From assembly GCA_963833885.1 (NCBI GenBank), contig CAWHZU010000023.1:56935-120934 (forward strand): a stretch of DNA of 64,000 bases, in the 5' to 3' direction. Source of the DNA: an uncultured Actinomycetota bacterium (GTDB lineage Bacteria > Actinomycetota > Actinomycetes > Streptosporangiales > Streptosporangiaceae). The notes beneath the pieces were generated by a model, which ran no database searches, was not told where the DNA came from, and saw only the letters and a program-made list of their open reading frames with translations. How positions within the stretch are numbered: position 1 is the first letter of the stretch; the number at the start of each line of letters is the position of its first letter. Both the position numbers and the translations under genes were made by a program. Shown here in pieces: positions 1-64,000 of the stretch.

Positions 1-25
1 CGCGGGAGCGGCTACACGAGAGCTG

Positions 26-1021
26 ATGGTGTCGCTGTGGTATCCGGCGACGCCGGGCGGCGGACGGCGAGCCTCGTACATGACGCCAGCGGAGTCCGAG
101 CTTCTGCTGGCCCACGCGGGCGTCACAGGCGTGCCGCCCGGCGCGCTGAGCACGGTCCGGACCAACGCGGTCAGCGACGCCCCGCCGGCCGGGCATCCGC
201 GCAGCCTCCCCGTCATCGTGCTCTCGCCCGGCTTCATCCACCCCCGCAGCGTCCTCACCGGCCTGGCCGAGGACCTGGCCAGCCACGGCTTCGTCGTCGC
301 CGGCGTTGACCACACCTATGAGAGCGTCGCCACGGCCTTTCCCGACGGGCGGGTCACGACCTGCCTGGCCCGCGAGGCACCCCGGCGCGGCAGGGGAGAG
401 AAGATCGTGGCCGGCCGCGCCGCCGACGTCGGCTTCGTCCTCGGCCAGCTAACCGGCGCGCACCCCGCATGGCCGGGCGGCGAGCTGATCGACCCGTCCC
501 GGATGGCGATGGCCGGCCACTCCATCGGGGGCGCCGCCGCCATCGCGACTATGCTCGCCGACTCGCGCATCCGCGCCGGCATCGACATGGACGGTGCCAC
601 CACACGCCCGATCCCCGGCCACGGCCTTTCCCGGCCATTTCTGTTCCTGGGCAAGCAATCCAACTACACCCCGGGAAGCCCGGGCGCCGTGATGACCTCG
701 CAGCGTCGCCGGAAACCTGGTGCCGTGACCACCTGGGAGCACGACTGGGAACTCATGACCGGCTGGAAGCGGTGGCTCGTGGTGGCCGGCGCCGTGCACG
801 CGTCCTTCACCGACCTCGCGCTCCTGGCCGATCAGATCGGCATCGACATCGACATCGATGCCGATCTTTCCGGAGCCCGGTCCCTGGACATCACCCGCGC
901 CTACGTCCGGGCCTTCTTCGACCACCACCTGCGTGGCGGCCCGCAAACCCTGCTGGACCAGCCGTCGCCGCTCTACCCCGAGGTCACGTTCTGTTCCCCG
1001 CAGGCTCAAAGCCGCGCGTAG
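26..1021 (+). CDS. Secreted alpha/beta hydrolase, PAF-acetylhydrolase/lipase-like
   Basis: GHSIGG nucleophile-elbow motif. LSPGF/ASHGFVVAGVDH core typical of Streptomyces-type lipases. The reading frame stays open to window position 2, so the true start may lie upstream (5' partial). Confidence 0.7.
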   Translation: MVSLWYPATPGGGRRASYMTPAESELLLAHAGVTGVPPGALSTVRTNAVSDAPPAGHPRSLPVIVLSPGFIHPRSVLTGLAEDLASHGFVVAGVDHTYESVATAFPDGRVTTCLAREAPRRGRGEKIVAGRAADVGFVLGQLTGAHPAWPGGELIDPSRMAMAGHSIGGAAAIATMLADSRIRAGIDMDGATTRPIPGHGLSRPFLFLGKQSNYTPGSPGAVMTSQRRRKPGAVTTWEHDWELMTGWKRWLVVAGAVHASFTDLALLADQIGIDIDIDADLSGARSLDITRAYVRAFFDHHLRGGPQTLLDQPSPLYPEVTFCSPQAQSRA

Positions 1022-1111
1022 CACATCGCATAGCGATTTAGATACAACGATCATGGTCGGCGCTAATCCGTTGGCGCGACCGGTGTTTGTTTCACTAGAT
1101 CATCTGGCACT

Positions 1112-1835
1112 TCAGTGTCCGGCCGCGCCTGCTGGCAGGCTCGGCTCGAGTGTGTACTCCGGCGGCAGGTCTGTGGCCAGGACGCCCAGATCTTCCATCG
1201 CTACGCTGGCAAGCTGTTCCCGGTCCCAGGTCAGGACGCCGCTCCGCAGGTCGCCGAGCACGCCGTCGATCCAGGCAAGCTCGGCGGCGGTGACCGCGCG
1301 CCGGTACTCATCGTCCAGCAGCGTCACCCGCGGCAGGCTGGCCGACAGGTTCTCCAGGTCCCGCTCGATCCTGGCCAGGTCCTCGCGGAGCACGGCCGCC
1401 CTTTGCTCGAGCCCGGCCTGGAGCTGGCCGGGCGCCAGCAGCATCGCAAACGAGAGCGCCGCCGGGAACTGCGGGAACTCGTTGCGGACGGTGACCAGCA
1501 TGCTGGCCAGCCACACCGGCGTTTGCCGCGGCCGTCCTCGGTCAGCTCGTAGACGGTCCCTCGGGGTACTGCTGATCACGTTCGGTCTGCCGCACCGCGA
1601 TCAGTCCGGCCTCGTGCAGCCGCTTGATCGTCTTGTACAGGTTCTCGCGCTGCCCCACGTTGACGACCTGGTCCTTGCCCCAGTGCTTGATCAGGCGCTG
1701 GATGCCGTACGGATGCAGCGGCCCGGGAACCAGCATGCTCAGCACGGCCAGCGCCAGCGGCGACGGGCGGTACGACGGGTCCACGGCGCCCAGCCTAGTC
1801 GCCCGACAACTAGTAACCAGGGAACGCGTCGCCAC
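1112..1835 (-). pseudogene. PadR-family transcriptional regulator, frameshifted
   Basis: N-terminal PadR wHTH (LALAVLSMLVPGPLHPYGIQRLIKHWG...NLYKTIKRLHEAGLI) is in ORF 1542-1835. The PadR C-terminal domain continues in a different frame (ORF 1112-1579). A third frame reads RGTVYELTEDGR across the junction near 1545-1580, so at least one indel is present. Confidence 0.55.
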
Positions 1836-1945
1836 ATGGCGGCGGAATCGGCCAGGTCCGCGGGATCACTGGCACAACGATCTCCATAGTCTCTGAACAA
1901 CTAGTTATGAGTTGACTATGAACTAGTTGCCAGTTTACTATGCCA
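1807..1945. promoter_or_regulatory. Divergent promoter/operator region with three ACTAGT-core palindromes (AACTAGTT) between padR and the drrA-like gene
   Basis: CAACTAGTAAC at 1807-1818, and AACTAGTT at 1899-1906 and 1921-1928. TTGACT (1912-1917) and TACTAT (1937-1942) look like sigma70 hexamers flanking the last palindrome. GAGGGAAGGA RBS sits at 1982-1991 before the ATG at 1999. Confidence 0.4.
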
Positions 1946-1998
1946 CTCGAGATATGACGCGAACAGGTTCGCATCCGAACCGAGGGAAGGACCGCGAG

Positions 1999-2994
1999 AT
2001 GGCCACCCGAGACACGCCGTTGCTGGAGGCGTCCGACTTCACCGTGAGATTTGGCAAGGTCACCGCGCTCGATCGGGCTGGACCTCACCGCCCCGCAGGG
2101 GGAGGTGCTGGCGATCCTCGGGCCGAACGGGGCGGGCAAGACCACGTTCGTGCGCACAGTCGCCACGCTGCAGCGGCCGACCGGCGGCAGCCTGCGGGTG
2201 CGCGGCCATGACGTCGTGCGCGAGCCGGTCGCGGTCCGCCGGGACATCGGCCTGGCCGGCCAGTTCGCAGCCGTCGAGCCCACGATGACCGGGCGCGAGA
2301 ACCTGGAGATACCGCCCGGCTGTTCGGGCACGGCCGGCTTGCGGCGCGGCGGGCCGCAGCCGCGGTGATCGAACAGCTCGGCCTCGGCGAGGTGGCGGAC
2401 CGGCGGTCCGGTGGCTACTCCGGCGGCCAGCGCCGCCGGCTCGACCTGGGCGCGAGCCTCGTCGGCGCGCCGCGGCTGCTGCTGCTCGACGAGCCGACCA
2501 CCGGGCTGGACCCAGCGGGCAGGCTCGAGGTCTGGGACGCCGTGCGCGGTCTCGCCGCCGCGGGCACCGACATCCTGCTGACCACGCACTACCTCGACGA
2601 GGCCGACGAACTCGCCGATCACGTTGTCGTGATCGACCACGGCCGTGCCGTCGCCTCCGGCACCATCGGAGACCTCAAAGCGAGCGTCGGCCGCGACGTG
2701 ATCGAGGTGGCCGTGACCGACCCGGCCCGGATCGACGAGGCCGGCCAGATCGTCGAGCGAGTGACCGGGACCCAGCCTCGGCTCGACCGCGGCAGCCGCC
2801 GGGCCAGCGCCCCCGCTGCGGGCGGGACCGGGGAACTGGCCAGCGTGATCCGCAACCTGGACGACGCGGCGATCGGCGTCGACGAGATCGGGCTGCGGCG
2901 GCCCACGCTCGACGAGGTCTTCCTGGCGCTGACCGGCAGCGACGCGGCCGCGCCCGCCATCCAGCACGTCACGACGAACGGGAGCCCACGATGA
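1999..2994 (+). pseudogene. ABC-2 type transporter ATP-binding protein (DrrA-like), two frameshifts
   Basis: Walker A GPNGAGKTT, signature YSGGQRRRL and Walker B LLLLDEPTTGLD lie in three different frames (ORFs 1927-2211, 2051-2368, 2365-2994). Apparent +1 insertion near 2066-2068 (gatCgggctg) and -1 deletion near 2310 (gagat|acc where gagatgacc is expected). Confidence 0.7.
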
Positions 2995-3794
2995 CCGCCG
3001 ATACGATCGTCCACCCCAGCGCCTCCGCCAATCCCGCGATCACACGCCCAGCGGGCCCACCTGGACCGTTCCTGGTCTCTGTCGAGGTGGCGCGCCGGGC
3101 GCTGCGCAAGTACATCAGGACCCCCGGCCTGCGCGTCATGGGCGTGGCCACGTCCGGGCTGTTTCTGTTCTCGTTCAGTTCTTTTCGGCGGCGCCTACAG
3201 GGCGGGGCACCGGCGTACGCGGACTTCTTCGTGCCTGGTTACGTGCCACGATCGTGCTGTTCACCGCCGCGGGCATCGCCGTCGCCGTGGCCGAGGCCCG
3301 GACCAGCGGTTCACCGGGAGGCTGCTGTCGCTCCCGGTGCCCCGGCTGTCGATCGTGATCGGCCGTGCGCTCGCCGACGTCACGACCAACACGTGGTCGA
3401 TCGTGGTCACTGCCGCGTTCGGTTCCTGTTCGGGTTCCGGCTCGGCGGGACCGTGACCGACGGCCTGGCGGCGCTCGGGCTGTGCCTTCTATACGGCGTC
3501 GTGTTCACGATGGTGTTCATCGTCATCGGCCTGGTCTCACCGAACGGCCAGGCCGCCCAGGGGATGTCGATGATCGCGTTCGTCTTCGCGTTCATCTCCA
3601 GCACCAGGCCGGCGGGCACGATGCCCGGCTGGCTGCAGACGTTCGCCAAGTACCAGCCAATCACGCCGATGGTCAACGCGGTGCGCTCGCTGATCGCCGG
3701 GTCGACCAGCGACCTCGGCCTGGCCCTGGCCTGGTCGGCGCTGCTGATCGTCGTGTTCACGCCGATCGCGGTGCTGCGCTACCGCCGCGGCTGA
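2991..3794 (+). pseudogene. ABC-2 family permease (DrrB-like), multiple internal frameshifts
   Basis: Start overlaps the ATPase stop (ATGA). N-terminal and C-terminal membrane segments are in frame 0. Between 3180 and 3450 the conserved TIVLFTAAGIAVAVAE / FTGRLLSLPVPRLSIVIGRALADVTTNTWSIVVTAAFG segments fall in the two other frames, so at least 3-4 indels are present. Confidence 0.55.
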
Positions 3795-3806
3795 CCGGGG
3801 CCGCGC

Positions 3807-4709
3807 TCAGATCGACCCGGCCGCCGCCCTGACTCCGGCCGAGTTGCAGACGCTGGCGGGCTGGCCGTGGGTCAGCTTGCAGATCGCCGCGGTGATCATG
3901 TTCGCCGCGCCGTCGATGTCCCTGGCGACCGGGCTGGACGGATCCCGCATCGCCGCAGCCACCTGAGCCCAGGTCATGTTGGCCAGGGCCGACGGCAGGT
4001 ACTGCACACCCGACACGACGTACCGGTTGCCGATGTCGACGAACGGGAACCCGCCGCCGGCGTACCTGTTGAACAGGGCGGCCTGCCCCGTCGTGGGCCG
4101 CTGCAGGTAGGCGTAGCCGGTCGGGGTCGCCGAATCCGTCTTCTCGCTGTACCACTCGACCGGGACGAAGGCCACGTACTTGCTGGCGTAGCTGGACTTG
4201 TAGAACGACATCGTCGGCGTGCTCGGGTAGACGTCGGTGGGCGATGAGTGGATGAATTTCGTGCCGGACAGCACGCCGAACCTGTCGAGTGCGGCGGCTA
4301 CCGCCCATCGCTCGGCGGCGCAGTACGGACAGTACTCGCCGCCCATGTAGAGCACTTCCGGCTTGCCGTCCAGGGTCAGCTCCGGCTCGCCGCTGATCGC
4401 CTTCAGGCGGGTGGCCGTGCCCGCGCCCACCGTGTTGAACGTGGCGGCCGGGATGCCGGATATCGCCTGCTCGACGGCGGCGTCGGTCGCCGCCGGGACC
4501 GCGCGTTCGGGTGAGCGGGCCAGCTTGACCGCGATGAGCGCTGCCACCACGGCGAGCACGACCGTGATGGCGCCGCCAACGGTCAGGGCCCGGCGGCGTA
4601 CCTCGGCACGCCGCGCCGCAGCCCGCTGCGCTGCAACTCTTTCCCTGGCCTGCTGGGCAGCCGCCTTCCCCCTGGCGCTCTGCGCCTGCTTCCGCGTGCC
4701 CTTGCTCAT
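3807..4709 (-). CDS. Membrane-anchored thioredoxin-fold protein, DUF929-like (CPYC motif)
   Basis: N-terminal Lys/Arg-rich segment plus a single TM helix. Conserved GGEYCPYCAAERW motif. Family assignment is from memory. Confidence 0.55.
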   Translation of the reverse strand: MSKGTRKQAQSARGKAAAQQARERVAAQRAAARRAEVRRRALTVGGAITVVLAVVAALIAVKLARSPERAVPAATDAAVEQAISGIPAATFNTVGAGTATRLKAISGEPELTLDGKPEVLYMGGEYCPYCAAERWAVAAALDRFGVLSGTKFIHSSPTDVYPSTPTMSFYKSSYASKYVAFVPVEWYSEKTDSATPTGYAYLQRPTTGQAALFNRYAGGGFPFVDIGNRYVVSGVQYLPSALANMTWAQVAAAMRDPSSPVARDIDGAANMITAAICKLTHGQPASVCNSAGVRAAAGSI

Positions 4710-4850
4710 CGCCGCGACCGCCCTTCCGGTTGCTGATCAGCACTGCAACATTTACTATCTACTACGTACGTACACAGATAGTAGATGGTTCCCGAGCGGC
4801 TGGGGAACCGGCCAGGGCCCATATCCTGGCGGCGAGGACCGGGAGGCGAG

Positions 4851-5219
4851 ATGCGCGGATTCGGTGACCTGGAAGCGGTGATCATGCACCGGGTGTGGGA
4901 TCACGACGGCCCGGTCACCGTGCGGGAGCTCTTCGACGAACTGGCCCGCGAGCGCGCCATCGCCTACACGACGGTGATGACCACGATGGACAACCTGCAC
5001 CGCAAGGGCTGGCTGGCCAGGGTCAAAGAGGGCAAGGCCTACCGGTACACGGCGACCGCGAGCCGCGACGAGTACAGCGCGCGCCTGATGCGGGAGGCGC
5101 TGGACAGCGGCGGGGACACCCAGGCCGTGCTGAGCCACTTCGTCGCCCAGATGGACGGCGAGGAATCCGAGATGCTGCGCGCGGTGGTGCGCCGCCTGGC
5201 CGAGCGGCGGCCGCAGTGA
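4851..5219 (+). CDS. BlaI/MecI/CopY-family transcriptional repressor
   Basis: Penicillinase-repressor wHTH (LGDLEAVIMHRVWDHDGPVTVRELFDEL...AYTTVMTTMDNLHRKGWL). GGGAGG RBS at 4841-4846 precedes ATG 4851. ORF 4785 is N-terminally extended. Confidence 0.85.
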   Translation: MRGFGDLEAVIMHRVWDHDGPVTVRELFDELARERAIAYTTVMTTMDNLHRKGWLARVKEGKAYRYTATASRDEYSARLMREALDSGGDTQAVLSHFVAQMDGEESEMLRAVVRRLAERRPQ

Positions 5220-6148
5220 CCACGGCGGCGCTGCTGTTCGGCTACGCCGTGGCCGTTGCCTGCTGGGCGCCGGCGCTGCTCGGCCGGCTCACCGCAGGCG
5301 GCATCAGCGCCCGGCTCGGGCTGGCGGCGTGGCTGACCGCGATGGCGAGCGCGCTAGCCGCGGCAGCGGTCGCGCTCCAGTACCTGGCCAGGGCCGCGGT
5401 CACCGGCTGGAGCCGCCTGACCGAGGTGGTGTGCCGCTCGGTCTCCGGGCACGCGTGCACCGCAACCGGGTACCAGGGCGCGGCCGTGGAGTTCGCGCTT
5501 GGGGCGGCCGCGATCGTCGCCGGACTGGCCGCGGCGGTGCTGGCCTGGCGTTACGGGCGCAGCGTGCAGCGGGCCCAGCGGCAGACCCGCGCGCACGCCG
5601 ACGTCGCGCGCATCACCGGCCGCAGGCTGCCCGGCAACGACGACGCCGTGGTTCTCGACGCCGCGCAGCCGGTCGCGTACTGCCTGCCCGGCCGACCCGC
5701 CACGATCGTGGTCAGCAGCGGCGCCCTTGCCGTGCTCGACCAGGGACAGCTCGCCGCCGTGCTCGCGCACGAGCGGGCGCACCTGGCCAGCCGCCACCAC
5801 CTGCTGATCGCGGTCACCCGGGGCCTCACCGCGGCCTTTCGCGCGGTGCCGCTGTTCGCCCGCGGAGCCGAGCACGTCGCCCGGCTGGCCGAGATGTGCG
5901 CCGACGACGCCGCGGCCCGCCGCAGCGGCCGGGGGACGCTCGCCGCGGCGCTGCTGACGATGGCCACGGGCGCGGCGGTGCCGGCCCACGCACTTGGCGC
6001 TTCCGCATGCGCGGTCACTGCGCGGCTGCAACGCCTGGTCGACGATCCCGGGCCCGCCCGCCGCGTCCGCTACGGCCTGACGCTGGCGGCCGTGACGGTC
6101 CTGCTGGCCCTGGCGCCCGCGCTGGTCACCGGCTTCGCCGGCCGCTAG
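5216..6148 (+). CDS. M56-family membrane metallopeptidase (BlaR1-like, no sensor domain)
   Basis: GTG start overlaps the blaI-like stop (GTGA). Four predicted TM helices. HEXXH motif (LAHERAHLASRHH). ORF 4895-6148 is overextended upstream into the regulator gene. Confidence 0.8.
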   Translation: MTTAALLFGYAVAVACWAPALLGRLTAGGISARLGLAAWLTAMASALAAAAVALQYLARAAVTGWSRLTEVVCRSVSGHACTATGYQGAAVEFALGAAAIVAGLAAAVLAWRYGRSVQRAQRQTRAHADVARITGRRLPGNDDAVVLDAAQPVAYCLPGRPATIVVSSGALAVLDQGQLAAVLAHERAHLASRHHLLIAVTRGLTAAFRAVPLFARGAEHVARLAEMCADDAAARRSGRGTLAAALLTMATGAAVPAHALGASACAVTARLQRLVDDPGPARRVRYGLTLAAVTVLLALAPALVTGFAGR

Positions 6149-6191
6149 CCGGATACCTTCTGGCAGATCCGGGGCTGCGCTGGTGGCGCGG

Positions 6192-6419
6192 TCAGAGGAG
6201 CTTCCGAAGCTCATCCGCGGTCATGTCGACGATAGACAGAATGTTCCGTAAAGTGCCCTTAGGCATGTCATGGCCGGCATGAACTGGTACGACGACCGAA
6301 CGGCCGTCAGGGTGACGCATTACATGATGGCTGCCGCTGACTCTCGCGACTGTGAATCCGGCGCGTTCTAACGCTTTGACTATCCGCGCTCCTGGTACTG
6401 CTGGGATGGCGCCAGGCAT
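6192..6419 (-). CDS. hicA: Type II toxin HicA (YcfA family)
   Basis: 75 aa; KALERAGFTVARVSGSHHVMRHPDGRSVVVPVHAGHDMPKGTLRNIL is a typical HicA RNA-binding fold with conserved His. Confidence 0.85.
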   Translation of the reverse strand: MPGAIPAVPGARIVKALERAGFTVARVSGSHHVMRHPDGRSVVVPVHAGHDMPKGTLRNILSIVDMTADELRKLL

Positions 6420-6628
6420 CAGGCCACGTCGAGGGTGAGTGTCAGCTCATCCGGCGGACCGACCTCAGCAAGCAAGACTTCTAGAGCCTCCCGCAGGTCC
6501 GCGATCGCAGCTTCCTGCGTTGGCCCGTCGCCGACCGCACCGACACCTGGGCCAAGCTGCGCAGCCGCACACCAGATGCCGTCCTCATCCTGCTCGACGG
6601 CGTAAGGCACGTGGACAACCCTGGTCAC
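6419..6628 (-). CDS. hicB: Antitoxin HicB (UPF0150 family)
   Basis: 69 aa, upstream of hicA with a 1-nt ATGA overlap. HicB-like N-terminal domain. Confidence 0.75.
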   Translation of the reverse strand: MTRVVHVPYAVEQDEDGIWCAAAQLGPGVGAVGDGPTQEAAIADLREALEVLLAEVGPPDELTLTLDVA

Positions 6629-6668
6629 GACATTGATTGTTGCACAACCCGCGGACAGTCGACTGCGC

Positions 6669-7292
6669 TCAGTAGGCGACGGCAGGGGCGTCGTGCAGCC
6701 AGGTGTTTTCGGTCAGCGCGGCGGCGATGAAGTGGGCGACGTCGGCGCGGGCGATCGTCCGGCCATGCGGCGGCGGGAAGCCGGGGCTGACCCGGTAGCG
6801 GCCGGTGCCGGGCCGGTTGACCAGCCGGGTCGGCCGGACGATGGTCCAGTCCAGCCCGGACTCCCTGACCACGTTCTCCATCTCGCGCACGTCAGCGAAC
6901 TGCTTCGCGAACACCCGCGGCACGATCACCTTGAGCAGCCAGCCGGTGTTCGGGTCGCCGGTGATGTAGGCGCCGGCGGCGGACACGCAGACCAGCCGGC
7001 GGGCCCCGGTCTTGTCCATCGCGGCTACGACGTTCGCCGCCGCTCCGGCCAGCAGCGACTGCGACTTCGCGCCGCGCGGGCCGAGCGCGGAGACCACCGC
7101 GTCCGAGCCGGCGATCGTCTCGGTCACCGCGGCGGCGTCCAGCGCGTCGCCGCGGATGACCGTCAGGCCGCCCCGGGGCGGCAGCGCCCCGGGACTGCGC
7201 GCCAGCGCGCGCACCGGGTGGCCGGCATCCAGCGCCCAGCTGAGCACGTGGCCGCCGATGCCCCCGGTGCCGCCCAGGACGGCGATCTGCAT
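6669..7292 (-). CDS. NAD(P)H-binding oxidoreductase (NmrA/BVR-B-like Rossmann protein)
   Basis: Internal start MQIAVLGGTGGIGGHV carries a glycine-rich dinucleotide-binding motif. The 372 aa ORF 6669-7787 has an Arg-rich upstream extension that looks non-coding. Confidence 0.8.
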   Translation of the reverse strand: MQIAVLGGTGGIGGHVLSWALDAGHPVRALARSPGALPPRGGLTVIRGDALDAAAVTETIAGSDAVVSALGPRGAKSQSLLAGAAANVVAAMDKTGARRLVCVSAAGAYITGDPNTGWLLKVIVPRVFAKQFADVREMENVVRESGLDWTIVRPTRLVNRPGTGRYRVSPGFPPPHGRTIARADVAHFIAAALTENTWLHDAPAVAY

Positions 7293-7300
7293 GCCGGTCC

Positions 7301-7963
7301 CTACCACCGGCTGACCTTGGCGTAGCGGGGGCGCCACGCCAGCCGGTACACCAGGCGCAGCGGCGGCGGGAGCTCGGCCAGCACCGCGGTTACCTCGTCG
7401 GCGGGGATGCCGTCGAGCATCCAGGCGAAGAACTCGGAGCTGCCGGAGAGCCCGTTCTCCCGGCCGAGCCGCGTCCCGACCGCGCGCCACTCCCCTGCCG
7501 TGAGCGCGGTCCCGATCAGCGGCAGCGCGTCGCGCTCCTCGTGCGCCAGGTGGCCGTGCAGGGTGGTGACGAGCTCGTCGACGGCGCCGCCCAGGTCGCC
7601 TGCGGGATCGGCGAACGCTCCGTCGACGGCCTCGAGCAGCGGGTCGACCCTGGCGTGCTCCTCCTCCATGGCCGCCAGCGTGGACATGGCGCTTTCGCTG
7701 TGCGCCAGGCGGTCGGCCAGCCTGGGCCAGATGTGCCGGTCCTCGCCGGTGTGGTGGAAGTGCAGCTGGCGCTTGAACACCAGCCACCCCCGGCCGACCT
7801 GCTCGCGGCGCCGCGGGTCAGCGCGGTCCGCGGCGGACGCCGCCCGGGCCAGGCTGACCAGGTCGCGGCGGAACGCGTCGTGCGCCGCGAGCATGACGGT
7901 GAGGTCGGCGTCCCCGGTGCCGTGCCGGGCGGCGTCGGTTCCCGGAAGCTGGTGCGTGGTCAT
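7301..7963 (-). CDS. Hemerythrin HHE cation-binding domain protein
   Basis: 220 aa from MTTHQLPG, with conserved His/Glu spacing (HDAFRRD...HFHHTGEDRH...EEEH...HLAHEE). Start ATGA-overlaps the stop of the upstream small gene. Confidence 0.75.
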   Translation of the reverse strand: MTTHQLPGTDAARHGTGDADLTVMLAAHDAFRRDLVSLARAASAADRADPRRREQVGRGWLVFKRQLHFHHTGEDRHIWPRLADRLAHSESAMSTLAAMEEEHARVDPLLEAVDGAFADPAGDLGGAVDELVTTLHGHLAHEERDALPLIGTALTAGEWRAVGTRLGRENGLSGSSEFFAWMLDGIPADEVTAVLAELPPPLRLVYRLAWRPRYAKVSRW

Positions 7964-8437
7964 CGTGGTTCTCCGTTCTGGTCGGCGGACCGCATCTGGC
8001 GTGCCCGCTCGGTCACGGCTTGCAGGGTCCGGATCGTGGTCTCGATGTCGCTGGCGTCGAAGGGCGCGACCAGCTCGGCGCCCAGCCGCCCGGCGGACCG
8101 GCGGAGCCGGTCTTGAGCGCCGCACCAGCGGCGGTGAGCTCGACCACACCGCCGTGGCGCCGCGTTCAAGGTCAGAATGAGACGGCGGTCGCAGCGAATC
8201 CAGCGCCGCCGCCGAGTGCTCATCGAGGGCGAGCGCATCGCTCAGGTCGAGGACGAACGTCTCCGTGGCGGGCGCGCCGCCGAGGAAGGACAGCCGCTGC
8301 AGGGCGAGGTAGGTCTCCCGCGGCGTCCCGGTCTCCGCGAGCACGCCCGCGAGCAGCCTGGTGAGCTCCGTCTCGGCGATGCCTACCGCCTGGCCGATGG
8401 TCGCGGGCGGGCGCACCGTCGTCTGGGTCTCGGTCAT
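7960..8437 (-). pseudogene. Small hypothetical protein, apparently frameshifted
   Basis: Plausible N-terminus MTETQTTVRPPATIGQAVGIAETELTRLLAGVLAETGTPRETYLALQRL, with GAAGGGA RBS, runs in the hemerythrin ORF frame. Plausible C-terminus ...LGAELVAPFDASDIETTIRTLQAVTERARQMRSADQNGEPR is in another frame (ORF 7960-8238) and ends with an ATGA overlap. Arg-rich junk in between implies an indel near 8150-8250. Confidence 0.35.
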
Positions 8438-8659
8438 TGGGTCACGATCCCTTCGGCTAGGGCTGGCACGGTTTCCGCAGCTGCCGGTTGCTCGGCCGCA
8501 CGGCGGGCTCCGCGGGGCAGCGCCAGCATCAACAGGAAGGCCAGCGGGAACACGCCGACCTGGAACCACAGCGGCGCAGCGGGCAACGCCTCGTCCGGCT
8601 CCCCGAGGTGCCAGGATCTGAGCGTCCGATGTCATGTCCGGTCTCCGCTTCTTGGGAGG

Positions 8660-8738
8660 TAATCACCCTTACACTCTTGGTAACTTAACATCTTGCTACG
8701 CTATTGTCTAGGTAGCTTAATAAATAGGGAGCTTAAGC
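8660..8738 (+). promoter_or_regulatory. AT-rich (about 40% GC) promoter/operator region upstream of marR, with three GGTARCTTAA direct repeats
   Basis: GGTAACTTAAC at 8679-8689, GGTAGCTTAAT at 8711-8721 and GGAGCTTAAGC at 8728-8738. The last contains the perfect palindrome GCTTAAGC immediately 5' of the ATG. Confidence 0.4.
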
Positions 8739-9293
8739 ATGTCCGAGGAAGGGCCAGAGCGGCCAGGCGCCAGCCAGCATGACTGGGACATGCCGTGGAT
8801 CGAGGCCATCGGCGCCGGGCCGCCGGAGCGCAAGCAGCTGGCCGCCGCGTTCGGCGAGGGGTTCCGCAAGACGAGCTCGCTGATGCAGCTCCTCGGCCAG
8901 GCCGCGGCCGACCGGATCGGCCTCAACGCCACGGACCTGAACTGCCTGAACATCCTCAGCTTCAGCGGCGAGCTGACAGCCGGGGAACTGGCCAGGGCGA
9001 CCGGGCTCAGCACGGCCTCCATTACCGGGGTGGCCGACCGGCTGGAGGAAGCCGGCTACGTCCGCAGGGAACGCACCCCGAAGGACCGCCGCCGGGTGGT
9101 GATCCGCCTGGTGCTGGAGCGGGCGCTGCAGGACGTCGCGCCGGTCTTCCTGCCGCTGGTGCTGGGCTGGCAGGCGGTCGTGACCCGGTACACCGACGAC
9201 GAGCTGCGGCTGATCGTGGAGTTCTACGGGCAGATGGAGCAGGTCATCCGGGAGCACCTGGCCCGGCTGCGCGGCCCGGCCGAGCCCGGCTGA
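8739..9293 (+). CDS. MarR-family transcriptional regulator
   Basis: wHTH core DLNCLNILSFSGELTAGELARATGLSTASITGVADRLEEAGYVRRERTPKDRRRVVI, 184 aa. Confidence 0.85.
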   Translation: MSEEGPERPGASQHDWDMPWIEAIGAGPPERKQLAAAFGEGFRKTSSLMQLLGQAAADRIGLNATDLNCLNILSFSGELTAGELARATGLSTASITGVADRLEEAGYVRRERTPKDRRRVVIRLVLERALQDVAPVFLPLVLGWQAVVTRYTDDELRLIVEFYGQMEQVIREHLARLRGPAEPG

Positions 9294-9317
9294 CCGGAGC
9301 GCCAGGCAAGGTCACTG

Positions 9318-9938
9318 TCAGGCCCGGATCTGCTCACGGACGGCGGCAGTCACCTGCTCCGCCCGGGCGATGATGTCGTCCGTCTTGTCCGCGTCGGCGA
9401 TCATCTCCAGGCTGGTCTGCTCGTCCGCGATCCCGGCGAGGTTGATCTCCACGTTGACCCTGGCGGTGGCGGCGGCGGCACGGGCGGCCTCGGCTGCCCC
9501 GGCCACGTCGCTGAGCACGTTGCGGTTGCCGACCGTGACCAGCGCGCTGGCGAGGTCGATCACCATGCCGGCGACGCCGATCAGTTTGGCCGGCGGCCAC
9601 GTCGCGTTCGCCAGGGCCTTGGCGATGGCCTCGGAGCGTTCTTCCCGCTCGGCGTCGGTGGCCTTCGGCATCCGGTAGGCACTGGCCACGCCGGCGAACG
9701 CCTCGGCGTCCGCCTCGCCGAGCCGGAGCGCGATCGCGCGCAGCTCGTCGGCCTCGGTGATGATGCGCTCGATTGTCGCCCGGTGCTCGGCGTACTCCTC
9801 GCCCGTGCTGAACCGGGCCACCATCGCGAGCAGGGCCGCGCCCTGCGCGGTCTGCAGGGCCGCCGACGCACCCCCGCCCGGGGCCGGCACCCGGTCGGCG
9901 AGCCGGTCAAGAAAATCGCCGATCGTCTCGTCGCGCAT
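9318..9938 (-). CDS. Formiminotransferase-cyclodeaminase / methenyl-THF cyclohydrolase domain protein (FTCD_C)
   Basis: 206 aa all-alpha protein. IGDFLDRLADRVPAPGGGASAALQTAQGAALLAMVARFS matches the cyclodeaminase/cyclohydrolase N-terminal motif. Confidence 0.75.
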   Translation of the reverse strand: MRDETIGDFLDRLADRVPAPGGGASAALQTAQGAALLAMVARFSTGEEYAEHRATIERIITEADELRAIALRLGEADAEAFAGVASAYRMPKATDAEREERSEAIAKALANATWPPAKLIGVAGMVIDLASALVTVGNRNVLSDVAGAAEAARAAAATARVNVEINLAGIADEQTSLEMIADADKTDDIIARAEQVTAAVREQIRA

Positions 9939-10023
9939 GAGCAGTCATCCTCCGGATCGAGCGGGCAGATCCGCTCGCGCGAAGATTTTCCCACAAGACC
10001 CGGCTCATCGGGCGGGCACGCGA

Positions 10024-10056
10024 CGCCCGCCCGGCCATGGCGCGGCCGGGCGGGCG
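10024..10056 (-). terminator. GC-rich hairpin (13 bp perfect stem) downstream of the sigma/anti-sigma operon
   Basis: CGCCCGCCCGGCC-atggcgc-GGCCGGGCGGGCG. No U-tract, as is common for actinomycete terminators. Confidence 0.35.
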
Positions 10057-10080
10057 GGCTGCTTGCCAGCGCGCGGCTGC

Positions 10081-11061
10081 CTACTGGTCGGCCACGGAGC
10101 TCACCTGCTGGAATCCCGGTGGGATGGTCACCATGGTCATGGCGATGTTGGCCTTCGTCGGCGGCAGCCACCGCACGTCCGTCACGGACGACGAGGTGTA
10201 GCTGCCGGCGCTGCCGCCAAATGTCTCCGTCGACCCGTACATCCGCACTGGCAGGTAGGTCGTCGGGTTCACGTACAGGGTCCACCGCGCCGTTGCCCAC
10301 TTCGCGTGCACGGTCTTGGCGTACCCAGGCGACAGCTTGACCGTGACCGGCTTGCCGGTGATCCGTATGGTCTCCACCCCGCCGATCAGCACGTGCCCGG
10401 TCACGCTCGCGGCCCCGCACGCCAGCGTCGCATTGATGAACGCCGACCAGCGGGTGGTCGGGATCAGCGGGGCACCCATCGACAGTGCGGCGTTCGTCGA
10501 GCACGCGCTGGCCGGCTGCGACCGCAGCGGCGACAGGCTGTACTTGTGGTCGAAGTACGTGACGTAGGCGCCGACGAGCTTCCCGCCGACCAGCGCGGTT
10601 CCCTGGGCCAGGTAGGGCAGCCCGCGGTCCTGCGGCGGGAAGTCCCACAACCGCTTCCCATTCACCACCCGGTCACGGTAGTCAGCAGTCGGCGAGTACT
10701 CCTCGAACCGGTTCCTGGAGCGGTACGCCCAGGTGACGGTGTTTCCCCAGTTCTTGCTGTTCGAGTGGCCGAAGAACACCAGGTTCTCGCCCGCCAGCGC
10801 GTTCTCGACCCGCTTGGTCACGTACGCGGCCGTGCGGGCCTGGGCCGCGCCGCTCCCGGCGCTCCCGTCTGTCGCGGCGAAGGTCACGCCGGCCGCGATC
10901 GCGGCCGCCGCCCCGCACGCCACCGTGGCGCGGGCCGCCAGCCGCCGCCGGTGCTGCCGGTGCAGCCGCCCGGCCCGGCCGGCCAGCCCCACTGGGGCGT
11001 GCACCTCGGTGGTGAACCGCTCCATGCCGTCCCGCAGCAGGTCCTCAACATCTGTGTTCAT
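10081..11061 (-). CDS. Putative anti-sigma factor / membrane protein cotranscribed with the ECF sigma
   Basis: Start ATGA-overlaps the sigma stop. Short cytoplasmic N-terminus, one Ala-rich TM (VACGAAAAIAAGVTFAA), large extracytoplasmic C-terminal domain. Confidence 0.6.
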   Translation of the reverse strand: MNTDVEDLLRDGMERFTTEVHAPVGLAGRAGRLHRQHRRRLAARATVACGAAAAIAAGVTFAATDGSAGSGAAQARTAAYVTKRVENALAGENLVFFGHSNSKNWGNTVTWAYRSRNRFEEYSPTADYRDRVVNGKRLWDFPPQDRGLPYLAQGTALVGGKLVGAYVTYFDHKYSLSPLRSQPASACSTNAALSMGAPLIPTTRWSAFINATLACGAASVTGHVLIGGVETIRITGKPVTVKLSPGYAKTVHAKWATARWTLYVNPTTYLPVRMYGSTETFGGSAGSYTSSSVTDVRWLPPTKANIAMTMVTIPPGFQQVSSVADQ

Positions 11062-11585
11062 GCTCGTTCCCCGTTCAGCTGTGGTTCTGTGTTCTGCCAG
11101 TCGTCGGCGAGCTCCCGCAGGCGCCGCAGCCCGCGCGACGCGGCCGACTTGACCGTGCCCTCCGGCCAGCCGAGCACCGCCGCCGTCTCGGCCTCGGTCA
11201 GCTGCTCCCAGTACCTGAGCACCAGCACCGCGCGCTGCCGCGGCGGCAACTGGAGCAGCAGGCGGACTAACGCGTCGCGCAGGTCCACCTCGGCGATCGG
11301 GTCGGCGGGCGGCGGCGCGGCCGCGCGGAGCAGCAGCAGCTTGCGCTGCAGCCTGCCCTGCCGCCGGAAGCCGTCGGCGGCCAGGTTGTAGAGCGTCCGC
11401 CGCAGGTAGCCCTCGGGGTCGCCGTCGAACCTGCGCCAGTGCCGCAGCAGCCGCTCCAGCGCGGTCTGCAGCAGGTCCTGGCCGGCCTCCCGGCTGCCGG
11501 TGAGCAGCACGGCGGTGCGCATCAGCCGGTCGGCCCGCTCGGCGAGGAAGCGCTCAAGCTCCCCGACCGCTCGGTCATCTGCCAT
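11058..11585 (-). CDS. ECF-type RNA polymerase sigma-70 factor
   Basis: Region 2 (LLQTALERLLRHWRRFD...YLRRTLYNLAADGFRR) and region 4 (LPPRQRAVLVLRYWEQLTEAETAAVLGWPEGTVKSAASRGLRRLR). AAAGGAGGA RBS before the ATG. Confidence 0.9.
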   Translation of the reverse strand: MADDRAVGELERFLAERADRLMRTAVLLTGSREAGQDLLQTALERLLRHWRRFDGDPEGYLRRTLYNLAADGFRRQGRLQRKLLLLRAAAPPPADPIAEVDLRDALVRLLLQLPPRQRAVLVLRYWEQLTEAETAAVLGWPEGTVKSAASRGLRRLRELADDWQNTEPQLNGERA

Positions 11586-11610
11586 TGGCTGTCCTCCTTT
11601 CGCCCATCAA

Positions 11611-11636
11611 GCACGAAGGAGCCGGCCCGCGCGTTC
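11611..11636 (-). promoter_or_regulatory. ECF-type promoter GGAAC-N17-CGTG upstream of the sigma factor gene (likely autoregulatory)
   Basis: Minus-strand sequence GGAACgcgcgggccggctccttCGTG lies about 26 nt upstream of the sigma start. Confidence 0.45.
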
Positions 11637-11690
11637 CGCCGGGGATCGGAATTACCGCCTTTTACGCAACGCCATCCGCCACCCCGGCAG

Positions 11691-13133
11691 CTACCGCCGG
11701 TGCCGCACGCCCAGATCGGCGAGGGCCGTCCGGGCAGCCCAGGCGCCGCACATGCCGTGCACGCCGCCGCCGGGCGGGGTCGATGCGGAGCAGAGGTAGA
11801 CGCCGGGCAGCGCGGTGCGGTACGGGTTCCACCGCGGTGTGGGGCGCAGCACGGTCTGCCACAGCGTGCTGGCCCCGCCGCTGATGTCGCCGCCGACGTA
11901 GTTGGGGTTGTACTGCTCCATCTCGGTGGCGGTGCGGACCGACCTGGCCAGGATCAGGTCGCGGAAGCCGGGCGCGAACCGCTCGATCTGCGCCTCGATG
12001 CGGGCGGACATGTCCACGTCCGAACCGCGCGGCACGTGGCAGTACCCCCACAGCGTCTGCTGCCCGGCCGGGGCCCGGCTGGGATCGACCACGCCCGCCT
12101 GGGCGATCAGGCAGAACGGGCGCTCCGGGTGACGTCCGGCTGCCACGTCGGCCTCGGACGCCGCTACCTCGGCGAACGTGCCGCCCACGTGTACGGTGCC
12201 AGCCTCCCGGCAGGCGGGGGCCTGCCAGGGCACCGACCCGCTGAGCGCCCAGTCGACCTTGCAGACGCCGGGGCCATACCGGAACCGCTGGAGCGCCCGC
12301 CGCGACCTGGCCGGGAGCCGGTCGCCCGCGAGCGCGACGAACTGGCGCGGGGTCACATCCAGCAGCACCGCACGTGCCTTTGGCAGGTCGCGGAGCGACG
12401 TGACCCAGCGGCCGGTCTCCATCCGGCCGCCCAGCGAGGTGAGCTCGGTGACCAGCGCGTCGGTCAGCCTGGCGCTGCCACCCTCGACAAAGGGCCAGCC
12501 AACCGAGTGCGCGATCATCAGGAACAGCAGGCCGAAGGAGCTGGTCAGCGGCTTATTGAGCGGAAGCATCGTGTGCGCGGCCGCGCCCGCGAGCAGGCTC
12601 TTTGCCTCATCCCCGCGGAACCGCCGGGCCAGCACGCTGGCTGGCAGCAGGCCCTCGGTGCCGAACCTGGCCATCGCCAGCGGGTGGGCGGGAAGCGTGC
12701 GCCCCAGCGGCCCGAGCACCGTGGGCAGGATCAGTGGCAGGTCCTGCGCCAGCGGCCCGAGCAGCCGCCGGTACGTGCGCGCGTCGGGCCCGAGCTCCGC
12801 GGCGGTCTCGTCGACCGACCCGGCGGCGGCTACGGCACGGCCGCCGTCCAGCGGCTGGGCGAAGGCCACCTTCGGGGTCAGCAGCCTGACCCCGAAGGTG
12901 GCCAGGTCCGTGCCGGCAAAGAATGGCGAGGCGCTGGCCAGCGGGTGCACCGCCGAGCAGACGTCGTGCCAGAACCCCGGCAGCGTCAGTTCCTCGGTCC
13001 TGCAGCCGCCGCCCGGCGTGCCCGCTCCGTCGATGACGTGCACGGACAGGCCGGCCCTGGCCATGGTCAGCGCGGCGGCGAGCCCGTTCGGCCCGGAACC
13101 GACCACCACCGCGTCAACGCCGTCAGAGCTCAA
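11691..13133 (-). CDS. Phytoene desaturase-family NAD(P)/FAD-dependent oxidoreductase (CrtI-like)
   Basis: N-terminal dinucleotide fold DAVVVGSGPNGLAAALTMARAGLSVHVIDG. 480 aa CrtI/amine-oxidase-like architecture. Confidence 0.8.
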   Translation of the reverse strand: MSSDGVDAVVVGSGPNGLAAALTMARAGLSVHVIDGAGTPGGGCRTEELTLPGFWHDVCSAVHPLASASPFFAGTDLATFGVRLLTPKVAFAQPLDGGRAVAAAGSVDETAAELGPDARTYRRLLGPLAQDLPLILPTVLGPLGRTLPAHPLAMARFGTEGLLPASVLARRFRGDEAKSLLAGAAAHTMLPLNKPLTSSFGLLFLMIAHSVGWPFVEGGSARLTDALVTELTSLGGRMETGRWVTSLRDLPKARAVLLDVTPRQFVALAGDRLPARSRRALQRFRYGPGVCKVDWALSGSVPWQAPACREAGTVHVGGTFAEVAASEADVAAGRHPERPFCLIAQAGVVDPSRAPAGQQTLWGYCHVPRGSDVDMSARIEAQIERFAPGFRDLILARSVRTATEMEQYNPNYVGGDISGGASTLWQTVLRPTPRWNPYRTALPGVYLCSASTPPGGGVHGMCGAWAARTALADLGVRHRR

Positions 13134-14058
13134 AGATCTCGCCCTCCGCGGCCACTATCACTTCGGGCTGGGCGGGACGGCCCGGCACCTCGCCCGGGAC
13201 CCCGGCGACCCGGCTCGCCACGTCGCCCGGGACCCCGGCGACCCGGCTGGCCACCTCGCCCCGGATTCCCGCGACCCGGCTGGCCACCTCGTCGAGCGCG
13301 GCGTCGGTGCGGCCCGGCTTGTGATGGGTCAGCACGACCCGCCGCGCCCCGGCCCGCCGGCCGAGCCCGATCGCGTAGTCGATCGCCGCGTGCCCGAAGA
13401 ACGCCTCGGCGGGGACCTCGTCGGCGAGCAGGAACGCGTCGTGCAGCAGCACGTCGGCGTCGCTGGCGAGCTCGAGCGCGGCGGCGTGGTACTCGCCCCA
13501 CCCCTCGGGCCCCGGCCCGAGGGCCGTGGGGCAGTGGTCGGGCAGGTACGCGATCACGCTGGACCCGTCGCTGACCCGGTAGCCGAGCGTCGCGCCGCCC
13601 TTGTGCGGTATCGCCCGGGCCTCGATCGTGAAGCCCTCGGCCTTCAGCTGCCCGGGCGCCACCGTGCCGAAGGTCCACGCGCCGCGCAGCTCGCTCGGCC
13701 CGATCGGGAAGTGCGGCGGCGACATGCCCTTGGCCAGCGCCTGCTCCGCGGTGGCGCCGTCCTCCTGCTCGGGCAGCAGCAGGCTGACCCGCGATCCCTC
13801 CCGGTCCCCGCCGGTGAAGAACGGCAGCCCGTGCACATGATCCCAGTGCAGGTGGGTGAGCAGGATCGTGCCGTCGAACGGCTGGCCGCCGAGCAGGGGC
13901 GTGACCTGACGCAGGCCGGTGCCCGCGTCCAGGACCAGCGTCGGCCTGGCATCGTCGTCGTGCGCGATGGCCACGCAGGAGGTGTGCCCGCCGTAGCGAA
14001 GGAAGTCGGCGCCGGGCGCCGGGGTCGAGCCGCGGACCCCACAGAGATACAGACGCAC
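13123..14058 (-). CDS. MBL-fold metallo-hydrolase with C-terminal 11-residue tandem repeats
   Basis: HLHWDHVHG (HxHxDH) zinc motif. C-terminus EVASRVAGIRG-EVASRVAGVPG-DVASRVAGVPG-EVPG. Confidence 0.8.
   Translation of the reverse strand: MRLYLCGVRGSTPAPGADFLRYGGHTSCVAIAHDDDARPTLVLDAGTGLRQVTPLLGGQPFDGTILLTHLHWDHVHGLPFFTGGDREGSRVSLLLPEQEDGATAEQALAKGMSPPHFPIGPSELRGAWTFGTVAPGQLKAEGFTIEARAIPHKGGATLGYRVSDGSSVIAYLPDHCPTALGPGPEGWGEYHAAALELASDADVLLHDAFLLADEVPAEAFFGHAAIDYAIGLGRRAGARRVVLTHHKPGRTDAALDEVASRVAGIRGEVASRVAGVPGDVASRVAGVPGEVPGRPAQPEVIVAAEGEIFEL
13174..13290. repeat. 33-bp in-frame tandem repeat (about 3.3 copies) inside the MBL hydrolase gene
   Basis: GACCCGGCT anchor recurs at 13207, 13240 and 13273 (period 33 bp). 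Confidence 0.7.
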
Positions 14059-14068
14059 TCCGTCGATC

Positions 14069-15085
14069 CTATGCCTGGCTCCGGACCTGCCCCGCGTCTT
14101 CCCTTCGGTGCCCGCCGGACAGTTCTTCCAGCGCCTGCCGGTCGAACTGGTCGGCGCCGACCGAGGCCGCCTTGCACGGGGTGACCGCCACCAGCGTCGC
14201 GGTCCGGGTGCCGCCCTCGAGGTGGGCTCGCTCCCCCAGCATGGCGCCGGGCCCGCACTCGGCCAGCCGCTCCCCGTCCCGTTCCACCCGGATCACGCCG
14301 TCGAGCAGCAGGTAGACGTCGGTCCCCGGCTCCCCCTGGCGCGCTAGCACGTCCCCCGCCGCCAGGCGGCGGATCGTGGGCTTGCCCTCGCCGTGCATGA
14401 GCTGGACGGACAGTTCCCGCTCCAGCGCCGTCCCCACGGCGGTCACCAGGGCCTTGGACTCCTCGTCGCCCCACGGGGTGTGCCGCCCGAACGACCTGCG
14501 GTACCAGTCGGCGAAGTCGGTCAGCCCGGTTTTGTGCGAGAGCACGCCCTTGGCGTCGTAGATCCAGTGCCGCGGGAACGGGCTGGCGCCGACCACCTCG
14601 GACTCGGCCGTCCCGTCCGCGTGCAGGGTCAGCGACAGCGTGCTCCACACCAGCGGTGCCTGCCACTGTACGAACGGCTTGCGGCGCACCCGCCGCGGCG
14701 CTGGCAGCCCGGTCCGGCCCCCGACGGTCTGCACGAACCGGACCCACCCGTCGCCGCGTTCCGGCTCCCGCTGGATGTCGGGGAGCTGGACCGCCTGGAA
14801 CCGGTAGCTCAGCATGCCGAGCCGGACGGTGGTCGAGCCCATCATGCCGCCGCCGTCGTAGCCGCAGCCGGTGACGGCGCCCGAGGCGTCGACCTCGACC
14901 CAGGCCCGCAGCACGTTCGCGAACCGGAACTTGTCGGTGGCGCGGAGCGCCTCGAGGTCGTCGATCCGGTCCGGCGGCGGGTCGTCGTAGTGCGTGAACC
15001 CGGCGTCGAAGGCCGCACGGGTTCCCCCGGTCACAGCTTCCGACGGAATCCAGGAAAGGGAGGTGATGCAGCTTTCGTATCGCAT
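14069..15085 (-). CDS. Cyclic-nucleotide-binding (CAP_ED) domain protein with an uncharacterised about 230 aa N-terminal domain
   Basis: C-terminus LAAGDVLARQGEPGTDVYLLLDGVIRVERDGERLAECGPGAMLGERAHLEGGTRTATLVAV is a cNMP-binding beta-barrel with the phosphate-binding cassette (GERA). Internal start MRYESC chosen because the upstream ORF extension is Arg-rich junk. Confidence 0.7.
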   Translation of the reverse strand: MRYESCITSLSWIPSEAVTGGTRAAFDAGFTHYDDPPPDRIDDLEALRATDKFRFANVLRAWVEVDASGAVTGCGYDGGGMMGSTTVRLGMLSYRFQAVQLPDIQREPERGDGWVRFVQTVGGRTGLPAPRRVRRKPFVQWQAPLVWSTLSLTLHADGTAESEVVGASPFPRHWIYDAKGVLSHKTGLTDFADWYRRSFGRHTPWGDEESKALVTAVGTALERELSVQLMHGEGKPTIRRLAAGDVLARQGEPGTDVYLLLDGVIRVERDGERLAECGPGAMLGERAHLEGGTRTATLVAVTPCKAASVGADQFDRQALEELSGGHRREDAGQVRSQA

Positions 15086-15186
15086 ACCCTCATCGTCGCG
15101 CCACAGCGGTGCCGCAGGCCAGGATGGTGCCAGGCGTCTCCTGGTGTGCCTACCACCACGGGCGCGGCTGCTGGTACCCGCCGGGT

Positions 15187-17712
15187 TCATTCGGCGCGGA
15201 GCGCGAGTGCCGGCGGGGTGCGGGCGGCGCTGCGGCCCGGCATCGCCGCCGCCAGGTTGGCGAGCAGGATCGTGCCGAGCGCGACCAGCGTCAGCGCCCC
15301 GGCCGACACGGCCGGGGCGGGCACCGCGTAGATCTGCCGGGCGAACAGGGTCCACAGGAACCGGCCGAGCGCGATGCCGAGCGGCATGCCCACCCCGATC
15401 CCGATGACCGCAGCGACCGACGCCTGCCAGGCCACCGTACCCGCGAGCTGACGCCGGGTGAACCCGAAGGTCTTCAGCACCGCCAGATCCCGCCTGCGCC
15501 GGCGCACCGAGGCGAACAGGGTAAAGGCAAGCCCGGCGAACGCACCCACCGCCAGCCCTCCAGCCAGCAGGTCCGGCGCGGCGCCCATCGAGCGGTAGTT
15601 CGCGATCTGCGCCGGGTGCTGTACCCGGATCACGTTAAGGGTGACGCCCCGGCATGAGCTGCTGGCCGGCAAGGTGGCGGCCGTCCTGGTGACGGCGGTG
15701 GCGACTCGCTGCAGCGACGCGTGGCCGGCCGCGGCCGTCACCCCGGAACGCAGCCGGACCAGGGCCATGGCCGGCGGCCCGTCGCAGCCGGCCGCCATCG
15801 AGCCGAGGATCTGGGCCGAGGCTAGCGCGCCGGTGCCGAGCGAGCTGTGCAGCCCCTGGGACAGCCCGACCGTCGGCATCGTGGCCGTGCCCACGATGAC
15901 CAGACGGGCATGCACGAAGCTGCCGACGCTCGCGGTCACCGTGCCGCCGAGGCGTTGGTGAAGTTGCGCGAGGGTGGCCTGCCCGAGGACGATCTGGTCG
16001 CGGCCGTCAACAGGATGCCCGGACAGGATCGGCGGGGCGACCGTTGCGCGCGGACGGCCGAACAGCAGGGGCACGGCCTGGCCGTCCACGTTGGCGGAGG
16101 CAAACCAGATTAGGGTCCAGGCTGCGACCTCCGGGTCGCTCCGCATCCGGCTCGCCAGCTGTGATTGCGGCACCGTGGCGTAGCCTCCGTCGGCCGAAAT
16201 GCCGTAGGACCAGTTCCACCCGTACAGCGCGGGATGTGAGACCAGCGTGGCCAGGCTGCTGCCGAAGGTGAGCGTGGCCACCACCATGAGCACGGCCAGC
16301 ACGGCTCCCGTTATGGCCGAGCGGGCCGGGACCGCGCCGCGGCCGCGGCCGGGGTCAAACGCGAAGTCGATGCCCGCAACCGCCGCCGCGGGCAAGCCGG
16401 AAGCCGCGGCCAGCCGCGCCGGGCCCGAACCCGCGGCGCCGCGCGCAGACGTCACGGGAGCGGGGCGCCGCACGGCCCGGCGGCCGAGCAGGACGGCCAG
16501 CGCGGCGAGGATGCCGGCCAGGACAAGGAAGCCGGGCCCGAGTACGGTCCAGTCCGGCGCGATGCCCGGCGACGGGTACACCGGCCGCACCGGCCCGATC
16601 GGGCCGATCGGGGAGAGGGCGACGGCGACGCCGACTGCGAGCAGCGAGCCCGCGACGACCGCGGCCAGGAGGCCAGTGAGGCTGTCGGCCACGATCATCG
16701 CGGGGCCGGCGCCCAGCGCCCGGAGCACCTGCGCGTCACCGGAGCCCACCCGGATCAGGCGGGCGATGGCCTGCCCGGCGATCACCAGCGCGGCGATGCC
16801 GGCGACCAGCGCGAACGCGGCCAGCGCGATCCAGTCCGGCTCGATGACACTCTGCGCCTGCGCCTCGGTGACGGAGGCGACCTGGTACAAAGCCGTGGCC
16901 GTCTGCCCAAGCTGGCCGTTGATCTCGCTCTCGACCGTTGCGGCGCCCCCGGTTCCGTGGTCGAGCTGCAGCCCGAACCAGGAGATGCCGCTGCCCGTCC
17001 CAGCGCGCAGCAGCTCCCGGCTGAGCGCGGGGGTGAGCAGCAGTAAGCCCTGCTGGCGGTTGATATCGTCCTGGACGATCTCGCTGTTGAAGTCGACCAG
17101 GCCGGTCAGCCGGGCCCGCACCCTGAGCACCGGCCGCACTCGTGCCGTGCCGAACCCAGGCGACTCCGACTGCGCGCTGGTGTAGAAGCCCAGCGGGACG
17201 GTCTCACCCACGTGCAGGCCGAGCAGCCGGGCCGCTTCGGTGTTCAGCACGAACTGGTCCGGGCGGCGCGGGTCGGCCATCTGCCCCTGGGTCACGGCCA
17301 CCCGGTCCTGCGTGAAGTAAAGGCCGTCGACGCTGGCCAGAACCTCCACCCGGAAGCTGTTGAGGAGGCTGGAGTCGGCCGGCGCCCCGCCGGGCCGCAG
17401 CAAGCTGGTAACCGGCTCAAAAGCACTCTCAACCCGTGTCACGTCGGGCAAGTGCCGGACCGTGGCGGCGAACGGCGGCAGCCTTGAGTACGAGATCTGG
17501 CCCACCGCGTTGTACTGGACGATCAGGTCCGAGGGATCGGTACTGGCCACGAACACCGGGAACGACGACTCGGTCCGACGCGCTGCGGCCGCCGACGCCA
17601 GCGCGACACCGCCGACCAGGCCGACCAGGAGTACCAGCGAAAGGTGGCCGCCCCAGCGTCGGCCGAAGGTAGCCCGAAACCGGTACCAGGCCATCCGCAG
17701 CACAGGTCCCAT
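15187..17712 (-). CDS. FtsX/MacB-like ABC transporter permease, paralogue 1 (about 840 aa, duplicated FtsX modules)
   Basis: Conserved N-terminus AWYRFRATFGRRWGGHLSLVLLVGLVGGVALAS. Large extracytoplasmic domains alternate with 4-TM FtsX bundles. 30-45% identical to the three permeases on the opposite strand. Confidence 0.85.
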   Translation of the reverse strand: MGPVLRMAWYRFRATFGRRWGGHLSLVLLVGLVGGVALASAAAARRTESSFPVFVASTDPSDLIVQYNAVGQISYSRLPPFAATVRHLPDVTRVESAFEPVTSLLRPGGAPADSSLLNSFRVEVLASVDGLYFTQDRVAVTQGQMADPRRPDQFVLNTEAARLLGLHVGETVPLGFYTSAQSESPGFGTARVRPVLRVRARLTGLVDFNSEIVQDDINRQQGLLLLTPALSRELLRAGTGSGISWFGLQLDHGTGGAATVESEINGQLGQTATALYQVASVTEAQAQSVIEPDWIALAAFALVAGIAALVIAGQAIARLIRVGSGDAQVLRALGAGPAMIVADSLTGLLAAVVAGSLLAVGVAVALSPIGPIGPVRPVYPSPGIAPDWTVLGPGFLVLAGILAALAVLLGRRAVRRPAPVTSARGAAGSGPARLAAASGLPAAAVAGIDFAFDPGRGRGAVPARSAITGAVLAVLMVVATLTFGSSLATLVSHPALYGWNWSYGISADGGYATVPQSQLASRMRSDPEVAAWTLIWFASANVDGQAVPLLFGRPRATVAPPILSGHPVDGRDQIVLGQATLAQLHQRLGGTVTASVGSFVHARLVIVGTATMPTVGLSQGLHSSLGTGALASAQILGSMAAGCDGPPAMALVRLRSGVTAAAGHASLQRVATAVTRTAATLPASSSCRGVTLNVIRVQHPAQIANYRSMGAAPDLLAGGLAVGAFAGLAFTLFASVRRRRRDLAVLKTFGFTRRQLAGTVAWQASVAAVIGIGVGMPLGIALGRFLWTLFARQIYAVPAPAVSAGALTLVALGTILLANLAAAMPGRSAARTPPALALRAE

Positions 17713-17886
17713 GTTGCATCACCCTCGCCCATGCCCGTCGGCGTCACGGTGTCTCACCGTGTCCGAGACCGGCCGCTACGGCCAGCATGCTGGCTGGCGT
17801 CCGCCGGGTGTGTCAGCACCACCCGTCCCCGGGATGCCGCTGCCAGGTGAGCCGGCAACGGTGTGCTAGTACTACCTCCCCTCTAG

Positions 17887-19290
17887 GTGGCTGCTCACTG
17901 GCGGCAGGACCGCGGATGCGAGAGCTTAAATGCCGTGGGACACAGTGCGCTGCCCGAACGAGCCATCGGCGTCTTCCTCGCCGACGACAACCTGATCGTG
18001 CGCGAGGGCGTCCGGGCGCTCATCGAGCGGGATCCGGACCTGCGTGTGGTGGGGGTGGCCGCCGACTACGACGAGGTCATCAGCGGCACCGCCGCCACCG
18101 AGCCGCAGGTCCTGGTCACCGACGTGCGGATGCCGCCGTCCTTCCACCGCGAGGGCATCGACGCGGCCAAGGAGGTGCGCAAGCGCTTCCCGGGCACCGG
18201 CGTAGTGGTGCTGTCGCAGTACGACGACCCCGAGTACGCGGTGTCATTGCTGGCCGAGGGCTCGGCCGGGTACGGCTACCTGCTGAAGGACAGGGTCGCC
18301 GAGGGCAACCAGCTTGCCGACGCCATCCGCAGCGTGGCCACCGGCGGCACCGCGCTCGACCCCGCGATCGTCGAGGCGCTGGTCCAGCCGGTCACCTCGC
18401 CCGGCGAGCTCGCTCCCGCCGAGGAGGAACTGCTCGGCATGATCGCCGAGGGCAAGCCGATCAAGGCGATCGCGGTCGCCAGGCGGGTGCCGCCCGAGGC
18501 GGTGGACGCCGAGGTCGAGGCCGTGTTCGTGAAGCTGGCGGCCGGCGTCGCCCAGGGCAACCCGGCGGCGCTCAACCGGCTCCGGCTGCTGCACCAGGCG
18601 ATCGTCGACCGCGAGGAGCAGGGCGAGACGCTGTCCCGGCTGCTGCCGGGCAGGCTCGCCGAGAAGCTCCGCAACTCCAGGCAGCGGATCGGCGAGACCG
18701 AGACCGTGGTCGTGACCGTGCTGATGAGCGACATCCGGTCCTACTCGACGATCGCCGAGCACGCCGACCCGGCAAAACTCGCAGGTCAGCTCAACACTCA
18801 CCGAGCGGCCATGAACCGTGCGATCCTCGGTGAGGGGGGTACCGTCATGCAGTTTGTCGGCGACGCGGTGATGGCGGTGTTCGGCGCGCCGTTCCCCCAG
18901 CCCGACCACCCCGACCGGGCCGTTGCGGCGGCGGCGGGCATGCACGCGCTGCAGGCCGAGATCAACGCGAGCTGGGCCGCCGAGGGGCTGCACGAGTTCG
19001 GCCTCGGCATCGGGCTGTCCACCGGCCAGGTCGCCGCGGCCCTGCTCGGCTCGGAGGAACGGCTCGAGTACACGCTGGTCGGCGACACGGTCAACCTGTC
19101 CCAGCGGCTGCAGCAGCTCGCGGAGGCTGGCGAGACCGTGCTGTCCGAGCCCACCCACCGCGCCCTGACCGTTCCGTCGGACGCGATCGCGCTGCCAGCC
19201 CAGCTGGTGAAGGGCCGCGATACGCCAATCCTCGCCTACAAGCTTGCCCGCAGCGGCACCCCCGTCGCTGCCGGGCCTATGAACCCGTGA
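17887..19290 (+). CDS. Response regulator with receiver, LuxR-type HTH and class III adenylyl/guanylyl cyclase domains
   Basis: NarL-type REC (VFLADDNLIVREGVRALI...VLVTDVRMPP...VVVLSQYDD...GYLLK). LuxR HTH-like segment (ELLGMIAEGKPIKAIAVARRV...AVFVKLA). CHD cyclase (VVVTVLMSDIRSYSTIAE...FVGDAVMAVFGAP...GIGLSTGQVAAALLGSEERLEYTLVGDTVNLSQRLQ). Confidence 0.85.
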   Translation: MAAHWRQDRGCESLNAVGHSALPERAIGVFLADDNLIVREGVRALIERDPDLRVVGVAADYDEVISGTAATEPQVLVTDVRMPPSFHREGIDAAKEVRKRFPGTGVVVLSQYDDPEYAVSLLAEGSAGYGYLLKDRVAEGNQLADAIRSVATGGTALDPAIVEALVQPVTSPGELAPAEEELLGMIAEGKPIKAIAVARRVPPEAVDAEVEAVFVKLAAGVAQGNPAALNRLRLLHQAIVDREEQGETLSRLLPGRLAEKLRNSRQRIGETETVVVTVLMSDIRSYSTIAEHADPAKLAGQLNTHRAAMNRAILGEGGTVMQFVGDAVMAVFGAPFPQPDHPDRAVAAAAGMHALQAEINASWAAEGLHEFGLGIGLSTGQVAAALLGSEERLEYTLVGDTVNLSQRLQQLAEAGETVLSEPTHRALTVPSDAIALPAQLVKGRDTPILAYKLARSGTPVAAGPMNP

Positions 19291-19315
19291 ATACCCAACC
19301 GACCCGGGGGGGCCG

Positions 19316-20050
19316 ATGACCGAGAACCGTGCCGCACTGACCATGCGCGGCGTGCGCAAGACCTTCGAGGCCGAGAACGCGCCGGTACGGGCGCTGCGCG
19401 GCGTGGACCTGACCGTGGCTTCGGGCGAGTTCGCCGCGCTGATGGGCCCGTCCGGCTGCGGCAAGTCCACCCTGCTGAACCTCGTGGCCGGGCTCGAGCT
19501 CGCCGACGAGGGAACGATCACGGTCGCCGACGAGGAGGTGACCGGGCGCGGTGAGGACGACCTGGCCCGGCTGCGGCGCAAGCACATCGGCATCATCTTC
19601 CAGTTCTTCAACCTGCTGGAGGGGATGACCGTGCTGGAGAACGTTGCGCTGCCCGCCGTGATCGCCGGCCGCAAGCGCAAGATGGCCGAGACCAGGGCCA
19701 GGGATTTGCTGGACCTGCTCGGCATCGGCGACAAGGCGGCCGCCGTGCCCGGCGTGCTGTCCGGCGGGCAGCGGCAGCGGCTGGCGATCGCCAGGGCGCT
19801 GGCGAACGAGCCGACCCTGCTGCTGGCCGACGAGCCGACCGGCGCGCTGGACTCCGATGGCGGCCAGGAGGTCATCGAGCTGCTGAGCCGACTGCACGCG
19901 GGCGGCCAGACCATCGTCATGGTCACCCACGACGCGCAGGTGGCCGGCGCGGCCGGGCGCATCGTGCGGATGCTCGACGGCCGCATCGTGCAAGCCGACC
20001 CGGGCGGGAGCACCGAGACCGGCGCCGGCATCCCGGTCGAGGCGCACTAG
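19316..20050 (+). CDS. MacB/LolD-type ABC transporter ATP-binding protein
   Basis: Walker A GPSGCGKST, signature LSGGQRQRLAIARAL, Walker B LLLADEPTGALD. Confidence 0.95.
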   Translation: MTENRAALTMRGVRKTFEAENAPVRALRGVDLTVASGEFAALMGPSGCGKSTLLNLVAGLELADEGTITVADEEVTGRGEDDLARLRRKHIGIIFQFFNLLEGMTVLENVALPAVIAGRKRKMAETRARDLLDLLGIGDKAAAVPGVLSGGQRQRLAIARALANEPTLLLADEPTGALDSDGGQEVIELLSRLHAGGQTIVMVTHDAQVAGAAGRIVRMLDGRIVQADPGGSTETGAGIPVEAH

Positions 20051-20072
20051 CCGTCGCCGGCCCGCCGCCTAC

Positions 20073-22610
20073 CTGGCGTGGTACCGGCTCCGAGCCACGC
20101 TGCGCCGCCGGCTTGGCGGCTACCTGGCGCTAGCCGTGCTGGTGGGCCTCATCGGCGGCATAGCGCTGGCCTCCGTGACCGCGGCCCGGCGGACCGAGTC
20201 GTCCTACCCGGACTACCTGGCCAGCACGAACCCGTCGAGCCTGATCATTCAGCCGAACTCGAACATCAACGTGTCCTCGGCGGCCCAGGCGAACCAGATC
20301 TACCAGCACATGCTCAGCCGGCTGCGGCACCTGCCGCACGTGACCGGGCTGGCCACGGCCGATGCCGTCAACGCCGCCATGCTGACGCCGCGCGGCGGGT
20401 ACGGCACGGTGCTGTTCACCCAGGTGCAGCTTGTGACCAGCGGTGATGGCATGTTCACCCGCCAGGACCGGCTGACGGTCACCGCAGGCCACCGGGCGGT
20501 GCGCGCGAACCAGGTGGTGGCGACTGCCAGGGCCGCCGCCGTGCTGCACCTGCATGTGGGCTCCCGGCTGCGGCTGGGTGTCTGGGCGTCGAGCCCCAAG
20601 CCCGGGCTGCCGCCGTTCTACCGCAAGCTCGACCTGACCGTGACCGGCATCGGCGTGGTGAGCACGCAGATCGTGCAGGACGACATCGACGCCGACCGCA
20701 CCGGGTTCCTCATCGGCACCCCGGCGCTGGACCGGGAGTTCATGCCGTGCTGCACCGGAACCTCCTATATCGGGCTGCAGGTAGCGGGCGGCGCCCGGTA
20801 CGACGCGGCCGTCGACCAGGGCTACGTGAACCTGGCGACCTCGATCTTCGGCGCCGGATCCGTCCAGTTGCTGCAGCTGCTGCAGGTCTACAACACCTCG
20901 GCGATCGAGGCGGAGGCGCAGCGCGCGATCTACCCGGAGGCGATAGCCCTGGGCGTGTTCGGGCTGATCGCCGGGCTCGCCGCGCTGATCATCGGCGCCC
21001 AGGCGGTGTCCCGGCAGCTTCGCGCGGCCACCGACGACGCGAGCGTCCTGCGGGCGCTCGGCGCCGGCCCGCTGGCCGCCACCGCCGACGGCGTGCTCGG
21101 GGTGCTCGCCGCCGTGGTCGCCGGGGCGCTGCTCGCTGTTGCCGTCGCGATCACGCTGTCCCCGTTCTCGCTTTTCGGGCCCGTCCGGCAGGCACAGCCG
21201 GGGCGGGGGTTCTACGTCGACGCCACGGTGCTCGGGCTGGGCGCGCTCGCGCTCATCCTGGTCCTCGGCGGGGTGGCCGCGGTCATCGGCTACCGCCAGG
21301 CACCACACCGCGCCGCCGCCCGCACGCACGGCGCCGACCGCGGCTCGGCCCTGGTGCGCGCCGGGCTCGGCGCCGGGCTCGGCGCCACCGGCGTGGCCGG
21401 GCTGCGGTTCGCGCTCGAGCCGGGCCGGGGACGGACCGCGGTGCCGGTCAGGTCCGTGCTCACCGGCGCGGTGCTGGCCGTGACTGTGATCGCTGCCACG
21501 CTGACGTTCGGCGCCAGCCTCACCAACCTCATCGCCCGGCCCGCCCTCTACGGCTGGGACTTCAGCTACGCGCTGTACTCGACCGATGGATGGGGACCGT
21601 TCCCGGCGGCGCGGGTCACACCGATTCTTGACCGGGACAAGCTGATCGCCACCAGCACCGGCGTGTATTTCCTGACCGTGCAGATCGACGGGCAGACGGT
21701 CCCGGGGATCCTGTCCCCCGCCCGCCCGGCGGTCGGCCCGCAGATCCTGTCCGGCAGCGGGCTCAACGGTCCCGGCGACATCGTGCTCGGCCCGGCCACG
21801 CTCGCCGCGCTGCACAAGAAGGTCGGCGACAAGGTCACCGTGCGGCTCGGCCCGGTGATCCGCGACGACACGCTGACGGTCTCCGGCACCGCGGCGCTGC
21901 CCGCGCTCGGCGACACGCTCGGGATCCATCCCTCACTGTCCACCGGCGCGATCCTGCCGGTCAGCGCCGTATCCAAGGCCGCGCTTGACGAAGATGGCCC
22001 GGATTCCGGCCCCAACGCGATCCTGATACGGCTGCGGCCCGGCGTCAGCCAGGCCGCCGGGCTGCGGTCGCTGCAGCAGATCGCCAACACCTACAACAAC
22101 ATCGTGCACTCCCCGCAGACGGTCGCCGAGGCGGGCCCGTCGGCGCTGGAGCTCGTGGCCAACGTGCTGCCGGTGCAGCGGCCCGCCGAGATCGTCAACT
22201 ACAAGTCCATGGGCACGATGCCGGTGATCCTGGCCGCAGGCGTGGCCGTCGGCACGGTCGCCGCGCTCGGGCTGGCGCTGGTCACGTCGGTGCGGCGGCG
22301 GCGGCGCGACCTCGCGCTGCTGAAGACGCTGGGCTTCACCCGCAGGCAGCTCGCAACGACCGTCGCCTGGCAGTCCACCGTGGTCGCCATCGTGGGGCTG
22401 GTCATCGGGATACCGCTGGGCATCGCGGTCGGCCGCTGGCTGTGGATCGTGTTCGCCCGCGAGCTGTCCACGGTGCCGGATGCGGTCGTCCCGGCCGGAT
22501 CGGTGGCGCTGGCCGCCGTCGCCGCGCTGGTCCTGGCCAACCTGGTCGCCGCGCTGCCCGGCCGTTCCGCCGCCCGCACCCCGGCCGCCCTGCTGCTCCG
22601 GGCGGAGTGA
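20073..22610 (+). CDS. FtsX/MacB-like permease, paralogue 2 (no canonical start codon in the conserved N-terminus)
   Basis: ORF track starts at GTG 20136 (MLVGLIGG). The in-frame upstream sequence encodes the conserved (L)AWYRLRATLRRRLGGYLALAVLVGLIGG seen in all paralogues. The only candidate initiator is CTG 20073, aligned with the Met of MAWYRF in paralogue 1. No purine-rich RBS. Confidence 0.7.
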   Translation: MAWYRLRATLRRRLGGYLALAVLVGLIGGIALASVTAARRTESSYPDYLASTNPSSLIIQPNSNINVSSAAQANQIYQHMLSRLRHLPHVTGLATADAVNAAMLTPRGGYGTVLFTQVQLVTSGDGMFTRQDRLTVTAGHRAVRANQVVATARAAAVLHLHVGSRLRLGVWASSPKPGLPPFYRKLDLTVTGIGVVSTQIVQDDIDADRTGFLIGTPALDREFMPCCTGTSYIGLQVAGGARYDAAVDQGYVNLATSIFGAGSVQLLQLLQVYNTSAIEAEAQRAIYPEAIALGVFGLIAGLAALIIGAQAVSRQLRAATDDASVLRALGAGPLAATADGVLGVLAAVVAGALLAVAVAITLSPFSLFGPVRQAQPGRGFYVDATVLGLGALALILVLGGVAAVIGYRQAPHRAAARTHGADRGSALVRAGLGAGLGATGVAGLRFALEPGRGRTAVPVRSVLTGAVLAVTVIAATLTFGASLTNLIARPALYGWDFSYALYSTDGWGPFPAARVTPILDRDKLIATSTGVYFLTVQIDGQTVPGILSPARPAVGPQILSGSGLNGPGDIVLGPATLAALHKKVGDKVTVRLGPVIRDDTLTVSGTAALPALGDTLGIHPSLSTGAILPVSAVSKAALDEDGPDSGPNAILIRLRPGVSQAAGLRSLQQIANTYNNIVHSPQTVAEAGPSALELVANVLPVQRPAEIVNYKSMGTMPVILAAGVAVGTVAALGLALVTSVRRRRRDLALLKTLGFTRRQLATTVAWQSTVVAIVGLVIGIPLGIAVGRWLWIVFARELSTVPDAVVPAGSVALAAVAALVLANLVAALPGRSAARTPAALLLRAE

Positions 22611-22634
22611 AGCCATGCGTCAAAGGAACTCGCT

Positions 22635-25151
22635 ATGAGCGGGCCGACGGTCCGGGTGGCCGTCTACCGGCTGCGGGCCACCCTGCCCCGCCGGTGGGGC
22701 GGGTACCTGGCGCTGACCCTGCTGGTCGGCCTCGTCGGTGGTGTGGCGCTCGGGTCGCTAACTGCGGCCCGCCGCACCTACGCGTCCTACCCGGCGTTCC
22801 TGGCCAGCACAAACCCGTCCGATCTGTTCGTGCTGCCGCAGACGAGCAGCCCCGAGCCCGGCCTGGTGAACAGCCTGGCCCGGCTGCCGCACGTACGCAG
22901 CGCCGAGGAGGGCGAGCAGATCAACGCGGCGACATTGACGCCAGGCGGCAAGGTCCAGACGGTCCTGGAAACCCAGGTGGAGCTCGTCGCCAGCCCGAAC
23001 GGGCTGTTCACCGACCAGGACAGGCTCAAGATCATCAAGGGGCGCGCCGCCGACCCGGCGCGGGCGGATGAGGTGGTGGCCACCAACGAGGCCGCATCGG
23101 TCCTGCACCTGCACGTCGGACAGCGGATCCCGGTCGGGATTGTCCGCAGCAGCAGCCAGAACGAGCAGCTGTACCGGCGCACCAAACTGACGGTGGTGGG
23201 GATCGGCGTGCTCGGCATCCAGCTCGTGCACGACGACATCGACAGCAACCGGGCCGGGTTCCTCGTCGGCACGCCGGCGCTGCTGCGGCAGTACGAGTCC
23301 TGCTGCGCCACAAACAGTTACGACGGGTTGCAGCTCGACGGCGGCAGCCGCTACGCAACGACGGTCCTGCAAGGGTACGAGCGCCTGATCGACAACCCGG
23401 CGCTCAGCCACGGCCAGCTCGTGGTCTACCAGACGGCCGCCATCGAGGCCGAGGCGCAGCAGGCCATCCGGCCGGAAGCGGTCGCCCTCGCTGTGTTCGG
23501 GGTGATCGCCCTCGTCGCCGCGCTGATCATCGGCACCCAGGCGATCTCCCGCCAGCTTCACGGCGGCGCCACAGACACCGAGGTGCTGCGGGCGCTCGGT
23601 GCCGGCCCGGCCACGACAATGGCCGACGGACTGCTCGGCGTGGTGGCCGCCACCGTCGCCGGGGCACTGCTCGCCGCCGCGGTCGCGGTCGGCCTGTCAC
23701 CGCTCACCCTGTTCGGGCCGGTAAGGACCGTGCAGACGGCACCCGGCATCGACGCCGACTGGGCCGTCCTCGGGCCGGGCATGGCCGTGCTGGCCGTAGG
23801 CCTGGCGCTGGTGGCGGCCGGCATCGGCTACCGGCTGGCGCCGCAGCGCGCGGCACGCCGTGCCGGGGCAGCGGGGCGCGGCTCGAGCGTCGTCGGCGCC
23901 GCACTAGCCGCCGGGCTTCCGGTCGCCGGCGGGGCGGGCCTGCGGTTCGCACTGGAGCCCGGGCGCGGCCGGACCGCGGTCCCGGTCCGGTCGGTCATGG
24001 CCGGGACCGTGCTGGCGGTTGTGGTCGGCATCGCCACGCTGACGTTCGGCGCCAGCCTGACCACGCTGGTCTCCCACCCCTCGCTGTACGGCTGGAACTT
24101 CGACTACGCGCTGTACTCGGTCGACGGCTACGGCCCCGTTCCGTCGCGGTGGACAACCCCGCTGCTGGCGCGCGACCGGGACGTGGCCGCCGCCACCGGT
24201 GCCTACTTCGCGACGGTCCAGATCGACGGCCAGACCGTGCCGGGCATCGCTGTCTCCACTCCGGCGGCGATCACGCCGAGCGCGCTGACAGGGAACAAGC
24301 TGGGCGGGGGCGGGCAGATCGTGCTCGGGCCCGCGACGCTGGCCGCGCTGCACATGCGGGTTGGCGACACCGTGACCGTGTCCGAGGGACAGATCATCCC
24401 GCCGACCAGGCTGCGGATCGTCGGGACCGCGGCGCTGCCCACGATCGGGGACGTCATCGGCGTGCACGCGTCGCTGAGCACCGGCGCGATCATCTCCACC
24501 AGATCGCTGCCAGCGGCGGACCTGACCGCCTATGGCCCGGTCTCCGGCCCCAACGCGGTCTTCATCCGGCTGCGGCCCGGGGTCAGCAAAGCGGCCGGGA
24601 TGCGCTCGCTGAACCAGATCGCCGCCCAGCTGAACCAGGACTCCCACGGGCCGCTGGTCGAGTCGCTCTTCGGCAACATCGGGCAGTACATCAAATTCGT
24701 GTCGGTGCTGCCGGTGCAGCGGCCGGCCGAGATCGTGAATTACCGGACCATGGGCGCGATGCCCGCGGTGCTGGCCGGCGGGCTCGCGGCCGGCGCGGTG
24801 GCCGGGCTCGGGCTGACGCTGGTGGCGTCGGTGCGGCGCAGGCGGCGCGACTTCGCGACGCTGAAGACGCTCGGCTTCACCAAAGGCCAGCTCGCGGCAG
24901 CGGTCGCCTGGCAGTCCACCGTGGTCGCGGCCGTCGGCCTGGTGGTCGGCGTGCCGGTGGGCATAGCCGCAGGCCGCTGGCTGTGGCTGGCGTTCGCCCG
25001 CGAGCTGTCCGCCGTGCCGGACCCGGTGGTTCCCGCCGGGTCGATCGCCTTGGCCGTGGTCGCGTCCCTGGTGCTGGCCAACCTCGTCGCCGCGCTGCCC
25101 GGCCGCGCCGCGGCCCGCACCCCCGCCGCCATCGTGCTCAGGGCCGAGTGA
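22635..25151 (+). CDS. FtsX/MacB-like permease, paralogue 3
   Basis: 838 aa, same architecture. AAAGGAA RBS before the ATG. Confidence 0.85.
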   Translation: MSGPTVRVAVYRLRATLPRRWGGYLALTLLVGLVGGVALGSLTAARRTYASYPAFLASTNPSDLFVLPQTSSPEPGLVNSLARLPHVRSAEEGEQINAATLTPGGKVQTVLETQVELVASPNGLFTDQDRLKIIKGRAADPARADEVVATNEAASVLHLHVGQRIPVGIVRSSSQNEQLYRRTKLTVVGIGVLGIQLVHDDIDSNRAGFLVGTPALLRQYESCCATNSYDGLQLDGGSRYATTVLQGYERLIDNPALSHGQLVVYQTAAIEAEAQQAIRPEAVALAVFGVIALVAALIIGTQAISRQLHGGATDTEVLRALGAGPATTMADGLLGVVAATVAGALLAAAVAVGLSPLTLFGPVRTVQTAPGIDADWAVLGPGMAVLAVGLALVAAGIGYRLAPQRAARRAGAAGRGSSVVGAALAAGLPVAGGAGLRFALEPGRGRTAVPVRSVMAGTVLAVVVGIATLTFGASLTTLVSHPSLYGWNFDYALYSVDGYGPVPSRWTTPLLARDRDVAAATGAYFATVQIDGQTVPGIAVSTPAAITPSALTGNKLGGGGQIVLGPATLAALHMRVGDTVTVSEGQIIPPTRLRIVGTAALPTIGDVIGVHASLSTGAIISTRSLPAADLTAYGPVSGPNAVFIRLRPGVSKAAGMRSLNQIAAQLNQDSHGPLVESLFGNIGQYIKFVSVLPVQRPAEIVNYRTMGAMPAVLAGGLAAGAVAGLGLTLVASVRRRRRDFATLKTLGFTKGQLAAAVAWQSTVVAAVGLVVGVPVGIAAGRWLWLAFARELSAVPDPVVPAGSIALAVVASLVLANLVAALPGRAAARTPAAIVLRAE

Positions 25152-25161
25152 GGGACATGGG

Positions 25162-27747
25162 ATGAGTCGCCTCGATGCCGGCCCCAACCAGCGAGTGAGC
25201 GCCAGCGTGCCCCCGGCACGCGGCGCGCTGCCGCGGCTGGCGTGGTACCGCTTCCGGGCCACGTTCCGCCGCCGCTGGGGCGGCTACCTGGCCTTGGCCG
25301 TGCTGATCGGCCTGGTCGGCGGCGTGGCGATGGGCTCTATGGTGGCTGCCAGGCGCACCGACGCGTCGTACCCGAAGTTCCTGGCCAGCACCAACCCGTC
25401 GGATCTCGTCGTCGAGCCGTTCACGAAGACGAATTACTCGCCCGCCTTCCTCCGCCAGCTGGCCCGGCTGCCGCATGTGACCGGGGTCGCGGCAGCCGTG
25501 CCGCTCACGGCGGCCACCCTCACCCCGAGCGGGAAGCTCGGCACAGTCCTGCTCGCGCACGTGCAGCTGGCCGGCACTCTCGCCGGTGCTGACGGCATCT
25601 TCTCTGCCCAGGACCGGATGACGATCGTGCGAGGACGCGCGGCCGATCCGGCGCGGCCGGACGAGGTGGTGGCTACCCCGGTTGCGGTCGCGCTGCTGCA
25701 CCTGCACGTGGGGTCGCAGGTACGGGTTGGGCTGATCCGCAACTCCGGCAGCGGCGGCCTCTACGGACATGCGGATCTCACGGTCGTGGGGATCGGGGTG
25801 CTCAACACCCAGGTTCTGCAGGACAGCGTCGACTCCGGCCGGACCGGCTTCCTGGTTGGCACGCCCGCGCTCACCCGGGAATTCGCCTCCTGCTGCGCCA
25901 GCGGCATGACCGTCGGCCTGCGCCTGGACGGCGGCGGCACGTACGACACCGCCGTCGGCAACGAGTACCAGCAGCTGCTGGCCACCAGCCCCTACATCTC
26001 GCGCGGCGGATCCGAGCTCTACGTATACGTGACCGCCGCCATCGAGGCTCAGGCGCAGCGGGCGATCCGCCCGGAGGCCATCGCGCTCGCCGTCTTCGGG
26101 CTGATAGCCGGGCTGGCCGCGCTGATCATCGGGACCCAGTCCGTGGCCCGGCAGCTCCGCGCCGGGGCGGACGACGCCGGGGCGCTGCGGGCGTTCGGCG
26201 CCGGACCGGCGATGATCATGGCCGACGGACTGCCCGGCATCGTGGCGGCGCTGGCGGCCGGGGCGCTGCTCGCCGTCGGCGTGGCCGTCGCGCTGTCGCC
26301 GTTCTCGCTGTTCGGGCCGGTGCGTGAAGTGGAACCAGGACACGGCGTCTACCTCGACTGGGCGGTACTCGGGCTCGGGGCCCTCGGACTGGTTCTCCTG
26401 CTCGGCGGGGTGGCGGCCTTGATCGCCTACCGCCAGATGCCGCACCGGCTGGCCGGCCGCGAGCATGAAGCTGACCGGGGACCAGCTGCGGTCCGGGTAG
26501 TGGCTGCCGCCCGGCTCCCGGCCCCGGCAGTGGAGGGAATGCGGCTTGCCCTGGACCCGGGGCGGGGGCGCACCGCGGTACCGGTCCGCTCTGTCCTGGC
26601 GGGCGCGGTACTGGCCATGACAGTGGTCAGCGCCACCCTCACCTTCGGAGCCAGCCTGGCGACGCTGGTCTCGCATCCGGCGCTGTACGGGTGGAACTTC
26701 AGCTACGCCCTCTACGCGGTCCAGGGCTGGGGCAGCGTGCCCGTCAGGTGGGCCGGCCCGCTGCTGGCCCGCGACCGGGCGGTGGCCGCCACGACGGGGG
26801 TGGTCTTCGCGACGGTCCAGATCAACGGCCAGACCGTCCCCGCCATGGTGGCCCCCACCCGTCCGGCGGTGGGCCCGCACATCCTGTCCGGGCACGGGCT
26901 CGACAGCAGCCACGAACTCGTCCTCGGCCCGGCCACCCTGGCTCAGCTGCACCAGCGGGTCGGCAGCACCGTGACGCTGGCCAGCGGCAGCTTCCATGTC
27001 CGGCTCAGGATCGTGGGCACGGCCACAATGCCAGCGATCGGCAGCGTGCTGACCGTTCATACCTCGATGAGCACCGGGGCGCTGTTCTCCACGGCCGTTC
27101 TCCCCGAGGGAGCCGGTTCCGGACCGTTCGGTCCGCTCCTTTATGGGCCCAACGCCATCCTCATCCGGCTGCGGCCCGGGATCAGCCAGGCGGCAGGCCT
27201 GCGATCGATGCAGGCCGTCAGCCGACAGCTCGCCGGAGCGCTGAACTCGCCGCGCGAGGAGGCGGCCACCGGCGGTCTATCGGTCGCGGACGCCGTAGAC
27301 CTGCTGCCGGCCCAGCGGCCGGCCGAGATCGTGAACTACCGGGCCATGGGGGCCATGCCAGCAGTGCTGGCCGGCGGGCTCGCCGCTGGAGCCGTGGCAG
27401 GCCTCGGCCTGACGCTGGTCGCCTCGGTCCGGCGCCGGCGCCGGGACTTCGCGCTCCTGAAAACGCTCGGTTTCACCCGCGGGCAGCTGGCAGGCGCGGT
27501 TGCCTGGCAGTCTTCCGCGATTGCCGTGATCGGCCTGGTGATCGGCGTGCCGGTGGGCATCGCGGCCGGCCGCTGGCTATGGCTGCTATTCGCGCATGAG
27601 CTGTCGGCGGTACCCGACCCGACGGTCCCGGTCGGCTCGATCGCCCTGGCCGGGCTTGGCGCCGTGGCACTGGCCAACGTGGTCGCCGCGCTCCCGGCGC
27701 GGCGGGCCGCGCGAACGCCGGCGGCTGAAGTCCTGAGAGCGGAGTGA
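25162..27747 (+). CDS. FtsX/MacB-like permease, paralogue 4
   Basis: 861 aa, same architecture. GAGGGA RBS. Stop overlaps the kinase start (ATGA). Confidence 0.85.
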   Translation: MSRLDAGPNQRVSASVPPARGALPRLAWYRFRATFRRRWGGYLALAVLIGLVGGVAMGSMVAARRTDASYPKFLASTNPSDLVVEPFTKTNYSPAFLRQLARLPHVTGVAAAVPLTAATLTPSGKLGTVLLAHVQLAGTLAGADGIFSAQDRMTIVRGRAADPARPDEVVATPVAVALLHLHVGSQVRVGLIRNSGSGGLYGHADLTVVGIGVLNTQVLQDSVDSGRTGFLVGTPALTREFASCCASGMTVGLRLDGGGTYDTAVGNEYQQLLATSPYISRGGSELYVYVTAAIEAQAQRAIRPEAIALAVFGLIAGLAALIIGTQSVARQLRAGADDAGALRAFGAGPAMIMADGLPGIVAALAAGALLAVGVAVALSPFSLFGPVREVEPGHGVYLDWAVLGLGALGLVLLLGGVAALIAYRQMPHRLAGREHEADRGPAAVRVVAAARLPAPAVEGMRLALDPGRGRTAVPVRSVLAGAVLAMTVVSATLTFGASLATLVSHPALYGWNFSYALYAVQGWGSVPVRWAGPLLARDRAVAATTGVVFATVQINGQTVPAMVAPTRPAVGPHILSGHGLDSSHELVLGPATLAQLHQRVGSTVTLASGSFHVRLRIVGTATMPAIGSVLTVHTSMSTGALFSTAVLPEGAGSGPFGPLLYGPNAILIRLRPGISQAAGLRSMQAVSRQLAGALNSPREEAATGGLSVADAVDLLPAQRPAEIVNYRAMGAMPAVLAGGLAAGAVAGLGLTLVASVRRRRRDFALLKTLGFTRGQLAGAVAWQSSAIAVIGLVIGVPVGIAAGRWLWLLFAHELSAVPDPTVPVGSIALAGLGAVALANVVAALPARRAARTPAAEVLRAE

Positions 27748-29873
27748 TGATGGACCTGATGACGAACGCCGCCGTCGGCGATCACGCCACCACCGCGCCG
27801 CCTTGGGGCGGCAGTACGGGCCGCCGGCTCGTGGCGGGACTGCTCGTACCCCTGGTCACGATCGTGATCGTCGTGCTCGGGCTGCGTACGGCGGGCCCGC
27901 TCCCGGCCGTGCAGGCCGTCGCCTTCGGCCTGGTAATCGTCGGCGCGCTGTCCGGCGCCATCCTCGCCCGTTCAGCGCAGCGGGTGGCCCTGTGGCAGGT
28001 GGCCTTCGGCGCGCTGGCGGCGTCGGTGGCGCTCACCGCCGCGCGCCTGGGCGACCAGCCCGGCGGGCACCAGGTCGCGCGCGGCGTGGCCACGTTCGCC
28101 GTGCCGGTCGTCATCGCCGTCTCCGTGAACATGCTGCTCGCCCTTCCCGACGGCCGGCTGGCCAGCCGGGGCAGGAGAATCGGCACCGGGATCGCCTATG
28201 CCGCGGCGGCCGCGTCTGGGCTGGTGCTGGCGGCCGCCGGGCGCCCGTTCCCTGCCTGGGCGGTCGCGGTGGCCTGGCCGATCGCCGCGGCCTGCGCTCT
28301 CCCCGCGGTGCGGCTGCGCTACCTGGCTGCTGCCGCGCGAGACCAGCAGCGGATGCAATGGATGGCCGTCGGAGCCGTGCTGGCCGCCGATTCGGCGCTG
28401 GTGGCCGGGGTCCTGCACGTGCTCGTCGGCTGGCCGGGCCCGGTCGCCGCCGTGGCGGCGGGGTGCGCGTCACTGCTCGCGTTCGGCATGATGACCGGCG
28501 AGCTGTCGTCGCTCGGGTCCTACGGCGGCCGGGTCCTGGTCCAGGTACTGTCGATCGCCGGGTTCACCACCGTGGTCGCGGCCATCTACCTGGTGATCGT
28601 GCTCGGCATCGGCAGCGGGCCGAGCGACGCCGCCGATCGCGAGGTCCTCGGGCTCTCGATGCTGGCCGCCGCGGTCGCCGCGATCGGGTACCTGCCGGCC
28701 AGGGACCGGCTGGTGGCGTCGGCCACCCGCTTCGTCTACGGGGCCAAGGAGGCCCCCGACGAGACCCTGCGCACCTTCGGCTCGCGGCTGACCAGGGCGA
28801 TCCCCATGGACGAGCTGCTGCTGCAGCTCGCCGAGTCGCTGCGCAAGACCATGGCGCTGACCAGCGCCGAGGTCTACACCGGTCAGGGAGACGTGCTGGA
28901 ACGCGTCGCCGCGGTGCCGGACACCGGACCGCGGTCGGTCGTGGTGACGGACCGGGAGCGCGCTGTCGTGGCCAGGGCCGGGGTTTCCGGGAACGCCTGG
29001 GCCTCGGTCTGGCTGCCCGGTGTGCTGGACGGGCGGGCCCAGGTCCAGGTCAGGGTCGCGCCGGTCAGCCACGCCGGCGAGCTGCTCGGGCTGATCATCG
29101 CGGAGCGGGCCGCCACCGCCGACACGTTCTCCGACGAGGACGACCGGGTGCTGACCGAGCTGGCCCGGCAAGTCGGCCTGGCAGTGCACAACGCGCGGCT
29201 GGACACCGCGCTGCAGACCACGCTGGACGAGCTGCGCAAGCAGGCCGACGAGCTGCGCCAGTCCCGGGCCCGCATCGTGGCCAGCGGCGACGCCGAGCGC
29301 CGCCGGGTGGAGCGCAACCTGCACGACGGCGCGCAGCAGCACCTGGTGGCGATGGCGGTGAACCTGCGCCTGGCCCGGGACATCATGGCCGACGACCCGG
29401 ACGCGGCCGGCGAGATGATGGAGATGCTCGCCGACGAGGTCAAGAACACGATCCAGGAACTGCGCGAGCTCGCGCACGGCATCTACCCGCCGCTGCTGGC
29501 CGACAGCGGGCTCGGCGAGGCGCTCCGCGCGGCGGCGAACCGCAGCCCGCTGGCGGTCACCGTGACCGCCGACGGGATCGGCCGGTACACCCCGGACATC
29601 GAGGCCGCGGTCTACTTCTGCTGCCTGGAGGCGCTGCAGAACGCCGGCAAGCACGCACCGCAGGCCAGGGTGGCGGTACGGGTCTGGGAGGAGTCGGGCG
29701 GCCTGCTGTTCGCGGTCACCGACGACGGCCCGGGTTTCGACGCGGCCTCCGCTCGCAAGGGCCACGGGTTCGTCAACATGGCTGACCGGCTGGGCGCGAT
29801 CGGCGGCACGGCGCGCTGGGAGTCGCAACCCGGCCACGGCGCCCAGGTCCTGGGTACGATCCCGCTCCTCTGA
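27744..29873 (+). CDS. Multi-TM sensor histidine kinase (HisKA_3/NarL-type) with GAF-like linker
   Basis: About 8 predicted N-terminal TM helices, a GAF-like region, an H-box ERRRVERNLHDGAQQHLVAMAV, and a C-terminal HATPase_c (GFVNMADRLGAIGGT). Confidence 0.85.
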   Translation: MMMDLMTNAAVGDHATTAPPWGGSTGRRLVAGLLVPLVTIVIVVLGLRTAGPLPAVQAVAFGLVIVGALSGAILARSAQRVALWQVAFGALAASVALTAARLGDQPGGHQVARGVATFAVPVVIAVSVNMLLALPDGRLASRGRRIGTGIAYAAAAASGLVLAAAGRPFPAWAVAVAWPIAAACALPAVRLRYLAAAARDQQRMQWMAVGAVLAADSALVAGVLHVLVGWPGPVAAVAAGCASLLAFGMMTGELSSLGSYGGRVLVQVLSIAGFTTVVAAIYLVIVLGIGSGPSDAADREVLGLSMLAAAVAAIGYLPARDRLVASATRFVYGAKEAPDETLRTFGSRLTRAIPMDELLLQLAESLRKTMALTSAEVYTGQGDVLERVAAVPDTGPRSVVVTDRERAVVARAGVSGNAWASVWLPGVLDGRAQVQVRVAPVSHAGELLGLIIAERAATADTFSDEDDRVLTELARQVGLAVHNARLDTALQTTLDELRKQADELRQSRARIVASGDAERRRVERNLHDGAQQHLVAMAVNLRLARDIMADDPDAAGEMMEMLADEVKNTIQELRELAHGIYPPLLADSGLGEALRAAANRSPLAVTVTADGIGRYTPDIEAAVYFCCLEALQNAGKHAPQARVAVRVWEESGGLLFAVTDDGPGFDAASARKGHGFVNMADRLGAIGGTARWESQPGHGAQVLGTIPLL

Positions 29874-30056
29874 CCGCCAGGATCCCCGACTGGTCGGCTA
29901 AACGCTGTAGTACACCGCGAAGCTGACGCCAGCGACCACTAACAAGGCAACAGCAGCGATGAGGCACCCGAGAACAAGCCGACGTAATCGCGGTGCATTC
30001 CGGTTTGGCTACCCAGGAGCGTCTATGGCATTCGTCCTCGCCTCGGCCGCCCGGGG

Positions 30057-30449
30057 TCAGCAGGTGGCGAACGAGCCCGAGTTCCGCTCTTCCCAGAGCC
30101 GGCGGATCGTGTCGGAAGCCAGCCGCTCCTTGTTGACGTAGGCGGTCGCGCCGCTCTGGGACGCCGCCGGGGGAAGGTCGGTCGCGTCGTAGGTCGAGCA
30201 CAAGATCACGACCACGTCGGGATGGGCCGCCGTGATCTGCCGCGTGGCCTCGATCCCGCTCATCTCCGGCATGTTGATGTCCATCAGCACGAGAGCCGGG
30301 TGCAGCCGGTCGACCAAGTCGATCGCCTCCCGGCCGCTGGACGCCTCACCGGCGAACTCGAAGCCCTCGAGGCGGCGCAGCACGGCGCGGGCGGCCACGC
30401 GGAATGGCGCCTGATCATCCACGACGAGCACGGAGCGAGGGCTGGTCAC
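30057..30449 (-). CDS. Single-domain response regulator (receiver only, CheY-like)
   Basis: VLVVDDQAPFRVAARAVL...ALVLMDINMPEMSGIEA...VVILCSTYD, 130 aa, no output domain. Confidence 0.85.
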   Translation of the reverse strand: MTSPRSVLVVDDQAPFRVAARAVLRRLEGFEFAGEASSGREAIDLVDRLHPALVLMDINMPEMSGIEATRQITAAHPDVVVILCSTYDATDLPPAASQSGATAYVNKERLASDTIRRLWEERNSGSFATC

Positions 30450-30563
30450 AAGATCAGCCTTTCACGGCCCACGGCCGCTGCCGAGGGTGCTGCCATGCAA
30501 AGCGGGGGTGTGGCCACCCCCCCGGCGTGACCGTTGCTTCCCGCGTTACCTTTCCGCCCTGCG

Positions 30564-31238
30564 TCAACGTTCCTCCCGCTGGCTGAGGAAGACCAGCACC
30601 GCCTTGACCCGGCGGTTAACGTCCTTCTCCTCAGAGAGCCCCAGCTTCGCGAAGATCGAGTTGGTGTGCTTCTCCACGGCGCGCTCGGTGACGAACAAGG
30701 TGGCGGCGATCGCGGAGTTGCTCTTGCCCTGGGCCATCTCGGCCAGGATCTCGGATTCCCGCGGCGTCAGTGAGGACAGGCCCGACTGGCGCTCCTGCGC
30801 GCGGGCGCGCACCAGCTCGTCGACGACCGTGGGGTCGATCACCGAACCGCCCTGCGCCACCACCCGGATCGCCCTGGCCAGCTCGTCCACGCTGCCGATC
30901 CGCTCCTTGAGCAGGTAGCCGCGCCCGGCCGAGCCGTGCTCGAGCAACGCAAGCGCGTACCCGGGGGCGGTGAACTGGGTTAGCACGATCACGCCCATCT
31001 CGGGGTGGTTCTGCCGGATCCAGGCGGCGGCCTTGATGCCCTCGTCGGTGCCGGTGGGCGGCATCCGGATGTCGGTCACGACAACGTCGGGCAGCTGCTC
31101 GCCCACGACAGCAAGTAGCTGCGGCAGGTCGGACGCTGCCCCGACCAGCTCGAAATCCTCGTTGGCCGCGACCAGGCGGGAGATTCCCTCCCTGAGGAGC
31201 ACATGGTCCTCGGCCAGCGCGACCCTGATCTTTCCCAT
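30564..31238 (-). CDS. NarL/LuxR-family response regulator
   Basis: REC plus LuxR HTH (LTPRESEILAEMAQGKSNSAIAATLFVTERAVEKHTNSIFAKL). Start set at MGKIRVALAEDH; ORF 30564-31313 is overextended. Confidence 0.9.
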   Translation of the reverse strand: MGKIRVALAEDHVLLREGISRLVAANEDFELVGAASDLPQLLAVVGEQLPDVVVTDIRMPPTGTDEGIKAAAWIRQNHPEMGVIVLTQFTAPGYALALLEHGSAGRGYLLKERIGSVDELARAIRVVAQGGSVIDPTVVDELVRARAQERQSGLSSLTPRESEILAEMAQGKSNSAIAATLFVTERAVEKHTNSIFAKLGLSEEKDVNRRVKAVLVFLSQREER

Positions 31239-31352
31239 ACCGGATCGGATCGTAGCGCGCCGCCCGGCCACGCGACACCTTCCGGCGCGGCCGGGCCTCA
31301 TCTGTGCCGGCACGTTGGCCGTGCTCAGCCGTCCCGGCGCGGTCCTGGCGCG

Positions 31353-32648
31353 TCAGTCCCCGGCCGACGCTGCTGACGCCTGAGGCACTGGCGCCGGGAT
31401 GTGGCCGTTGGCACCAGCCGGCCCGGTCGGCCTCCTGAGCGTGTCCAGGATCGTGAGCCCCTGCCCGACCATGCCGGCGACGACCTGGCTGACCCCTTCG
31501 GTACCGTTCAGGATCGTGAGGTTCGAGCCAGCGATGCCCTGGGCGGCGGATGCTGAAAGCGCGGGCAGCGCCTCGACAATCCGGTTGGCCGCGATCAGTT
31601 CCTGGTTTCCGTTGGCGAGCGAAGCGGCCTGCGCGTTGTTGGCTGCGGCCTGAGCTTCGGCTCTGGTCCGCTCGGCGTACGCGTCCGCGTCGGCCTGGAT
31701 CCTCGCGGCCTGTGCCTCCGCGGTCGCCAGCGTCGTCCGGCGGTATGCCTCCCCCTCGGCGGCGAACTTGGCCTGGTCGCGTTCGGCTTCAGCAAGAGTG
31801 CGCTGCTTATATGCCTCGGCGTCGGCGGGACGCCGGACTTCGGCCTCCAGCCGCTGCGCAGCCAGATCCGCACGACGCTGGGCCAGCGCGGTCTGCTGCT
31901 CGATGACCTCCTGGGACGCGCGGGCCTCGGCGAGCGGCCCGGACTGCGCGGCCTGGGCCTTGGCCTCCTCGGTCTCGGCCAGGAAGCCGGATTGCTTGAT
32001 CATCAGGTCGCGATCGTATTGCGCCTTCATCGCCGCTGCCTGCTGTTCCTGCTCGGCTGCCCGCTGATCGGCTTGCGCGCGGGCGATGCGCGCCTGGCTT
32101 GCCACCGCCGCAGCGTGCGGGGCAGCAAGGTTGCTGATGTAGCCGGAGGAGTCCTCGATCTCCTGGATCTCCAGGGCATCCACGACGATGCCCAGCTTCT
32201 CCATCTCGCCGTGGCTGCCGTCCTTGACCTCCTGGGCCACCCGGTCCCGTTCCCTGACGATCTGCTCGACCGTAAGCCCGCCGACGATGGACCTGAGATG
32301 CCCGGCGAAGATCCGGCCGACCAGGACCTCCATCCGGCCCTGCTCGGAGAGGAACCGGCGGGCGGCGTTCGCGATGGACACCGGGTCGTCCCCGACCTTG
32401 AACGCTGCCACGGCGCGGACGTTGAGGCGGATGCCCTGGTTCGTGATGCAGTCCTCGACGATCTCGGCTTCCTGAAGCGCCAGCGAGAGCACCCGGGCCC
32501 GCTGCTTGACCGGCATGACGAAGCAGCCGTGGCCGGTCACAATCCGGAACTGGGCGTCCTGCCGCCTGTGCTTGGAGCCGGAGACCAGGAGCGCCTCGTT
32601 GGGCGCAGGTACGTGCCAGAAGAACATATGCGGCTCCCAGTTGCTCAT
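31353..32648 (-). CDS. Flotillin-like SPFH/band-7 protein (FloT/YqiK family)
   Basis: SPFH domain followed by Ala/Glu/Gln-rich coiled-coil flotillin repeats (AEAEAYKQRTLAEAERDQ...). Start ATGA-overlaps the stop of the upstream NfeD-like gene. Confidence 0.85.
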   Translation of the reverse strand: MSNWEPHMFFWHVPAPNEALLVSGSKHRRQDAQFRIVTGHGCFVMPVKQRARVLSLALQEAEIVEDCITNQGIRLNVRAVAAFKVGDDPVSIANAARRFLSEQGRMEVLVGRIFAGHLRSIVGGLTVEQIVRERDRVAQEVKDGSHGEMEKLGIVVDALEIQEIEDSSGYISNLAAPHAAAVASQARIARAQADQRAAEQEQQAAAMKAQYDRDLMIKQSGFLAETEEAKAQAAQSGPLAEARASQEVIEQQTALAQRRADLAAQRLEAEVRRPADAEAYKQRTLAEAERDQAKFAAEGEAYRRTTLATAEAQAARIQADADAYAERTRAEAQAAANNAQAASLANGNQELIAANRIVEALPALSASAAQGIAGSNLTILNGTEGVSQVVAGMVGQGLTILDTLRRPTGPAGANGHIPAPVPQASAASAGD

Positions 32649-32899
32649 CAGGACAGAAACGTGACAAAGACGGAACGCGCCGACATGCACTCGACCACGG
32701 CGACCCTGCTGTGCCTGGGCACCGGCTCGTCCGACCAGGCAGCAAACGCCTCGGTGCCGCCCCGCACCGGGAGCAGCACCTCGCCCGGCCCGTGCGCCGG
32801 GATGGAGACAGTTACTCTCCCGATCGTCCCGACAAGGTCTTGTCGCATGTCAGTCACTGCGGTCAGCCAGCTTTCATCGCCCGCTGCGGACTCCAGCAC
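32648..32899 (-). CDS. NfeD-like OB-fold protein (short, soluble C-terminal-domain type)
   Basis: GRVTVSIPAHGPGEVLLPVRGGTEAFAAWSDEPVPRHSRVAVVE beta-barrel. GTG start. TAAAAT -10-like hexamer (RC at 32924-32929) about 25 nt upstream. Confidence 0.6.
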   Translation of the reverse strand: MLESAAGDESWLTAVTDMRQDLVGTIGRVTVSIPAHGPGEVLLPVRGGTEAFAAWSDEPVPRHSRVAVVECMSARSVFVTFLS

Positions 32900-33001
32900 G
32901 CCGGGCTTGTTAGTAATTGACTCATTTTACCCCTTTTTGCCTTCAGGCGTCTTGGTGGGGATAAGCCGAATCGACACCTGGCCGCAGGGGTTCGGCCGCA
33001 A

Positions 33002-33355
33002 TCAGCCGCCGGTCGGCGCAGCTGACGCCTTGGGCGCCGAGGCAGGGCCGAGACCGGCAAGCCGGCACTGGGGCCTGGTCAGCAGCGACAGCTTGTCATC
33101 GTGCGCGAACGCGGCCTTGCACATGGCCACGGCGCTGGAACCGCACGCGTGCCGCAGGGCCCCGCCGGTGGAACTCGCCGCGTTAACCGTGACGCAGCCA
33201 TCGTGTGACCGCCCGTACCCCCCAGGATTAACGGCCGCCCACACCCCCAGCCCAGCGAACACGGCCAGCAAGACCCCGCCGACAATCGCGATCCCGCGCT
33301 TGTCCCTCCGGGTCAGCGCCTCCGCCTTAGGCTGCTGCGTCTTCCGGTACACCAC
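33002..33355 (-). CDS. Small membrane-anchored Cys-containing hypothetical protein
   Basis: 117 aa, one N-terminal TM (IAIVGGVLLAVFAGLGVWAAV), four Cys in the extracytoplasmic part. No recognisable family. Confidence 0.4.
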   Translation of the reverse strand: MVYRKTQQPKAEALTRRDKRGIAIVGGVLLAVFAGLGVWAAVNPGGYGRSHDGCVTVNAASSTGGALRHACGSSAVAMCKAAFAHDDKLSLLTRPQCRLAGLGPASAPKASAAPTGG

Positions 33356-33644
33356 CGCAGCTTACGTGTCCCGCAACTTTTGATCGAAGCAAGTCTTCAC
33401 GGGCCCCAGCCACTCCAGCCATGATCAAGGTGTGCGGAAACGAGAAAGCTCGTCCTGGCCGAGCAGAGCTCCGCCAGGACGAGCCTGATGAGCCGGTCCC
33501 CCGTTTCATCAATTTGGGTCCCCCAGATAGATGATCGCATGCCCGTCATCTGGGACGATGCACCGGGTGCCCAGATCCGCGGCGTGTCGCACAGCTCGCG
33601 CGCGGTGCGCGGCCCTCGCGTCTGGGGCCGTAGCCTGCGTCGCC

Positions 33645-34382
33645 TCAGGCCGGGCCACGGGAGGCGGCCAGCGGAACCCGGTCGGCCGTCGGCAGGGCGA
33701 ACCGGTAGCCCGAACGCGGCTCGGTGATGAAGAGCTGCTCACCGCCGGGGGATTCGAGCTTCGCGCGAAGCCGGGCCACATAGACCCGGGTGTACTCCGT
33801 CTGCGTCTCATACCCAGGGCCCCAGACCCGCCGCAGCAGCGCCGCATGCGTGAGCAGCACCCCGGGACTGATCGCGAACTGGCGCAGCAGCGCGAACTCC
33901 GTCTGGGTGAGGTGCACCAGCCGGCCGCCCTTGGTGACCCGGCGTCTTCCGAGGTCGATCTCCACGTCTCCGATCGTCACGACCGTGGGCTCGGGCGGGC
34001 TGGCCGGCGCGGGCCTGCTCCGGCGGAGCGTCGCGTTGATCCTGGCCAGGAGCTCCTCGATGCCGAAGGGCTTGGTCATGTAGTCGTCGGCGCCCAGGTT
34101 GAGCGCACGGACCTTGTCGGTCTCGGCCCGGCGGGCCGACACCACGATGATGCCGACGTCGGACAGCTCGCGGATCTCGCGGCACAGCTCGAACCCGTCG
34201 GCGTCGGGCAGCATCAAGTCGAGCAGCACGAGGTCAGGGACGCGGAGCTCGAGTGTCCGCTCGATGGATTCGCCGTTCTTCGAGACGATCACGTCGTGGC
34301 CGCGAACGGACAGGTTCGACCGGACGAGGTCCACGATGTTCTGGTCGTCTTCCACGATCAGGACGACTGTCTTATCAGGCAA
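33645..34382 (-). CDS. OmpR/PhoB-family response regulator (orphan)
   Basis: REC (VLIVEDDQNIVDLV...LVLLDLMLPDADGFEL) plus winged-helix Trans_reg_C (LTQTEFALLRQFAISPGVLLTHAALLRRVWG...YTRVYVARLRAKLE). No adjacent kinase. Confidence 0.9.
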   Translation of the reverse strand: MPDKTVVLIVEDDQNIVDLVRSNLSVRGHDVIVSKNGESIERTLELRVPDLVLLDLMLPDADGFELCREIRELSDVGIIVVSARRAETDKVRALNLGADDYMTKPFGIEELLARINATLRRSRPAPASPPEPTVVTIGDVEIDLGRRRVTKGGRLVHLTQTEFALLRQFAISPGVLLTHAALLRRVWGPGYETQTEYTRVYVARLRAKLESPGGEQLFITEPRSGYRFALPTADRVPLAASRGPA

Positions 34383-34685
34383 CCCGGTATCCCTCCTGTC
34401 CCCGACGACTTCCGTGGGTCCACAACCACGTCCGGCGGACGTGGCGCCCCCGCTCGCTACCCGGGTACTCGAGGAAAATGCCGGCTCGGCACTCCATCTG
34501 CCATGTGCCCGCGACGGCCTGGCTGGCGCGGCCGTGCAACTCCGGACCGCTCACGCCGCCAGACCTGCCGGGCAATGACCCGGCCAGAATAACGGCCAGG
34601 CGAAAGTTGCAACATCGCGCAAAGGATACGATTTCAAGACCGTTACGGTCATGTCCAAATTGCCCGTTCCGATTATCCGGTGCGC

Positions 34686-36752
34686 TCAGCAGCCGCCGAG
34701 GCCCGCCCAGGCGGCCACGGTGTCGCCAACGGAGCCGCCGTCAACCCTCATCGTCCGGTTGGCCACGTAGCCGCAGCCGGCGGTCTCCTCCACGTTGTCC
34801 CAGCTGCCCCCCAGGTCGTACTTGTACGACAGGCTGGTGCTGGCGGTCGCGGTGACGACGGCCGTCCACTGCGTTGGGTTCAGCGGGGTCATCGCGATGC
34901 CCGCCGGGTTCCAGTCCGCCGCGCCCTCGCCAAGCACGGACAGGTTCCCGGCCAGATAGACCGTCTCGCCGGACGGGGTGCCGCCCGGGACGGTTACGGT
35001 CACGGTCTCCATCGCGACCGTGGCCATCGCGTTCACGTCGATGCCCACCGCGCCCATCGCGGGCACGGTCACCGTGGCCTGGCCCGCCACGTTTACCGCC
35101 ACCACGGTGCCGGTGCACCCACCGTTCACGGCGGCGCCGCTGATCACGTCGCAATAGGTGCCGACCGGCAAGCCAGTGCTGAACGTCTCGGTGAGGGCCG
35201 CACTCTCCGCGTTTATCGCGACCCATGCGGCCGAGCCCCGGCTGAACGCGATCACGTTGTCGCCGTCGGTCCACCAGTTCGCCACCGGTGCGGTGCCCGC
35301 CGCGTTGTGCCAGCCCACCATGCCGGTAATGGCGGGCCAGCGCTCCTCGCACTCCCAGGTTCCCTCGCCGCAGCCCGGCGCGGCGACCGCGTTCCCCCCG
35401 GCGCTCGGCGGCCCCTGGTCGTAGCTCGAGAACGCGTAGTCGGACAGCACCATCGGCGTGCCGTAGTCCCAGGCGAGCATGAACACGTTGGCGAGGACGT
35501 AGTCGGCGCCGTCGGCGTAATACAGCGCGCCGCCGTCCCGCTCGGTGTCCTGGTCGTCGACGAACGAGACCGCGTCGGCGCTCGGCACCATGCCCGCCGA
35601 ATTCCAGGACGGGCCGAAGTCGCTCAGCGAGGTGAGCGTTCCGGACGTGAACGCATCGTAGAGATCCCAGCCGTAGCGGTACTCCAGCAGCGAGCCCGTG
35701 CCCTCGTACAGCTCCGGCGTGACCGGCTGCCCGGCGCCGTACTCGACGTCCTGGTAGACGAAGACGGGCTTGGTCAGCAGCGCCTCGATCGCGGCGATGC
35801 TGGCCGGGTTCATCTCCTTCGCCGAGTCCCATCGGAACCCGTCCACGCCGAGCGCGATCAGGCTGTTGAGGTAGGCGGCCTCCTGGTCCTGCACGTAGGT
35901 CAGGCCGGTATTGAGGGTGGCCAGCCCGTCGAGCTGGCAGTTCCACACCTCGTACTCATCATCCCAGTCGGTGATCGAGGTCTGGCAGCTGCTGAAGTCG
36001 GACGGGTCATACAGCGGCGGGTAGTCGTACATGTTCGGGAACGTGGTGCCGTTGTCGCCGACACCGCCGTTGGCCTCGGCGGTCATGTGATGCAGCACCA
36101 CGTCGGCATACACCTTGATCCCAGCGGCGTGGCAGGTCGCGACCATCGAGGCGAGCTGCGCCTCGGTGCCGAACCGGGAGTTCAGGTCGTAGGCGACCGG
36201 CTGGTAGGCCTGCCACCACGGGTAGCCGTCGGCGGCCAGCACCACGGCTTCCTGCGGCGGCGAGATCTGCACCGCGCCGTACCCGTCGGGGCCGAGCACG
36301 TTCGTGCACTCCGAGGCGATCGCGGTCCACGGCCAGTCAAACATCTGCACGATGACATCGGGGTCCGCCGGGGCCGCGCTCACGTCGGAGCCGGCCGGGG
36401 CCGCGCTCACGCCCGGTTCGGCCGGGGCCGCGTTCACGTCGGAGCCGTGCGTCGTCGCCACGTCGGAACTGCGTGCCGCCACCTCGTCCGCGCCGCGCGC
36501 CGCGGCGGGCGCCGGGGAGGCGCTGAGCATGGCAAGGCCAAGGGTCAAGCCGAGCGGCAGGAGCAGGCGGGCTGGCCAGCCGCGCCGCCGGCTGCGGTGC
36601 CGCCCGGTGCGGCGCTGCTGGGCTCGGTGCCGACCGGCCCCGCGCGACTGCGCCCCGCGCGACTGCGCCCCGCGCGACTGCGCGCCGGGTAACTGCGCGC
36701 CGGGTGACTGTGCGCCGCGCGGCCTGACCGTCAAGAGCGGGACGAAACGCAT
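34686..36752 (-). CDS. Secreted GH13 alpha-amylase with C-terminal starch-binding CBM; N-terminus carries pentapeptide repeats
   Basis: GH13 blocks (DVVLHHM, GFRWDSAKE, FVDDQDTER). C-terminal CBM20-like module (VYLAGNLSVLG...SYKYDLGGSWDNVEET). Twin-Arg signal-like SRRRGWPARLLLPLGLTLGLAML. Start uncertain between 36600 and 36872; 36752 (MRFVPLL) chosen. Confidence 0.8.
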   Translation of the reverse strand: MRFVPLLTVRPRGAQSPGAQLPGAQSRGAQSRGAQSRGAGRHRAQQRRTGRHRSRRRGWPARLLLPLGLTLGLAMLSASPAPAAARGADEVAARSSDVATTHGSDVNAAPAEPGVSAAPAGSDVSAAPADPDVIVQMFDWPWTAIASECTNVLGPDGYGAVQISPPQEAVVLAADGYPWWQAYQPVAYDLNSRFGTEAQLASMVATCHAAGIKVYADVVLHHMTAEANGGVGDNGTTFPNMYDYPPLYDPSDFSSCQTSITDWDDEYEVWNCQLDGLATLNTGLTYVQDQEAAYLNSLIALGVDGFRWDSAKEMNPASIAAIEALLTKPVFVYQDVEYGAGQPVTPELYEGTGSLLEYRYGWDLYDAFTSGTLTSLSDFGPSWNSAGMVPSADAVSFVDDQDTERDGGALYYADGADYVLANVFMLAWDYGTPMVLSDYAFSSYDQGPPSAGGNAVAAPGCGEGTWECEERWPAITGMVGWHNAAGTAPVANWWTDGDNVIAFSRGSAAWVAINAESAALTETFSTGLPVGTYCDVISGAAVNGGCTGTVVAVNVAGQATVTVPAMGAVGIDVNAMATVAMETVTVTVPGGTPSGETVYLAGNLSVLGEGAADWNPAGIAMTPLNPTQWTAVVTATASTSLSYKYDLGGSWDNVEETAGCGYVANRTMRVDGGSVGDTVAAWAGLGGC
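36641..36715. repeat. Five tandem copies of a 15 bp unit (CGCGCGACTGCGCCC) encoding GAQS(R/P) pentapeptides at the amylase N-terminus
   Basis: Copies at 36641, 36656, 36671, 36686 and 36701. In-frame period of 15. Confidence 0.7.
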
Positions 36753-37063
36753 CGCTGGGGTGACCTTCCGTGCGTGCCGGCAAGGAGCCAGCGCCCGGGG
36801 ATCGGGCGCCGTGGCATCAGCGACCTTGCGGCGAAGTGCCGCATCCCATTGCTCCCGGTCGCTCCCAGACAAGCCATTTCGGGCCGGACCGCGATACCGG
36901 CCCAGAACGGAGTATCACGTCGTCAGCACCGGGTCGTCAATGGCTGCAACGGTATCGGCGCAGCCATTAAGGCAAGTTTTATGAATTATTTTTAAAATAT
37001 TTCAGGCCACAAGCCTGGTTTACCGTTTCGGCCAAATCTACGTTATGCGGAAAGGAGGATGCC

Positions 37064-39924
37064 GTGAAAATAAGGTGCAGATCACTGGCCGCGGCCGTCG
37101 CGGTCACGGTCGCCGTAGGGTTAGGGACACTCGTGCCCGCCGGGCCCGCGTTGGCGCAAGGTGCCGCACCCGGCGCGCCCGGCGCCAACGCCACGTGGAA
37201 CGAGGCGAACCTGCAGGGCTTCGCCGACTCACCCGGGAGCGATTCCAAGGTCTGGTACACGCTTGGCGATGGCGAGCTGGAGAACGTGTTCTACCCGGAG
37301 ACCGACACGCCGGACACGTTCGGGCTGCAGTACATCGTCACCAACGGCTCGTCGTTCGCGGACACCGAAACCGCGGACACCACGCACGCGATCTCCCTGG
37401 CGGACCCGACCTCGCTGGTCTGGCAGCAGGTGAACACCGCGACCAACGGCGACTTCACGATCACCAAGACTTACATCGCCGACCCGTCCCGCTCGGTCGT
37501 GCTGATCGAGACCACGTTCGACAACCTGACTTCCACGCCACTGCAGCTGTACGCCGACTACCTGCCGCAGCTCAACAACGACGGCATGGGCAACACCGGC
37601 GGCACGGATGCGACCAGCGGCGACCTGGTGGCCTCCAACGGCTCGGTGTCCAGCGCGCTCTCCTCGTCGGCCGGCTTCGCCCAGACGACCACCGGCTACG
37701 TCGGCAGCTCCAGCGACGGCAGCGAGCAGCTCGCCGGCAGCTACGGGCTGACGTCTACCTACTCCTCGGCGTCGACCGCCGGGCACATCGTCCAGGTCGC
37801 GCAGATCCCGGTGGCCGCCAGCGGGTCCACCACGTTCACGCTGGCGCTCGCGTTCGACTCCAGCCAGTCGGCGGCGATCTCAGACGCGGCCGCGTCCCTG
37901 GCGGCCGGGTTCTCGCCGCTGGAGAGCTCGTTCGAGGCGGGCTGGCACTCCTGGCTGGCCGGCCTGAACGGGCCGCCCGCCTCCGTCACTGGCAGCGCCA
38001 AGCTCGAAGAGCAGTACTACGTCTCGCTGATGGAGCTCAAGGCCGACGAGGACAAGACGTACGTCGGCGCGTTCATCGCATCGCCGACCGATCCCTGGGG
38101 CACCAGCGTGAGCGCCAACAGCGCGGGCGGCCACGGGTACCACGTGGTATGGACCCGCGACGAGTACGAAATGGCATCGGCCCTGCTTGCGGCCGGTGAC
38201 ACCACGGACGCGAACGCCGCGCTGCAGTACATCTTCAACTACGAGGAAGAGTCGAGCGGCGCCGTTAAGCAGAACACGTTCCTGAACGGGACGACCGTCT
38301 TCGGATCGCTGCAGATGGACGAGGTGGCCGACCCGATCATCCTCGCCTACCAGCTCGGTGCGACCAGCGCGAGCGACTGGAGCCACATCCAGCTGCTGGC
38401 CAGCTACCTGGTCGCCAACGGCCCCTACACGCCACAGGAGCGCTGGGAGGAGAACAGCGGCTACTCCCCGGCCACCATGGCATCCGAGATCGCGGGGCTG
38501 CTCTGCGCGGCCGCGATCGCCGAGGCCAACGGCGCCACCAGCGACGCGGCGACGTACCAGGCGACGGCGCTGTCCTGGGCGTCCGAGGTGGACAGCCTCA
38601 CGTACACGACGACGGGACCGTACGGGAACGGCGACTACTTCCTGCGGATCACGCCGGACGGCGACCCGAACTCGGGCGCGTCGATCTCGATCGCCAACGG
38701 CGGCGGAAGCCATGACGACCGCACCGTGGTCGACCCGAGCTTCCTCGAGCTGGTCCGGCTGGGCATCAAGTCGCCGACGGCGACCGATATCACGAACACG
38801 CTGTCGGTGGTGGATTCCGAGCTCGAGGCGCAGACGCCCGAGGGCCCGATCTGGCACCGGTACAACTTCGACGGGTACGGCGAGACCGCCTCGGGCGGCG
38901 ACTACACCGGGTCCGGGGTCGGCAACGTGTGGCCGGTGCTGAGCGGTGAGCGCGGCGAGTACGACGTGGCCGACGGCAACCTGTCCGGGGCGCAGTCGCT
39001 GCTGGAGACCATGGCGGGCGCCGCCAACTCCAGCTACCAGATTCCGGAGCAGGACTGGGCGGGCACGACGGGCACCGGCGGGTTCACGTTCGGCCAGCCC
39101 GACAACTCGGCCACCCCGCTGATGTGGTCCATGGCCCAGTACGTGCGGCTTGCCATCGACATCTCCGCCGGGCAGGACGTGGACACCCCGGCGGTCGTGG
39201 TCTCGTGCGTGCAGAACGGCAGCTGCCCGGTGACCGGGTCGGTCAAGGAGACCGTGAACGTGACCGTGCCGGTGAACACCGACGCCTCCGGCGACACGGT
39301 CTACCTGGACGGCAACCTGTCCGCGCTCGGCCTCGGCCAGTCCGACTGGGCCGCCGAAGGTATCCCGATGACCCGGGTGAGCGCGGACAAGTGGACAGCG
39401 ACCGTCGAGGCGGCCGCCGACACCACGCTGTCCTACAAGTACGACCTGGGCGGCAACTGGAACAACGTGGAGGAGACCGCCAGCTGCGGCGATGTGGACA
39501 ATCGCACGATGAGCGTGAACGGCGGCGCCGTCAACGACACGGTGGCGAACTGGCCGGCCCCGGCGCCTGCGGCGACTCGACTGCGGTGATCAACGTCACC
39601 GTGCCGTCGGACACCCCCAGCGCCGACACGGTCTACCTGTCCGGCAACTACGACGTACTCGGCACCGGTGTCCCGTCGTCGGACGACTGGGTCGCCACCG
39701 ACTACCCGATGATCCAGACCGGGCCGGACACCTGGACGCTGACCATCACCGGCGTTCCGGTGGCCGCGTTCCAGTACAAGTTCACGCTCGGCAGCTGGAG
39801 CAGCGTTGAGGAGACCGCCAGCTGCGGCGATGTCGCCAACCGCACCTTCGGCTTCGACACGGCCGACGCCAGCTACACCGCCAACGACACCGTCGCCGCG
39901 TGGGAAGGCGTCGGCGGCTGCTGA
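37064..39924 (+). CDS. Secreted GH15 glucoamylase/glucodextranase with two C-terminal CBM20-like modules; single frameshift near 39555
   Basis: GTG start with AAAGGAGGA RBS and a Sec signal. GH15 (alpha/alpha)6 blocks (HVVWTRDEYEMASALL, WEENSGYSPATMASEIAGL). First CBM ends at ORF stop 39589. ORF 39124-39924 continues with a second CBM in frame +2 (GPGACGDSTAVINVTVPSDT...SWSSVEETASCGDV). Junction sits in the run aactggccggccccggc. Confidence 0.75.
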
Positions 39925-39944
39925 CACGGGCGCTCGGGCGTCTC

Positions 39945-39995
39945 GCCGGCCGCCCCACCCAGACGGGGCGGCCGGCGGGGCTCATCATGGTTTTC
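39945..39995 (+). terminator. Hairpin terminator after the GH15 gene
   Basis: CGCCGGCCGCCCC-acccagac-GGGGCGGCCGGCG, a 13 bp perfect stem, followed by GGTTTTCGG. Confidence 0.5.
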
Positions 39996-40028
39996 GGCCC
40001 AAGCTATCGGTGGCTACGCGGGCTGGTG

Positions 40029-40283
40029 CTACTTAACGTCTTGGTGCACGTAGTACCCGCGCCGCGGAACTGAGAAGATCAAGCCTTCCGCCGCGAGGAT
40101 CGAGAGCGCACGCGTAGCCGTATCGCGGCCAACGTCGTACTCCTGCTGTAGCTGCCGCACAGACGGCAGCGGACCATGACGCCACTCGCCCGCCTTGATC
40201 TTGCTGCGCAGGATCTCGGCAAGCTGCGCGTAGGCAGGTATCGGGCTCCCATGATCCACGGGCACGCTGGCAACGTAGGCCAA
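40029..40283 (-). CDS. Short GntR-family winged-HTH protein (DNA-binding domain only, 84 aa)
   Basis: AYAQLAEILRSKIKAGEWRHGPLPSVRQLQQEYDVGRDTATRALSILAAEGLIFSVPRRGYYV. Confidence 0.75.
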   Translation of the reverse strand: MAYVASVPVDHGSPIPAYAQLAEILRSKIKAGEWRHGPLPSVRQLQQEYDVGRDTATRALSILAAEGLIFSVPRRGYYVHQDVK

Positions 40284-40376
40284 GCCAAGATTCCTCCGAC
40301 TTCTGCCCTTGACTGCTCTGATCTGTGTTGTACCCTGTCAAGCGAGGCGACTCACACGTGAAGGCGAGCAAGGGCG

Positions 40377-40571
40377 ATGGTGGGCGAAGCGAACTACTTA
40401 CCGGAAGCGCGGAGACTCATGCAGGATCACCCGAGGTGGGAAGCATGGGTTGGCATCGTCAACCGCCAATGGCACGCGCGCCTAAAAGGCGCGGTGCCTC
40501 CTGTGATGGTCCACGACGATAACCCGCAAGGGTTGCGACAGCAGATCGAGCAGTTTGAGAGACAGCAGTGA
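40377..40571 (+). CDS. Small hypothetical protein divergent from the GntR-like gene
   Basis: 64 aa ORF with a non-Arg-rich composition. Upstream region has a 6 bp inverted repeat CTTGAC...GTCAAG. No family recognised. Confidence 0.3.
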   Translation: MVGEANYLPEARRLMQDHPRWEAWVGIVNRQWHARLKGAVPPVMVHDDNPQGLRQQIEQFERQQ

Positions 40572-40695
40572 ACAGCAATCAGCCTTACCCCCCGACAGCC
40601 GAGCAACATGCGTGCGCTCGCCGCTATCGCCATCATGAGCGCCCTGCTAGTCGTAGCGCTTGTGGCGCCCTGGCCCGCCGGCCCTGGCTCGGCGG

Positions 40696-43600
40696 TCACG
40701 GGACCGTGACGCCCTGCAGGGTGACGCCGGAGGTGTTCACGGTCGGGTCCAGCTCGGTCTGCACGTTCACCGAGGTGGGCGGGATCGTGTCCATCACGAT
40801 CGGCACGTTCGCCGGGTTGTAGGAGCAGATCGCGGGCGGCGACGACTCGGCGGCCACGGCGGCCGAGCAGACGCCGAACGTGTAGGCGCCGGGCGTGGCA
40901 GTGAACGTGCGCGCGTCGTCGTTGCCGAACCCGTCCTGGCCGGCGAGCGTCACCGTGAACGTCCACCCGGCACCGGGGGTCCCGAGCTCCGCCGTGGGCA
41001 CGGTGATCGTGACCAGGCCCGGCGTCTCGCCGGACGCGGCCGGCGCGAGCTGGATGACCGAGACCTGCGGGGTCCCGACGCTGGACGACCCGGACAGGCC
41101 GGAGGTCGCGCTGGCGGGGGTAACCCAGTCGTCGGTGCCGAACCCGTCGACTTCGATGAGCTGGTTCCAGGCGTCCGCGGGCGCGATCGAGTAGTTCCAC
41201 GCGCCGGCCGCCGCGGTCGACTGCGTCTCGCCGGCGGGAACGCTGCTGGACGGCGCGTGGATGTAAAGGTCGATGAGCTGCGCACCGTCCAGCGACCCGA
41301 ACGTGGACTGCAGGTTGGCGATCCCGACCTCGAACGTCACGGTGCTGGTTCCCTCGACGACGCTGAGGCCGTTCAGCCGGAACGAGTCCGGCGCGAACAC
41401 CGGCGAGCCGTCGGAGTTCGTCGCGGTCGGGTACGCGTAGCTGCCCGGGCCGCTGCCGCCGCCTGGGGCGGCCGCCGCGCTGAGCACCACGGTGCCCGGC
41501 ACGGACACGACGCTGAAGACGGCCTCGTTCGTGGCGCTCCCGGCCGTGGCCGCGACCTCGATGGAGTCGGTGCCCGGCTGCAGGCTGACCGGCACCGAGT
41601 ACACCCCGGACGACCCGGCGGTGGCCGTCGTGATCGTCGTCGCCGGCGCGGCTGCGCCCGCCGCGGTCCCGCTGACCGCGACGTCCACCGTCGCCCCGGG
41701 TGAGGTGGTGCCGGTCACGGTCGTGGTCGCGGCGTTGACGACCACGGTGGGCCGGGTCAGGTTCGCCGGCACGTTCCCGCCGGACACCGACAGCGGCGCG
41801 GATACCGTCAGCGGCGCCGCAGCAGGCGGGCTGGACTCATACCGCTCGGCGACGATCGACGGCTGCTCCAGCAGCCTGCCCGCCGCCTGGTCCGAGATCA
41901 GCCGCAGCAGCTGCGCCTGCGCCCAGGTCAGCGGCGCCGCCGAGCCGTCCGCCTGCCCGTCGGTGAACCCGATCGACGCGGTCGCCGGGTCGGAGCCGTA
42001 CGGCGAGGCCGGCACGTCCGGGTAGTTCCACACCTGCTCGGGGACCAGGCCGACGCCGGAGGAGGAGTTCAGCATGAAGTCCAGGTCCGCGCCGAGTGCC
42101 GAGGAGCCGCCGGCCAGGATCTGGTACTCCCCGTTCTCCCCGGACAGCACCGGCCACGGGTGCCCGGTGCCCTCGTCGGTGGTGGCCCACGGCTGCCCGT
42201 TGACCTGGCAGTCCTCGAATACCGAGAGCTCGCAGTCGCCGTAGCCGTCGCCGTTGTAGCGCATGATCCCGGTCCCGGACGGGGTTGGCGCGCTGATCGT
42301 GGCGCCGGTCACCTTCAGCGAGTTCGTGACCAGCGGCGAGCTGGCCGGCAGCTCGCCGAGCCGGACCAGCTCGAGGAAGCCCTGGTCCACCACGGCTCGC
42401 TGGTCGTAGCTGGTCGGGTCGCCGTTGCCGAGCGTGTAGTCGGACGCCTGGTCGGGGTTCCCGGTCTTGTCCACCCGGATGAAGTACGGCTGTGACGACA
42501 GTGGCCCGTTGTCGGTGACGGTCGTGGTCAGGATCAGCCGCCGGAAGTTGTCCGCTGTGGCCAGGAACAGCCGCTGCGACGCCGTATCGCCCTGCACGCG
42601 CGCGATCGCTGCGGCGGCGACCAGGCCGGCCACCTCGTCGGCCATCGTCGACGGCGAGAACCCGGTCTGCTCCTCCCAGCGCTCCACCCCGTCGGCCGGG
42701 CCGTTCGCGGCCAGGAAGTCGGCCGCCCTCCTGATGTGATCGACGTACAGCGAGCGGTCGCCCGCCAGGCCCGCCTGCCACGCCTCGAGGATGGGGTCGG
42801 CGGCCTCGTCGAGCTGCAGCCCGCCGGTGTCCGGCGCGGCCTTCCCGTTGAGCAGGCCGTTGCGCGGGAACGAGCCGTTCGGCAGCTGCATGTCATCGAA
42901 CATGTACGTGACGATCTGCCGGGCGGTGGCCAGGTCGCCGTCGGTGAGGAACCCGGTGAACGTCTCGTAGGCGTCCCGGGGGAACACCTCACGGTAGGAG
43001 CCGAAGTACGGCGCGAGCCCGTCGCTCGCGGTCTGCCCGGCCGGCACCGCCTGCCCCCACGGGCTGGCCAGCGACGCGGCGGTCGCGCCGGGGAAGGTCT
43101 TGTCCTCGCTGGCCTTGAGCACGTTCGCGCTCAGCCAGTAAGCGGCCGCGTCCTTCGCGCTCACCGGCGCGTGCTTGCCCGCGCCGCCTGGCGGCAGCAG
43201 CCGCGCGTCGTAGGCCCGCCAGCCCGCCTGGTAGGCGGCGTAGGTCGCGGCGAACGGCGCGGCCGACGCGGCCAGCGCGGTGCCGACCGCGTCGCGCTCG
43301 TTGCCGCCGAAGCCGAGCGCGACGGTGGCCGAGCCGGCCGACATGTTCAGCTCGACGGTCTGCACCACATTGCCGTTGCTCGCGTCGGGTGCCCCGGAGC
43401 TCAGCGTTCCGGCCGAATCGAGCTCAGTAAGGCCGTCGCTCGAGGTTCCGTCGAAACCCGTTTCGACAGCCTTGAACGGGGAGTTGGCGGCCAGTGCCGC
43501 GTAGATCGGCGTGGCATAGCTGCGGTTCACGGCCTCGGTGAACGAGTCGGTCGAGTAGGAGAGCGGGATCGGCCCGCGCGGGGTGGAGACGACCGTCGCC

Positions 43601-44730
43601 GACTCGCCGCCCGCGTTGTCGGTGCCTCCGCCGGCGTGCCCGTTCAGCAGCGGGTTGAACCGCAGGTAGGCGGACAGGCCGGACGGGGCGCCGGGCAGCG
43701 GCACCAGGCTGATCCGCATCACCACTGCCTCGGCGGACGGGTCGGTGATGAAGTCGGTGACCAGCTTGAAGTCGTGCGCCGCGTCCAGCGCGGTGATCTG
43801 GCAGGCCATGCCGGTGGAATCCAGCGAGGCGACCGAGTAGGTCATGTCGCGCGGCTGCAGCGCCGTGAAGCCGGGCCCGGTCACGATCGGGTCCAGGCTC
43901 TTGACGTCGGTGTTGTCGATCGTCGGGGCGTAGACGTCGGACAGGATGCCGTCCGCGACCGTGTACCAGGCCTTGGACGCGGTATTCGCGGCGGTGCCCA
44001 CGCAGTCCTTGCGTGCCTCGTCGTAGTAGGAGGCGGCGCCGGGCGCGCCGGGCGCCTCGGCGGCCGGGGAGCCGATCGTGAGGCCGAAGACGTGCATCGC
44101 CGATACGTTCTTGCCGACGCCCGGGCTCACGGTGGGCAGCGTGACGGAGGTGACCTGCTTGCCCGCGGTCAGCGGGATCGCCGCGTAGAACAGGCTGACC
44201 GGCGTGCTCCCGCCGGGGTTCCAGCCCGCCGTGGTGGCCAGCAGGTCGGTGCCCGAGGCGGCGCTGGTGTCGACCCAGTCGGCGAGCGTGACCGTGGCGG
44301 TGCTGCTGGTGCCGTCGGAGTACCCGACGGTGAACGTTCCGGTGGTGCTGCCGTACGCGGAGGCGCCGATGACGCCGAGCACGGATCCGGTCCCGGCCAG
44401 CGCGATCGTCTGGCCGTCGGCGACCACGTTGTCCGGGTCGCCGGGCGCGACGTCGGGCCAGGTGATCGTCATGCCGTCGTGCAGCAGCGACTGGCCGGGG
44501 ACAAGCGCGTCCTCGGCCAGGCCGGAGGCGGAGAACGAGTCGCCGATGCCGTCGTAGTTCCCGGCCGCGGTGTGCGACGGGGACGTGATGCCGACGTTGT
44601 TGAAAGCCTGCGCCAGGGTCGGCAGCGATGCCCCGGTGGCGGGGGCGGTTAACCCGGAACTCAGCAACGCCGCGGCCGGGAGCAGGGCCGTGACCGCCGC
44701 CGTCAGCAGCATCCGCCGGGATCTCCTCAT
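40696..44730 (-). CDS. Large secreted multidomain GH15-family glycoside hydrolase (1344 aa) with beta-sandwich/Ig-like accessory domains
   Basis: Signal peptide MRRSRRMLLTAAVTALLPAAALL from ATG 44730, with a perfect GAGGAGG RBS. The ORF track instead starts at GTG 44745. Central GH15 catalytic blocks (WEEQTGFSPSTMADEVAGLVAAAAIA; YREVFPRDAYETF) are paralogous to the 37064 gene. The C-terminal third is Thr/Ser/Ala/Gly-rich beta-strand repeats. Confidence 0.75.
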   Translation of the reverse strand: MRRSRRMLLTAAVTALLPAAALLSSGLTAPATGASLPTLAQAFNNVGITSPSHTAAGNYDGIGDSFSASGLAEDALVPGQSLLHDGMTITWPDVAPGDPDNVVADGQTIALAGTGSVLGVIGASAYGSTTGTFTVGYSDGTSSTATVTLADWVDTSAASGTDLLATTAGWNPGGSTPVSLFYAAIPLTAGKQVTSVTLPTVSPGVGKNVSAMHVFGLTIGSPAAEAPGAPGAASYYDEARKDCVGTAANTASKAWYTVADGILSDVYAPTIDNTDVKSLDPIVTGPGFTALQPRDMTYSVASLDSTGMACQITALDAAHDFKLVTDFITDPSAEAVVMRISLVPLPGAPSGLSAYLRFNPLLNGHAGGGTDNAGGESATVVSTPRGPIPLSYSTDSFTEAVNRSYATPIYAALAANSPFKAVETGFDGTSSDGLTELDSAGTLSSGAPDASNGNVVQTVELNMSAGSATVALGFGGNERDAVGTALAASAAPFAATYAAYQAGWRAYDARLLPPGGAGKHAPVSAKDAAAYWLSANVLKASEDKTFPGATAASLASPWGQAVPAGQTASDGLAPYFGSYREVFPRDAYETFTGFLTDGDLATARQIVTYMFDDMQLPNGSFPRNGLLNGKAAPDTGGLQLDEAADPILEAWQAGLAGDRSLYVDHIRRAADFLAANGPADGVERWEEQTGFSPSTMADEVAGLVAAAAIARVQGDTASQRLFLATADNFRRLILTTTVTDNGPLSSQPYFIRVDKTGNPDQASDYTLGNGDPTSYDQRAVVDQGFLELVRLGELPASSPLVTNSLKVTGATISAPTPSGTGIMRYNGDGYGDCELSVFEDCQVNGQPWATTDEGTGHPWPVLSGENGEYQILAGGSSALGADLDFMLNSSSGVGLVPEQVWNYPDVPASPYGSDPATASIGFTDGQADGSAAPLTWAQAQLLRLISDQAAGRLLEQPSIVAERYESSPPAAAPLTVSAPLSVSGGNVPANLTRPTVVVNAATTTVTGTTSPGATVDVAVSGTAAGAAAPATTITTATAGSSGVYSVPVSLQPGTDSIEVAATAGSATNEAVFSVVSVPGTVVLSAAAAPGGGSGPGSYAYPTATNSDGSPVFAPDSFRLNGLSVVEGTSTVTFEVGIANLQSTFGSLDGAQLIDLYIHAPSSSVPAGETQSTAAAGAWNYSIAPADAWNQLIEVDGFGTDDWVTPASATSGLSGSSSVGTPQVSVIQLAPAASGETPGLVTITVPTAELGTPGAGWTFTVTLAGQDGFGNDDARTFTATPGAYTFGVCSAAVAAESSPPAICSYNPANVPIVMDTIPPTSVNVQTELDPTVNTSGVTLQGVTVP

Positions 44731-44741
44731 GGCGCGCCTCC

Positions 44742-44877
44742 TCACGGCGGGCGGCGCTGCGATGCACAGCCCCCCTCACAGCGGGCGGCGGCACGGAGCG
44801 CAGCCCCCTTCACGGCGGGCGGCGCTGCGGCGCGCAGCCCCCTTCACGGCGGGCGACGCTGCGGCGCACAGCATTGC
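44742..44877. repeat. Four tandem 34 bp direct repeats immediately upstream of the 1344 aa GH15 gene, adjoining its RBS
   Basis: Copies start at 44742, 44776, 44810 and 44844, with consensus TCACGGCGGGCGGCGCTGCGGCGCACAGCCCCCT. The period of 34 is not a multiple of 3. Confidence 0.75.
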
Positions 44878-45261
44878 CTGACCCGCCCCGCCCGGTCCCG
44901 CTCTCCCCGGAGATGGTCTCGCCGTGACCTTGGCCGTGACGAGACCCGCGGGCGCTTTTTTTCAAAAGATTTCGGCTTTTCCATGTCCCAAGCGCGAGAT
45001 CTGCCGGGTCGGGCCGCACGCGGCCGGCCGAGCACGGCCACCCCCGGCAGGCTGAAGCGCACCCAGCGCCGCCACGCCCGCCTGCCCAGCACGCCCACCC
45101 AGCACAGCGCAATGCCGCGTGCTTGCGGCGACGCTTCGCGACTAGCAATCAGTAGCGAAGCGGGGCAGCCGCGGGGCGCGAGGCTCAGCCGTTCCGTCCT
45201 GTACCACTGGTCCTGCCAGCCTCAGACGCACCACACCAAGGCTCGCTCGAGCATTCGATTT

Positions 45262-45315
45262 CCATGATCGTGGTGGATAACGACCGAATGAGCGCCTTTT
45301 TCACCACGATCATGG
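45262..45315. repeat. Perfect 14 bp inverted repeat with a 26 nt spacer in a low-GC non-coding island
   Basis: CCATGATCGTGGTG (45262-45275) and CACCACGATCATGG (45302-45315). The loop contains GCGCCTTTTT. Confidence 0.7.
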
Positions 45316-46165
45316 AACAAGCGCGCGGTCACGCGCTGGATGGATCCCGCGGCCGCCGACCACGCGGGCCGCTGCCGCCATCGCGCTGGGCGGGCGAAAC
45401 CGACCGGACGGACCCTATTCCCGCCCCGGTCGTATATGAGATACGATGCACGACACCTCGTACCGGCCAACTGCGCGCCCGGGCTGGCCTGGTGAGGGGT
45501 GGCAAACAACCGACATGACTTCGGAGTGGCTAATGGACAGCGTTACGAATTCTTTACGGCACTGAGGCTCGCCCGACCACCCAGAAGCGGGCACACTGTG
45601 CACACATGTACATCTGGTCACGTGCGCCTGGCAGCATTAGCCCGCAGCGCGCGGCCAGCATGGCATCGGGCCGCGTCCCGAACGGGAGTTCCCATTGAAG
45701 GGCTGCGATGAAGAATTCCCGTCTTGTTCAGGCCGCAGACCACCGGGCGAAGGCAGATCACAGTTGTGCGTCTGCTATCAGCCGATCATTGACGGGCAAG
45801 TCAAGGTGTTCTAGCTTATGGCCTCGTCAGGCGCTACAGCATCTCGGATGTTAGCGCTCACATCGGCCGAAACCATCGGCCGCGAACCCGTGCCGCTCCC
45901 CATGTGAGCGGCCCTGAGACAGGAGTCGGGTGGACATGGGCGACGTCGCGATCCCCCGGGATCAAGGCGGTCGCCTGCCGTTCCGCCTGTGGCAGGACCC
46001 CTTCGAACAGGGATCTCAGGACTCGAGAGCAGGCATAGCGACCGGGGAGCATGGTGCCCGCCCGGCGCAAATCGGCGGCGCATTCCCGCCGCCGCAAGGA
46101 AATGATGGAGGCCCGTGATGGACAGAGTCGACCCCAAGGTCGATGAAGCGATCGAAACCCTCAAC

Positions 46166-47281
46166 ATGAAAGATGGGCCGTCGCGCCGGAAGCTGCTCAA
46201 GGGCACCGGCCTGGTCAGCGCCACCGCGGCGGCCTCCGCGCTGCTGGCGGCGTGCAGCTCATCGAGCAGCCCGGCGAGCGCCGCCGCCAAGGACACCGCG
46301 GGGAACTTCCCGAAAGTGCCGGCGTGGCAGTTCTGGTTCGTCAACCACGTCACCACGAACACCTTCTTCACGCCGACCCAGTACGGCTTCGCCGACGCCG
46401 CCGCGATACTCGACATCCCCGTGCCGAAGTGGACCGGCTCGACGAACTCGGTCGCCTCACAGATGGTCGCGCAGATCAACGCCGCGGTATCCGCCAAGGC
46501 GGCCGGCATCGCGACCACGCTGATCAACTCCAGCTCGTTCACCACCCCGGTGGGGAACGCGATGAGCGCTGGCATCCCGGTGCTGAGTTACAACGCCGAC
46601 GGGGTGGTCAGCAAGAGCGGCGTGCCGGACATCGGCTGCAACCGGCTGGCCTACGTCGGGCAGGCCCTGTTCACCTCCGGCCAGCAGCTTGGGGAGCGGA
46701 TCAAGTCGCTGACGACGCCGGGCGAGGTGGCGATCTTCATCGAGACTCCCGGGACGGCGAACATCCAGCCCCGCTTCGACGGCGCCAACTCGATACTCAG
46801 CCCGCTGGGCTACAAGGTAGCCGAGATCACGACGACCACGGTCCCGGCCACGATCCTGGCAAACGAGAAGGCGTACCTGCTCGCGCACAAGAGCGTCAAG
46901 GGCGCGTTCGCCGTGGACTCGACGTCAACCTCGTTCCTGGCGCAGGCGCTCTCCGAAACCGGGATGTCGCACCTGCCGAACGGCGGATTCGACACGGTCC
47001 CGCAGACGCTGACCAACATCAAGGCCGGCACCACCGGCTTCACCATCTACCAGGACCCGTACCTGCAGGGGTTCCTGCCCACGCTGTACCTGTATCTGTA
47101 CAACATCTCCGGCGGCACGCTCGTCCCGTCCGACACCGACACTGGCCTGTCCTTCATCACGAAGAGCAACCTGACCCAGTACAACGTGGCCAGCAGGTAC
47201 CAGGGCTCCACCACCGCGCAGAAGTACGTGCCGCGGCCCTCCGGCGCGATCAGCAACCCGCCGGCAACCACCAGCACCTGA
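46166..47281 (+). CDS. Sugar ABC transporter substrate-binding lipoprotein (PBP type I, RbsB/XylF-like) with Tat signal
   Basis: Tat motif SRRKLLKG plus lipobox LLAACSS. Periplasmic-binding-protein fold. Start chosen at M18 (MKDGPSRRKLL); ORF track starts at 46115. Confidence 0.75.
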   Translation: MKDGPSRRKLLKGTGLVSATAAASALLAACSSSSSPASAAAKDTAGNFPKVPAWQFWFVNHVTTNTFFTPTQYGFADAAAILDIPVPKWTGSTNSVASQMVAQINAAVSAKAAGIATTLINSSSFTTPVGNAMSAGIPVLSYNADGVVSKSGVPDIGCNRLAYVGQALFTSGQQLGERIKSLTTPGEVAIFIETPGTANIQPRFDGANSILSPLGYKVAEITTTTVPATILANEKAYLLAHKSVKGAFAVDSTSTSFLAQALSETGMSHLPNGGFDTVPQTLTNIKAGTTGFTIYQDPYLQGFLPTLYLYLYNISGGTLVPSDTDTGLSFITKSNLTQYNVASRYQGSTTAQKYVPRPSGAISNPPATTST

Positions 47282-47400
47282 GAAGACCCAGGCCGAGTCC
47301 TGGGTATAAATAGACAAGTCGGCGGCGGGCGACCGTGCCTGGGCGACAGGCCGGTCGCCCGTCTCCGGTTTGAGCGGGCACAAAAGCCCCGGGAGGTGAC

Positions 47401-48483
47401 GTGAGCGGCACAGTCGAGTCAGGTGGCAAGGTCCTCGGCGGTCCGGAGGCCACCGGCGGAGGCGGCGGCAACGGGAACAGGAACGGCGGCGGGCAGCTTG
47501 TCGCGCGCAGTTTGGGCGTGTTCGCCAGGCAGCGCGAGGCCACTGTCCTGGTGGTCACGGTCGCGCTGCTGCTGTACTTCGGGATCTCGCACAACTCGAC
47601 GTTCGTCACCCAGACGAACGCGGTCGACCTGCTGTCGGAGATCATGGCGCCGATCGCGATCATCGCGATCGGCGAGGTGCTGCTGCTGATCTGCGGCGAG
47701 ATCGACCTGTCGGTCGGGTTCATCTACACGCTCGCGCCGTTCGTGACGCTGTACGCGGTCGACGACTATCACGTGCCCGCGTTCATCGCGATCATCCTCG
47801 GGCTGCTGGCCGGCGTCGTGGCCGGCTGGGTGAACGGGTTCATCACGGTCACCCTGGGCGTCCCCTCGTTCATCACCACGATCGGCACCGGGTTCGTCAT
47901 GGAAGGGTTGGCCCTGACGTTCTCGCACGCCGAGCCGTCGCCGACCCCGCCGTCCGTGCTGAGCGCCGGTAAGTGGCTCGGTGTTCCCGGCAACCCGTGG
48001 CAGTGGGCGCCGTTCGTCTGGGCAGTGGTCCTGGTCCTGATCTTCCACGTGGTGCTCACCCGGACCCGGTTCGGCCTGTACACAATCTCGGCCGGCGGGA
48101 ACCTGCTCGGCGCCCGGGAAGCCGGCATCAACGTGGGCCGGATCAAGTACGGCAACTTCATGATCACGGGCTTCATGGGGGCGCTGGTCGGCCTCCAGAC
48201 GGCGCTCTACACCAACAACGTCGACCCGAGCGCCGGCGGGTACCAGCCGATGTTCTACGCCGTGATCGCCGCCGTCATCGGCGGCACGGCGATGCTGGGT
48301 GGCTCGGGCACGATCCTCGGCGCGTTCCTCGGCGCGATCGTGCTGGCCACCCTGACCGACGGCTTCGACATCATCGGCGTCAGCTCGAACCCGCTGCCGA
48401 TCATCTTCGGCGGCGCGATTCTGGTCGCAATGATCGCAAACGTGCAGCTCGCCCGGCTGCGAGGATCGGGGAGATCGGTATGA
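47401..48483 (+). CDS. Sugar ABC transporter permease (RbsC/AraH-like, about 10 TM)
   Basis: Hydrophobic 360 aa protein. Gly-rich N-terminus. Stop overlaps the ATPase start (ATGA). Confidence 0.85.
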   Translation: MSGTVESGGKVLGGPEATGGGGGNGNRNGGGQLVARSLGVFARQREATVLVVTVALLLYFGISHNSTFVTQTNAVDLLSEIMAPIAIIAIGEVLLLICGEIDLSVGFIYTLAPFVTLYAVDDYHVPAFIAIILGLLAGVVAGWVNGFITVTLGVPSFITTIGTGFVMEGLALTFSHAEPSPTPPSVLSAGKWLGVPGNPWQWAPFVWAVVLVLIFHVVLTRTRFGLYTISAGGNLLGAREAGINVGRIKYGNFMITGFMGALVGLQTALYTNNVDPSAGGYQPMFYAVIAAVIGGTAMLGGSGTILGAFLGAIVLATLTDGFDIIGVSSNPLPIIFGGAILVAMIANVQLARLRGSGRSV

Positions 48484-49292
48484 CCGCACAGGATCCCGGA
48501 ACCCAGCCATCCGCCGGCGACGGTCCGGCCCCGGACGAGGTGCTGCGCGTCGAGCACATCAGCAAGCGGTTCGGTGCGGTGACCGCGCTGCGCGACATCA
48601 ACCTGCACCTGAACCGCGGCGAGGTGCTGGCCCTGCTCGGCGACAACGGCGCGGGCAAGTCCACGCTGATGAAGACCATCTGCGGCTTCCAGCAGCCGGA
48701 CACCGGCCGGATCATCGTCAACGGCCAGGAGACCGTGCTCAAGTCGGTCGAGCACGCCCGCTCGCTCGGCATCGACATCGTCTACCAGGACCTCGCGCTC
48801 ATTCCCGGGCTCAGCGTCTACCACAACATGTTCCTGAACCGGGAAAAGCTGCACTGGCCGCTGCTCAACAACAGGGAGATGCGCCGGGTCGCCAGGGAAC
48901 ACCTGGAGGAGATGGGCGTGAACATCCCGTCGGTCAACGTCAGCGTGGCCCGGCTGTCCGGCGGGCAGCGGCAGGCGATCGCGGTGGCGCGGGCGGTATT
49001 CGAGGACGCGAAGATCCTGCTGCTGGATGAGCCGCTGGCGGCGATGGGCGTCAAGGAAGGCGCCATGATCCTGGACCTGGTACGGGACCTGAAACGCCGC
49101 GGCGACGTATCGGTGATCATCATCGCGCACAACTACGGCCAGGTGTTCGATGTCTGCGACCGGGTCAACCTGGTGCAGCAGGGCGAGATCACCTTCGACA
49201 AGCCGAGCAAGGACACATCCGTCGAGGAACTGACCGAGATCGTCGTCGCGGAGTACCGCAGGGCGCTGCAGGAGCGCCACGGCGCGGCGTGA
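48480..49292 (+). CDS. Sugar ABC transporter ATP-binding protein (single NBD)
   Basis: Walker A GDNGAGKST, signature LSGGQRQAIAVARAV, Walker B LLLDEPLAAM. ORF 47973 is overextended. Confidence 0.9.
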   Translation: MTAQDPGTQPSAGDGPAPDEVLRVEHISKRFGAVTALRDINLHLNRGEVLALLGDNGAGKSTLMKTICGFQQPDTGRIIVNGQETVLKSVEHARSLGIDIVYQDLALIPGLSVYHNMFLNREKLHWPLLNNREMRRVAREHLEEMGVNIPSVNVSVARLSGGQRQAIAVARAVFEDAKILLLDEPLAAMGVKEGAMILDLVRDLKRRGDVSVIIIAHNYGQVFDVCDRVNLVQQGEITFDKPSKDTSVEELTEIVVAEYRRALQERHGAA

Positions 49293-49307
49293 CCTAGCCT
49301 GCTGGTC

Positions 49308-49903
49308 ATGGAGCGCCTCGACCAGCAGATGCGGTTTGTCGGCGAGATCGACCGGCTCAAGGGCGTGCTGCGGCAGACCATACTGGCCGGACCGGCAGGC
49401 GGGAGAACTCCGCCGAGCACTCCTGGCATCTCGCCATGATGGCGGTCACGCTGGGCGAGCACGCACCGCCGGGCACGGACATCGGCCGGGTGACCGCCAT
49501 GCTGCTGCTGCACGACCTCGTCGAGATCGACGCCGGGGACCTGTTCGTCTACGCGGACGAGGCGCAGCAGGCCCGGCAGGAAGAGGCGGAACGCGCCGCC
49601 GCCGACCGGATCTTCGCGCTGCTGCCGCCGGACCAGGCAGCCAGCTTCCGCGGCCTGTGGGACGAGTTCGAGGAACGCCGCACGCCGGAGGCCAGGTTCG
49701 CGCGCGGCCTGGACCGGCTGCAGCCGATGCTGGAGAACCTGACCGCGGGCGGAGGGACCTGGAAGGAGCACGGCATCACGGCCGACCAGGTGCTGGTCAA
49801 AGTGCAGCTCATCGACGACGGCTCGGCTTCGCTCGGCCGTTACGCCAGGAACCTCGTGGACCACGCGGTGCGGGACGGGCTGCTAGCGCCCGCTCCCGGC
49901 TAG
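49308..49903 (+). CDS. HD-domain phosphohydrolase (YfbR-like 5'-nucleotidase family), single frameshift near 49380-49400
   Basis: MERLDQQMRFVGEIDRLKGVLRQTIL in frame 0 runs to a premature stop at 49437. The conserved ENSAEHSWHLAMMAV...LLHDLVEIDAGD (HD motif) continues in frame +2 (ORF 49436-49903). Confidence 0.65.
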
Positions 49904-49960
49904 ACGACCTCACGGACCGTGCGGTACGCGATGGTCTGCTCGCCCTGCTCCGGCCGCGAG

Positions 49961-50272
49961 CTAGACGGCCTCCCGGCGCGCGGTGCGTTCGCGGTCGGCC
50001 GGGGCGGTGCGCGCGGTTTGTGCTGGCGCGGCGCGCTGCTCCCCCGCGGCGGCCCCGCGCCTCGGGGCCGGGTGCTCGACCAGGGCGATCACCCGGCTGG
50101 CCATGAACCGCGCGGTCCGTACCGCGGTGCCGCCCCTGGTGAGCTCGCTCACCTCGATCATCCCGCGCCGGTTCACTACCTCTACGCGGCGCCCGGCCCG
50201 GGTCGCCGCAACCTCATAGGTCTTGGTCACGCCGCCCGCGTCGACGACGATCTCCACCTTGTCACCACGCAT
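49961..50272 (-). CDS. Small hypothetical protein
   Basis: N-terminal 60 aa MRGDKVEIVVDAGGVTKTYEVAATRAGRRVEVVNRRGMIEVSELTRGG is protein-like. The C-terminal third is Arg/Ala-rich and may be overextension or another indel. Confidence 0.35.
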   Translation of the reverse strand: MRGDKVEIVVDAGGVTKTYEVAATRAGRRVEVVNRRGMIEVSELTRGGTAVRTARFMASRVIALVEHPAPRRGAAAGEQRAAPAQTARTAPADRERTARREAV

Positions 50273-50341
50273 GACCGGCCATCCATCGCGACGTCATGAT
50301 GACTGGTTCGTACCCGGAACATCGCCGCCCAACGCGGCAGT

Positions 50342-51100
50342 TCAGAAGAAGATCAGCTTGACCGAGGCGATCACGCCCACCGCCACAACGAACAGCCGCA
50401 TCGCGGCCGGCGGGAGGCGGCGCCCGAAGCGCGCCCCCACCAGCCCGCCGATCGTCGATCCCACCGCTATCAGCGCCGCGGCTACCCATGAGACGTGCGC
50501 GACCAGGATGAACACGATCGCCGCGGTGCCGTTGACCATCCCCACGAGGACGTTCTTGGCGCCGTTGATGCGCTGCAGCGTCTCGTCGAGGAAGCTGCCG
50601 AGCAGCCCGATCACCAGGACGCCCTGGGCAGCGCCGAAATAGCCGCCGTATACGCCCGAAAGGCAGACGCCGGCCGAGAGCAGAGGGCTCGCCTTGGCCT
50701 GGTCCTGGCTCGCACGCCGGGCCCTGAGCCACGCGCTCAGCCACGGCTGCACCAGCACAAGCGCACAGGAGACGAGGATCAGCACCGGCACGATGAGCCG
50801 AAACGCGGCCGCGGGCAGCCAGAGCAGGGCGACGGCGCCGACCGCAGCGCCAACGGCAGCGGCCACGCCAAGCCTGATCAGGCGGCCCCGCTGGCCGGCC
50901 AGTTCGCGCCGGTAGCCGAACATGCTGCTCACGTTGCCGGGCACCAGCCCCACGTTGTTCGACACGTTGGCTACGACCGGGGGCACGCCGAAGGCGAGCA
51001 GTGTGGGGAAGGTGATCAACGACCCGGAGCCGACCACGGCGTTGACGCTGCCCGCAGCGGTTCCGGCGGCGAGAATCGCGAGAGCCTCAGCCGGGCCCAC
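50342..51100 (-). CDS. TauE/SafE-family (DUF81) sulfite/anion exporter-like membrane protein
   Basis: 252 aa, about 8 TM, internally duplicated 4-TM halves with GxxxG-rich helices. Confidence 0.75.
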   Translation of the reverse strand: MGPAEALAILAAGTAAGSVNAVVGSGSLITFPTLLAFGVPPVVANVSNNVGLVPGNVSSMFGYRRELAGQRGRLIRLGVAAAVGAAVGAVALLWLPAAAFRLIVPVLILVSCALVLVQPWLSAWLRARRASQDQAKASPLLSAGVCLSGVYGGYFGAAQGVLVIGLLGSFLDETLQRINGAKNVLVGMVNGTAAIVFILVAHVSWVAAALIAVGSTIGGLVGARFGRRLPPAAMRLFVVAVGVIASVKLIFF

Positions 51101-51313
51101 ATGATCCTCGCATGCCGCAAAGCGTAGTTATCGGTGCGGCCCGTCACGTGCCGCAGCGCCTGTGACATCCGCCACTCCCGCCGGGACCGGCGCGGACCCG
51201 GCGCGGCCACGTCGCACAGACTGCAGCCCAGCGGCCACGGACCAGGTCGCGCCACGCCGCCCATACTCCAATCCAGTATCAACCTTTTTCGGTTTTTATG
51301 CCATAATCCCGCC

Positions 51314-52501
51314 ATGGCGGGAGCAACGGGGGAACCGCCGGGTGGTCCGGATCAGCCGGATACCCCGGAGGACATTGACAAGCGGCTCAGGGACATAGAG
51401 GCAGAACTGCGCCAGCCGGCGAAGTTCAAGGAGCCCTCGGCGGCGGAGCGTGCACGTAAGCCGCGGTTACGCGACCGGCGCAAGGCCAAACAGCTGCGCA
51501 AGCCGGTGCCGGGGCACCCATCGGTGCCGGCGCCGGACCAATGGCGCACCGGCCCGGCCCAGCCACGGCGGGCATCGTCGGGGCGCGGGCGGGCCTGGTC
51601 GCTGCTGATCGCCGTGGTCGTGATCGGCGGCCTGGCCGCGGCCGGCATCGAACTGCCCAAGCTGGCCCTGCACAAGACCCCAGGGGTGGCCGACAACACG
51701 CCAGTAAAGAACGGGGCGACACCAGCCAGCCGGCCCTCCGCATCGGCCACGCGCGCGTCAGACCTTGCCACGCCCACGCTGGCCGCTCCGTTCCTCGGCA
51801 GCCCGGCGCAGTCCTACGCCGACGGCAAGGCCGGGATCGTGATCCCGCCCGCGCACGCCGTCGGGAGCTACACCGCCGCGCAGGTGATGGCGGCGTACCG
51901 GACGACCAGGAGATTGCTGATCGCGGCCAACCTCAACGGCCCGACGCTGGCCGGCGGTGCCCCGAACGCCTTCGCCGGCCTGCTGACCACGCAACAGCGA
52001 GCCGATTTCGTGGACGGCCTGAACAGGATCGGAGTCAACGCCCACGGACTGCCCAGGAGCACCCGGGGCTGGGTCACCTCGTTCGCGCCCGGCACGACGC
52101 AACTCGTCGGGAACGTGATCAAGGTGCACGGCAGCATGGAGGCGGGGGTCGGCATGAACGGGCAGTGGCACGTGCTGCAGATTCACGCCGACTATCTGTT
52201 CGTCTACGCCGTGGAAGCACCGGGCAACCCCGCCACACTTATGCGGATCGTGGTGCGGTCCGTGGTTGATGACGACTTTGCTGCGTACGACGACCCCGGG
52301 GGCCCGCTCGAGCCCTGGTGGCTGCTCGAGGGTGGTGGCACAGCGGGCGCGCGGTGCGACGTCCAGGACGGCTTCGTGCACCCAGAGTTCCACGGAGGCC
52401 CCCCGGACAAAGTGAAGCCGACCGGGGCCCCGGTCAACCCGTACGACCAGAACACTCCGCCCGCCAAGAACGTGGCCTGCCAGGCGACGACGGGGACCTG
52501 A
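51314..52501 (+). CDS. Membrane-anchored hypothetical protein (Lys/Arg-rich N-terminus, one TM, about 300 aa extracytoplasmic domain)
   Basis: Start MAGATGEPPGG. TM helix WSLLIAVVVIGGLAAAGI. No recognised domain. ORF 51134 is overextended. Confidence 0.5.
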   Translation: MAGATGEPPGGPDQPDTPEDIDKRLRDIEAELRQPAKFKEPSAAERARKPRLRDRRKAKQLRKPVPGHPSVPAPDQWRTGPAQPRRASSGRGRAWSLLIAVVVIGGLAAAGIELPKLALHKTPGVADNTPVKNGATPASRPSASATRASDLATPTLAAPFLGSPAQSYADGKAGIVIPPAHAVGSYTAAQVMAAYRTTRRLLIAANLNGPTLAGGAPNAFAGLLTTQQRADFVDGLNRIGVNAHGLPRSTRGWVTSFAPGTTQLVGNVIKVHGSMEAGVGMNGQWHVLQIHADYLFVYAVEAPGNPATLMRIVVRSVVDDDFAAYDDPGGPLEPWWLLEGGGTAGARCDVQDGFVHPEFHGGPPDKVKPTGAPVNPYDQNTPPAKNVACQATTGT

Positions 52502-52507
52502 GGACCC

Positions 52508-53302
52508 TCAGCGCAGCCGCCCGGCCCGGGCCGTCCACCGGGCGGCCCGGCGCTCGATGAGCAGCGGCACCCCGAAACACTTGGAGAGATTGCGCTCGGT
52601 GAACACCTCGTGCACCGGGCCGGCCGCGAGCACCGCCCCCCGGCGCAGCAGCATCGCGTGGGTGAAGCCCTCGGGGACCTCCTCCACGTGATGCGTGACC
52701 ATCACGATCAGCGGCGCCTGGGGGTCGGCGGCGAGCGCGGACACCCGCCCGAGCAGGTCCTCCCGGCCGCCCAGGTCGAGGCCCGCGGCAGGCTCGTCGA
52801 GCAGCAGCAGCTCGGGATCCGGCATCATCGAGCGGGCGATCTGGACCCGCTTGCGCTCACCCTCCGACAGGGTAAGAAACCTGCGCCTGATCAGGTGCGC
52901 GCAGCCAAGCGCGTCGAGCAGTTCCACCGCGCGGGTGACGTCGAACGAGTCGTAGTCCTCGTTGTCGCGGCCGAGGATGCCATAGGAGGCGGACAGCACC
53001 AGGTCGATGACCTTTTCGGACGGAGGCACCTGGTCCGCCACGATCGCGCTGGCGAATCCGATCCTGCTCCGCAGGTCCTGCAGGTCCGCCCCGTCGAGGC
53101 GCTCACCCATTATCTCGGCGGTGCCCTCGGTTGGCATCAGCTGCGCGGCGGCGACCTGCAGCAGGGTCGTCTTCCCGGCTCCGTTCGGCCCGATCACCAC
53201 CCAGCTCTCGTCGCTGCGGACCGTCCAGTCGATGTCCCGGAGCAGCATCGACCGCTGGTACCGGACTCCCACCCCGCGAAGCCGCAGCACCTCATCCGAC
53301 AT
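52508..53302 (-). CDS. ABC transporter ATP-binding protein (orphan NBD)
   Basis: Walker A GPNGAGKTT, signature LSEGERKRVQIARSM, Walker B LLLLDEPAAGLD. Start at MSDEVLRL. No permease gene adjacent. Confidence 0.85.
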   Translation of the reverse strand: MSDEVLRLRGVGVRYQRSMLLRDIDWTVRSDESWVVIGPNGAGKTTLLQVAAAQLMPTEGTAEIMGERLDGADLQDLRSRIGFASAIVADQVPPSEKVIDLVLSASYGILGRDNEDYDSFDVTRAVELLDALGCAHLIRRRFLTLSEGERKRVQIARSMMPDPELLLLDEPAAGLDLGGREDLLGRVSALAADPQAPLIVMVTHHVEEVPEGFTHAMLLRRGAVLAAGPVHEVFTERNLSKCFGVPLLIERRAARWTARAGRLR

Positions 53303-53391
53303 GCGGCTCCTTCCCGCTACCCGCCATCCTTCGGCCCCAGCCCCAGCCCACACCCGCCGGTTTCCGCGGCTCCATCGGGGTCGCGCGCACA

Positions 53392-54027
53392 CTATCTCTC
53401 AAGCTGCCGCACGGCAAGAAGCGCCGCCTGAGTCCGGTCGGCCACGCCGAGCTTGGCGAGCACGGAGCTGACGTGGGTCTTCACGGTCTTCTCCGACACC
53501 CGCAGCAACCGGGCAATCTCCCTGTTGGAGCGGCCGTCGGCGATCTGCGCCAGGACCTCGCGCTCGCGGGCTGTGAGCGCGCCGATTCCCTGCACCGCCG
53601 GTGCCGCGGCGCCGGAACGCAGCAGCGACCCGGCCGCGTCGGGCGCGAGCAGCGTGTGCCCATCGTGTACCGACCGGATCGCCCTGACCAGGGCGTCGGG
53701 GTCCACGTCCTTGTACAGGAACCCTGCCGCGCCGGCCTGCACCGCCAGCGACACCAGGCTCCGATCGGGTGCGCTGGTCAGCACCAGGGCCCGCGCGCGG
53801 CGCCCGGAGTCCCGCAGCTCCCGCAGCACGGCGATGCCGTCCATGACGGGCAGCTTGAGGTCGAGCAGGATCACGTCCGGGTCCAGCTCCGCCGCCAGCG
53901 CCACCGCCTGGCCGCCGTCGGCCGCCTCCCCGACCACCTCGATGTCGCCGGTGACGCTGAGCAGGACCTGCAGGCCCTGCCGGACGACCGGATGATCGTC
54001 GGCGATCAGCACGGTGATCCGCGTCAC
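53392..54027 (-). CDS. NarL/LuxR-family response regulator
   Basis: REC ([17 protein letters not shown]...[13 protein letters not shown]) plus LuxR HTH ([43 protein letters not shown]). Confidence 0.9.
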
Positions 54028-55244
54028 GAGCGCTCCGTTCCGGAGGGAAGCTCGAGCCGCACAAGAGTTCCCTCTGACGGCCCGGAACGCACCGTCAGCG
54101 TCCCTCCAGCCGCCGCCGCCCGTTCCCGCATCGACGCGAGCCCCAGGCCGCCAGAGGGAGCCTCAGCCGCGAAGCCCCGGCCGTGGTCAACGACCTCGAG
54201 GATGACCCGGCGCCTTGTGGCCGTGAGCGACAGGCAGACCTCGCCCGCGCCGGAATGCCGCAGCGCGTTATGCAGCGCCTCCTGGGCAACGCGGTAGACG
54301 GCGGTCTCCCGCTGCGCCCCCATCGGCGGGAGCTGCGCGGCCGCATGGAACCGTACTTCGACGCCGTAGGTACGGCCCGCGAGCACCGCATAGCTGCGCA
54401 GCGACCCGGCCAGCCCCCCGGCGGCCAGGTCGGGCGGGGCCAGGCCATCGATCACCGCGCGCAGCTCGGCGTGCGCCTGCCCGCTCAGCGCGGCCACACT
54501 CTGGATCTCCGCGGCGGCCCGTTCCGGATCCCGGTGTACCAGCACTTCGGCGGCGCGAGCCTTGGCCCGGATGCTGAACAGCTTCTGCGACACCGCGTCG
54601 TGCAGCTCCCTGGCCAGCCGGGCACGCTCCTCCAGGACGGAGAGCTCGCGGCCGCGCTCATACAGCCGGGCGTTGGTCAGCGCGATGGCCGCGTGCGATG
54701 CGAACAGCCCGAGCAGCTGCTCGTCGCGCTCGGTGAACCCGCCCGGGTCGCGCTTGCACGCGGCGAAGATGATGCCGAGGACGTCGCGATCGTCCTTGAT
54801 CGGGACCCCGAGGAAGTCCGACATGTCGGGATGAGCCGACGGCCACCACTCGAACCGGGGATCGGCCCGGATGTCGGGGAGCCGCACCGGCTCTCCCTCG
54901 CGCAGCAACACGCCGAGCAGGCCGTGCTGGCGGGGTACCGGCCCGATGGCCTTCTGCTGGCGCTCCGACATGCCGTCGACGAGGAACTCGGCGAACGATC
55001 CCTGGTCGTCGGGCACACCCAGCGCCGCGTACCTGGCGTTGACCAGCGAGCGGGCCGACCTGACGATCATCTGCAGCACGTCGCGGGTGGACAGCTGCCG
55101 GGCGACCGCGAGCACGACTTGGCTCACCTGCCGCAGCACGTCGTCCTGGCTGCCCGCCACGGGCCTGCCGTCCGGCCCGCTGTCCTCTCCCCGGCTCACA
55201 TAACGCACGCTACCGGCCGCCCGGCCGTTAGGGACCGGGCGCAA
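54024..55244 (-). CDS. Cytoplasmic GAF-domain sensor histidine kinase (HisKA_3 type)
   Basis: GAF ([21 protein letters not shown]...[14 protein letters not shown]). H-box [19 protein letters not shown]. HATPase_c ([14 protein letters not shown]...DHGRGF). Overlaps the regulator start by 4 nt. Confidence 0.85.
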
Positions 55245-55322
55245 GTCCTAGGACCATCGGACCAGGCCGGTCCGGCCGCGCGCCCGATGCGCCGCAGCTG
55301 CCACCTGCCTAGCGTGACAAAC

Positions 55323-56033
55323 ATGAACGAGACGAAGAACGCAGTGATCACCGGCGCGTCCCGGGGCCTCGGCCTGGCGCTCGCCCGTGGCCTCGCCGCC
55401 GCGGGCTGGTCGCTCGTGATCGACGCCCGGGACCCCGCCGCCCTGGACGACGCGGTGGCCAGTCTGCCCGGGTCCGGCCGGGTGATCCAGATTGCCGGCG
55501 ACATCACCGATCCGGCGCACCGCGCCGCGCTCCGCGACGCCGCCGAGGAACTCGGCGGCCCCGACCTGCTGATCAACAACGCAGGCACGCTCGGCGCCAG
55601 CCCGCTCCCCGCGATCGCCGACTACCCGATCGCGGAGCTCAGGGAGGCCTTCGAGGTCAACGTGCTGGCGCCGCTCGGGCTCACCCAGCTGCTGCTGCCC
55701 GCGCTCCGCCGCCACGGCGGCGCGGTGCTGAACGTCACCTCGGACGCGGCGGTCGAGCCCTACGCGGGCTGGGGCGGCTACGGCGCGGCCAAGGCCGCGC
55801 TGGAGCAGGCGAGTCACGTGCTGGCGGCCGAGGAGAACACGGTCAGGGTCTGGTGGGTGGATCCGGGCGACATCCGCACCCGCATGCACCAGGAGGCGTT
55901 CCCCGGGGAGGACATCTCCGACCGCCCGCTGCCAGAGACCGTGATCCCAGGGTTTCTGAGACTTGTGACGGAACGGTTGCCGGATGGCCGGTACCGCGCG
56001 GCCGAGCTGATGCCGTCGGGGGTGGCGTCGTGA
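55323..56033 (+). CDS. SDR-family NAD(P)-dependent oxidoreductase
   Basis: TGASRGLGLALA cofactor motif and YGAAK catalytic motif. 236 aa. Start verified arithmetically from the ORF end. Confidence 0.85.
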   Translation: MNETKNAVITGASRGLGLALARGLAAAGWSLVIDARDPAALDDAVASLPGSGRVIQIAGDITDPAHRAALRDAAEELGGPDLLINNAGTLGASPLPAIADYPIAELREAFEVNVLAPLGLTQLLLPALRRHGGAVLNVTSDAAVEPYAGWGGYGAAKAALEQASHVLAAEENTVRVWWVDPGDIRTRMHQEAFPGEDISDRPLPETVIPGFLRLVTERLPDGRYRAAELMPSGVAS

Positions 56034-57130
56034 CCGCCGTCGCTGAGTTGGTCGACGCGCGCGATGCCCTCGCGTTCACCCTGCCCCCCGAGCGCGAGGC
56101 GCACCAGCCGCCCGAGGCCAGGGGCGTGCCCAGGGACGGTGTGGCCATGCTGGTCAGCCGCGGGGCGGCCGGCGAGATCAGCCACCACGCCTTTACCGAG
56201 CTGCCCTCGCTGCTGCTGCCCGGTGACCTGCTGGTGGTCAACACATCGGCCACGCTGCCAGCGGCCGTGCGGCTGACCCGTCAGCAGCTGACCGGGCGGG
56301 TCGTGCCCACCGGGCTCGCCGTGCACTTCTCCACGCCGCTGCCGGACGGGGACTGGCTGGTCGAGCTGCGCGAGGTTCGCGGCGGCAGCACGGCGCCGTA
56401 CCAGGGCGGGTGGCCGGGCTGGGACGGGGGGCCGGGCCAGGAACTCCCGCTGCCCGGCGGGGCGGTGCTGACCCTGGGCTCGCGGTTCACCTCACGGCTG
56501 TGGCGGGCCAGGCTGTCGACCGCGGTCGTGCCTTACCTGCTGCGGCACGGCTCGCCGATCAGGTACTCGTACGTGCAGCGGCCGTGGCCGATCGAGTCGT
56601 ACCAGACCGTGTTCGGCACCACCCCGGGCAGCGCGGAAATGCCGAGCGCGAGCCGCCCGTTCACGCCGGAGATCGTCGCCAGGCTGGTCGCGCGGGGCAT
56701 CACGTTCGCGCCGATCACCCTGCACACCGGCGTCTCCTCGCTGGAGGGCGATGAAGATCCCTACCCCGAGCCGTTCGACGTCCCGCCGGCCACGGCCCGG
56801 CTGGTGAACCTGACCAGGCGCAGCGGCGGCCGGGTGATCGCCGTCGGCACCACTGTGGTGCGCGCGCTCGAGACCGCCGCGCGGGCAGCCGGAGCGGGCC
56901 CGAACCTGGTCCTGCCCGCGGGCGGCTGGACCGAGCACATCGTGACGCCCTGCAGCCCGCTGCTGGCCGTCGACGGGCTGGTCACCGGCCTGCACGAGCC
57001 GCGTTCCTCGCATCTGCGGATGCTCGCGGCGTTCGCCGGGCTCGACCTGCTCGGCCGCTGCTACGAGGCCGCGATCGACCGCGGCTATCTCTGGCACGAG
57101 TTCGGCGACCTGCACCTGCTGCTGCCCTGA
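56030..57130 (+). CDS. queA: S-adenosylmethionine:tRNA ribosyltransferase-isomerase
   Basis: Collinear with E. coli QueA blocks (LLVVNTSATLPAAV / YQTVFGTTPGSAE / RVIAVGTTVVRALETAA / GLVTGLHEPRSSHLRMLAAFAG). GTG start overlaps the SDR stop. Confidence 0.85.
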   Translation: MTAVAELVDARDALAFTLPPEREAHQPPEARGVPRDGVAMLVSRGAAGEISHHAFTELPSLLLPGDLLVVNTSATLPAAVRLTRQQLTGRVVPTGLAVHFSTPLPDGDWLVELREVRGGSTAPYQGGWPGWDGGPGQELPLPGGAVLTLGSRFTSRLWRARLSTAVVPYLLRHGSPIRYSYVQRPWPIESYQTVFGTTPGSAEMPSASRPFTPEIVARLVARGITFAPITLHTGVSSLEGDEDPYPEPFDVPPATARLVNLTRRSGGRVIAVGTTVVRALETAARAAGAGPNLVLPAGGWTEHIVTPCSPLLAVDGLVTGLHEPRSSHLRMLAAFAGLDLLGRCYEAAIDRGYLWHEFGDLHLLLP

Positions 57131-57306
57131 CTGGCCGGCAGCGCAGCGCCCCGGCTCTGTCCGGCTGCCCGCGGACAAAGCTGGGGCAGTCCGCTCGAAC
57201 GCGGGTGATCCGCCGAAGCACCCGGGCCTCGCCGCCGCCGCGATTACGGTGATCGGCATCTGGCGACTCGGTAACGGTCACCGCCCACGGCGGCTCGGGG
57301 GATGCG

Positions 57307-58680
57307 ATGAGAATGGGGGCCGGGCTCCTTGCTGCCGCGACGACATGCGCGCTGCTCGGGTCGGCGGCGACAGCAAACGCCAGTGCCGATTCAACGGGCG
57401 TCGTGCCGTCCGCGCGCGCCGCCGCCGCGGTGAGCCCGCCGCCCACCAGCGCGGAGTGCCTCGAGGCTCTCGGCGTCGCCTGCTACCGGCCGCGGCAGCT
57501 CCAGCGGGCATACGGCCTGGGGCCGCTGTATGCGCGGGGCTACAGCGGCCGCGGCCGGACGATCGTGATCGTCGACCCGATCGGCTCGCCGACCATCGGC
57601 GCCGACCTCGCGGCCTTCGACCGCAGCTTCGGCCTGCCGGCCCCGCCCGCGTTCCGGGTGCTGCAGCCCGAGGGCCCGGTCCCGCCGTTCGACCCCGGCA
57701 ACGCCGGCATGGTCGACAAGGCCGGCGAGACCACGCTGGACGTGGAGTGGGCACACGCCATGGCCCCGGGCGCGGACATCCTGCTGGTCGAGACGCCGGC
57801 CGAGGAGACCGCCACCGGCGGCGGCTTCCCGCAGATGATCGCGGCCGAGAACTACGTGATCGAGCACAACCTGGGCGACGTCATCAGCCAGAGCTTCAGC
57901 CTCCCCGAGCAGAACTTCCCGAGCCGGGCGTACGTGCTGCGGCTTCGCTACGCGTACGTCGACGCCCGGCGGCACCGCGTCACCGTGCTCGGCGCGTCGA
58001 ACGACAACGGCGTTACCGGCTTCAACCGGACCGGCAACGCCTTCTACCACCACCGCGTGGTGCAGTGGCCAGCCTCCGATCCACTGGTAACCGGCGTCGG
58101 CGGCACCACGCTGCACCTCACCCAGTCGGGCACGCGGACGTCGCCGGACACCGCCTGGAACGACACCTGGAACCCCGCGGTGGCGGCACTCTCACAGCAG
58201 ACGGTGCCGTTTCCGTGGGCCAGCAGCGGAGGGCTGTCCAGGTTCTTCGCCCGCCCCGCCTACCAGGACGGCGTGCGCCGCGTGGCCGGGAACCGGCGCG
58301 GTGTCCCCGACATCTCGATGAGCGCCGCGCTGAGCGGCTCGGTGCTCATCTACCACTCCTTCCCGGGGGCCGCCGCCGGCTGGTACACGGCCGGCGGAAC
58401 CAGCGAAGCGACCCCCGAGTTCGCCGGCATCGTCGCGATCGCCGACCAGTACACGGGCCACCGTCTCGGGCTGATCAACCCGGCGCTCTACCGGCTCGAG
58501 GCGGCGCGCGCTCCCGGCATCGTCGACGTCACCAAGGGCAGTAACTCGGTGGCGTTCACGCAGAACGGCCGGACCTTCGCCGTCCGCGGATACCGGGCCG
58601 GCCCCGGCTATGACCTGGTCACGGGCGTCGGCACGATAAACGCCGCCCGCTTCGTGCCCGAGCTGGCGGCGGCCGGGTAG
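57307..58680 (+). CDS. Secreted S53-family serine peptidase (sedolisin/kumamolisin-like) with pro-domain
   Basis: Signal peptide. Pro-kumamolisin activation-domain-like N-terminus (RTIVIVDPIGSPTIGADLAAFDRSFGLP). Catalytic Ser context GGTSEATPEFAGIVA. Confidence 0.8.
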   Translation: MRMGAGLLAAATTCALLGSAATANASADSTGVVPSARAAAAVSPPPTSAECLEALGVACYRPRQLQRAYGLGPLYARGYSGRGRTIVIVDPIGSPTIGADLAAFDRSFGLPAPPAFRVLQPEGPVPPFDPGNAGMVDKAGETTLDVEWAHAMAPGADILLVETPAEETATGGGFPQMIAAENYVIEHNLGDVISQSFSLPEQNFPSRAYVLRLRYAYVDARRHRVTVLGASNDNGVTGFNRTGNAFYHHRVVQWPASDPLVTGVGGTTLHLTQSGTRTSPDTAWNDTWNPAVAALSQQTVPFPWASSGGLSRFFARPAYQDGVRRVAGNRRGVPDISMSAALSGSVLIYHSFPGAAAGWYTAGGTSEATPEFAGIVAIADQYTGHRLGLINPALYRLEAARAPGIVDVTKGSNSVAFTQNGRTFAVRGYRAGPGYDLVTGVGTINAARFVPELAAAG

Positions 58681-58693
58681 GTTAGGCACCGCC

Positions 58694-59896
58694 ATGGCCA
58701 CGAACCAGATGACGCTGCTCGTCACCGTGACCGGGCGCGACCGGCCCGGGGTCACCTCACGGCTGTTTTCCGTGCTCGCCGCGCACGAGCTGAGCGTGCT
58801 CGACGTCGAGCAGGTGGTGATCCGCGGCCGCCTGGTGCTCGGCGTGCTGCTGTCCTGCGGCGACGCCCCCGACCTCACCGCTATTCACCGTCAGGTGACC
58901 GCGGTCGCCGCCGACCTTGGCCTGGAGGCCGAGATCACCGCGGGCTCCGCCGAGCCGGCGCTGCGCCGTGGCAGGCTGCACGTGACGGTCCTCGGCAGCA
59001 TGCTTCCCCCGGCCGCGATCGCCGCGATCGCCGGGCGGATCGCCGCCAACGGCGCGAACATCGACCGCATCTCCCGGCTGGCGCACCGCCCGGTGACCTG
59101 CATCGAGTTCGACGTCTCCGGGGCCGACCCGGCCACCCTGCGCACCGCGCTGGCCAGCGAGTCCATCGAGCAAGGCGTGGACGTCGCCGTGCAGCGCGGC
59201 GGCCTGCACCGGCGGGCCATGCGCCTGGTCGTGATGGACGTCGACTCCACGCTGGTCAGCGGCGAGGCCATCGACCTGCTCGCGGCGCGCGCCGGGTCCG
59301 CGGCGAAGGTAGCCGAGATCACCGCCGCGACGATGCGCGGCGAACTGGACTTCGCCGCGGCGCTGCGGGAGCGCGTTGCCCTGCTCGCCGGGCTCGACGC
59401 CGCGGTTATCGACGAGGTTCGCGCCGAGCTGCGGCTGGCCCCGGGCGCCCGGACCCTGATCCGCACGCTGCGGCGGCTCGGCTACAAGTGCGGCATCGTC
59501 AGCGGCGGCTTCACCCAGTTCACCGACGAGCTCGCCGCCGACCTCGGGCTTGACTACGCCGAGGCCAACACCCTGGAAATCAAGGATGGCAAGCTCACCG
59601 GCCAGGTCACCGGCTCGATCGTCGACCGGGCGGGCAAGGCGACCGCGCTGCGCGACTTCGCCGCCCAGGCCGGGGTTCCGCTGAGCCAGACCGTGGCGGT
59701 CGGTGACGGCGCGAACGACCTGGACATGATCGCCGCCGCCGGGCTCGGTATCGCGTTCAACGCCAAGCCAGCGGTGCGGGACGCCGCCGACGCCTCGGTC
59801 AGCGTCCCTCATCTGGACGCGATCCTGCACCTGCTCGGGATCTCGCGCGACGACGTCGAGGCCGCCGACGCCGAGGACCAGGCACCGTCCGCCTGA
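58694..59896 (+). CDS. serB: Phosphoserine phosphatase with N-terminal ACT domains
   Basis: HAD motif I VVMDVDSTLV, motif III GDGANDLDM. Two ACT-like N-terminal repeats, as in actinobacterial SerB2. Confidence 0.9.
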   Translation: MATNQMTLLVTVTGRDRPGVTSRLFSVLAAHELSVLDVEQVVIRGRLVLGVLLSCGDAPDLTAIHRQVTAVAADLGLEAEITAGSAEPALRRGRLHVTVLGSMLPPAAIAAIAGRIAANGANIDRISRLAHRPVTCIEFDVSGADPATLRTALASESIEQGVDVAVQRGGLHRRAMRLVVMDVDSTLVSGEAIDLLAARAGSAAKVAEITAATMRGELDFAAALRERVALLAGLDAAVIDEVRAELRLAPGARTLIRTLRRLGYKCGIVSGGFTQFTDELAADLGLDYAEANTLEIKDGKLTGQVTGSIVDRAGKATALRDFAAQAGVPLSQTVAVGDGANDLDMIAAAGLGIAFNAKPAVRDAADASVSVPHLDAILHLLGISRDDVEAADAEDQAPSA

Positions 59897-59926
59897 CCGA
59901 CGGTCGCCGCCCACCTAACCGACGCG

Positions 59927-62353
59927 TTAGGTGGTCTTGGTCGTCTCCGCAGCCGTCTTGCCGTCGTCATCTGCGGTCGCGTCGGCCGCACCCTTGGCCG
60001 CGTCCGAGCTGGCGCCCGCGCCCTTGCTCGCCTCGACGGCGGCGGGCTCGGCGCTCGGCCCCGGGCCTGCCGCGGCGTCGGCCGCGGCCTCGGGCGTGCC
60101 CGCGGCGATGTTGGTGGACCGGCGCTTGGAGATCACCACGGCGCCCACGACGATGATCACGGCGCCGAGCGCGACGCCGACCCGCAGCCCGTCGTTGTGG
60201 GCGTACTTGACCACGCTGGTCGCGATCAGCAGCGAGACCAGGTTCATCACCTTGATCAGCGGGTTGATGGCCGGGCCAGCGGTGTCCTTGAACGGGTCGC
60301 CGACCGTGTCGCCGATGATCGTCGCTTCGTGCGCCTCGGAACCCTTGCCGCCGTGGAAGCCGTCCTCGACGAGCTTCTTGGCGTTGTCCCAGGCCCCGCC
60401 GGAGTTGGCCAGGAACACCGCCATCAGCACGCCGACCGCGATGGCGCCGGCCAGGAAGGCGCCGAGCGGCGCGTACCCGAACGCGAAGCCGACCGCGATC
60501 GGCGTCAGCACCGCCAGCAGCCCCGGGGTGGCCAGCTCGCGCAGCGAGTCCTTGGTGCAGATGTCGACCACCGCGCCGTAGTCCGGCTTCTCGGTGTAGT
60601 CCATGATCCCCGGGTGGATCCGGAACTGATTGCGTACCTCCAGCACCACCCGCCCGGCCGCCCGGCCAACCGCGCGGATCAGCAGGCCGGCAAACATGAA
60701 CACGACCGCGCCGCCGATGATGAGGCCCACCAGGACGTTAGGCCGGTCGATGGACAGGCTGAACGTGCCGGCCGCCGAGCCGAGCGCCTGCTCGACGTCG
60801 GTACGGAACGCGCCGAACAGCGCGGTCGCCGCCAGCACGGCGGTCGCGATCGCGATGCCCTTGGTGATGGCCTTGGTGGTGTTGCCGATCGCGTCCAGGT
60901 GCGTCAGGATCTCCGCGGGCTCGCCCTCGAACTCGCCTGACATCTCGGCGATGCCCTGCGCGTTGTCGGTCACCGGGCCGAACGAGTCCATGGACACGAT
61001 CACGCCGACCGTGGTCAGCAGGCCGGTGCCGGCCAGCGCAACCGCGAACAGGGCAACCGTGGCGTTGCCGGTGCCCAGCAGGAACGCGCCATACACGGCC
61101 GCGCCGATCAGCAGCGCCGAGTAGACCGCGGACTCGAGCCCGATCGCGATGCCGGACAGGATGACCGTGGCCGCCCCGGTCTCCGAGCTCTGCCCGATCT
61201 CGCGGACCGGCTTGCGGTTGGTCTCGGTGAAGTACCCGGTCAGCAGCTGGATCGCGCTGGCCAGCACCAGGCCGATCACCACCGCGCCGATGGCCAGCCA
61301 CCGCGGGTTGCCGTTGTAGCTGGCGATGGAGCCGGTAACCCCGGACAGCTCGCTGAAGTGCGCGGGCAGGAACAGGAACGAGGCCCCGATGACAAGGATC
61401 AGCGAGAACACCGCCGAGATGAAGAACCCGCGGTTGATCGCGGTCATGCCGCTGCGGTCGGACTTGCGCGGCGCGACCGCGAAGATGCCGACGACCGCGG
61501 TGATCACGCCGATCATGGGGATGATCAGCGGGAAGACCAGCCCCTTGTCGCCGAACGCCACCTTGCCCAGGATCAGCGCGGCCACCAGCATGACCGAGTA
61601 CGACTCGAACAGGTCGGCGGCCATGCCCGCGCAGTCGCCCACGTTGTCGCCGACGTTGTCGGCGATCGTCGCCGCGTTCCTCGGGTCGTCCTCGGGGATG
61701 CCCTTCTCGACCTTGCCGACCAGGTCCGCCCCGACGTCGGCGGCCTTGGTGTAGATGCCACCGCCGACACGCATGAACATGGCGAGCAGCGCCGCACCGA
61801 AGCCGAAGCCCTCGAGCACGCTCGGCGCGTTGGACCTGTAAATGACCACCACCAGCGCCGCGCCGAACAGGCCGAGGCCGACGGTGAACATGCCGGCCAC
61901 GCCGCCGGTCCGGAACGCGATCCGCATCGCCGAGTGCTCGCCGGACTCCTTGGCCGCCGCGGCGACCCGCACGTTGCCGCGCACGCACAGCGACATGCCG
62001 GTAAACCCGGTGAGCCCCGAGAACAGGGCGCCGACCAGGAAGAACAATGAACGGCCCCAGCGGACCGCGTCGCCATCAGCGGGGAGCACCGCCAGGACGA
62101 AAAAGATGATCACGACGAACACGCCGAGGGTGCGGAACTGGCGCCGCAGATACGCCGCCGCGCCCTCCTGCACCGCCAGCGAGATCTCCTGCATCTTCTG
62201 CGTGCCCTTGCTGGCGGCGAGCACCTCGCGGACCAGCAGGCCGGCGACGCCGAGCGCGCACAGTGCGACCACGCCCACGACGATCACCCAGGTGAGGTTT
62301 GAGCCGGTTACCCCGACTTGCCCACCTGCTAGGGCGAGGCTGACCTTAGACAT
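59927..62353 (-). CDS. hppA: Membrane-bound proton-translocating pyrophosphatase
   Basis: Signature GGGIYTKAADVGADLVGKVE and DNVGDNVGD. About 16 TM. Start set at MSKVSLALAGG (ORF 62413 has a 20 aa upstream extension). Low-complexity Ala/Asp/Lys C-terminal tail. Confidence 0.9.
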   Translation of the reverse strand: MSKVSLALAGGQVGVTGSNLTWVIVVGVVALCALGVAGLLVREVLAASKGTQKMQEISLAVQEGAAAYLRRQFRTLGVFVVIIFFVLAVLPADGDAVRWGRSLFFLVGALFSGLTGFTGMSLCVRGNVRVAAAAKESGEHSAMRIAFRTGGVAGMFTVGLGLFGAALVVVIYRSNAPSVLEGFGFGAALLAMFMRVGGGIYTKAADVGADLVGKVEKGIPEDDPRNAATIADNVGDNVGDCAGMAADLFESYSVMLVAALILGKVAFGDKGLVFPLIIPMIGVITAVVGIFAVAPRKSDRSGMTAINRGFFISAVFSLILVIGASFLFLPAHFSELSGVTGSIASYNGNPRWLAIGAVVIGLVLASAIQLLTGYFTETNRKPVREIGQSSETGAATVILSGIAIGLESAVYSALLIGAAVYGAFLLGTGNATVALFAVALAGTGLLTTVGVIVSMDSFGPVTDNAQGIAEMSGEFEGEPAEILTHLDAIGNTTKAITKGIAIATAVLAATALFGAFRTDVEQALGSAAGTFSLSIDRPNVLVGLIIGGAVVFMFAGLLIRAVGRAAGRVVLEVRNQFRIHPGIMDYTEKPDYGAVVDICTKDSLRELATPGLLAVLTPIAVGFAFGYAPLGAFLAGAIAVGVLMAVFLANSGGAWDNAKKLVEDGFHGGKGSEAHEATIIGDTVGDPFKDTAGPAINPLIKVMNLVSLLIATSVVKYAHNDGLRVGVALGAVIIVVGAVVISKRRSTNIAAGTPEAAADAAAGPGPSAEPAAVEASKGAGASSDAAKGAADATADDDGKTAAETTKTT

Positions 62354-62557
62354 CTGTTGTCCTCCTTGACGGCGCAGCCGGGCGTCGCGCGAAGCTGCCC
62401 GGTGCGCGCCCACACCAAACGGGCATGGGCGTGTCGAACCTGGCCGACTGGTGCCACAACGGCAGTGCCGGGGAGTCTACGCATCTGAATCGGAGAATGA
62501 TAATGCGCCCCCGCCCGTCACGCCATCACGACCTGATCGAAACGCGGTGAAATCCGG

Positions 62558-62923
62558 TCAGGCCTGCAGCCCGACGGACGGCCAGCTCATCCGGATGCTG
62601 GTCCCCGCGGCGGTTTCGTGGATCTGAACGTCGTCGGCCAGCTCGGCGATCACGGCCAGCCCGAAGCCCTGCGGCCGGCCGGTGTCGGTGACTTCCACCT
62701 CGAACCGCCCGGCCTGGTCGGTCAGCGCGATCCTGACCGGCTCGGCCGGGCAGTGCAGCCGATGCGCCTCGACCGCTCGCGAGCAGGCCTCCCCGACGGC
62801 CAGCCGCACCTCGTCGAGGAGCGCTTCGTCGACACCGCTTCGCCTGGCCACCGCGGTGGCGACCAGCCGCGCGGTGCGCACGTGGGCGGGCAGAGCGGTG
62901 AAGCTGACTTCAACTGTGGGCAT
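62558..62923 (-). CDS. Anti-sigma regulatory factor (RsbW/SpoIIAB-like GHKL kinase)
   Basis: 121 aa; VRTARLVATAVARRSGVDEALLDEVRLAVGEACSRAV...VEVTDTGRP matches a small HATPase_c anti-sigma kinase. Confidence 0.7.
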   Translation of the reverse strand: MPTVEVSFTALPAHVRTARLVATAVARRSGVDEALLDEVRLAVGEACSRAVEAHRLHCPAEPVRIALTDQAGRFEVEVTDTGRPQGFGLAVIAELADDVQIHETAAGTSIRMSWPSVGLQA

Positions 62924-62943
62924 GTCGGCGTGTCAGCCAGCGA

Positions 62944-63294
62944 CTACTTCTCGGATTTTCTGGCCGTGATCGCCTCGTCCACGGTGTCGTGGATGCCGAA
63001 CACCTTGGTGAGCCCGGTGATCCGGAAGATCTTGAGAATCCGCTCCTGCGTGCACACCAGGTCGAGGGACCCGTCGTGGGCCCGGACCCGCTTCAGGCCG
63101 CCGACCAGGACTCCAAGGCCGGTGGAGTCGAGGAACTCGACCTTTTCCATATTCACGACGAGCTGGTAGAAACCGGTGTTGACCAGCTCGATCAATAGCT
63201 CACGCAAGCGCGGCGCGGTGTAGACGTCGATCTCGCCTTCCACCTCGACGATCTCGATCCCATCCTTGCTGTGGTGATCCAACTTCAGATCCAC
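62944..63294 (-). CDS. STAS-domain anti-sigma factor antagonist (RsbV/SpoIIAA-like)
   Basis: [18 protein letters not shown]...[24 protein letters not shown]. The conserved phosphorylatable Ser is in DSTGLG. Confidence 0.85.
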
Positions 63295-63470
63295 AAATCC
63301 TCCAGCGCCATGCGGTTAGGTCAGAGCGTGCCGCCCCGGGCCGCCCCTGGGCCGGAACACACGCCCGGCCGGGCCATGCTACTCGCGCGCATTCAATCAC
63401 GCTCTGAGGTCATGTCTATACCAGATCGGAGTTGGAGGCACCTTGCCTGGCGATGACACACTGAAACCCT

Positions 63471-64000
63471 ATGATGACTGCGGTGCCACTGCTCGCCGAC
63501 CATGAGCTCCCCGCGAGTCCGATCCCCCCAGGCGCCGCCCGGCTCCTGGGAGCGGGCGCGCGGTCAGGGAAGCTTACCCATCTGGAGCACGTTCCCGCGG
63601 CAGCGGGCCGGCGTGTCGAGTGGCCAGGCTGGGTCAGGCCGGAGGTCACGAACGCGTTCGAGGCCATCGGCGTGCCGGGCCCCTGGGAGCATCAGGCGCT
63701 CGCCGCCGATCACGCGGCAGCGGGCCGCAATGTGATCATTTCGACACCTCCGGCATCCGGCAAGTCGCTCGGGTACCTGCTGCCCGCGCTGACCCGGGTG
63801 CTCGGCGGCGGCACGGCGCTGTATCTCTCGCCGACCCGGGCGCTCGCCGCCGACCAGCTGCGGATGATCACGTCGCTCGGCATCCCGGGGATCCGGGCGG
63901 CGGTGCTGGACGGCGACACGCCGGCCAGCGAGCGCAACTGGGCCCGGGCGCGCGCGACCTACCTGCTGACCACCCCGGACATGCTGCATCACTCGCTGCT
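63471..64000 (+). CDS. DEAD/DEAH-box ATP-dependent helicase (Lhr-like), 3' partial
   Basis: My own translation (not in the ORF track because no stop is reached in the window): MMTAVPLLADHELP...FEAIGVPGPWEHQALAADHAAAGRNVIISTPPASGKSLGYLLPAL...ALYLSPTRALAADQ. Carries motif I and Ia of an SF2 helicase. Confidence 0.7.
   Translation, partial: MMTAVPLLADHELPASPIPPGAARLLGAGARSGKLTHLEHVPAAAGRRVEWPGWVRPEVTNAFEAIGVPGPWEHQALAADHAAAGRNVIISTPPASGKSLGYLLPALTRVLGGGTALYLSPTRALAADQLRMITSLGIPGIRAAVLDGDTPASERNWARARATYLLTTPDMLHHSL

What the first reader, a model, noticed from the sequence alone, without database searches (positions are those of the whole stretch)
44742..44877. Four tandem 34 bp repeats form the leader of the 1344 aa GH15 gene
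Direct repeats start 12 nt upstream of the ATG and overlap the GAGGAGG RBS. Each unit reads, on the gene strand, GGGGCTGCGCGCCGCAGCGCCGCCCGCCGTGAAG-like. The period of 34 is not a multiple of 3, so they are not coding.

A repeat array inside a 5' UTR could be a protein-binding array, for example a cooperative regulator controlling starch-degradation genes. It could also be a structured RNA leader or a slipped-strand expansion hot spot that modulates expression.
Basis: seen in the sequence. Interest (0 to 1): 0.55.

Follow-up and report, generated by a model that had tools for sequence, protein, structure and literature searches.

The report
Variable 34-bp repeat before glucodextranase gene
Four copies of the 34 bp that carry the ribosome-binding site sit directly before a secreted starch/dextran-degrading enzyme gene of an uncultured soil actinobacterium; close relatives have one, three or four copies, so this is an ordinary strain-variable minisatellite, with no sign of a regulator-binding array or a folded RNA.

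Summary
Window 44737-44872 holds four head-to-tail 34-bp units on the minus (gene) strand. They end 6 nt before the ATG (44730) of a 1344-aa GH15 glucodextranase-like gene. The last unit supplies the real GAGGAGG ribosome-binding site, and the other three end in near-equivalent GAAGGGGG or GAGGGGGG.

A comparison of 19 close orthologous loci shows a locus-specific minisatellite (VNTR):
- One unit is the ancestral state. It is found in all relatives at or below about 92% CDS identity, and in one at 96%.
- Three or four units occur only in one young clade.
- Units have been gained, lost and recombined.

The unit occurs nowhere else in the 64-kb window. In a scan of 241 million metagenome records it was found only at this same locus. 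Genomes from different samples that are nearly identical carry identical arrays, so it is not a fast phase-variation switch.

The leader folds no better than shuffled sequence and has no Rfam match. The palindrome inside the units is not conserved. The array diverges as fast as the neighbouring non-coding DNA.

Best reading: replication slippage or unequal recombination duplicated the RBS-proximal part of the 5' leader. Any effect on expression is unproven and probably modest. The closest analogues are the promoter-proximal VNTRs of Mycobacterium tuberculosis. Interest is low to moderate.

The parts
44839..44872 (-). Unit 1, the most distal from the gene. It carries the GCTGTG-CGC-CGCAGC hairpin/palindrome and ends in the SD-like GTGAAGGGG.
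44805..44838 (-). Unit 2. This is the extra unit relative to the 98.7%-identical relative L001. It has a perfect palindrome GCTGCG-CGC-CGCAGC and ends in GTGAAGGGG.
44771..44804 (-). Unit 3, the 'type B' variant (GCTGCGCTCCGTGCC...CGCTGTGAGGGGG). The palindrome is broken. Type-B units also occur in L001, L050, L055 and L002. It contains GTG 44794, which lies 9 nt after unit 2's AAGGGGG and is out of frame with the gene.
44737..44770 (-). Unit 4, proximal to the gene. It corresponds to the single ancestral copy, and its last 7 nt (44743-44737, GAGGAGG) are the working Shine-Dalgarno sequence.
44731..44736 (-). Spacer CGCGCC between the SD and the ATG. It is unique and not part of the repeat.
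40696..44730 (-). GH15 glucodextranase-like gene, 1344 aa, with signal peptide MRRSRRMLLTAAV... The first ATG (44730) is the conserved start, preceded by the SD.
44873..44905 (-). Unique G-rich leader segment between the conserved upstream block and the array (GGGACCGGGCGGGGCGGGTCAGGCAATGC-like).
44906..44982 (-). Conserved single-copy upstream block: GAAAAGCCGAAATCTTTTGAAAAAAAGCGCCCGCGGGTCTCGTCACGGCCAAGGTCACGGCGAGACCATCTCC. It is the probable promoter/operator. In distant orthologues it aligns with TGn + (C/A)AAWAT, an extended -10-like motif, which would put the transcription start just upstream of GGGTCTCGTCA. This is inferred, not mapped.

Best explanation
The array is a locus-specific minisatellite (VNTR) in the 5' leader of the GH15 gene.

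Shown:
- In the ancestor, a single 34-bp segment (GCTGYGCNNCGCAGCGCCGCCCGCCGTGAGGAGG) lay directly before CGCGCC-ATG and carried the Shine-Dalgarno sequence.
- In one young clade this segment was duplicated in tandem.
- The array then changed by gain, loss and exchange of whole units, giving 1, 3 or 4 copies.

Inferred:
- The mechanism was replication slippage or unequal recombination.
- All units are transcribed as leader, because no -10 element can exist in or after the array and the conserved promoter-like block lies upstream of it.

The expansion lengthens the leader by 102 nt. It adds three SD-like purine tracts at 34-nt spacing that have no properly placed in-frame start codon.

No sequence evidence shows that the extra copies are used by a regulator or form a dedicated RNA structure. 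They evolve about as fast as the neighbouring non-coding DNA. The most likely effect is neutral, or a modest change in translation efficiency.
For: 1. Copy number against relatedness.
- 4 units: the window, L073 and L074 (CDS 5 mismatches in 4035).
- 3 units: L001 (98.7% CDS nt identity).
- 4 units: L050 (97.0%).
- 1 unit: L004 (96.3%).
- 4 units: L002 and L080 (94.4%).
- 3 units: L055.
- At least 2 units: L077, whose contig starts inside the array.
- 1 unit: L003, L039/L079, L081, L078, L006 and L059/L075/L076 (82-92%).
- No repeat: more distant orthologues, which keep only a GGAGG SD.

2. Single origin. The derived 'type B' unit (...CTCCGTGS...CGCTGTGARGGGG) is shared by the window, L001, L050, L055 and L002. 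L002's unit 1 still shows the primary junction GTGAGGAGG|GCTG.

3. Unit exchange. L001's last unit has a type-B 5' half, while the window's last unit has a type-A 5' half. They differ at 4 of 34 positions although the coding sequences differ by only 1.3%.

4. Locus specificity. There is no other copy in the 64-kb window. In 241 million metagenome records, 43 stretches match a 21-nt core. Only 5 of these (L034, L039, L050, L055, L059) share flanking sequence, and all 5 lie upstream of the same gene. The other 38 are isolated matches inside unrelated sequence. In the 81 fetched loci, hits fall only at the orthologous position or in those unrelated chance-match loci.

5. The array is real. It is present in independent assemblies from ENA/NCBI and JGI.

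6. No constraint is visible. Window versus L001 shows 5/102 differences in orthologous units (4.9%). The adjacent intergenic DNA differs by 4.7% and the CDS by 1.3%.

7. No promoter is possible inside the array. There is no TA dinucleotide, and only one TANNNT on the gene strand between 44731 and 45800, at 45417.
Against: - All 13 internal units keep the purine tract GTGARGRGG. The 3' half of the unit is more uniform than the 5' half (93% against 84% identity to consensus).
- Five of six array-clade lineages hold 3-4 copies.
- Both points could reflect some selection, but shared descent and gene conversion explain them equally well.
- The transcription start is not mapped.
- The genome-wide test for dispersal used metagenome contigs and fetched loci. 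No complete genome of this organism was scanned.
Confidence: 0.8

Rival explanations
1. Translational tuning device. The extra units act in the mRNA in one of two ways. Their SD-like tracts could serve as ribosome standby or decoy sites. Alternatively, their GCCGUGARG tails could act as decoys for a 5'-proximal anti-SD-like box (GGGUCUCGUCACGG). Either way, copy number would set how much enzyme is made.
For: - Internal tails are predicted to bind a generic 16S anti-SD almost as well as the true SD (-11.5 and -11.6 against -12.2 kcal/mol).
- The conserved upstream box is unusually complementary to the SD region. The duplex energy is -29.1 kcal/mol, reached by only 0.17% of 14,218 background windows and 0.5% of shuffles. 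Internal units give -23.4 to -24.0.
- The purine tract is kept in every internal unit.
- The type-B unit offers GTG 44794 nine nt after an SD-like tract. This opens an out-of-frame ORF that would run across the true start.
Against: - Full-leader ensemble folding hardly ever pairs the box with the SD. The expected number of pairs is mostly 0-2, because the box prefers its local partner.
- The opening energy of SD through AUG is 9.4-12.1 kcal/mol with one unit and 10.1-14.6 with 3-4 units, with no consistent shift.
- Box and SD region are both invariant in the clade, so covariation cannot be tested. In L026 the complementarity is lost.
- The array diverges at the neutral-looking intergenic rate.
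- The box-SD test was one of several exploratory tests.
Confidence: 0.13
2. Array of binding sites for a transcription factor that controls starch/dextran genes, with one dimer per palindromic unit and cooperative binding.
For: - Three of the four units contain a 6-3-6 palindrome GCTGYG-NNN-CRCAGC, and 3 matches are found where 0.12 are expected.
- The gene sits in an amylolytic cluster with an alpha-amylase and a second GH15 carrying CBM20.
- Regulator genes lie nearby in relatives.
Against: - All three palindrome matches in 64 kb are inside this array. None lies upstream of the other amylolytic genes.
- The palindrome is broken in unit 3 and in 2 of L001's 3 units, including the proximal one.
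- The 5' half, which holds the palindrome, is the most variable part of the unit.
- Most orthologues have one unit.
- The conserved operator-like sequences (the AT-rich box) lie upstream and stay single-copy.
Confidence: 0.04
3. Promoter multiplication, as in the promoter tandem repeats of Mycobacterium tuberculosis. Each unit would carry a promoter, so more copies would give more transcription.
For: The geometry is the same as Mtb VNTR3690, a 58-bp unit 12 bp upstream of lpdA. The cysG and dop repeats also change copy number among strains (PMC12817950).
Against: - The units contain no TA dinucleotide, so no TANNNT -10 is possible.
- The consensus promoter scan finds nothing.
- The gene has a conserved SD and leader, whereas at least the lpdA and cysG cases in Mtb are described as leaderless promoters.
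- A non-canonical GC-rich promoter cannot be excluded by sequence alone.
Confidence: 0.04
4. Structured cis-regulatory RNA (riboswitch or thermosensor-like leader) built from repeated hairpins.
For: Units 1, 2 and 4 each form a 6-bp hairpin when folded alone.
Against: - The 240-nt leader is less stable than 176 of 200 dinucleotide shuffles (z = +1.17).
- Single units give z = 0.24-1.37.
- No Rfam family matches at E < 1.
- Hairpins are lost in many units.
- Relatives function with one unit.
Confidence: 0.02
5. A dispersed REP/MIRU-like genome repeat that happens to sit here, or an assembly artefact.
For: The unit is GC-rich and palindrome-containing, which superficially resembles REP elements.
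Against: - There are no other copies in the window, in about 0.5 Mb of fetched loci, or at non-orthologous metagenome sites.
- The same array is found in independent assemblies from different archives and samples.
Confidence: 0.02

Closest known systems
Promoter-proximal tandem repeats (VNTRs) of Mycobacterium tuberculosis: VNTR3690 upstream of lpdA, QUB15 upstream of cysG, and the dop promoter repeat (PMC12817950, read)
   Same: - The host is an actinobacterium.
- The units are imperfect and tens of bp long (54-58 bp there, 34 bp here).
- They lie head-to-tail a few bp before a start codon (12 and 29 bp there, 6 bp here).
- Copy number differs between closely related strains through slippage or recombination.
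   Different: - In Mtb the repeated unit is described as a promoter. For lpdA and cysG the promoters are leaderless, and copy number is thought to change promoter strength.
- Here the unit carries the Shine-Dalgarno sequence, cannot hold a TANNNT -10, and lies within the leader.
- The Mtb repeats vary within laboratory stocks. Here near-identical genomes have identical arrays.
MIRU (mycobacterial interspersed repetitive units) and REP/BIME-type intergenic repeats. This comparison rests on general knowledge and was not checked in a paper here.
   Same: Short GC-rich intergenic repeats, often tandem, oriented with the flanking genes and transcribed with them.
   Different: Those are families dispersed over tens to hundreds of loci per genome. 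This unit was found only at one locus.
Simple-sequence-repeat phase variation in 5' UTRs or promoters, e.g. Haemophilus influenzae (PMC12721329, abstract seen)
   Same: Repeat copy number in the untranslated leader could change expression after transcription.
   Different: SSRs have perfect units of 1-9 bp and switch at high frequency. Here the units are 34 bp and about 80-94% alike, and they are stable between samples.
TAACTGA direct repeats upstream of genes in marine Beggiatoaceae (PMC4679880, abstract seen)
   Same: Direct repeats in leaders, proposed to act after transcription.
   Different: That is a 7-nt motif present in 169 sets in that draft genome. Here a 34-nt unit occurs at a single gene.

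Membership tests
Minisatellite / VNTR | Head-to-tail tandem copies of a unit of at least 10 bp | tested here: met
   Four 34-bp units, TRF score 182.
Minisatellite / VNTR | Copy number differs between closely related genomes at the same locus | tested here: met
   1, 3 or 4 (and at least 2) units in orthologous loci with 94-100% CDS identity.
Minisatellite / VNTR | Unique flanks, i.e. a single locus | tested here: met
   The flanks are conserved and single-copy. The unit is absent elsewhere.
Dispersed intergenic repeat (REP/BIME, MIRU family) | Many copies at unrelated loci of the same genome | tested here: not met
   There are no further copies in the 64-kb window. All metagenome hits that share flanking sequence lie upstream of the same gene. 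No closed genome of the lineage was available to scan.
Mtb-type promoter tandem repeat | Each unit contains a promoter (-10 element) and a transcription start | tested here: not met
   There is no TA dinucleotide in the array and no TANNNT. The consensus scan found 0 sites. Start sites are not testable with these tools.
Mtb-type promoter tandem repeat | Copy number varies within or between near-clonal strains | tested here: not met
   The window, L073 and L074 carry identical arrays, as do L002 and L080, at 99.9% or more CDS identity from different samples. Variation appears only at about 1% or more divergence.
Simple-sequence contingency locus (phase variation) | Short, perfect repeat units with a high switching rate | tested here: not met
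   The unit is 34 bp and copies are about 80-94% alike. Arrays are stable between samples.
Structured cis-regulatory RNA (Rfam families, riboswitch or leader) | Match to a curated family, or stability/covariation beyond chance | tested here: not met
   No relevant Rfam match; the only hit at E < 1 is a chance-level one at 44387-44444 on the opposite strand, outside the array. z = +1.17 for the leader and 0.24-1.37 for single units.
Iterated operator / regulator-binding array | A repeated site conserved in sequence across units and orthologues, and shared with co-regulated genes | tested here: not met
   The palindrome is broken in several units. Most orthologues have a single unit. The motif is absent from the other amylolytic genes of the window. 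Protein binding is not testable here.

The most novel reading that the evidence does not exclude
The array could be a copy-number-set translational rheostat. Each extra unit would present an SD-like tract and a GCCGUGARG tail to the mRNA's own 5'-terminal anti-SD-like box (GGGUCUCGUCACGG). Units would then act as decoys or standby sites that change how often the true SD of this secreted glucodextranase is free. Soil strains would tune enzyme output by gaining or losing 34-bp units.
Probability: 0.1. Interest if true: 0.5.

Novelty: new member of a known kind. Interest (0 to 1): 0.25.

Why it matters
The scientific weight is modest.
- It documents, in an uncultured soil actinobacterial lineage (Streptosporangiaceae / Trebonia-like MAGs), a minisatellite that duplicates the ribosome-binding segment of a leader rather than a promoter or coding repeat.
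- It shows how the array was born, diversified and probably collapsed within a clade of more than 93% identity.

Practical points:
- The locus is a strain marker in metagenomes.
- It breaks short-read assemblies. L077's contig starts inside the array.
- The start of this gene is called inconsistently in public records (1338, 1344 or 1366 aa).

If the extra SD-like units do change translation, this would be a simple natural example of expression tuning by RBS-region copy number. Nothing here demonstrates that.

Tried and rejected
- Rfam scans of 44300-46000 and 45330-46200 at permissive E-values gave only chance-level hits.
- The sigma-70 consensus scan found no promoter in 44600-46000. It is too strict for actinobacteria, so I ran my own TTGNNN-N16-19-TANNNT scan. 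That found a good promoter for the divergent binding-protein gene but none for the GH15 gene.
- Folding leaders with 1-4 units to find a copy-number effect on SD accessibility gave no consistent difference.
- I looked for hairpin or structure significance and found none.
- RNAalifold suggested a shared 5'-box/SD pairing in the divergent gene's leader. Its duplex energy is unremarkable, with 28% of background windows as good, so the parallel was dropped.
- A G-quadruplex reading of GGGACCGGGCGGGGCGGG (44905-44888) was rejected. The near-identical L073 and L074 lack 5 nt of it, and other relatives do not keep it.
- An exact-protein look-up of the window's own gene found nothing, because it differs at 5 nt from the deposited relatives.
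- A translated upstream ORF or N-terminal extension was considered. The in-frame reading is closed by a stop inside unit 3, and 34-bp steps shift the frame between relatives.

Full report
WHAT IS THERE

The window is high-GC actinobacterial DNA. On the minus strand, ORF 40696-44730 encodes a 1344-aa secreted protein with a signal peptide (MRRSRRMLLTAAV...). It has Glucodextran_N, GH15 and Glucodextran_C domains.

Directly upstream of the ORF, Tandem Repeats Finder reports 44740-44872, period 34, 3.9 copies, 84% matches, score 182. This is the best array in the window. The repeat finder puts the copies in register over 44737-44872.

On the gene strand the four units are:
- U1: GCTGTGCGCCGCAGCGTCGCCCGCCGTGAAGGGG
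- U2: GCTGCGCGCCGCAGCGCCGCCCGCCGTGAAGGGG
- U3: GCTGCGCTCCGTGCCGCCGCCCGCTGTGAGGGGG
- U4: GCTGTGCATCGCAGCGCCGCCCGCCGTGAGGAGG

CGCGCC and then ATG follow U4. The last unit therefore supplies the real GAGGAGG Shine-Dalgarno sequence, and every other unit ends in a purine tract of the same kind. The 34-mer with up to 3 mismatches is expected 0.00 times by chance.

COMPARISON WITH RELATIVES

The protein has hundreds of close homologues. They come from soil metagenomes and from MAGs labelled Streptosporangiaceae, Trebonia or uncultured Actinomycetota. I collected orthologous loci in four ways:
- by exact-protein look-up;
- by a scan of the species-representative genome collection;
- by a pattern scan of the metagenome collection;
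- from members of the two closest 90% clusters.

The start codon and the sequence GCCGCCCGCCGTGAGGAGG-CGCGCC-ATG are conserved down to 82% CDS identity.

Copy number sorts with relatedness, measured as identity of the first 1500 nt of the CDS to the window:

| Locus | CDS identity to window | Units |
|---|---|---|
| L073, L074 | 100% | 4 (arrays identical to the window's) |
| L001 | 98.7% | 3 |
| L050 | 97.0% | 4 |
| L004 | 96.3% | 1 |
| L002, L080 | 94.4% | 4 |
| L055 (short contig) | not measured | 3 |
| L077 (contig starts inside the array) | not measured | at least 2 |
| L003 | 91.7% | 1 |
| L079, L039 | about 90-91% | 1 |
| L081 | 90.9% | 1 |
| L078 | not measured | 1 |
| L006 | 88.2% | 1 |
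| L059, L075, L076 | 82.4% | 1 |

More distant orthologues have no repeat, only a GGAGG SD.

Several details bear on how the array arose and changed:
- A derived 'type B' unit (...GCTCCGTGS...CGCTGTGARGGGG) is shared by all array-bearing lineages.
- L002's first unit still has the primary duplication junction GTGAGGAGG|GCTG.
- Together these argue for one origin in the ancestor of the clade above about 93% identity.
- Later events include a gain or loss of unit 2 between the window and L001, and exchange of unit halves. L001's last unit is type B in its 5' half, whereas the window's last unit is type A.
- L004 probably collapsed to one unit. Its unit and its upstream flank match the terminal unit and flank of L050.

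NOT DISPERSED, NOT AN ARTEFACT

Neither the unit nor its 15-nt core occurs elsewhere in the 64-kb window above background.

A 21-nt degenerate core was scanned against 241 million metagenome records and hit 43 stretches. Five of them (L034, L039, L050, L055, L059) continue into the same flanks and the same gene. The other 38 are isolated matches with no flanking similarity, mostly inside what look like coding regions of unrelated organisms. That is roughly the number my own rough estimate predicted for chance in GC-rich DNA.

Among all 81 fetched loci, the 18-nt core is found only at the orthologous position or in those chance loci.

The array appears in independent assemblies from different archives and samples. 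It is therefore real.

RATE OF CHANGE AND CONSTRAINT

L073 and L074 come from two samples and L002 and L080 from two others. Within each pair, and between the window and L073/L074, the CDS differs by at most 5 of 4035 nt and the arrays are identical. The array is therefore not a rapidly switching contingency locus. Changes become visible at about 1% or more divergence.

Orthologous units of the window and L001 differ at 5 of 102 positions (4.9%). The adjacent intergenic DNA differs by 4.7% and the CDS by 1.3%. Against L002 the array differs by about 15% (my hand count of the units listed). The intergenic DNA differs by 10% and the CDS by 5.6%.

The array is thus no more conserved than neighbouring non-coding DNA. 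Within the unit, the 3' half is more uniform than the 5' half (93% against 84% identity to consensus). This is the half that is the conserved RBS context in single-copy relatives.

TESTS OF THE FUNCTIONAL READINGS

(a) Structured RNA.
- No Rfam family matches.
- The 240-nt leader folds to -131.9 kcal/mol against a shuffle mean of -137.8 (z = +1.17; 176 of 200 shuffles fold at least as well).
- Single units give z = 0.24-1.37.
- The opening energy of SD through AUG is 9.4-12.1 kcal/mol in one-unit leaders and 10.1-14.6 in leaders with 3-4 units. There is no consistent effect.

(b) Regulator-binding array.
- The 6-3-6 palindrome GCTGYG-NNN-CRCAGC matches only inside this array in the whole window.
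- It is broken in unit 3 and in two of L001's three units.
- It lies in the most variable part of the unit.
- The sequences that are conserved like operators lie upstream and stay single-copy. These are an AT-rich box and GGGTCTCGTCA...GCGAGACCATCTCC at 44906-44982, kept even in orthologues with roughly 75-88% protein identity over the N-terminal 600 aa.

(c) Promoter multiplication.
- The gene strand from 44731 to 45000 has no TA dinucleotide at all.
- The only TANNNT up to 45800 is at 45417.
- No canonical -10 can therefore lie in or after the array.
- In distant orthologues the AT-rich box reads TG-n-(C/A)AAWAT, an extended -10-like motif. It aligns with TGAAAAAAAG of the window.
- This suggests, by inference only, a start just upstream of GGGTCTCGTCA. 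The leader would then be about 218 nt here and about 116 nt in one-unit relatives.

(d) Translational effects.
- Internal tails are predicted to pair with a generic anti-SD nearly as well as the true SD (-11.5 and -11.6 against -12.2 kcal/mol).
- Only the last tail has an in-frame start at proper spacing.
- Unit 3's GTG (44794) lies 9 nt after unit 2's AAGGGGG. It opens an out-of-frame ORF that runs across the true start.
- The upstream box GGGUCUCGUCACGGCCAAGGUC is unusually complementary to the SD region. The duplex energy is -29.1 kcal/mol, matched by only 0.17% of background windows and 0.5% of shuffles. It is less complementary to internal units (-23.4 to -24.0).
- In ensemble folds the box mostly pairs locally, not with the SD.
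- Both partners are invariant, so covariation cannot be tested.
- These points keep a translational-tuning reading alive at low probability. They do not establish it.

VERDICT

The feature is a genuine, locus-specific, strain-variable minisatellite. It was made by tandem duplication of the SD-bearing last 34 nt of the leader. The closest described analogues are the promoter-proximal VNTRs of Mycobacterium tuberculosis (PMC12817950). They share its position and behaviour but duplicate promoters, at least two of them for leaderless genes. I file it as a new member of a known kind, with low to moderate interest.

SURROUNDINGS

The gene lies in an amylolytic cluster with an alpha-amylase carrying CBM20 (34686-36872, minus strand) and a second GH15 with CBM20 (37064-39589, plus strand). 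It is transcribed divergently from a sugar-binding-protein gene (46115-47281), across a 1.4-kb spacer.

The part of that spacer next to the binding-protein gene is conserved without codon periodicity. It contains a good TTGACG-N17-TAGCTT promoter, a LacI-type-looking palindrome and a roughly 300-nt conserved leader. This is listed under things noticed in passing.

Noticed in passing
window 45380-46115 (+ strand, upstream of the binding-protein gene 46115-47281): About 730 nt of non-coding DNA is conserved as strongly as coding DNA among 11-14 orthologues. About 360 nt of it is kept even in distant orthologues at roughly 67-75% nt identity. Substitutions show no period-3 pattern, unlike the ORF that follows. 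The region contains an invariant promoter-like TTGACG-N17-TAGCTT (45789-45817), a near-palindrome ATGTTAGCGCTCACAT (45848-45863) that looks like a LacI/GalR-type operator, and a roughly 300-nt leader with several conserved hairpins. Eight of 60 predicted pairs show compensatory changes. There is no Rfam match. It may be an undescribed structured leader of a sugar ABC transporter operon.
   Followed up: partly
window 45430-45446: A perfect inverted repeat TCGTAT-ATGAG-ATACGA sits at a conservation peak in the middle of the GH15/binding-protein spacer. It is also present in L003. It looks like an operator. The only TANNNT on the GH15 strand in the whole spacer (TAGGGT, 45417) lies next to it.
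   Followed up: no
window 44929-44950 and 45822-45829: Both divergent genes carry a conserved (C/T)CTCGTCA box. In the binding-protein gene it lies just after the -10. In the GH15 gene it lies after the AT-rich box. In the GH15 leader the box is complementary to the SD region (-29.1 kcal/mol, top 0.17% of background). In the other gene the equivalent pairing is unremarkable. The meaning is unknown; it could be a shared DNA site or a 5'-end RNA element.
   Followed up: partly
window 36367-36721 (- strand, 5' part of alpha-amylase gene 34686-36872): The neighbouring secreted alpha-amylase gene also has tandem repeats near its 5' end. A 15-bp unit is present in 5.7 copies (GAQSR pentapeptides ahead of the hydrophobic core of the signal peptide, if the ATG at 36751 is the start). 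A 27-bp unit is present in 3 copies (SDVSAAPAG-like linker). Both are in frame. Repeat expansion near the 5' ends of secreted-enzyme genes may be a habit of this genome.
   Followed up: partly
window 13178-13291 (- strand ORF 13123-14058): A 33-bp repeat in 3.5 copies (TRF score 165) encodes EVASRVAGVPG-like 11-residue repeats at the C-terminal end of a 311-aa ORF. It is a coding repeat and unrelated to the finding.
   Followed up: partly
window 1899-1942: An AT-rich 22-bp direct repeat (AACTAGTTATGAGTTGACTATG / AACTAGTTGCCAGTTTACTATG) lies about 60 nt upstream of an ATG at about 2000. A third AACTAGT copy is at about 1809. It looks like a duplicated operator.
   Followed up: no
L001, L002, L073-L076, L078, L080 (gene starts as called in public records): Gene callers start this gene at the second ATG (1338 aa) in many records and 22 codons too early (1366 aa) in others. 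The conserved SD-preceded first ATG gives 1344 aa. Exact-protein look-ups and clustering are affected by this.
   Followed up: yes
L034 1900-1935: One metagenome contig has the proximal half of a unit plus the gene start, joined to unrelated upstream sequence. The breakpoint lies inside the unit. This is either a chimeric assembly at the repeat or a real rearrangement.
   Followed up: no
window 44888-44905 (- strand): The window has GGGACCGGGCGGGGCGGG, a canonical four-tract G-quadruplex motif, just upstream of the array. The otherwise identical L073 and L074 lack 5 nt of it (GGGACCGGGCGGG). This is either a small indel polymorphism or a sequencing difference in a G-rich run.
   Followed up: partly
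window 45060-45340: This middle part of the 1.4-kb spacer is not conserved among close orthologues (column identity 0.14-0.3), although both flanks are. It may be a lineage-specific insertion or a fast-evolving segment.
   Followed up: no
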